DNA from: Hoyosella sp. YIM 151337
GTDB lineage: Bacteria > Actinomycetota > Actinomycetes > Mycobacteriales > Mycobacteriaceae
Reading direction: 5' to 3'
DNA length: 24,000 nt
NCBI RefSeq assembly: GCF_026041215.1
Contig: NZ_JAPEIQ010000006.1
Coordinates: 116,146 to 140,145, forward strand
Shown here piece after piece: positions 1 through 24,000 of this stretch (position 1 is the first letter of the stretch; every line of letters begins with the position of its first letter). The position numbers were made by a program, and so were the translations under genes. The notes beneath the pieces were generated by a model. The model saw only the letters and a list, made by a program, of their open reading frames with translations. It ran no database searches and was not told the DNA's origin.

Positions 1-34
1 TGAACGGCACCACTGAGACTGCAGGAGCACGCAC

Positions 35-1696
35 ATGACTACCGCCACGGCCCGCCGGCGCGGCCCCGAGGTCATGGGCTCCGGGGGTGCCCGCCACCCC
101 TTCGCGGGTACCGCGACCATGACACGGCTGGCATTGCGCCGCGACCGAATCCGGGTGCCCGTCTGGGTCGGTGCACTCACCCTGCTCACTGTCGGCAGCC
201 TGCAGAGCTTCCGCGACACGTATCCCACGCTCGAAGACCGGCAGACCGTGGCGCAACTCGCGGATCTGCCGGCCATGATCGGCATGGTTGGGCGTAGTTA
301 CCAGCCGCAGGACTACAACTTCGGTGTGATGCTGGGCCACCAGATGACGGTCATGACGGCACTGGTGTTCGGTCTGATGAGCATTTTGCTGATGGTGCGG
401 CACACGCGGGCCGAGGAAGAAGCCGGACGCGCGGAGCTGCTGCGCTCCAGCGTTGTCGGGCGCCATGCGACGCTCGCGTCTGCGCTTATCCTCGTCGTCA
501 GCGCGAACCTTTTGGCGGGACTGCTGACCGCGCTCGGCGTTGCCAGCAGCGGGCTTGAGGGAATCACGACAAGCGGGTCATTCCTGTACGGCGCGAGCCT
601 GGCCGCCGCTGGCATCGTTTTCGCGGGCGTCACCGCGATCACTGTCCAGATCACTGAGTATGGGCGCGGCGCCATGGGCATGGCGCTCGGCGTACTGGGG
701 GGTGCGTACGCCCTCCGCGCGGCGGGCGACATTGGTGAGAACTTCCTGCGCTGGCTCTCACCCCTTTTCTGGGGACAAGCGTCGCGGCCATTCGCCGTCG
801 ACGAGCGCTGGTGGCCACTCGCACTAACCCTGGCTACGGCTGGAATTCTGATCCTCGTTGGCTTCCGGATGAGCATCATGCGCGATGTCGGCGCAGGACT
901 TCGACCACCCAAGCTCGGCGCTCCGGAGGGGTCCGCAGCCCTGACAAATCCGCTCGGATTCGCCGTACGGCTGCAGCGCGCTGCGGCGATCGCCTGGATC
1001 GCGGGCCTCGCCGTTTTTGGACTGACCTACGGAATGCTCGTCAACGGCGTGGAAGACATGCTTGAGCAACTCACTGCCCTCGGTGACGTTCTGCCTGACA
1101 TCCCGGGCGCGAGCCTCGTCGATTCCTGGGTCGCGATGCTGATCACCTTCCTGTCGATCATCGCGTCGATCCAGGCGGTGCTCGCCGTCAACCGGTTGCG
1201 CAGCGAGGAAAACGCGGGGCGCGCCGAACCCATTCTCGCCACTGGTGTTTCGCGCAGCCGCTGGATGGGGAGCCACCTCACCGTCGCGTTCGTCAGCAGC
1301 GCGCTAGTCGTGATGGCTGCAGGGCTCGGCCTCGGCGGTGCTGGTGCAATCGCGTTGGGTGACCCGGAATTCCTCGTCCGAATGCTGGGCGCGGCAGCTG
1401 CGCATATCCCGGCGGTGTGGTTCGCGGTCGGAGTTGCGGCGGCATTGTTCGGCGTTGCGCCGCGACTGCAGGGACTCGCTTGGGTTATCCCGGTCTACGG
1501 CGTCCTCGTCGTGTACATGGGTGCGATTTTCGGATTCCCCGAATGGATGTACAACTACTCGCCGTTCGGCCATATCTCCGAAGTACCCGCTGCGCCTCTC
1601 GAGTGGACTCCGCTGATCGTCCTGATTGCGCTCACGGCGGCACTGACCACCGCGGGGCTCGCCGGTTTCCGGCGCCGCGATCTCGAATCGAAGTAG
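35..1696 (+). CDS. ABC-2-type exporter permease (large multi-pass membrane protein)
   Basis: 553-aa ORF with AGGAG about 8 nt upstream of the ATG at 35. Many hydrophobic segments in two halves, as in stand-alone ABC-2 antibiotic-exporter permeases. The partner ATPase is presumably upstream of the window. Confidence 0.7.
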   Translation: MTTATARRRGPEVMGSGGARHPFAGTATMTRLALRRDRIRVPVWVGALTLLTVGSLQSFRDTYPTLEDRQTVAQLADLPAMIGMVGRSYQPQDYNFGVMLGHQMTVMTALVFGLMSILLMVRHTRAEEEAGRAELLRSSVVGRHATLASALILVVSANLLAGLLTALGVASSGLEGITTSGSFLYGASLAAAGIVFAGVTAITVQITEYGRGAMGMALGVLGGAYALRAAGDIGENFLRWLSPLFWGQASRPFAVDERWWPLALTLATAGILILVGFRMSIMRDVGAGLRPPKLGAPEGSAALTNPLGFAVRLQRAAAIAWIAGLAVFGLTYGMLVNGVEDMLEQLTALGDVLPDIPGASLVDSWVAMLITFLSIIASIQAVLAVNRLRSEENAGRAEPILATGVSRSRWMGSHLTVAFVSSALVVMAAGLGLGGAGAIALGDPEFLVRMLGAAAAHIPAVWFAVGVAAALFGVAPRLQGLAWVIPVYGVLVVYMGAIFGFPEWMYNYSPFGHISEVPAAPLEWTPLIVLIALTAALTTAGLAGFRRRDLESK

Positions 1697-1719
1697 GCCG
1701 TTTTTTCGCCAGTACTTGG

Positions 1720-1753
1720 CCGCCCCGACGCTGTTCACGAAGCGTCGGGGCGG
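1720..1753. terminator. GC-rich hairpin between convergent genes (bidirectional terminator candidate)
   Basis: ccgccccgacgct (1720-1732) pairs perfectly with agcgtcggggcgg (1741-1753) around an 8-nt loop. It lies between the permease stop (1696) and the mini-ORF stop (1760). Confidence 0.55.
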
Positions 1754-1759
1754 TTCCCG

Positions 1760-1900
1760 TTAGGACGGCAGATTGAACCAGCCCTGGCTGAAGGTCCAGC
1801 CAGAACTGAACGGGAAGGTATCGGCGGTCAGGAAATCAATGATTGAGCCCAGCGAGATTTCCGGCAGTGCCATGTTGATCAGGTCGAGAATGATGTCCAT
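1760..1900 (-). CDS. unannotated 46-aa anionic Phe/Trp/Ser-rich mini-protein (PorA/PorH-like candidate)
   Basis: Manual translation: MDIILDLINMALPEISLGSIIDFLTADTFPFSSGWTFSQGWFNLPS. AAGGAG lies 7 nt upstream of the ATG, and an in-frame stop sits directly upstream. Third codon positions are G/C-rich (all Phe = TTC). It starts 42 nt downstream of the esterase stop on the same strand. It is a paralog of the ORF at 3082..3195. Confidence 0.6.
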   Translation of the reverse strand: MDIILDLINMALPEISLGSIIDFLTADTFPFSSGWTFSQGWFNLPS

Positions 1901-1942
1901 TCACGCGCTCCTTACGGAAAGTAGTTGTGCCACCTAAATGAT

Positions 1943-2986
1943 CTATCCGAGCCCGATCGCTTCGCTGAGGATTGGCCACGAAACGCGGAGATCTTCTTCC
2001 CAGTAGGCCCATGAGTGCGTCCCAGCGGGGCGCAGGTTGATGTGCGCCGGGATGTTCAGCTCATCAAGGCGGCGGGCGAAGTCCACGGTGCATTGATAGG
2101 TGGCGGCTTCGAGAAGCCCGCCGACAACGAGGAGGTTCGCATACCTCGCCGGACTTCCCTGCACGAAGTCGTTGTCGAACGTGTCGTATGGTCCCGGAAG
2201 CCCGGTGGCACTAGAGACGTAAACGACTGTCCCCCGCAGCCCTTCAGCATTGAGGTACGGATCGTACTCACGCCAGGCGGGCGAGCCTGATGGTCCCCAC
2301 ATGTTGTCGACGTCGCCCGGGCCAGCCAGCACCGTTCGCACATAGAATTCGCCAAGCCGATCACTGGTTCTGGCGCACCCGCTGTAAGAACCTACGGCGT
2401 CATAGACCTCTGGCGCAGCTATCGCGAGGGCAAGCACCGACGTCGCTGACATCGACAAACCCGCGATAGCGTTGCGGCCCGTGGCGCCGAGCGCGGTATC
2501 GACAATGGGCGGCAATTCGCGAGTTAAGAAGGTTTCCCACTTGACGATTCCAAGGTCCGGGTCCTCGTTAATCCAGTCTGTGTAGTACGTGTACGCGCCG
2601 CCAATGGGCGTCACCACGTTGACATTCTTGTCCATGAAGAAGCCGAAGAGATCGGTCCGCTCACGCCAGGTGGCCGAGTCTTCTCCCCCGCCTGCACCGT
2701 TCAGCAAGTACAGAGTCGGGCGTGCAACCGAGTTGTCGGCCGGAGTGATCACCTCGAGCGGAATGACCTTTTGCATCGCCGCCGAGTAGACGTAAAGCAT
2801 CGCCTCGCGGTCACTAATGCGCTCAATACGGTCTAGATAGGAGCCAGTCGTGCTGACAGACGGTGGCGGCCCGGTTTCCGGGTCTCCGTTCTGCCCTGGC
2901 AAGCCGGGCTGCGCAGACGCGACGGATGACTGAACAAACAAGAGGGCGAGCGCGAGAAGTGCGCCCGTGCGTAGTCTGAGTCTCAC
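1943..2986 (-). CDS. secreted mycolyltransferase / esterase of the antigen-85 (PS1, Cmt) family
   Basis: Ag85 hallmarks: PTLYLLNG, VVTPIGGAYTYYTDW, KWETFLTRELP, nucleophile motif AGLSMSATS and His motif GTHSWAYW. Start chosen at the GTG at 2986 (GGAGG 8 nt upstream), giving a signal peptide (V)RLRLRTGALLALALLFVQSSVASA/Q. The track ORF extends to 3133, which is probably spurious. Confidence 0.88.
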   Translation of the reverse strand: MRLRLRTGALLALALLFVQSSVASAQPGLPGQNGDPETGPPPSVSTTGSYLDRIERISDREAMLYVYSAAMQKVIPLEVITPADNSVARPTLYLLNGAGGGEDSATWRERTDLFGFFMDKNVNVVTPIGGAYTYYTDWINEDPDLGIVKWETFLTRELPPIVDTALGATGRNAIAGLSMSATSVLALAIAAPEVYDAVGSYSGCARTSDRLGEFYVRTVLAGPGDVDNMWGPSGSPAWREYDPYLNAEGLRGTVVYVSSATGLPGPYDTFDNDFVQGSPARYANLLVVGGLLEAATYQCTVDFARRLDELNIPAHINLRPAGTHSWAYWEEDLRVSWPILSEAIGLG

Positions 2987-3081
2987 TCCCCAGACCTCCA
3001 AGCTCGAAGAAGGAGTTATTACCCGAAAAATGCGGCGTGCTGGGCGCGGTATCCGCGCCCAGCACCCGCTCGCTGGCCCGT

Positions 3082-3195
3082 CTAGCTGCCGATGGTCAAG
3101 TTCAGGAAGTCTGAACTCATGAAGTTGAACCATTCTGAACTGAACGCCCAGTCAGAACTGAAGTTGAACACCCAGTTAAGGAAGTCGCTGGACAC
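3082..3195 (-). CDS. unannotated 37-aa anionic Phe/Trp/Ser-rich mini-protein, paralog of 1760..1900
   Basis: Manual translation from GTG: (M)SSDFLNWVFNFSSDWAFSSEWFNFMSSDFLNLTIGS. GGAGG lies 7 nt upstream. All Phe codons are TTC and all Asn codons AAC. It shares an FxFSSxWxFSxxWFNxxS motif with the 46-aa ORF. It ends 95 nt upstream of the esterase start on the same strand. Confidence 0.5.
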   Translation of the reverse strand: MSSDFLNWVFNFSSDWAFSSEWFNFMSSDFLNLTIGS

Positions 3196-3642
3196 CGCAT
3201 CGCCTCCATCTCGAGAACATCACCACACACCACGTGCAGCCATAATGAGGTATATCACATTTGCGTCACAGAGAATCACTAATTGTGTCCCCTAAATTTC
3301 CGTCCCTAATTTGACCTACACGTTGATGATCTTGTTTCTAACAGACAGAAACTAATTCGCTAGGATAAGCATTTATCCGGTCCTCTAGGTACCCATTTGG
3401 AACAAAGTTGCCGTTAATGTCACGAACGTCCCACGAATCTAAAATAATCACATTGGCCACACGCTGCCTTGGCGAATCCCCAGGTCAGTCGTGGCTCGCG
3501 TGTTCGAACTGTTGCGCCCCGCTACGACCCGCCCGCACTTCGAACAAAACCAGGAGATGTGACCGAATGGGCAATTGCACTTGTGCTCAGCAAATCGTGT
3601 GATTCCTGGACGTTGCGCATTCGCAATCGCGTAAGACGGCCG

Positions 3643-4089
3643 TCAGCGTACAGCTTGCTTAACCAGGTCAGCTAGACGTGCCCAGCCCGTTTCGGTCACC
3701 TGGGTCAGCGCATACGATGTGGGCCATATTCCGCTCGCTTCGTCCAGGCTCGCCTCCGCGCTGAATCCGAAGGTCGAGAAGCGCTCCTTATCCATTTGCC
3801 CGCTGCGGAAAAAGCACACTACCTTTCCTTTTCTGGCGTAAGCGGGCTGCCCGTAGTACAGCTTTGGCGCGAGGTCCGGCGCAACAGATGTCACTATCGC
3901 GTGCACACGCTCGGCCATGTGCCGATCCGGCTCGGGCATCTGCGCAATCTTCGCGCGCACGTCGGCCTCGTCGGCAGCGGCTTTATCCGCGGCTCGGCTG
4001 CGCCGCTTCTGCGCCGTCAACTCCGCGGACCGCTCCTTCATCGCGGTGCGCTCAAGGTCGGAAAACCCAGAGTCCGATGATGCGCCCAT
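3643..4089 (-). CDS. DUF1801 (YdhG-like) family protein, function unknown
   Basis: 148-aa ORF. The C-terminal part (PKLYYGQPAYARKGKVVCFFRSGQ...FSTFGF) resembles DUF1801 proteins as I remember them. The N-terminus is charged and probably disordered. Confidence 0.6.
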   Translation of the reverse strand: MGASSDSGFSDLERTAMKERSAELTAQKRRSRAADKAAADEADVRAKIAQMPEPDRHMAERVHAIVTSVAPDLAPKLYYGQPAYARKGKVVCFFRSGQMDKERFSTFGFSAEASLDEASGIWPTSYALTQVTETGWARLADLVKQAVR

Positions 4090-4176
4090 GGTGGCTCCTT
4101 CGTCTGCGTCGCTGCTCTTCCTGACGAATCCAAGCTAGCCAATGGCGACGATCCGCACTTCTCGAATTCTGATCAA

Positions 4177-4634
4177 TCACGCTTGCGGTCCGCGCGGGTA
4201 GGCAACTGCCAGTGCCCATTCCGCTATCCGGTCGTCATACCCGTGAGCCGGGAAAGTGCCGTCAACAGACACATCCTCGATCGTCATGGAGACGAAGCCG
4301 TCCACCGTCCTGGCCTGTGGGGGCCAATCCGGTGTGAGGCTAGGTCGCCGCACACGGCCCCGGTTGTGCCGAACCGCACGCGCCGTCAGCGCTGTCACTG
4401 CCTGCAAGCCACCGAACAGAAACGCATCAATGATTCGCCACTGCCCCGCCAGCACGTCCGCCCTACTCTGTGAGGGATGCCGGAGGAGGTAGCAGGCCAC
4501 GTTAACCGCGTGATAGTCCCCCACGGCTGTCGACGTTCGTGATCCAGCGCCAGCAAGGCCATGAACAAGCCAGCGCAAGGCCCATACCGGCCCGGCGCGG
4601 CACATTCGCTGCACGCACTTTCCATAGCAGTCAC
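4177..4634 (-). pseudogene. DUF5946-like gene split by a 1-nt frameshift in a C5/G5 homopolymer
   Basis: The N-terminal part (4634 downward) reads (M)TAMESACSECAAPGRYGPCAGLFMALLALDHERRQPWG. The remainder continues in the -1 frame as DYHAVNVACYLLRHPSQ... to the stop at 4177. Adding one G at the run 4518..4522 restores ...RRQPWGDYHAVNVACYLLRHP... Confidence 0.6.
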
Positions 4635-4682
4635 AGTAGAAGTTGCCGTGGCGTCACCCGCAAATGCGGAGGCAAGAACTAT

Positions 4683-5252
4683 TCAACTCCCAATCGCGCG
4701 CTCTAAGACCGCACGAAGGTGGTGCGGGTTCGCCGGAGCGTTGTCGAGGAGGATTGCGGTGCACAAGCCGTCGGACGCAGCGACGAGGGCGTCGATCGAT
4801 TGCGGGTCCTCAGTGAGCGAAGCGGCAAGTTCGGCAATATTCTCGCGCCACCGCCGCGCCACGGGCCGCAACGCGGGACGGCGGGCGGCCAGGGTGGTGA
4901 GTTCGCGCTCCGCCAATGCTCGTTCCCGGCCCGGACCCGCGGACTCAGCGATGAGCTGGGCGAGGCCTGCGAGTTTGTCGCCAGGGCCGTCAAGGATCTC
5001 ACGGATCCGGGTGGTGTATTCGTCGGCGACGCTGGTAAGCGCAGCGACGAGCAGGTCATCGAGAGTGGAGAAGTAATACGTGCTCAGCGACGTCGCGATG
5101 CCAGCCTGTTTCGCAACAGTGCGGTGCGTGACACCGGCGGCGCCATCGCGCGTGACTACGGCCAGGGTGGCGTCGATTATTTCGGCGCGCCGCCTCGCTC
5201 CGCGCAGCCGACGGCCGTCGCGAGCTTCGCCGTCTTCGCGGGCGTGGTCCAT
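4683..5252 (-). CDS. TetR/AcrR-family transcriptional regulator
   Basis: 189 aa with an N-terminal HTH (RRRAEIIDATLAVVTRDGAAGVTHRTVAKQAGIATSLSTYYF). Located immediately downstream of the MFS gene and co-oriented with it. Confidence 0.85.
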   Translation of the reverse strand: MDHAREDGEARDGRRLRGARRRAEIIDATLAVVTRDGAAGVTHRTVAKQAGIATSLSTYYFSTLDDLLVAALTSVADEYTTRIREILDGPGDKLAGLAQLIAESAGPGRERALAERELTTLAARRPALRPVARRWRENIAELAASLTEDPQSIDALVAASDGLCTAILLDNAPANPHHLRAVLERAIGS

Positions 5253-6817
5253 GCTCCCTCCTCGCTCACCCCTACGCTAGCCGAACCGTCAGTGGAGCGT
5301 TCGCGCTGCGGTGCGGCACTGTGCCCGAGGCGAGGCACGTGGCGCAGCATCCACAAGCACAGCACCGCCACCGCTGCGATTACAGCTCCCGCGACGATCG
5401 ATGAGACGTTGAGGCCCCCGGTAAACGCGCGCTGAGCATCTTCAACGGCCCCGGCTGGGAGCCTGTCGGCAAAGAGGATGGCGCTGTTGAGGCTGTCACC
5501 GATCGCGTGCGACGCGTCCCCGGCCAGACCGTCGGGTACGGATACCCGAGCACGGTAGACGGCAGCGGCGAGACTGCCCAGCAACGCAACACCGAGGGCA
5601 ATGCCCAGTTCCTGGACCGTCTCCGATAACGATGCTGCCGACCCCGACTTTGAGGGCGGCGCCGCACCAACCACCATGTCGGTGCCGAGTGCGGCGATGG
5701 CACCGAGGCCGAGATAAACGAAGGCGAATCCGATCGCTACGGTGACCTCGCCGTCCAGGCCAACGGTCGCGAGTAAGGCGTAGCCGACGAGCGAGATCAC
5801 GAGGGTGGCGCCCATGACATAGCCGGGGCGCACGCGGCGCGCGATCAGCGGTGCCCCGATCGCGGCGACAAACATCGCCAGCGCCGGAGGGCCCATCCAC
5901 AGCCCAGCAACGAATGGCGTGAGTCCTTCGACCAACTGGAGGTACTGGGTGACCAGGAACATCGAGCCACCGACTCCCACGAGACCGACCAAGAGCACGC
6001 TCAGCGCCACGCTAAAGGCCCGGATGCGGAAAAGCGTCAGATCAAGCAGGGGGTCGGGTAGCCGTCGCTGCCGTCGCACGAACAGCAGCCCCGCCATGAC
6101 GCCTGCCAAAGCGAGTAACAACGATTCTGCTTGGGGTCCGTAGGCGGCCATGTGCTTGATGGCGTAGATCATCGGAAGAATCGCGGCGAGTGACAGAGCC
6201 ACGCTGAATAGGTCGAGCTTCCCTGCGGACGGGTCAGCGAACTCCGGCAGCAGAACTCGGGCCCCAGCGAGCACGGCTATCGCGATAGGCACCGCTAGCA
6301 GGAACGCTGCGCCCCACCAGAACGCGTCAACCAGCAACCCGCCCACAACGGGCCCCGCTGCCATGCCCAGCGCGAACATCGTCGCCCACACGCCGATCGC
6401 GACCGCGCGCTGGCGAACGTCCGGAAACATGTTCGAGATCAGCGACAACGTCGACGGCATGAGCGTCGCGCCGGCGACCCCCAAGAGCGCCCTGGCGACG
6501 ATCAGCAGCTCTGCGGTTGGTGCGAACGCGGCGAAGACTGACGCAGCTGCAAACGCGGCCAATCCGATCATCAGCAACCGGCGCCGCCCTATTCGATCCC
6601 CCAGCGTGCCCATCGTGACGAGAAATCCAGCGATGAAGAACCCGTAGGCGTCCATGATCCATAGCAGCTGCGGAGCCGAAGGCGTCAGGTCGGCGACCAT
6701 GCTCGGCGCTACCAGATACAGCACAGTCACGTCCAAGCCCAGCAGCACCGTCGGCAAGGCGAGTAGTCCAAGCCCAGCCCATTGGCGGGGTCCGGCCCGT
6801 ACCGAGTGTTCGTGCAT
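5177..6817 (-). CDS. MFS drug/H+ antiporter, 14-TMS DHA2 (EmrB/QacA-like) type
   Basis: Start chosen at the ATG at 6817 (GGGAGG upstream); the track ORF begins at a TTG at 6877. MFS motif GTLGDRIGRRRLL and many TM segments. The 3' end overlaps the tetR start by 76 nt. Confidence 0.85.
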   Translation of the reverse strand: MHEHSVRAGPRQWAGLGLLALPTVLLGLDVTVLYLVAPSMVADLTPSAPQLLWIMDAYGFFIAGFLVTMGTLGDRIGRRRLLMIGLAAFAAASVFAAFAPTAELLIVARALLGVAGATLMPSTLSLISNMFPDVRQRAVAIGVWATMFALGMAAGPVVGGLLVDAFWWGAAFLLAVPIAIAVLAGARVLLPEFADPSAGKLDLFSVALSLAAILPMIYAIKHMAAYGPQAESLLLALAGVMAGLLFVRRQRRLPDPLLDLTLFRIRAFSVALSVLLVGLVGVGGSMFLVTQYLQLVEGLTPFVAGLWMGPPALAMFVAAIGAPLIARRVRPGYVMGATLVISLVGYALLATVGLDGEVTVAIGFAFVYLGLGAIAALGTDMVVGAAPPSKSGSAASLSETVQELGIALGVALLGSLAAAVYRARVSVPDGLAGDASHAIGDSLNSAILFADRLPAGAVEDAQRAFTGGLNVSSIVAGAVIAAVAVLCLWMLRHVPRLGHSAAPQRERSTDGSASVGVSEEGAWTTPAKTAKLATAVGCAERGGAPK

Positions 6818-6841
6818 TCCAGCCTCCCGCCTAGGGATATT

Positions 6842-6880
6842 TATTTGAACGATAATACAAGTTGTACTTTGATTCAAATA
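6842..6880. promoter_or_regulatory. 39-bp AT-rich imperfect palindrome, candidate TetR operator / mfs-tetR promoter
   Basis: Centred on g6861, with 15 of 19 symmetric positions pairing. The core is tacaa-g-ttgta and the outer arms are tatttgaa / ttcaaata. It lies 25-63 nt upstream of the MFS ATG. Confidence 0.45.
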
Positions 6881-7085
6881 TCTCTCGTGCAGGCCGAGTG
6901 CAACGCTGTCTGGCGCTCAGCATTTCGGTGGGGGCGAGCCACGCGTCGCACGCACCTCTGGCGAAGCTGTGAGGGTGAACTTTCGCGATGGCGGCCGATC
7001 AGATCGAATCTGCCCTCTCGCTGGGAACTTGCCCGGCGCGCGGCCGGGGCAAATTCCCGGCAACAGGGCAACTGAGGAGTCCAAA

Positions 7086-7112
7086 CGAAAAACCCCGGCC
7101 AATGACCGGGGT
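7086..7112 (-). terminator. intrinsic terminator downstream of tRNA-Ala
   Basis: On the minus strand, accccgg - 7-nt loop - ccggggt is followed by TTTTT. Confidence 0.6.
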
Positions 7113-7124
7113 CTTCGCACACTG

Positions 7125-7197
7125 TGGAGCTAGGGGGAATCGAACCCCCGACCTTCTCGATGCGAACGAGACGCGCTACCAACTGCGCTATAGCCCC
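7125..7197 (-). tRNA. tRNA-Ala (anticodon CGC)
   Basis: Reverse complement: GGGGCTATAGCGCAGTTGGTAGCGCGTCTCGTTCGCATCGAGAAGGTCGGGGGTTCGATTCCCCCTAGCTCCA. It folds as a cloverleaf with the G3:U70 alanine identity pair, anticodon loop TT-CGC-AT and T-loop GGTTCGATTCC. CCA is not encoded. Confidence 0.93.
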
Positions 7198-7399
7198 AGG
7201 CGCAGTGATTGTGTCACTGCATCGGCAACCTTAGCAGGCCGCGCATCCGCTAGTGAAACCGGCGCGCAACGTTGTGCGCAGCGCCGGCGATATACCTGGT
7301 AACTACTCGGCAACGAACTTCGCCAGCGGCGTTTTTTGTCAGACCCCAGGGGCACACTGGATATGTAGAGGAGGCGCAAGAATACACCCCTGAGCAGGG

Positions 7400-7437
7400 G
7401 CGTTGCGGGAATTTCCCTGCCCCGCAACGCGTTTTCT
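7400..7437 (+). terminator. terminator-like hairpin plus T-tract in the leader upstream of the 7484 gene
   Basis: gcgttgcggg (7400-7409) pairs with cccgcaacgc (7421-7430), followed by gttttct. No plus-strand gene lies upstream, so the function is unclear (attenuator, sRNA end or REP-like element). Confidence 0.35.
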
Positions 7438-7483
7438 CTAGAGCACTAGGAGCAACAATGGTGTTACACCTGGGGAGGCCGCG

Positions 7484-8311
7484 ATGAATGGTCTAAAAGG
7501 CAGGACGGTCACTGCCGCCATCCCGCCCGGCGCGGACTTGGTTGGTCATCTCAACCAGGCTGCCGCGAAGCACACCCTTGCGCCGTGGGTTGCCGCACTG
7601 CTGGGCGTGGCCGGTGCGGCAACGCTGCCGTGGGGCATTGGTGTCTGGCTCGCCGCGGTGCCGATTGTCTGGTGGCTCGCACTGTACGACCGGAGAAACC
7701 GAACCGTCGCCGTTCACTACGAACTCGGCGATGAGGCAGAACGCTGGTACGGGCAGCTCACCGAAGCGGTACGCCAGCTCAAACTAGGTCACCACCTGTG
7801 GCGCATCGACACAGCCGGATTCGCCGAGTCACCCTCCGCCAGCGCGGGCACCGGCATCGATACCACCCTGCCGCGCCAGCCGATCCATGTCAGCACCCGG
7901 CCCGAGTACCCACTTGTGAGCAACCTGAGGGTGCCAACATTCTCCTGCGGGACGCACACACTGTCGCTGCTGCCCGATCGCGTGCTCGCACGCGCACACA
8001 ACACGTTCTCCGACGCGACCTACGATCTCCTCACCGTGTCTGCACGCAAACTGCGCTTCACCGAACAGGAGACGCTGCCTGACAGTGCCCAGATCGTCGA
8101 CCACACGTGGCTTTACACGAACAAAGACGGCAGCCCTGACCGTCGGCGCCGCGACAACCAAGAGCTGCCTATCGTCGAATACGGGCTCGTCGAGATCAAA
8201 AGCAAGTCCGGAGCCCGATGGTGCATGCTGCTCACCGACACCAGCACAGCAGACCAGATTGTCGAACTTCTTAGCGACGCACCTCGCGACGTGTCACGCA
8301 CGCATCACTGA
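7484..8311 (+). CDS. hypothetical membrane-anchored protein (orphan)
   Basis: 275-aa ORF with GGGGAGG 6 nt upstream of the ATG. Two adjacent hydrophobic segments (residues about 33-67) are followed by a soluble C-terminal domain. I recognise no family. Confidence 0.55.
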   Translation: MNGLKGRTVTAAIPPGADLVGHLNQAAAKHTLAPWVAALLGVAGAATLPWGIGVWLAAVPIVWWLALYDRRNRTVAVHYELGDEAERWYGQLTEAVRQLKLGHHLWRIDTAGFAESPSASAGTGIDTTLPRQPIHVSTRPEYPLVSNLRVPTFSCGTHTLSLLPDRVLARAHNTFSDATYDLLTVSARKLRFTEQETLPDSAQIVDHTWLYTNKDGSPDRRRRDNQELPIVEYGLVEIKSKSGARWCMLLTDTSTADQIVELLSDAPRDVSRTHH

Positions 8312-9069
8312 CCGAAGCGCCGAGCTCCTGCAGGAGACTCACCGAACCGATCGAGATGGTCAAAGGCCGGATTCTCATCGTCGATGCCTACAACCGACCC
8401 ATCACCGGCTTCGGCTGACTCGTCACGGCGGCGCTCACCGCGCAGCCGCGCCAAACGCCGCTCACGGATATTGCGTTCGATCCTCACCTGTGTGCGCAGG
8501 TAAACGAGATACCCTGCGAGCGCAACGAACGACACGGCTGTGACGTACCAAGCGTACGAGGTGAATAGGATCGCGACCACGACACTGAGGACCACGACAG
8601 CCGCTAATGCGATCACGATGCGCTGCCGCAGCGTGTAACGCGCCGCAGCCGCAATCTCGTCGGCCTCGGGATCGTATCCGCCCCGGCCGCGTCGCGTGTG
8701 TACCTGCTCGCTCTCGAGTTCAAGTTCAGCATCGTCGGGCGTGCGGTAGCCGCTACCTGCGAACCCGCCGGTGTTGTGAGCGCGAGAATCCATCACGTCC
8801 TCCCCGTGAATTGTGTTCATCTGGGCGTCGAGGTGCGCCCTGACGTGTGCCCTGACGTGCGCACTGTCTGCAGCACCGTCAGAACTATCGCCAATCCCTG
8901 ATTGGTTTTGTCTTGCCAGGCGGAGCCGCCCCCCGCCCCGGTGCAGCAACCGTGAAGACAGCGCACGATCCCCCGCGCGGAAGATCGGTTGCCGCAGATT
9001 GACGACCATCGGAACGAGCACAAAGAGACTGAGAACGACCAGACCAAGCCACAAGAACGAATTCGGCAC
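8305..9069 (-). CDS. 3-TM membrane protein with a long cytoplasmic loop; positional equivalent of Mtb Rv0996 / corynebacterial GlpR candidate
   Basis: GTG start with AAGGAG 9 nt upstream. N-terminal TM (FLWLGLVVLSLFVLVPMVV), a loop of about 125 aa that looks disordered, then two TMs (IVIALAAVVVLSVVVAILF, AWYVTAVSFVALAGYLVYL). Sits next to moeA-rimJ. Confidence 0.6.
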   Translation of the reverse strand: MPNSFLWLGLVVLSLFVLVPMVVNLRQPIFRAGDRALSSRLLHRGGGRLRLARQNQSGIGDSSDGAADSAHVRAHVRAHLDAQMNTIHGEDVMDSRAHNTGGFAGSGYRTPDDAELELESEQVHTRRGRGGYDPEADEIAAAARYTLRQRIVIALAAVVVLSVVVAILFTSYAWYVTAVSFVALAGYLVYLRTQVRIERNIRERRLARLRGERRRDESAEAGDGSVVGIDDENPAFDHLDRFGESPAGARRFGQ

Positions 9070-9227
9070 GGGTCAGTTCTCCTTCCCTGGTGCGCAGCGG
9101 GCCAGGATCAATTCGTGATCCTGAAGCAAGGCTAGGGCGAATAACGGTAAGACAACGGAAGGCACGCCGAAGATCACGCCAGTGAGATGCGGCGATCATG
9201 TGTGAATGACCACACGCGCAACTTTAG

Positions 9228-9857
9228 TTACCACTGAGCACGGTTCTGCCGGACCAATCGCCCCACCGCGCTGTCTGGGTAGTCGTCCACGAGAATTGCG
9301 ACGAGGTGGTGGTCACGCCACTCCCCGTCCACATGCAGGTAGCGTCGCAGCAGCCCCTCATCCCGGAATCCCACCCGGCGCAACACCGCCTTGCTCGCAT
9401 CATTTTCCGGCCGAACCGTGGCTTCAAGCCGATGCAGTCCGACTGCCTGAAAGCCGTGATCCACCCCCATGGCCAATGCGGCAGTGGCAATACCCTGACC
9501 GGCAAGTTCACGAGCCACCCAGTACCCGATCCAGGCCGAACACAGAGGGCCGCGCACCACATTGCCGATCGTCAGCTGTCCACAGAACTGTCCGTCGAGT
9601 TCGATCGCGAAAGGCAGCATCATGCCCCTGCGTCCTGCGTTTCGCAGATTCATGCACACCGACGGCCAGGCTGTGGCGCGGTGCCGGGACTCCCACGTTC
9701 CAGGGCCAGATGGCTCCCACGGGCGGAGGTAGTCCTCGTCGTTCAGCCGGTAGCGGCTCCAGGTGGCCGCGTCTCGGAGCCGGACTGGGCGCAGCCGCAC
9801 TACCCCGCCGGCGACTGTCACAGGGCCAGCCGCGGCCGGCCAGCCAGGCTGGCTCAC
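9228..9857 (-). CDS. rimJ: GNAT N-acetyltransferase, RimJ/RimL family
   Basis: 209 aa with a GNAT core (IGYWVARELAGQGIATAAL...LHRLEATVRPENDASKAVLRRVGFRDEG). GTGA start/stop overlap with moeA. Synteny with Mtb Rv0995. Confidence 0.8.
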   Translation of the reverse strand: MSQPGWPAAAGPVTVAGGVVRLRPVRLRDAATWSRYRLNDEDYLRPWEPSGPGTWESRHRATAWPSVCMNLRNAGRRGMMLPFAIELDGQFCGQLTIGNVVRGPLCSAWIGYWVARELAGQGIATAALAMGVDHGFQAVGLHRLEATVRPENDASKAVLRRVGFRDEGLLRRYLHVDGEWRDHHLVAILVDDYPDSAVGRLVRQNRAQW

Positions 9858-11104
9858 CCGCGCTGCGCGAGGAACGCGACATCCACGTCCTCGCCCGCTC
9901 CGACGTGGGTCGCCTCTGGGGCTACCTGAATGAGGCAGTTCGCCTCCGCCAGGTCAGCGAGCAGGTTCGACATAGTGCCCGAACCGAGCGCCCGGACCAC
10001 GTAGTTGCCTTCGCGGTCACGCATTAGCTGGCCACGAATGAAACCCGCACGGCCCTCGATTGACGTGACGTCGTTTATCAGCGCTGCACGGACGACGCGG
10101 CGCATCGGGTTGTTCTTCCCCAGGCCCAGCCGGATCAAGGGCCGGATCATCACTTCGAAAACGACGAGCGCACTGACAGGGTTCGACGGAAGGAGAAACG
10201 TCGGCACTTTAAGATCGCCGAGCTGGCCGAATCCCTGTACCGAGCCGGGGTGCATCGCGACGCGGCCAATCTCCATATGCCCCAGATCGAGCAGCGCTTC
10301 ACGGACGATCTCGGACGCAGTGCCGCCCACAGCACCGCTGATCACGATGATCTCCGAGCGACTGACCTGACTCTCGATCGCCGCCCGAATCTCGCTGACC
10401 TCGCTGCCCGCAATTCCGGCGCGCGTAACGTCGGCCCCGGCGTCACGGGCCGCGGCTGCGAGCGCGTAAGTGTTGACGTCAAACACCTGGCCCGACGCGG
10501 GTTTACGGTCAATATCGACAAGCTCCGCCCCGACGGAAACGACCGCGACGCGCGGCCGGGGGCGCACCAGTACGCGCTGCCGTCCCACAGCGGCGAGCAG
10601 CCCGACCTGTGCGGGACCAATCACTGCACCTTCAGCCACCGCGATGTCACCGAGCCGAACGTCGTCGCCAGCACTGCGCACATAATCGCCCTGGCGCACC
10701 GAACGGTATATTTTCACCTTCGCGCGACCCGAATCGGTCCATCCGAGTGGCACCACCGCGTCCGCGAGAGTAGGCATTGGCGCACCCGTTTCGATGCGCA
10801 CAGCCTGTTTCGGCTGCAGCCGGGCCGGCTGGCGCGAGCCAGCGCGGATCTCCCCCACGACGGGGAGCGTGAAATCCGCTGGCTGCCCGAACTGTCCCTT
10901 GAAGTCCGGGCCGGCTTCCGTCACGTCAACGCTGCGAACGGCGTAACCGTCCACCGCGGCCTGGTCGAATCCCGGAAGCGGATGCTCGGACACGACCTCC
11001 TCGGCGCAGACTAGGCCGTGGGCCTGGGATATCGCTACGCGAACAGGTTGCGGCGCTACGGCGGCGGCCCGTATTCGGGCTTGCTGTTCCTCAACCGAGC
11101 GCAT
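9854..11104 (-). CDS. moeA: MoeA-type molybdopterin molybdotransferase (gephyrin E-domain homolog; Glp candidate)
   Basis: Full-length MoeA architecture recognisable (MRSVEEQQARI..., PLPGFDQAAVDGYAV, MoCF-binding domain VSVGAEL...ISGAVGG, C-terminal domain). ATG at 11104 is preceded by GAAGGAAGGGAAGGGG. An alternative GTG at 11125 overlaps the galU stop. Confidence 0.9.
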   Translation of the reverse strand: MRSVEEQQARIRAAAVAPQPVRVAISQAHGLVCAEEVVSEHPLPGFDQAAVDGYAVRSVDVTEAGPDFKGQFGQPADFTLPVVGEIRAGSRQPARLQPKQAVRIETGAPMPTLADAVVPLGWTDSGRAKVKIYRSVRQGDYVRSAGDDVRLGDIAVAEGAVIGPAQVGLLAAVGRQRVLVRPRPRVAVVSVGAELVDIDRKPASGQVFDVNTYALAAAARDAGADVTRAGIAGSEVSEIRAAIESQVSRSEIIVISGAVGGTASEIVREALLDLGHMEIGRVAMHPGSVQGFGQLGDLKVPTFLLPSNPVSALVVFEVMIRPLIRLGLGKNNPMRRVVRAALINDVTSIEGRAGFIRGQLMRDREGNYVVRALGSGTMSNLLADLAEANCLIQVAPEATHVGAGEDVDVAFLAQRG

Positions 11105-11121
11105 GAACCCCTTCCCTTCCT

Positions 11122-12090
11122 TCACCTCCCCGCTGCCGCCACTCCGCTTTCTGCGGAGCGGTCATCGCTGGGGATTGTCAGCCCAAGCCGCTCAGTGATC
11201 CACGAGCGCAACTCTGGGCCGTACTCCTTGTCGTCGAGTGCAAAGTCAACCGCAGCTTTGAGAAACCCGCCGGGATTTCCGAGGTCGTGTCGGGTGCCCT
11301 TGTGAACAAAAATATGCACCGGGTGGCCCTCTTCGACAAGCAGCGCGATCGCGTCGGTCAGCTGGAGCTCGCCGCCCGTGCCCGGCGTGATGCGCCGCAG
11401 CGCACCAAAGATCTCGCGATCGAGCAGGTATCGGCCCGCCGCTGCCAAGTTGGACGGTGCCTCATCCGCTGAGGGCTTTTCCACCATCGCGGTGACTTGC
11501 ATGACGCTATCGGCTTCAGCGGGATCGCCGGTCGGCTCGACAGCAAAGACGCCGTACGCGCTGACTTCCTGCGGATCTACCGGAATGGCGCACAGAACAC
11601 TGCCGCCATAGCGCGCACGGACGTCCGCCATCTTCGTGAGGACACCGGAGGGCAGTACGAGGTCATCAGGCAACAGAATCGCAATTTCTTCCTCATCGTC
11701 ATCCAGCGCGGCCTCCGCACACGCGATTGCGTGGCCGAGCCCGAGCGGTTCCTCCTGAACGACCGCTTCGACGTCCATAAGTGCGGGTGCGCGCCGAACC
11801 TTGTCTAGCAATGCGTGCTTGCCGCGCTCTTCGAGCGTGCCTTCAAGGAGCTCGTGCCGCACGAAATGAGCGAGAACGCCCTCCTTGCCTTCTGAGGTGA
11901 TGATCACCAATCGGCCCGCACCAGCTTCGGCCGCCTCAGTCGCGACCAACTCGATCGCTGGGGTGTCGACCAGCGGTAGTAGTTCTTTCGGTACCGTCTT
12001 TGTGACGGGGAGGAAACGTGTGCCGAGCCCGGCGGCAGGAACGATCGCCGTCCGGAACGGCGGCACCAGCTGCCCGTTGGCCTCAGTCAT
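11122..12090 (-). CDS. galU: UTP--glucose-1-phosphate uridylyltransferase
   Basis: N-terminal signature VPAAGLGTRFLPVTKTVPKELLP and VEKP motif. Synteny with Mtb Rv0993. Confidence 0.92.
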   Translation of the reverse strand: MTEANGQLVPPFRTAIVPAAGLGTRFLPVTKTVPKELLPLVDTPAIELVATEAAEAGAGRLVIITSEGKEGVLAHFVRHELLEGTLEERGKHALLDKVRRAPALMDVEAVVQEEPLGLGHAIACAEAALDDDEEEIAILLPDDLVLPSGVLTKMADVRARYGGSVLCAIPVDPQEVSAYGVFAVEPTGDPAEADSVMQVTAMVEKPSADEAPSNLAAAGRYLLDREIFGALRRITPGTGGELQLTDAIALLVEEGHPVHIFVHKGTRHDLGNPGGFLKAAVDFALDDKEYGPELRSWITERLGLTIPSDDRSAESGVAAAGR

Positions 12091-12240
12091 AGATCACCTC
12101 GTTGCTAGTTCGTGGGCCATCCAGCAGGCTCCCGCGAAGCTTGCCTGCGCAAGCGCCCGAAAACATGCTCGTGGCCAGTCCCGCAAAGCGTCTCGCACCT
12201 TGGGGGAGTTTTCAACAGGAAGACATGTGAGTATTCAGTT

Positions 12241-12933
12241 ATGAGCGATAAGGGTGAGCAGTTCGGTGCCAGTCCTGCACCGGTACAGATACCGCATTTT
12301 GCGGGAGATCAAACGCGGCTCGACTCGAAGGATAAATGGCGTGCGGCGATCCTTGCGGAACGCGCGGCGCTGAGTGGGCAAACGGCGGCTGCGGAGGCTA
12401 ACCTGCTGACTGAGCAGGTGCTGACCGCACTGGCCCTTACTGCGGCCTCGGCATCATTTGCACCAGCCAGCGCGGTAGTCGCTGCCTATGTACCGGCACG
12501 GGATGAGCCCGGCTCAATTGGGATGCTTGACGCCCTCGCTGCGGCTGGCGCACAGGTGCTGCTACCGATCACCGCGCCGGGAAACACGCTCGACTGGGGC
12601 CAATATCACCCTGAGTATCCACTCACAACCGCGCGCTACGGACTGCTCGAGCCTACCGGTCCCCGCCTCGGCGCCGCGGCACTCGGCACCGCGGACGTCA
12701 TCTTCGTACCTGCGCTCGCCGTCGACCGGCGTGGCGTTCGGCTCGGCCGCGGCGCGGGCTACTACGATCGCGCGCTGGCCGCCACCTTGGTGACCGGCTC
12801 GGTTCTTGCCATCGTCAGGGACGCAGAGTTCGTCGCGGAACTGCCGGAGTCAGCCCATGACCGGCGCGTCGACGGTGTTGTCACACCCGTTTCGGGGCTC
12901 ATGACGATCTCAAGCGACTCCAGCGGGGAATAA
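12241..12933 (+). CDS. 5-formyltetrahydrofolate cyclo-ligase
   Basis: C-terminal signature VIFVPALAVDRRGVRLGRGAGYYDRAL. Start taken at the ATG at 12241; the track ORF starts further upstream and no strong RBS is seen. Synteny with Mtb Rv0992c. Confidence 0.8.
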   Translation: MSDKGEQFGASPAPVQIPHFAGDQTRLDSKDKWRAAILAERAALSGQTAAAEANLLTEQVLTALALTAASASFAPASAVVAAYVPARDEPGSIGMLDALAAAGAQVLLPITAPGNTLDWGQYHPEYPLTTARYGLLEPTGPRLGAAALGTADVIFVPALAVDRRGVRLGRGAGYYDRALAATLVTGSVLAIVRDAEFVAELPESAHDRRVDGVVTPVSGLMTISSDSSGE

Positions 12934-12972
12934 GGCCGCCAGATGTGGGGTTCACCTCAGTAGCCTTCTCAT

Positions 12973-12999
12973 TTGGCACTCTTCACGCTAGAGTGCTAA
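12973..12999. promoter_or_regulatory. CIRCE element (HrcA operator)
   Basis: TTGGCACTC-N9-GAGTGCTAA against the consensus TTAGCACTC-N9-GAGTGCTAA: 17 of 18 positions with exact 9-nt spacing. It ends 30 nt upstream of the zinc-ribbon gene start. Confidence 0.85.
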
Positions 13000-13028
13000 G
13001 ACCTTGTTTGTGCCTTCGGAGGTGCCCT

Positions 13029-13322
13029 GTGCCGACCTACTCCTACGCCTGTACCGATTGCGGCGATAAGTTCGACATTGTGCAGTCGTTCACGGATGAT
13101 GCGCTCACCGTGTGCGGAAAGTGCGACGGTAAGCTGCGCAAACTGTTCAATACCGTGGGGATCGTGTTCAAGGGAAGCGGCTTCTACCGCACTGACAACC
13201 GCGCTTCGTCGTCATCGAGCACAGCGGCATCTTCCGACTCTTCCAGCTCCAGCTCGGCTGGTTCCAGCTCCTCGAGTTCCAGCAGCACGCCGGCGGCAAG
13301 CGCACCAGCAGCAGCGTCCTGA
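13029..13322 (+). CDS. ruc: FmdB/CxxC zinc-ribbon protein with a Ser-rich disordered tail (Rv0991c/Ruc-type chaperone)
   Basis: GTG start with GGAGG 6 nt upstream. (V)PTYSYACTDCGDKFDIVQSFTDDALTVCGKCDGKLRKLF has two CxxC pairs, followed by a tail of about 45 aa of Ser, Ala and a few Thr/Asp/Gly/Pro. CIRCE lies upstream. Synteny with Mtb Rv0991c. Confidence 0.85.
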   Translation: MPTYSYACTDCGDKFDIVQSFTDDALTVCGKCDGKLRKLFNTVGIVFKGSGFYRTDNRASSSSSTAASSDSSSSSSAGSSSSSSSSTPAASAPAAAS

Positions 13323-13323
13323 G

Positions 13324-13350
13324 TTTTCCACAGTCGGCCAGTTATCCACA
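13324..13350. promoter_or_regulatory. pair of direct DnaA-box-like 9-mers
   Basis: TTTTCCACA (13324-13332) and a perfect TTATCCACA (13342-13350) lie 18 nt apart, each followed by G. They sit in the 102-nt gap between ruc and the SAF gene. Confidence 0.3.
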
Positions 13351-13424
13351 GTTCGATGAGCGGGTCTGGTTCCTCCCTCATGTCCGCGTCTACGCTTCGG
13401 TCAATAAGGCGCTGAACAGATCAA

Positions 13425-14135
13425 GTGCGCGGCCGGGGAGGGCACGTGGGGGGACGGAAATACGAGGCAGGGCGCGAGGGCGAGGATTTCGCCTCACTGT
13501 CACCGCAAGTCCGCGACAGAGCGGTGGCGCTGGCGCAGCGGATACGGGCGCGTGCAAGCGTGCTCCGGCGAATCGCCGCAGGTCTGCTCGCCCTGGCTGG
13601 TTGTGTCGTGGCTCTGCAAGCAGGCGGTGGCAACGGCCAGGCCGTTCTCGTTGCGGCACGCGATATAGGCGCTGGTGAGGAACTCACCCCCACCGACGTG
13701 GCATCTGCGACGGTAGGCGAAGCGCCCGCCACGGCCTTGGGAGAAGCGGGGCAAGCCATCGGCCAGCGCACCGCGAGCCCTGTACGGGCGGGCGAGGTGC
13801 TCACCGATGCCCGGATACTCACGCCCCACCTCATCGGCGAAATCGCCGGCAACGCACCCGCGCGAGCCGTGCCTGTCAGGCTTGCGGATCCCGCCGTCGC
13901 AGGACTACTGCGCCCAGGCGACCGTGTTGATGTTCTCGCTGAGAGTGCGCACTCGCGCGGCGGGAGTGACGCGGACAGTGAGCCCGCTGCCCTGGCCGAG
14001 GATGCCGCAGTGTTGTTCATTGCGCACGTTTCTGAGCGGAGCGATCCACTCGTCGTGCTGGCACTGGAACCTCCTCAGGCCCTCGCCGTTGCCGCTGCGT
14101 CCATGACGAGCGCAATTACCGTCACGCTGCGCTGA
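13425..14135 (+). CDS. SAF-domain protein (CpaB/RcpC-like), N-terminal membrane anchor
   Basis: 236-aa ORF with a GTG start. Anchor segment IAAGLLALAGCVVAL is followed by a SAF-like segment VLVAARDIGAGEELTPTDV...VRAGEVLTDARIL. The start position is uncertain. Confidence 0.65.
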   Translation: MRGRGGHVGGRKYEAGREGEDFASLSPQVRDRAVALAQRIRARASVLRRIAAGLLALAGCVVALQAGGGNGQAVLVAARDIGAGEELTPTDVASATVGEAPATALGEAGQAIGQRTASPVRAGEVLTDARILTPHLIGEIAGNAPARAVPVRLADPAVAGLLRPGDRVDVLAESAHSRGGSDADSEPAALAEDAAVLFIAHVSERSDPLVVLALEPPQALAVAAASMTSAITVTLR

Positions 14136-14233
14136 AAGCAAGCGTTCTGCAGAGCGAACGGCCTTTCGCTCGTATACGATCTCGACAGTCGATGGTCGCC
14201 CGTCCATCCCTCCAGAAAGAAGGAGTCCGCCCG

Positions 14234-14653
14234 ATGCTCAAGGGTTTCCGCGATTTCTTGATGCGCGGTAACGTGCTCGACCTCGCCGTTGCGGTCGTCG
14301 TCGGTACGGCTTTCACCGCAATCGTGACGGCGTTCACGGAGAACATCATCAATCCGCTGATCGCCGCTATTGGTGCCGACCAGGACGTCGAAGGACTTGG
14401 CATCCTCCTACGGTCCGGCGCGCCCGCGACGTTCGTTGACATTGGCGCTGTTATCACCGCCGTCATCAACTTCGTGATTATCGCTGCAGTGGTGTACTTC
14501 GTGCTCATCGTGCCCTTCACTGCAGCGAAGAAGCGCTTGATCAGGGAGCAGCATGCGGAGGAAGAGGCCGGCGTGACCGACATCGAACTCCTCACGGAGA
14601 TCCGCGACCTCCTCGCCGCGCAGCGCAACGCACAGCCTCCGGCTACGTCCTGA
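14234..14653 (+). CDS. mscL: large-conductance mechanosensitive channel
   Basis: MLKGFRDFLMRGNVLDLAVAVVVGTAFTAIV... is the canonical MscL N-terminus. GAAGGAG lies upstream of the ATG at 14234. Confidence 0.93.
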   Translation: MLKGFRDFLMRGNVLDLAVAVVVGTAFTAIVTAFTENIINPLIAAIGADQDVEGLGILLRSGAPATFVDIGAVITAVINFVIIAAVVYFVLIVPFTAAKKRLIREQHAEEEAGVTDIELLTEIRDLLAAQRNAQPPATS

Positions 14654-14664
14654 CTCGAACGTGA

Positions 14665-14701
14665 TTATGGCCCTGTGCTCGCAATGAGCACAGGGCCATA
14701 A
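14665..14701. terminator. perfect 16-bp hairpin between convergent genes
   Basis: ttatggccctgtgctc - gcaat - gagcacagggccataa. Confidence 0.7.
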
Positions 14702-14730
14702 TTGTTCGTCGCAGCTGCCAGGCGGCAGGC

Positions 14731-14955
14731 TCAGCCGTGGTGCGGCGGGCGATTCTCCAGCAGCCAATCGTCGCTGCGCACCGAAGCGTCCCCACCGCCC
14801 CGGCCAGCAGGGCCCGCCGGACCATCCGGGTCCTCTGGAAGCACGGCACCGAACACAGCATCGAGCGCAGCTTTCCGCCGGACATCGTCTTTCACGCGAT
14901 CCTTCGCGCCACGAGCCTGATCGTGAGTTTCGTGGCGCGCCGCCGAACCGGACAC
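14731..14955 (-). CDS. small conserved-looking hypothetical protein (74 aa)
   Basis: GTG start overlaps the moaB stop by 1 nt, which suggests coupling. Charged, with a Pro/Gly-rich middle, ending ...DDWLLENRPPHHG. No family recognised. Confidence 0.45.
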   Translation of the reverse strand: MSGSAARHETHDQARGAKDRVKDDVRRKAALDAVFGAVLPEDPDGPAGPAGRGGGDASVRSDDWLLENRPPHHG

Positions 14956-15524
14956 TAGTCTTCCTCGAACGTCGACTGCTCGGCAGTGACATGCGCGACC
15001 AGCGGGCCGATGGTGGCCATTCCGTCGCGGACCGCAGCGCGCGATGACGCCAGGTTGACCACCACGGTGCTGCCGGAAATGCCCGCGAGCCCGCGCGATA
15101 GAGCTGCGTCATGCACTCCGTCAGTCCGCCCAGAAGCCCGCAGCGCCTCCGCGATCCCCGGAATCTCACGATCAAGAACCGCTGCCGTTGCCTCCGGTGT
15201 GACATCACGAGCGGACGTGCCGGTCCCGCCGATCGAAATCACGAGATCAACACCGCCGATCACCGCGGTGTTGAGTGCGTTGCGAATTTCCACCTCATCA
15301 GCCGCGACAGCAACAGTGGCGTCGACATGGTAGCCCGCTTCAGTCAGCAGTTCCCGTACCAGCGGCCCGATGTTGTCTGCCTTTTCGCCGTGTGCCTGTC
15401 GATCGTCAACAATCACGACGAGTGCGCGCCCGCCCGGCGACGTCTGCATCTCCATGCTCTTTACGGTAATGCCCACGGTTGGGGCCGCCGACAGCGCATC
15501 CCCGGTCGTCACCCAACTCGTCAC
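14955..15524 (-). CDS. moaB: MogA/MoaB-family molybdenum cofactor biosynthesis protein
   Basis: MoCF-binding domain (ALVVIVDDR..., DLVISIGGTGTSARDVTPEA, STVVVNLASS). GTGA overlap with the pepD stop. Synteny with Mtb Rv0984. Confidence 0.85.
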   Translation of the reverse strand: MTSWVTTGDALSAAPTVGITVKSMEMQTSPGGRALVVIVDDRQAHGEKADNIGPLVRELLTEAGYHVDATVAVAADEVEIRNALNTAVIGGVDLVISIGGTGTSARDVTPEATAAVLDREIPGIAEALRASGRTDGVHDAALSRGLAGISGSTVVVNLASSRAAVRDGMATIGPLVAHVTAEQSTFEED

Positions 15525-16849
15525 CGCGTCGCCTCCTCAGCACCCAATTCAACCTCCACTGTGCGTTCCTCTCCCCCTGGTGAGTCAGTCCAGGTGATTG
15601 TCACCGTATCGCCCGGTGCTTGCGCCCGGACAGCTGCAATCAGTCCGGCCGCGCCGGTGATGATCCGATCATCGAGCCGCGTGATGATCGCGCCCTCGGG
15701 AATCCCGGCGGCGTCCGCAGCTGCCCCGCCGATGACCTCAGTCACAAGCGCCCCCCGCACCGGATCACGCGTGTCGAGCAAGACCCCCAGCCGTGCAGTG
15801 GTGGCCTGACCCGTGCTGGCAAGTTGCTCGGCGATGCGGCGTGCCTGATCGATGGGGATTGAGAAACCAAGCCCGATCGAGCCAGGGTTTAGGCCCGGCA
15901 TTGACCCTAGCGTGGCGATGGCCGTGTTGATACCCACCAGTTCACCGTTCATGTTCACCAGCGCACCGCCGGAGTTCCCTGGGTTGATGGCGGCGTCGGT
16001 TTGGATCGCGTCGATGACGGTGTACGACGTGGTGCCGTCCTGCCCCGTCTCCCCAGTCGCGGACACCGGCCTGTGCAGGGCGCTGACAATCCCTGACGTG
16101 ACGGTGCCATCGAGCCCAAGCGGTGAACCCACCGCGACAACGTCCTGGCCCACACGGAGGTCGCTAGAGCTGCCGATAGTCGCTGGCACCAGATCCGTGC
16201 GGCCTTCCACCTGTACCACTGCGATGTCGGTGCTGACATCACCGGCGACTACCCGTCCAGTGGCGGTGGTCCCGTCATAGAAGGACACCTCAACCGTCCC
16301 ATCCGAGGGGGCAACCACATGGTTGTTGGTGAGGATCAGCCCGTCAGAACTGAGAATTACGCCCGAGCCGCTGCCCGAGGCGCGCTGTGTGCGCACGTCA
16401 ATCATGACGACGGAGGGAATGATGCGCTCAGCAGCCCATTGCACCGATCCTTCCGGGGCGGCTTCGCCGCCTCCAGAACTGACTGGAGCCGAAACAGCCG
16501 GCGGAGCTGAGTTCGAGTCCTGGCTCGCCACATAACCACCGACCGCGCCGCCGATACCCGCACTCAGCAGCGCAAGCACTAGCGCCCCCGCGATAAAGCC
16601 GGTTCGGCTCGTGCCGCGCTTCTGCGGTTGACCTGTTTCAGCCGGCGGATATAGCGGCCCCTGCGGGTACGGGGCATGCTGATACTGGCCGTGCGCTCCC
16701 AGCCCATGACCATGCGGCGGCACACCGAGCCCGCCTGGCTGGCCGGCGTCGGGATGAGCATCATAAGCAGGAAACCGCTGCGTGTCTCCGCTGCCAGCTG
16801 CGGCCGGTTCCTCAGGGCGCGGTTCGCGCGGATACTGCTCGTTACTCAT
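15521..16849 (-). CDS. pepD: HtrA/DegP-type serine protease with a PDZ domain (PepD-like)
   Basis: Pro/Gly/His-rich N-terminus, one TM, a trypsin-like domain (TNNHVV, DIAVV, GNSGGALV) and a C-terminal PDZ. ATG at 16849 has GGAAGAGGGGA upstream; the track ORF starts at a TTG at 16882. Confidence 0.9.
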   Translation of the reverse strand: MSNEQYPREPRPEEPAAAGSGDTQRFPAYDAHPDAGQPGGLGVPPHGHGLGAHGQYQHAPYPQGPLYPPAETGQPQKRGTSRTGFIAGALVLALLSAGIGGAVGGYVASQDSNSAPPAVSAPVSSGGGEAAPEGSVQWAAERIIPSVVMIDVRTQRASGSGSGVILSSDGLILTNNHVVAPSDGTVEVSFYDGTTATGRVVAGDVSTDIAVVQVEGRTDLVPATIGSSSDLRVGQDVVAVGSPLGLDGTVTSGIVSALHRPVSATGETGQDGTTSYTVIDAIQTDAAINPGNSGGALVNMNGELVGINTAIATLGSMPGLNPGSIGLGFSIPIDQARRIAEQLASTGQATTARLGVLLDTRDPVRGALVTEVIGGAAADAAGIPEGAIITRLDDRIITGAAGLIAAVRAQAPGDTVTITWTDSPGGEERTVEVELGAEEATR

Positions 16850-16959
16850 CTGTCCCCTCTTCCGGTATGCCCACGGGCACAAGCGTCGCTACTCCGTCAA
16901 ACGTGCCGGTGCCGCCTGAAATTTCTGTGAGACGGAACTGTCAATCTGGCGTGAAAAGA

Positions 16960-18369
16960 TCAGGTTGGCCCCGGTGCACCGTTAGGTGACTCACCAGGCA
17001 AGCGGAGTGTGACGCGCGCCCCGCCGCTGGGCGACTCCCCTATCGACACCGTGCCACCGTGCCGCTGCATAACGTGTTGCACAATGGCGAGCCCCAGTCC
17101 GGAGCCCGGCATCGAGCGCGAGGCATCTGACCGGTAGAACCGTTCGAACACGAGTTGTCGCTCTTCAGGCGGTATACCCGGGCCGTCGTCATCTACACAG
17201 ATCTCCACTGTCCGCGGGGCAAGCAATGACATCCGGACGCGCACGGTCGCACCATCCGGACTCCATTTCGCGGCGTTGTCGAGGACGTTCAGCAGCGCCC
17301 GGTTGAGCGCACCTGGGTCCCCCCACGTGAACCATGGGAAAGTGTATGGCTCGATCACCACATCGCCGCGCCGCCTGCGCACCCGCTCGACACACTTGTC
17401 GACAACATCAGCGAGGTCGATTCGTTCAAAACCGGGCTCGGGAGCGTCCTCGCGCGCGAGATCGACGAGGTCCCCGACGAGTGTGGAAAGCTCCTCGATC
17501 TGCGCCATGACGTCGTTGCGCAGCCCTTCCATATCTTCTGCGGACAACGCCGGAGCTTCCGGCCGGCTGGCCGCGATGAGGAGTTCCATGTTGGTGCGCA
17601 GCGAAGTCAGCGGAGTGCGCAGCTCGTGGCCGGCGTCGGCAACGAGGCGCGCTTGGCGCTCGCGTGACTCAGCCAGCGCGGCAAGCATCGCGTTGAACGC
17701 CTGAGTCAGGCGCGCGAGTTCGTCATCCCCTGTGACCGGGATCGGCGTGAGGTCATCGGTTCGCGCGACCCGCTGCGCAGCCGCGGTCAGCCGCCCCACG
17801 GGCCGCAGACCGGTGCGCCCCACCGCGGTACCTGCCGCGGCCGCCAAGACAACCCCGCACCCACCGACGACAAAGAGGACAATCGCCATCCGGTCGAGAA
17901 TGTCGCGTGTGGGACCCAGGTCCTGGCCGAGCACGATGGTGACACCGCCGTGGCTGCGCTCCGCGTAAACCCGGTGGTTGCCAATTGTCCGCAGCGAGGA
18001 TTCGGTTTCGCCGCGCACCACCGCGAATTCTGGCTCGTCGACCTCCAGCAGCGGCGGCAGGTGCGTCGACGTGCCGTCGGGGAAAATCAGCATCACGGTG
18101 AGGTTTTCAGAGAACACTCGCGCGGTCCCCAGCGCACCCGGCCCGAGCCGCTCCGCAGTGTAACTGTCGATCATCGTGTCGACCCGGTTGCGCAACTGCT
18201 CATCGACTTCGCTGTAGAGCGCCCGCGACACGACGCTGTACGCCGCAGCGGCCATCAGGGCAACCGCGAATGCCACAACCGTCGTCGCGAGCAGCGCGAC
18301 GCGCAGACGAAGGGAAATCGTTCGGGTGAACTCGCGCGGCTGGGTGAGGATCCGGCGGTCCGCCCTCAC
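16960..18369 (-). CDS. mprB: two-component sensor histidine kinase (MprB-like)
   Basis: Two TMs, HAMP, H-box [11 protein letters not shown]-box [13 protein letters not shown]1 DDGPGI and G2 GSGLGLAIV. Start set at the GTG that overlaps the mprA stop (GTGA). Confidence 0.88.
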
Positions 18370-19055
18370 GGCGGCGTTTCCCGCAGCACGTAACCCACGC
18401 CGCGCACAGTGTGGATAATCCGCGCTTCCCCTTCGGATTCGGTCTTGCGGCGCAAGTACCCGATGTATACCTCGAGCGCGTTGCCGGACGTCGGAAAGTC
18501 GTACCCCCACACCTCTTCGAGGATGCGCGCACGAGTGAGCACGCGGCGCGGGTTCGCCATCAGCATCTCAAGCAGCGAGAACTCGGTACGTGTGAGGCTG
18601 ATCGGACGGTCATTCCGTGTCACCTCACGCGTCACCAAATCCATTTTGAGACCCGCGAATTCCATCGTGTCGGATCCCTCGCCCCCCTCATGTGGTGCGC
18701 GGCGGCGCAACAATGCACGCAGGCGCGCCAGCAGTTCCTCAAGCGCGAAAGGCTTGGGCAGGTAATCGTCAGCACCAGCGTCGAGACCCGACACGCGTTC
18801 GGACACCGAGTCACGCGCGGTGAGGACCAGAATCGGGCGCTCGTCCCCCTGACTGCGCAGGCGACGACACACTTCGAGCCCATCCATCCGTGGCATCATG
18901 ACGTCGAGAACAATCGCATCCGGTGCTGAGTCCGCTACTTTTTCCAGCGCATCGGCACCGTCAACCGCCAGGTCGACGCTGTAACCATTGAACGACAACG
19001 AGCGCCGCAGCGACTCACGAACGGCGCGGTCATCATCCACAACGAGAATCCGCAT
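18366..19055 (-). CDS. mprA: OmpR/PhoB-family response regulator (MprA-like)
   Basis: MRILVVDDD..., receiver Asp in IVLDVMMP, and a winged-helix C-terminus ([11 protein letters not shown]...[13 protein letters not shown]). Confidence 0.92.
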
Positions 19056-19133
19056 GGTCCTAGTGTGTACTGAGCAACTAAGTAATCCTTAAGAGCGTCC
19101 CATTCGGAACGTATCTCTTCTCAGCCGGACGTG

Positions 19134-19748
19134 TCAGCGCCCTGCGAGGCGGGGCGCTGTCGGCAGATTCCAGCCGCGCCACAGCGCCAGCAGGCGCAGC
19201 CCAGCCGCGATGACACTGCCAGCGATCAGGCCTGCGTCCTCTGGCATCTGTGAGAGGTCTGCGAGGACCACCACCATGGCACCGAGCAGGGCTGGCAGCG
19301 CGTATAAGTCGCGCTGCAACAGCAACGGCATTTCGTTGACGAGGACGTCGCGCAGCACACCCCCGCCAATGGCGGTGATCATCCCGATGATTGTGGCCGC
19401 CAGCGCGCCCGCACCACTCGCGAGCGCGATGCCAGCGCCACCAGTTGCGAAAACGCCAACTCCGACAGCGTCAAGGACGAGGACGCCAGACCGGATGCGC
19501 CGCACTTCAGGATGCAGTATCAGCACCACAAGGCAGGCCGCGAATGCGGTGGCGAAGTACGGCCAATTTTGCAGCGACGTGGGCGGATTGATGCCCAGAA
19601 GGACGTCACGGATCAACCCGCCGCCGATCCCGGTGATTACTCCGACGACACATACACCGAAGATGTCGAGCCGTTTCGACACTCCAACAAGGGCGCCGGA
19701 GGCCGCGAAAACAGCGATCCCTGAGAAGTCGAGGATGCGGAGGAGCAC
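19134..19748 (-). CDS. trimeric intracellular cation channel (TRIC / UPF0126, YadS-like) family membrane protein
   Basis: 204 aa. Two internal repeats each carry the glycine-rich motif (GIGGGLIRDVLLG and AIGGGVLRDVLVN). Confidence 0.85.
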   Translation of the reverse strand: MLLRILDFSGIAVFAASGALVGVSKRLDIFGVCVVGVITGIGGGLIRDVLLGINPPTSLQNWPYFATAFAACLVVLILHPEVRRIRSGVLVLDAVGVGVFATGGAGIALASGAGALAATIIGMITAIGGGVLRDVLVNEMPLLLQRDLYALPALLGAMVVVLADLSQMPEDAGLIAGSVIAAGLRLLALWRGWNLPTAPRLAGR

Positions 19749-19759
19749 TCACAAAGCCT

Positions 19760-19793
19760 AGGGCCCGTACGGAAAAACATCCGTACGGGCCCT
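19760..19793 (-). terminator. 13-bp perfect hairpin downstream of rpmF
   Basis: agggcccgtacgg - aaaaacat - ccgtacgggccct, starting 15 nt after the L32 stop. Confidence 0.6.
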
Positions 19794-19807
19794 CTGGTTG
19801 CACGCGG

Positions 19808-19984
19808 TCAGCGCAGTTTATCCGGATCGATCAGTCCCCGGCGGACAGCGGTGAGCAGGCGGTGCGGGATACGCAGCGCCTCGCCCCCGGCGCGCACGGG
19901 CACCAGGTCGACTGCGGTGGCTTTCCACTGCGCCCGGCGGCTGCGAGTGCGCGAGCGGGACTTCCGCCGCTTTGGTACTGCCAT
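19808..19984 (-). CDS. rpmF: 50S ribosomal protein L32, Cys-less (C-) form; absent from the ORF track
   Basis: Manual translation: [58 protein letters not shown] (58 aa). It has the canonical L32 N-terminus MAVPKRR.SRS.TR.RRAQWKA and no cysteines. Confidence 0.85.
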
Positions 19985-20008
19985 GATGAGGTTCCTTTCA
20001 GTTTCCGC

Positions 20009-20278
20009 TTACTGGCCTTTGGCGCGAGGCCGCACGCGGTTGCCGTAACGTTGACGGAATTTTTCTACCCGCCCAGCCGTGTCGAGGATACGCTGTGCGC
20101 CCGTCCAGAAAGGATGCGACTCCGAAGTTACGTCGACGACGATCAGTGGGTACTCGTTTCCGTCTTCCCAGGTGATGGTCCGGCCGCTCGTAACGGTGGA
20201 GCGGGTAAGGAACATCGATCCCGTGTTTGCGTCCTGGAAGACGACTGGATGATAGTCGGGGTGGATGCCAGTTTTCAC
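20009..20278 (-). CDS. rpmE2: 50S ribosomal protein L31 type B (C-)
   Basis: (M)[19 protein letters not shown]... with no CxxC motif. The GTG start overlaps the stop of the upstream COG0523 gene by 1 nt. Confidence 0.92.
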
Positions 20279-21570
20279 TAGGGTCCTTCTTTCCTGATGG
20301 TGAGATCTACCGCATTGTCCGTACCGGCGAGGTCTTCGCAGGGGTCTTCATGCCACTGTCCGAACGGGTCGTCCCACGTGGCCCATTCCTTCTCGCCGAG
20401 CGCGAGCTCAGTGTCAGTCAGCAACGCCATGTCCAGTGCCGCGGTGATCCGCTGGGGGTCAGCGTCGTGGACAAGAACCGCCATCGAGCAGTCCCGGTCA
20501 CCGAACTGTGGGTGCCACCGCAGGGCGGCAATAGCACGGCGGTCTTCCGGCTGGGCTCCCTGTTCTGCTGGGCTCATCGCGTCCAGCCACAGCCCGGAGG
20601 CTGCGATGCGGAGGCCACCGCCAGCTGATTCCATCCACAGCACCTGGTCAGGCTGAGACGCGACCCAGAAGCGCCCGCGGGTGCAGATGACACCGTCGAG
20701 CAACGTGTCGATCGCCTCGTGCAGGCGCCCTGGGTGGAAAGGACGCTGCGCGGTGTACTCGACGATCTGCACACCGCAGTCCGAATCGAGGGGCGGCTCG
20801 CCACGAAGCATGGGCGAATGCGCGTCGGTGATTGCACCGCGGCGCGAGTGCGCGGGAACGTTCGCGAGCAGCCGTTCTGCGTCGATCGCCGGCTTGTTTC
20901 CCATCCACGCCATGGGCGCGCCTGGTGCGAGCCTGCTCAGGACGGCGCACAACTTCGCCTGTTCCCAACCGTCCTCCGCGTCCCCAGAAATGACGAGGGC
21001 GTCCGCGAATGCCACCTGCCCCACGACGACTTGCGCCACTGTGCGGTCATCGTCGTGGCTCGCTGTGATCTGGCGTTCTTCCAGCGTGTCATCACTGGTG
21101 GCATCTGAGAGCCACGTCGCCGCATCGAGGCACGTGACGGTGGCGTCGACGCGGACGTCGAGGCTCGCGGGACCGTCGATATGACCGACCATGCCTTCGA
21201 TCATCACGTTGTCGATAGCCCACGACAGCGCCTCGGGTTCCAGCACCGGGTCAAGCAGGAGCACGATCCGCTCGACCCGGCTGCGGGTGTGCAGCCGGCG
21301 CAACAGTGGCAGCAGATCTTCCCGCAGCGTGCACGACACGCAGCCGTGCGCGAGCTCGAGGATCGTCGTCTTTTCCCGCGGAATCGGGCCGTTTGCGGTA
21401 ATCAGCGTTCGGCGCACCACCCCCGTCGACACCTCGCTGAGGTCGTGGTGGACTATCGTCGTGCCCTCACGCAGCAGCGACTGCGCGACCACGCGGGCCT
21501 TCTGTTCGGCGGAGCTTCCCTGCCATCCGCAGACCAGCACTACTGGTGTGCGCTGATCGGTCACGAGCAT
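20278..21570 (-). CDS. COG0523 (CobW/YciC/ZigA-like) protein with degenerate GTPase and metal motifs
   Basis: 430 aa. The N-terminal domain aligns by eye to COG0523, but it has GWQGSSAEQ in place of GxxGxGKT and GCVSCT in place of GCxCC. A CobW_C-like C-terminus is present ([23 protein letters not shown]). It is the first gene of the operon with rpmE2-rpmF. Confidence 0.75.
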
Positions 21571-21616
21571 TCCCCTTTACAGCTTGCGCTTGTGCGGTTA
21601 TCAGCAATCCGTTGCC

Positions 21617-21630
21617 GGTAACGATTGTCA
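21617..21630. promoter_or_regulatory. candidate Zur box (COG0523-rpmE2-rpmF side)
   Basis: GGTAACGATTGTCA matches 10 of 14 positions of the Fur-family Zur core GAAAATGATTTTCA. It lies 47-60 nt upstream of the COG0523 start. Confidence 0.35.
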
Positions 21631-21671
21631 GAATCCTTTTCAAGAAGGTACCGTGTTCAGTCGGCTTTGTC

Positions 21672-21685
21672 GAAAACGAATGTCA
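21672..21685. promoter_or_regulatory. candidate Zur box (rpmB-rpmG-rpsN-rpsR side)
   Basis: GAAAACGAATGTCA matches 11 of 14 positions of GAAAATGATTTTCA. It lies 21-34 nt upstream of the rpmB ATG and shares the AACGAWTGTCA core with 21617..21630. Confidence 0.4.
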
Positions 21686-21705
21686 CTTACGAGAGGTCCG
21701 CCGCC

Positions 21706-21942
21706 ATGTCCGCGCACTGCCAGGTCACAGGACGCAAACCCAGCTTCGGGAAGTCCGTCTCGCACTCCCACGTGCGCACGTCCCGCCGCTGGGATCCCAA
21801 CATCCAGCGCCGCCGCTACTTCCTGCCAAGCGAAAACCGATACGTCACGCTGCGCGTTTCTGCAAAAGGCATCAAGACGATCGATCGCGACGGAATCGAG
21901 GCCGTCGTCAAACGCATCCGCGCGCGCGGCGACAAGATTTAA
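21706..21942 (+). CDS. rpmB: 50S ribosomal protein L28 (C- type)
   Basis: [29 protein letters not shown]... with GAGAGG 9 nt upstream. It has a single Cys and no CxxC pairs. The track ORF starts at 21625, which is a spurious extension. Confidence 0.92.
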
Positions 21943-21978
21943 CCGGCCGGCTTCCCACCCCCGAAGAGAGAACACACA

Positions 21979-22143
21979 ATGGCTCGCAATGAGGTTCGCC
22001 CCATCATCAAACTGAAGTCCACCGCAGGAACCGGATTCACATACGTCACCCGTAAGAACCGGCGAAACGACCCAGACCGGCTGGTTCTGAAAAAATACGA
22101 TCCCGTTGTCCGCAAGCATGTTGACTTCCGGGAAGAGCGCTGA
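21979..22143 (+). CDS. rpmG: 50S ribosomal protein L33 (C- type); absent from the ORF track
   Basis: Manual translation: [54 protein letters not shown] (54 aa), with no cysteines. Confidence 0.9.
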
Positions 22144-22154
22144 GGTAGAGTTTT

Positions 22155-22460
22155 ATGGCTAAGAAATCGAAGATCGCTCGCAACGAGCAACGCAAGGCAG
22201 TCGTGGCAAAGTACGCCGCACGCCGGAGTGAACTGAAGGACATTATCCGCAACCCGGCCACCTCCGATGAGGACCGGATGGCAGCCGTCAGCGAACTCCA
22301 GCGACAGCCTCGCAACGCAAGTGCGGTAAGGTTACGTAATCGGGACGCGGTAGACGGTCGTCCGCGTGCGTACTTCCGCAAGTTCGGGCTTTCTCGAGTT
22401 CGGCTGCGCGAAATGGCGCACCGCGGCGAACTGCCCGGCGTCAACAAGTCGAGCTGGTAA
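22155..22460 (+). CDS. rpsN: 30S ribosomal protein S14, long Cys-less (C-) form
   Basis: [24 protein letters not shown]...LPGVNKSSW, 101 aa, no Cys. Confidence 0.93.
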
Positions 22461-22486
22461 CAACGATCGTCAGGAACGAAGGACAC

Positions 22487-22741
22487 ATGGGGAAGAAAAC
22501 AGTCGCCACCAAGAAGAAGGGTGGCGAGCAGAGCCGGAAGACGAAGAAGAACCCGCTGATCACCGCGGGTATCGAGACGGTTGACTACAAAGACGTCAAC
22601 CTGCTTCGCACCTTCATCTCTGACCGTGGCAAGATCCGTTCACGCCGCGTCACCGGCCTGACGCCCCAGCAGCAGCGCCAGGTTGCAGTAGCAGTGAAGA
22701 ATGCGCGCGAGATGGCGCTACTTCCCTTCTCCAGCCGCTGA
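22487..22741 (+). CDS. rpsR: 30S ribosomal protein S18 (C- type)
   Basis: ...[50 protein letters not shown], no Cys. Confidence 0.93.
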
Positions 22742-22758
22742 CTTCGCGATAGCTCACA

Positions 22759-22793
22759 CCCCCAGGCAGTACGTTGAGTGCCCTGGGGGTTTT
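22759..22793 (+). terminator. intrinsic terminator of the rpmB-rpsR operon
   Basis: cccccagg ... cctggggg stem followed by tttt. Confidence 0.7.
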
Positions 22794-22934
22794 GCTGTGC
22801 CAACTCCGCTGTGAGGGTAATTTTCGTCACAGCACGACGCGCGCGTACCTGATCACATTTGCCGCCGTTCGGATTCCGTGCGGCCCACTCCTGGCTCTAG
22901 GCTGCTTAGCGCAGCGAATGAAAAGGGGTACCAG

Positions 22935-23879
22935 GTGTCCGGAGTGGTCGTCGGCTTCTCGGTCATCTTCTCGATCGTTGTCGTCGGGTATCTCCTCGGC
23001 CGTTCCGGCGTACTCGGCCCGGGTGCGGAGCAAGCGATTAGCCGACTGGTATTTCTCGTCGCTACCCCCGCGCTCTTGTTCGACACGCTCTCACGCGCCG
23101 ACCTCGCAGTCATCTTTTCGCCACTGCTGGCAGTCGCGGCCGGTTCCGCTCTCGTCGCCGGCGTCTCGTACTTTGTCCTCGCACGGTGGTGGCTGCGCCG
23201 GAGAGTGCCCGAAGCCACGATCGGGGCGCTCGCCTCGGGATACGTCAACGCCGTAAATCTCGGGCTGCCGATCGCTGTCTACGTTCTCGGGGACGCGACG
23301 CTCGTTGCCCCGGTCCTGCTCTTTCAGGTGCTCGTTCTCAACCCCATTGCGCTCACAGTGCTGGACGTCAGCACCATGCGGGCCCGGCTGCCGGGTGGTC
23401 ACCGCCGATCTCGACTCACGGTGATCGTCACCCCGCTGAAGAACCCTATCCTCATCGCGGCGCTGGCAGGTCTCCTGTTCTCGATGCTGGGCACGAATCT
23501 GCCCGAAGTTGTGCAGCGGCCTATCAGCCTCGTTGCAGGCATCTCCGTTCCGGGTGCACTGATTGCATTCGGACTCTCACTGCACGGCAAGCGTGCCCTG
23601 CAGCGCGGAATCAGTCCGCGCAGAGATGTCGCACTTGCGGCCACGTTTAAGACACTCATCCAGCCGGCTGTCGCGTATCTGCTCGGCCGATACGTGTTCG
23701 GGCTGGACGGTCACGCCCTGTTCAGCGTTGTCGTTATGGCAGCACTCCCCACGGCACAGAATGTCTTCATCTTCGCGAGCTGGTACACGCGCGGAGTTGT
23801 GCTGGCCCGGGACGCAGCGATAGTCACCACGCTCACGGCAATACCCGCGATCGCGGCGGCCACGTTCTTGCTCGCCTGA
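22935..23879 (+). CDS. AEC (auxin efflux carrier, Mem_trans) family transporter
   Basis: Start set at the GTG at 22935 (AAAAGGGG upstream). (V)SGVVVGFSVIFSIVVVGYLLGR..., about 10 TMs. The track ORF begins at 22878. Confidence 0.8.
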   Translation: MSGVVVGFSVIFSIVVVGYLLGRSGVLGPGAEQAISRLVFLVATPALLFDTLSRADLAVIFSPLLAVAAGSALVAGVSYFVLARWWLRRRVPEATIGALASGYVNAVNLGLPIAVYVLGDATLVAPVLLFQVLVLNPIALTVLDVSTMRARLPGGHRRSRLTVIVTPLKNPILIAALAGLLFSMLGTNLPEVVQRPISLVAGISVPGALIAFGLSLHGKRALQRGISPRRDVALAATFKTLIQPAVAYLLGRYVFGLDGHALFSVVVMAALPTAQNVFIFASWYTRGVVLARDAAIVTTLTAIPAIAAATFLLA

Positions 23880-23880
23880 C

Positions 23881-23927
23881 GCTTGTGTCATTCTGCCTTC
23901 GGAAAGCGGCGGCAGAATGACACAAGC
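23881..23927. terminator. perfect 17-bp hairpin between convergent genes
   Basis: gcttgtgtcattctgcc - 13-nt loop - ggcagaatgacacaagc, starting 2 nt after the AEC stop. Confidence 0.6.
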
Positions 23928-23935
23928 CAAGGCTG

Positions 23936-24000
23936 TCAGTGCGCGAAGTGCCGCGCCCCCGTCAGGTATAGCGCCACGCCCGCATCTTTAGCCGCAGCGA
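23936..24000 (-). CDS. 3' end of an unidentified convergent CDS (partial, runs off the window)
   Basis: The open frame to the window edge ends ...AAAKDAGVALYLTGARHFAH*. Supported only by the convergent hairpin and the open frame. Confidence 0.3.
   Translation of the reverse strand, partial: AAAKDAGVALYLTGARHFAH

Follow-up and report, generated by a model that had tools for sequence, protein, structure and literature searches.

A candidate protein O-mycoloylation cassette in Hoyosella: a predicted MytC/Cmt1-type mycoloyltransferase gene between genes for two paralogous acidic mini-proteins

On the minus strand of the window (the whole 24-kb stretch of DNA analysed) from Hoyosella sp. YIM 151337, three genes are arranged in the order pep2–esterase–pep1, with intergenic gaps of 95 nt between pep2 and the esterase gene and 42 nt between the esterase gene and pep1 (Table 1). 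The coordinates, strand, length, ribosome-binding sites (RBSs) and composition of the two mini-ORFs were all recovered as described in the original prediction, as were the position of the esterase gene on the same strand and both gaps, and the spurious longer esterase ORF said to mask pep2 was found at 1943..3133. The mini-ORFs had also been called unannotated. This was true of pep2, whose exact sequence is absent from the protein collection and which has no gene call in the NCBI annotation of this genome, and untrue of pep1, which is the NCBI hypothetical protein ONR57_01925 (WP_265121170.1). The pep2 ortholog of H. altamirensis is annotated (FHU29_000320). orf40 (3338..3460(-)) was considered as a third small gene and rejected; 11 of its 40 residues differ from those of the Hoyosella lineage L089, with DNA that is 92% identical.

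Table 1. Features of the pep2–esterase–pep1 cassette and their positions in the window.
Feature	Coordinates	Strand	Description
AT-rich non-coding stretch 5′ of pep2	3196..3375	-	Putative promoter and 5′ UTR (from conservation)
pep2	3082..3195	-	37 aa, GTG start, (GTG)MSSDFLNWVFNFSSDWAFSSEWFNFMSSDFLNLTIGS
Terminator-like hairpin with A and UUUUU	3026..3069	-	Between pep2 and the esterase gene (from folding)
esterase	1943..2986	-	347 aa, GTG start, predicted secreted MytC/Cmt1-type mycoloyltransferase
pep1	1760..1900	-	46 aa, ATG start, MDIILDLINMALPEISLGSIIDFLTADTFPFSSGWTFSQGWFNLPS
Hairpin 3′ of pep1	1721..1752	-	12 bp (from folding)

The RBS of pep1 (AAGGAG, 1908..1913) lies 7 nt upstream of its ATG, which is immediately preceded by an in-frame TGA, and that of pep2 (GGAGG, 3203..3207) lies 7 nt upstream of its GTG. 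Recounting gave the composition that had been claimed: pep1 and pep2 contain no Lys, Arg or His, have 5 and 4 Asp plus Glu residues, respectively, and encode every Phe (5 and 7) by TTC. Serine makes up 9 of the 37 residues of pep2, which has four SS[D/E][F/W] motifs and ends in Ser, and 6 of the 46 residues of pep1; a C-terminal Ser is invariant in all eight peptides of this family, referred to here as FSSxW peptides. Both proteins are shorter than 60 aa and, as predicted, lack a Sec or Tat signal sequence, their N-termini (MSSDFLNW in pep2 and MDIILDLINM in pep1) being devoid of any basic residue. An AlphaFold2 model of pep1 alone, generated from a five-sequence alignment, had two short helices and a disordered C-terminus at low confidence (pLDDT 55).

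The proposed paralogy of pep1 and pep2 was supported by BLASTP (14 of 25 residues identical; E = 3e-6) and by a Smith–Waterman score of 63, which compares with 24 ± 5 for shuffled sequences and was equalled by none of 5000 shuffles. The window contains exactly two copies of CAGAACTGAA (1801 and 3153). Apart from pep1 and pep2, the window has no acidic ORF that reaches 33 aa and contains no more than one Lys, Arg or His; in 720 kb of related loci, the background frequency of such ORFs was about one per 23 kb.

The original prediction depended on conservation of the mini-ORFs in related genomes, and the cassette proved intact in four Hoyosella lineages: that of the window, L089, L001 and H. altamirensis (L091). 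Each of the latter three has orthologs of both pep1 and pep2, and the esterases of the four lineages are 84-96% identical. The dN/dS ratios were 0.06-0.16 for pep2 and 0-0.45 for pep1, and the differences among pep2 genes were distributed 9/1/14 over codon positions 1/2/3. Relative to L089, all six nucleotide differences in pep1 and three of the four in pep2 are synonymous. The RBSs and start codons are kept across the lineages, and indels are in-frame. Synonymous divergence is saturated in the esterase gene and unusually low in pep2 (dS 0.48). As judged from these sequence comparisons, pep1 and pep2 are real genes under purifying selection.

Neither Pfam (even at E ≤ 10) nor NCBIfam contained a family matching pep1 or pep2; the same Pfam threshold revealed no homology to PorA or PorH and gave no family for the other Hoyosellaceae mini-peptides. 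FSSxW relatives outside Hoyosella were found neither by a word-indexed search of 5.8 billion proteins nor by a full HMM search of 1.84 billion representatives. Three JGI metagenome matches to the pattern S[DG]W[TAS]FS[ASQ][EG]W were rejected as Arg-rich, out-of-frame chance matches with no esterase nearby. According to these searches, the FSSxW family is restricted to one genus. Consistent with the novelty claimed for it, we found no description in the literature of this family or of mini-peptide genes linked to their mycoloyltransferase.

The esterase matched the Pfam family Esterase (PF00756; E = 1.5e-25) and starts with a Sec-type signal peptide (MRLRLRTGALLALALLFVQSSVASA, followed by QP). 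In a comparison with mycoloyltransferases of solved structure, its best PDB match was Cmt1 (4H18/8QHF; E = 2e-74, 254 bits), as against 149 bits for MytA (PS1) and 102 bits for Ag85A; it is 43-45% identical to Cmt1 over 294 residues and 33% identical to MytA. The AlphaFold2 model of the esterase (pLDDT 77) resembles MytC, MytA and Ag85 structures, and Foldseek returned 8QHF/4H18 as its first matches (1e-25), in agreement with the sequence-based placement nearest to MytC and with the original prediction. The motifs GLSMSAT, GGLLEAAT and GTHSW align with GMSMSAT, GGIIEAAT and GTHSW of Cmt1, and the equivalents of Ser189, Glu310 and His341, the catalytic triad of MytC (PMC11927696), are kept. The esterase also has the Cys pair of Cmt1 and the Cmt1 insertion GLPGPYDTFD, which MytA lacks. 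The flexible segment 271-311 of Cmt1 aligns, includes this insertion and is mostly present, yet is 5 residues shorter in the Hoyosella enzyme; specificity for peptides has been ascribed to a loop characteristic of MytC (Huc et al. 2013, as cited in PMC5310785). Together, these comparisons suggest a MytC/Cmt1-type esterase, not a generic Ag85 enzyme, with predicted activity on proteins.

A single operon had been proposed on the grounds that no hairpin occurs until after the last mini-ORF. Folding revealed a strong one between pep2 and the esterase gene (3032..3069(-)), consisting of a 17-bp stem with one bulge and an AUA loop, followed by an A and UUUUU (3026..3030). Its ΔG was −39.9 kcal/mol (z −6.35), and none of 200 shuffled sequences was as stable. 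The stem is kept in L001, L089 and L091, where changes are confined to the loop, G·U-compatible stem positions or the outermost stem base; the U-run is not kept in L001, and the spacing between the pep2 stop and the hairpin is 12, 17 and 19 nt in three lineages (12 nt in the window). Since this strong, conserved, terminator-like hairpin parts pep2 from the esterase gene, the single operon is doubtful. Downstream of pep1, a 66-nt stretch folds with a ΔG of −34.1 kcal/mol (z −4.5), and L001 and L091 have a hairpin at the place equivalent to 1721..1752; this hairpin is probably a bidirectional terminator common to pep1 and a convergent ABC permease gene. A terminator consensus scan missed both hairpins, which rest on folding, and an Rfam search of 1500..3800 yielded only a sub-threshold chance match to a miRNA, on the pep1 terminator.

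Upstream of pep2, the segment 3196..3337 is 2% diverged from L089; divergence averages 8% over the locus and is 22% in the next intergenic stretch. The AT-rich stretch to which it belongs contains TGTGATATACCT, which is extended −10-like, and some of its blocks are invariant in the four lineages. A sigma-70 consensus scan found no promoter on the minus strand; from the conservation, we infer that the stretch may function as the promoter of pep2.

MytC/Cmt1 moves mycolate from trehalose monomycolate to serines of small mycomembrane proteins of C. glutamicum. To our knowledge, the experimental record on O-mycoloylation and on small leaderless mycomembrane proteins comes only from Corynebacterium, and we know of no earlier instance, for protein mycoloylation, of enzyme and substrate genes side by side. 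The Hoyosella esterase gene differs from cmt1 (cg0413) of C. glutamicum in being flanked by candidate substrate genes; cmt1 presumably adjoins neither porHA nor protX, and protX (cg2875) is not reported beside mytC.

PorA (45 aa), PorH (57 aa) and ProtX (38 aa) of C. glutamicum have no signal sequence and undergo MytC-dependent mycoloylation on Ser, with sites near the C-terminus, in NFSS of PorH and at Ser37 of the 38 residues of ProtX (PMC5310785). No strict consensus marks the known O-mycoloylation sites, which fall in Ser-rich motifs, and it has been proposed that MytC is directed to its substrates by adapters or co-localisation (PMC11066868). pep1 and pep2 match the physico-chemical class of these three proteins, being at most 60 aa long (about 5.0 and 4.3 kDa), leaderless, acidic and Ser-rich with a C-terminal Ser. 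Like PorA and PorH, they are two small, leaderless, acidic, Ser-containing proteins from one locus (37 and 46 aa); the Hoyosella tails (...NFNFS, ...NFTFS, ...IGS and ...LPS) recall the mycoloylated NFSS tail of PorH, and a MytC-type enzyme is needed or linked in both systems (PMC5310785, PMC13643282). In contrast, the Hoyosella proteins are mutual paralogs, which PorA and PorH are not obviously; they have a repeated F-S-S-x-W core rich in Trp and Phe where PorA and PorH have Gly/Leu-rich helices, and their genes are parted by the enzyme gene and a hairpin instead of being co-transcribed neighbours. The 37-residue pep2, ending in Ser, also resembles ProtX, which is leaderless, has no porin homology and is mycoloylated at its penultimate residue (PMC5310785), in a comparison made by description only.

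Hoyosella is a mycolic acid producer (Laneelle et al. 2012, as cited in PMC10778799). Because pep1 and pep2 are conserved, acidic and leaderless and flank a MytC-like secreted enzyme, they may be outer-membrane peptide substrates, and we give an even chance to the proposal that the cassette is a Hoyosella cell-envelope module in which both are O-mycoloylated by the enzyme that they flank. In this module, pep2 would be strongly transcribed from its own conserved promoter, and the conserved hairpin would end some transcripts and let the rest continue through the esterase and pep1 genes, so that much substrate and little enzyme would be made. Lantibiotic and other RiPP operons likewise place a small precursor gene with its own strong promoter before a hairpin and then the enzyme gene, giving a high substrate-to-enzyme ratio. 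The likeness is one of expression logic only, since the cassette has neither a leader peptide nor RiPP enzymes and the proposed modification is a lipidation outside the cytoplasm. The peptides would be exported by a Sec-independent route common to PorA, PorH and ProtX, and the esterase would then O-mycoloylate them on Ser, with the repeated F-S-S-[D/E/G]-W motifs and the invariant C-terminal Ser as alternative sites and the mycolate lipid as their anchor in the mycomembrane. More speculatively, pep1 and pep2 might form a hetero-oligomeric channel like that of PorA/PorH; both mycoloylation and pore formation are proposed here by analogy.

A fairly unlikely alternative is that the mini-proteins are envelope or membrane peptides that are not esterase substrates, the esterase being an ordinary trehalose/arabinogalactan mycolyltransferase and the adjacency reflecting co-regulation or synteny. 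All four cassette lineages are congeneric, so a shared gene order is by itself weak support. Several MytC-like paralogs occur in Hoyosella and its relatives, and not all of them need act on proteins; some orthologues from other genera showed no activity towards porins when placed in C. glutamicum (PMC5310785). However, the esterase is specifically nearest to the protein-acylating MytC, and in H. altamirensis and Lolliginicoccus suaedae another MytC-like paralog also has acidic mini-proteins beside it, which likewise lack Lys, Arg and His, are unrelated in sequence to the FSSxW peptides and lie in a different synteny. Synteny alone therefore does not explain the arrangement. It is much less probable that the peptides are regulatory, with pep2 acting as a leader peptide (uORF) in attenuation-like control of read-through at the hairpin. 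The strong conserved hairpin and U-run 12 nt past the pep2 stop, directly upstream of the esterase gene, would fit such a role, as would the abundant Phe, Ser and Trp codons of pep2 and its low dS beside a saturated esterase gene. Conversely, the paralog pep1 cannot be a leader because it lies downstream of the esterase gene, the amino acid sequence of pep2 is under purifying selection, the stop-to-hairpin spacing is unsteady and the regulated gene is not one for amino acid biosynthesis; control of stoichiometry would explain equally well why an abundant structural gene is followed by a hairpin.

The convergent ABC permease gene, together with genes for an ATPase and a MarR regulator, adjoins the cassette in all four lineages, and the permease has a weak MutG-like match (1.4e-5, far below the cutoff), which could point to exported bioactive peptides (leaderless bacteriocin-like or signalling) that use an ABC exporter, with the esterase providing tailoring or immunity. 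Yet the permease is an ortholog of the conserved efflux pump Rv1217c of M. tuberculosis (E = 2e-95), not a bacteriocin transporter, and no RiPP maturation enzymes were found near the cassette, on which grounds a RiPP or bacteriocin locus was rejected. Moreover, their anionic character sets the peptides apart from leaderless bacteriocins, which are typically cationic, and no ABC transporter lies within 4 kb at the second-paralog locus of L. suaedae; this reading is highly improbable. Least probable, to a negligible degree, is that the mini-ORFs are non-coding products of chance, as their very short length, the lack of a database family and the missing pep2 gene call might suggest. The conservation data in effect refute this: the ORFs are intact despite the saturated synonymous divergence of the neighbouring gene, nearly all substitutions relative to L089 are silent, the RBSs are kept and the paralogy is significant.

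A broader form of the mycoloylation proposal is that the cassette is a dedicated enzyme–substrate module, that F-S-S-[D/E/G]-W or the C-terminal Ser is a recognisable determinant of O-mycoloylation and that MytC-type genes outside Corynebacterium tend to lie beside their own substrates; we regard this as tentative and somewhat doubtful. In R. marinonascens, two acidic ORFs free of Lys, Arg and His lie inside a tandem array of four MytC-like genes. Among the matches listed, one of 80 MytC-like loci of Rhodococcus, Nocardia and Gordonia, which were used as the negative comparison, adjoins a comparable mini-ORF. Since the other 79 do not and the C. glutamicum genes are presumably unlinked, linkage of enzyme and mini-ORF is not general to the system.

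MytC and PorA/PorH/ProtX were already known; new here, as far as sequence analysis can tell, are the FSSxW family and a putative MytC-type gene between paralogous candidate substrates. The FSSxW peptides constitute a family of small proteins that standard annotation catches only partly. The locus is a first candidate for a protein O-mycoloylation pathway outside Corynebacterium and bears on the question of O-mycoloylation in other mycolata (PMC5310785). It would also offer a compact, genetically tractable enzyme–substrate pair for working out recognition rules. It further suggests looking for other MytC substrates by gene neighbourhood; if the broader form holds, the mycoloylome could be mined in this way, and protein O-mycoloylation would be widespread in Mycobacteriales. 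Candidate substrates in the broader form are the FSSxW peptides and the mini-proteins at the second paralog and in R. marinonascens. A further candidate is a secreted 257-aa protein of Nocardia with a Ser/Gly-rich ...IGS tail.

Two real, conserved and paralogous small-protein genes, pep1 and pep2, flank a secreted enzyme most like a protein O-mycoloyltransferase in Hoyosella sp. YIM 151337 (Mycobacteriales, Hoyosellaceae). The same three genes, coordinates and ribosome-binding site (RBS) spacing as in the original prediction were seen in positions 1600..3400 of the minus strand and in the ORF list. Neither peptide contains Lys, Arg or His, acidic residues number five in pep1 and four in pep2, and every Phe is encoded by TTC, so that the composition was also as claimed. 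The proposed paralogy was significant by BLASTP (14/25 identical, E 3e-6) and in a shuffle test, in which the Smith-Waterman score of 63 (shuffles, 24±5) was equalled in 0/5000 shuffles; the H. altamirensis pair scored 73. The 10-mer CAGAACTGAA occurs at only two sites in the window, 1801 and 3153. Only pep1 and pep2 passed a small-ORF filter (at least 33 aa, at most one Lys/Arg/His, at least three Asp/Glu) in the 24-kb window, against a background of about one ORF per 23 kb in 720 kb of related loci. Conversely, pep1, described as unannotated, is the hypothetical protein ONR57_01925 (WP_265121170.1) of this strain. The exact pep2 sequence was not found in the protein collection, and its H. 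altamirensis ortholog carries the annotation FHU29_000320.

Coordinates of the cassette, its surroundings and the compared loci
Feature	Locus	Coordinates	Strand	Details
pep1	window	1760..1900	minus	46 aa; ATG start; AAGGAG 7 nt upstream; TGA directly before ATG
Esterase	window	1943..2986	minus	347 aa; GTG start; GGAGG before start
A+UUUUU	window	3026..3030		follows hairpin
Hairpin	window	3032..3069		between pep2 and esterase
pep2	window	3082..3195	minus	37 aa; GTG start; GGAGG 7 nt upstream
pep2 ortholog	H. altamirensis L091	5001..5111
Best-conserved DNA	window	3196..3337	minus	~140 nt upstream of pep2
Non-coding region	window	3196..3375	minus	contains GCGAATTAGTTT and TGTGATATACCT
40-aa ORF	window	3338..3460	minus	probably not a gene
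Rv1217c ortholog	window	35..1696	plus	ABC efflux permease
MoeA–pep2 segment	window	3460..9200
MoeA–pep2 segment	L001	1170..3787
MoeA–pep2 segment	H. altamirensis L091	443..5001
Peptides beside second MytC-like paralog	H. altamirensis L004	3308..3499, 3627..3773
Peptides beside second MytC-like paralog	Lolliginicoccus suaedae L005	3548..3769, 5042..5164
Mini-ORFs	Rhodococcus marinonascens L013	1684..1809, 3710..3814		contain …GAMFFELILISLTFGSGE… and …GAWFELILISIDFGSGE…
Esterases	R. marinonascens L013	2494..3522, 3929..4972, ~5517..6428, 6871..7941
~257-aa protein	Nocardia L042	3174..3947		just upstream of match at 4001; also in L024, L036, L048, L043, L031, L022

The cassette was intact in three further lineages: the Logan contigs L089/L090 (92% DNA identity to the window; esterase identity 96%), the Logan contigs L001/L002 (esterase 84%) and the H. 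altamirensis genome (L091; esterase 86%). A lack of conservation, raised with the original prediction as grounds for refutation, was thus not found, as both mini-ORFs are intact in all three. Nucleotide differences from L089 were synonymous in 6/6 cases for pep1 and 3/4 for pep2, and dN/dS over all pairs was 0.06-0.16 for pep2, 0-0.45 for pep1 and 0.03-0.05 for the esterase. Differences in pep2 were distributed 9/1/14 over the codon positions, mini-ORF indels were in-frame, and the pep2 RBS and GTG were invariant. All eight peptides end in Ser and have a common core of two tandem F-S-[S/Q/A]-[D/E/G]-W units followed by F-[N/H]; pep2 contains four SS[D/E][F/W] motifs. Between the window and H. 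altamirensis, pep2 has a dS of 0.48, far lower than in the neighbouring esterase, where dS has reached saturation; this points to additional constraint on the nucleotide sequence, a strong codon bias or gene conversion between the internal repeats.

The first hairpin had been placed only after pep1, but an earlier one separates pep2 from the esterase (17-bp stem with one bulge; dG -39.9 kcal/mol, z -6.35). This hairpin is present in all lineages, with changes confined to the loop, G·U-compatible stem positions and the outermost stem base, and its U-run is missing in L001. Neither Rfam nor the sigma-70 consensus gave a match in the DNA upstream of pep2. With a divergence from L089 of only 2% (locus mean 8%), this DNA is better conserved than any other part of the locus, and two of its blocks are nearly invariant across four lineages, which agrees with its being a promoter and 5' UTR dedicated to pep2. 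The pep2–esterase gap is 95 nt, and the esterase and pep1 are probably co-transcribed because the gap between them is short (42 nt in the window and 9 nt in L001). The 40-aa ORF, a called gene in the Logan contigs, differs from L089 at 11 of 40 residues despite the 92% DNA identity and was not alignable in L001; its 3' end overlaps the conserved block.

The esterase is a member of the Pfam Esterase family, and the sequence at its N-terminus, MRLRLRTGALLALALLFVQSSVASA|QP, looks like a Sec signal peptide. Its closest solved relatives are the C. glutamicum Cmt1/MytC structures 8QHF and 4H18 (E 2e-74, 254 bits), followed by MytA/PS1 (149 bits), Ag85A (102) and Ag85C (91); identity over 294 aligned residues was 43-45% to Cmt1 and 33% to MytA. 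This MytC-clade placement refers to solved paralogs only. The positions aligned with the MytC catalytic triad, S189/E310/H341 (PMC11927696), are conserved. A Cys pair (SGCA…C-T) and the insertion GLPGPYDTFD are common to the esterase and Cmt1 and not found in MytA, and the flexible Cmt1 segment 271-311 has a counterpart five residues shorter. Foldseek with the AF2 model (pLDDT 77, pTM 0.78) ranked 8QHF and 4H18 on top (E 1e-25, 39-42% identity) and MytA and Ag85 next (E 1e-19 to 1e-20, 28% identity).

In sequence searches, the family formed by pep1, pep2 and their orthologs (FSSxW) is confined to Hoyosella: neither the 5.8 billion proteins of a word-indexed search nor the 1.84 billion representatives of a full HMM scan yielded relatives outside the genus, and JGI metagenomes scanned for the motif gave chance matches only. 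The same architecture with other peptides was found at a second MytC-like paralog in H. altamirensis and Lolliginicoccus suaedae. This paralog shares 55-58% identity with the window enzyme, and the copies of the two species are 75% identical to each other. The flanking peptides are unrelated, acidic, 40-73 aa long, devoid of Lys/Arg/His and rich in Phe/Gly/Ser. Two of these four end in Ser, and a DUF3239 gene and an AMP-binding ligase gene lie nearby. Among 80 listed MytC-like loci from Rhodococcus, Nocardia, Gordonia and relatives, only R. marinonascens has the paralogous acidic mini-ORF pattern, with two such ORFs inside a tandem array of four MytC-like genes. In at least seven Nocardia loci among the matches listed, a conserved ~257-aa signal-peptide protein is encoded directly upstream of the MytC-like gene on the same strand; its acidic, Ser/Gly-rich tail, GSLGxNGLGSxDGQLSSTGSxSDIxSDxxxxxIGS, ends in Ser and may be a candidate mycoloylation tail.

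C. glutamicum PorA (45 aa), PorH (57 aa) and ProtX (38 aa) lack signal sequences and undergo MytC-dependent Ser mycoloylation; the C-termini of PorH and PorB read NFSS, and the modified residue of ProtX is its penultimate Ser (PMC5310785). Mycoloylation sites are Ser-rich flexible motifs with no strict consensus, and substrate selection by co-localisation with Cmt1 has been proposed (PMC11066868). Cmt1 possibly acts as a chaperone for PorH, and the export route of such proteins is unknown (PMC13643282). Porins known outside Corynebacterium are MspA-like and have signal peptides (PMC9233653). The Hoyosella peptides resemble the PorA/PorH/ProtX class in size, charge and Ser content, in lacking a leader and in ending with Ser, although their sequences do not match. 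Because of these class features, we consider it the most likely reading, at about even odds, that they are mycomembrane peptides and substrates of the adjacent enzyme; the hairpin after pep2 would then serve to keep the ratio of peptide to enzyme high. That pep1 and pep2 form a hetero-oligomeric pore like PorA/PorH is possible but purely speculative, and an AF2 run on pep1 was uninformative.

Envelope peptides unconnected with the activity of the adjacent enzyme are an unlikely but serious alternative to this substrate reading. A leader-peptide attenuator is improbable, since selection acts on the protein sequence and a paralog sits downstream. Bacteriocin-like peptides exported by the neighbouring ABC exporter are very improbable, because these peptides are anionic and the exporter, an ortholog of Rv1217c, is a housekeeping one, and chance ORFs are barely conceivable. 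The literature searched linked no mycoloyltransferase gene to small peptide genes and mentioned no such peptides in Hoyosella, in keeping with the prediction that neither had been described. Small leaderless MytC substrates are already known as a kind; the novelty lies in the peptide family, in the genus and in the physical linkage of enzyme and candidate substrates. Hoyosella reportedly has mycolic acid species of its own (Lanéelle et al. 2012, as cited in PMC10778799).

The remainder of the window is conserved core chromosome, encoding MoeA, a GalU-like nucleotidyltransferase, 5-FTHF cyclo-ligase, an MprB-like kinase, an HtrA-like protease and an MFS/TetR pair. In 4/4 Hoyosella lineages, a gene orthologous to that of the ABC efflux permease Rv1217c of M. 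tuberculosis (PDB 8K1M, E 2e-95; no Pfam match) faces the cassette in convergent orientation; in L001 and L091, genes for an ATPase, MarR and PIG-L are found on its far side. Gene content between MoeA and pep2 differs by lineage, and the cassette therefore lies at the edge of a variable region. This segment contains DUF1801, TetR and MFS genes and several ORFs without a Pfam domain in the window and L089, GlpR and a 153-aa ORF in L001, and acetyltransferase, GlpR, DUF4236 and short-chain dehydrogenase genes in H. altamirensis.
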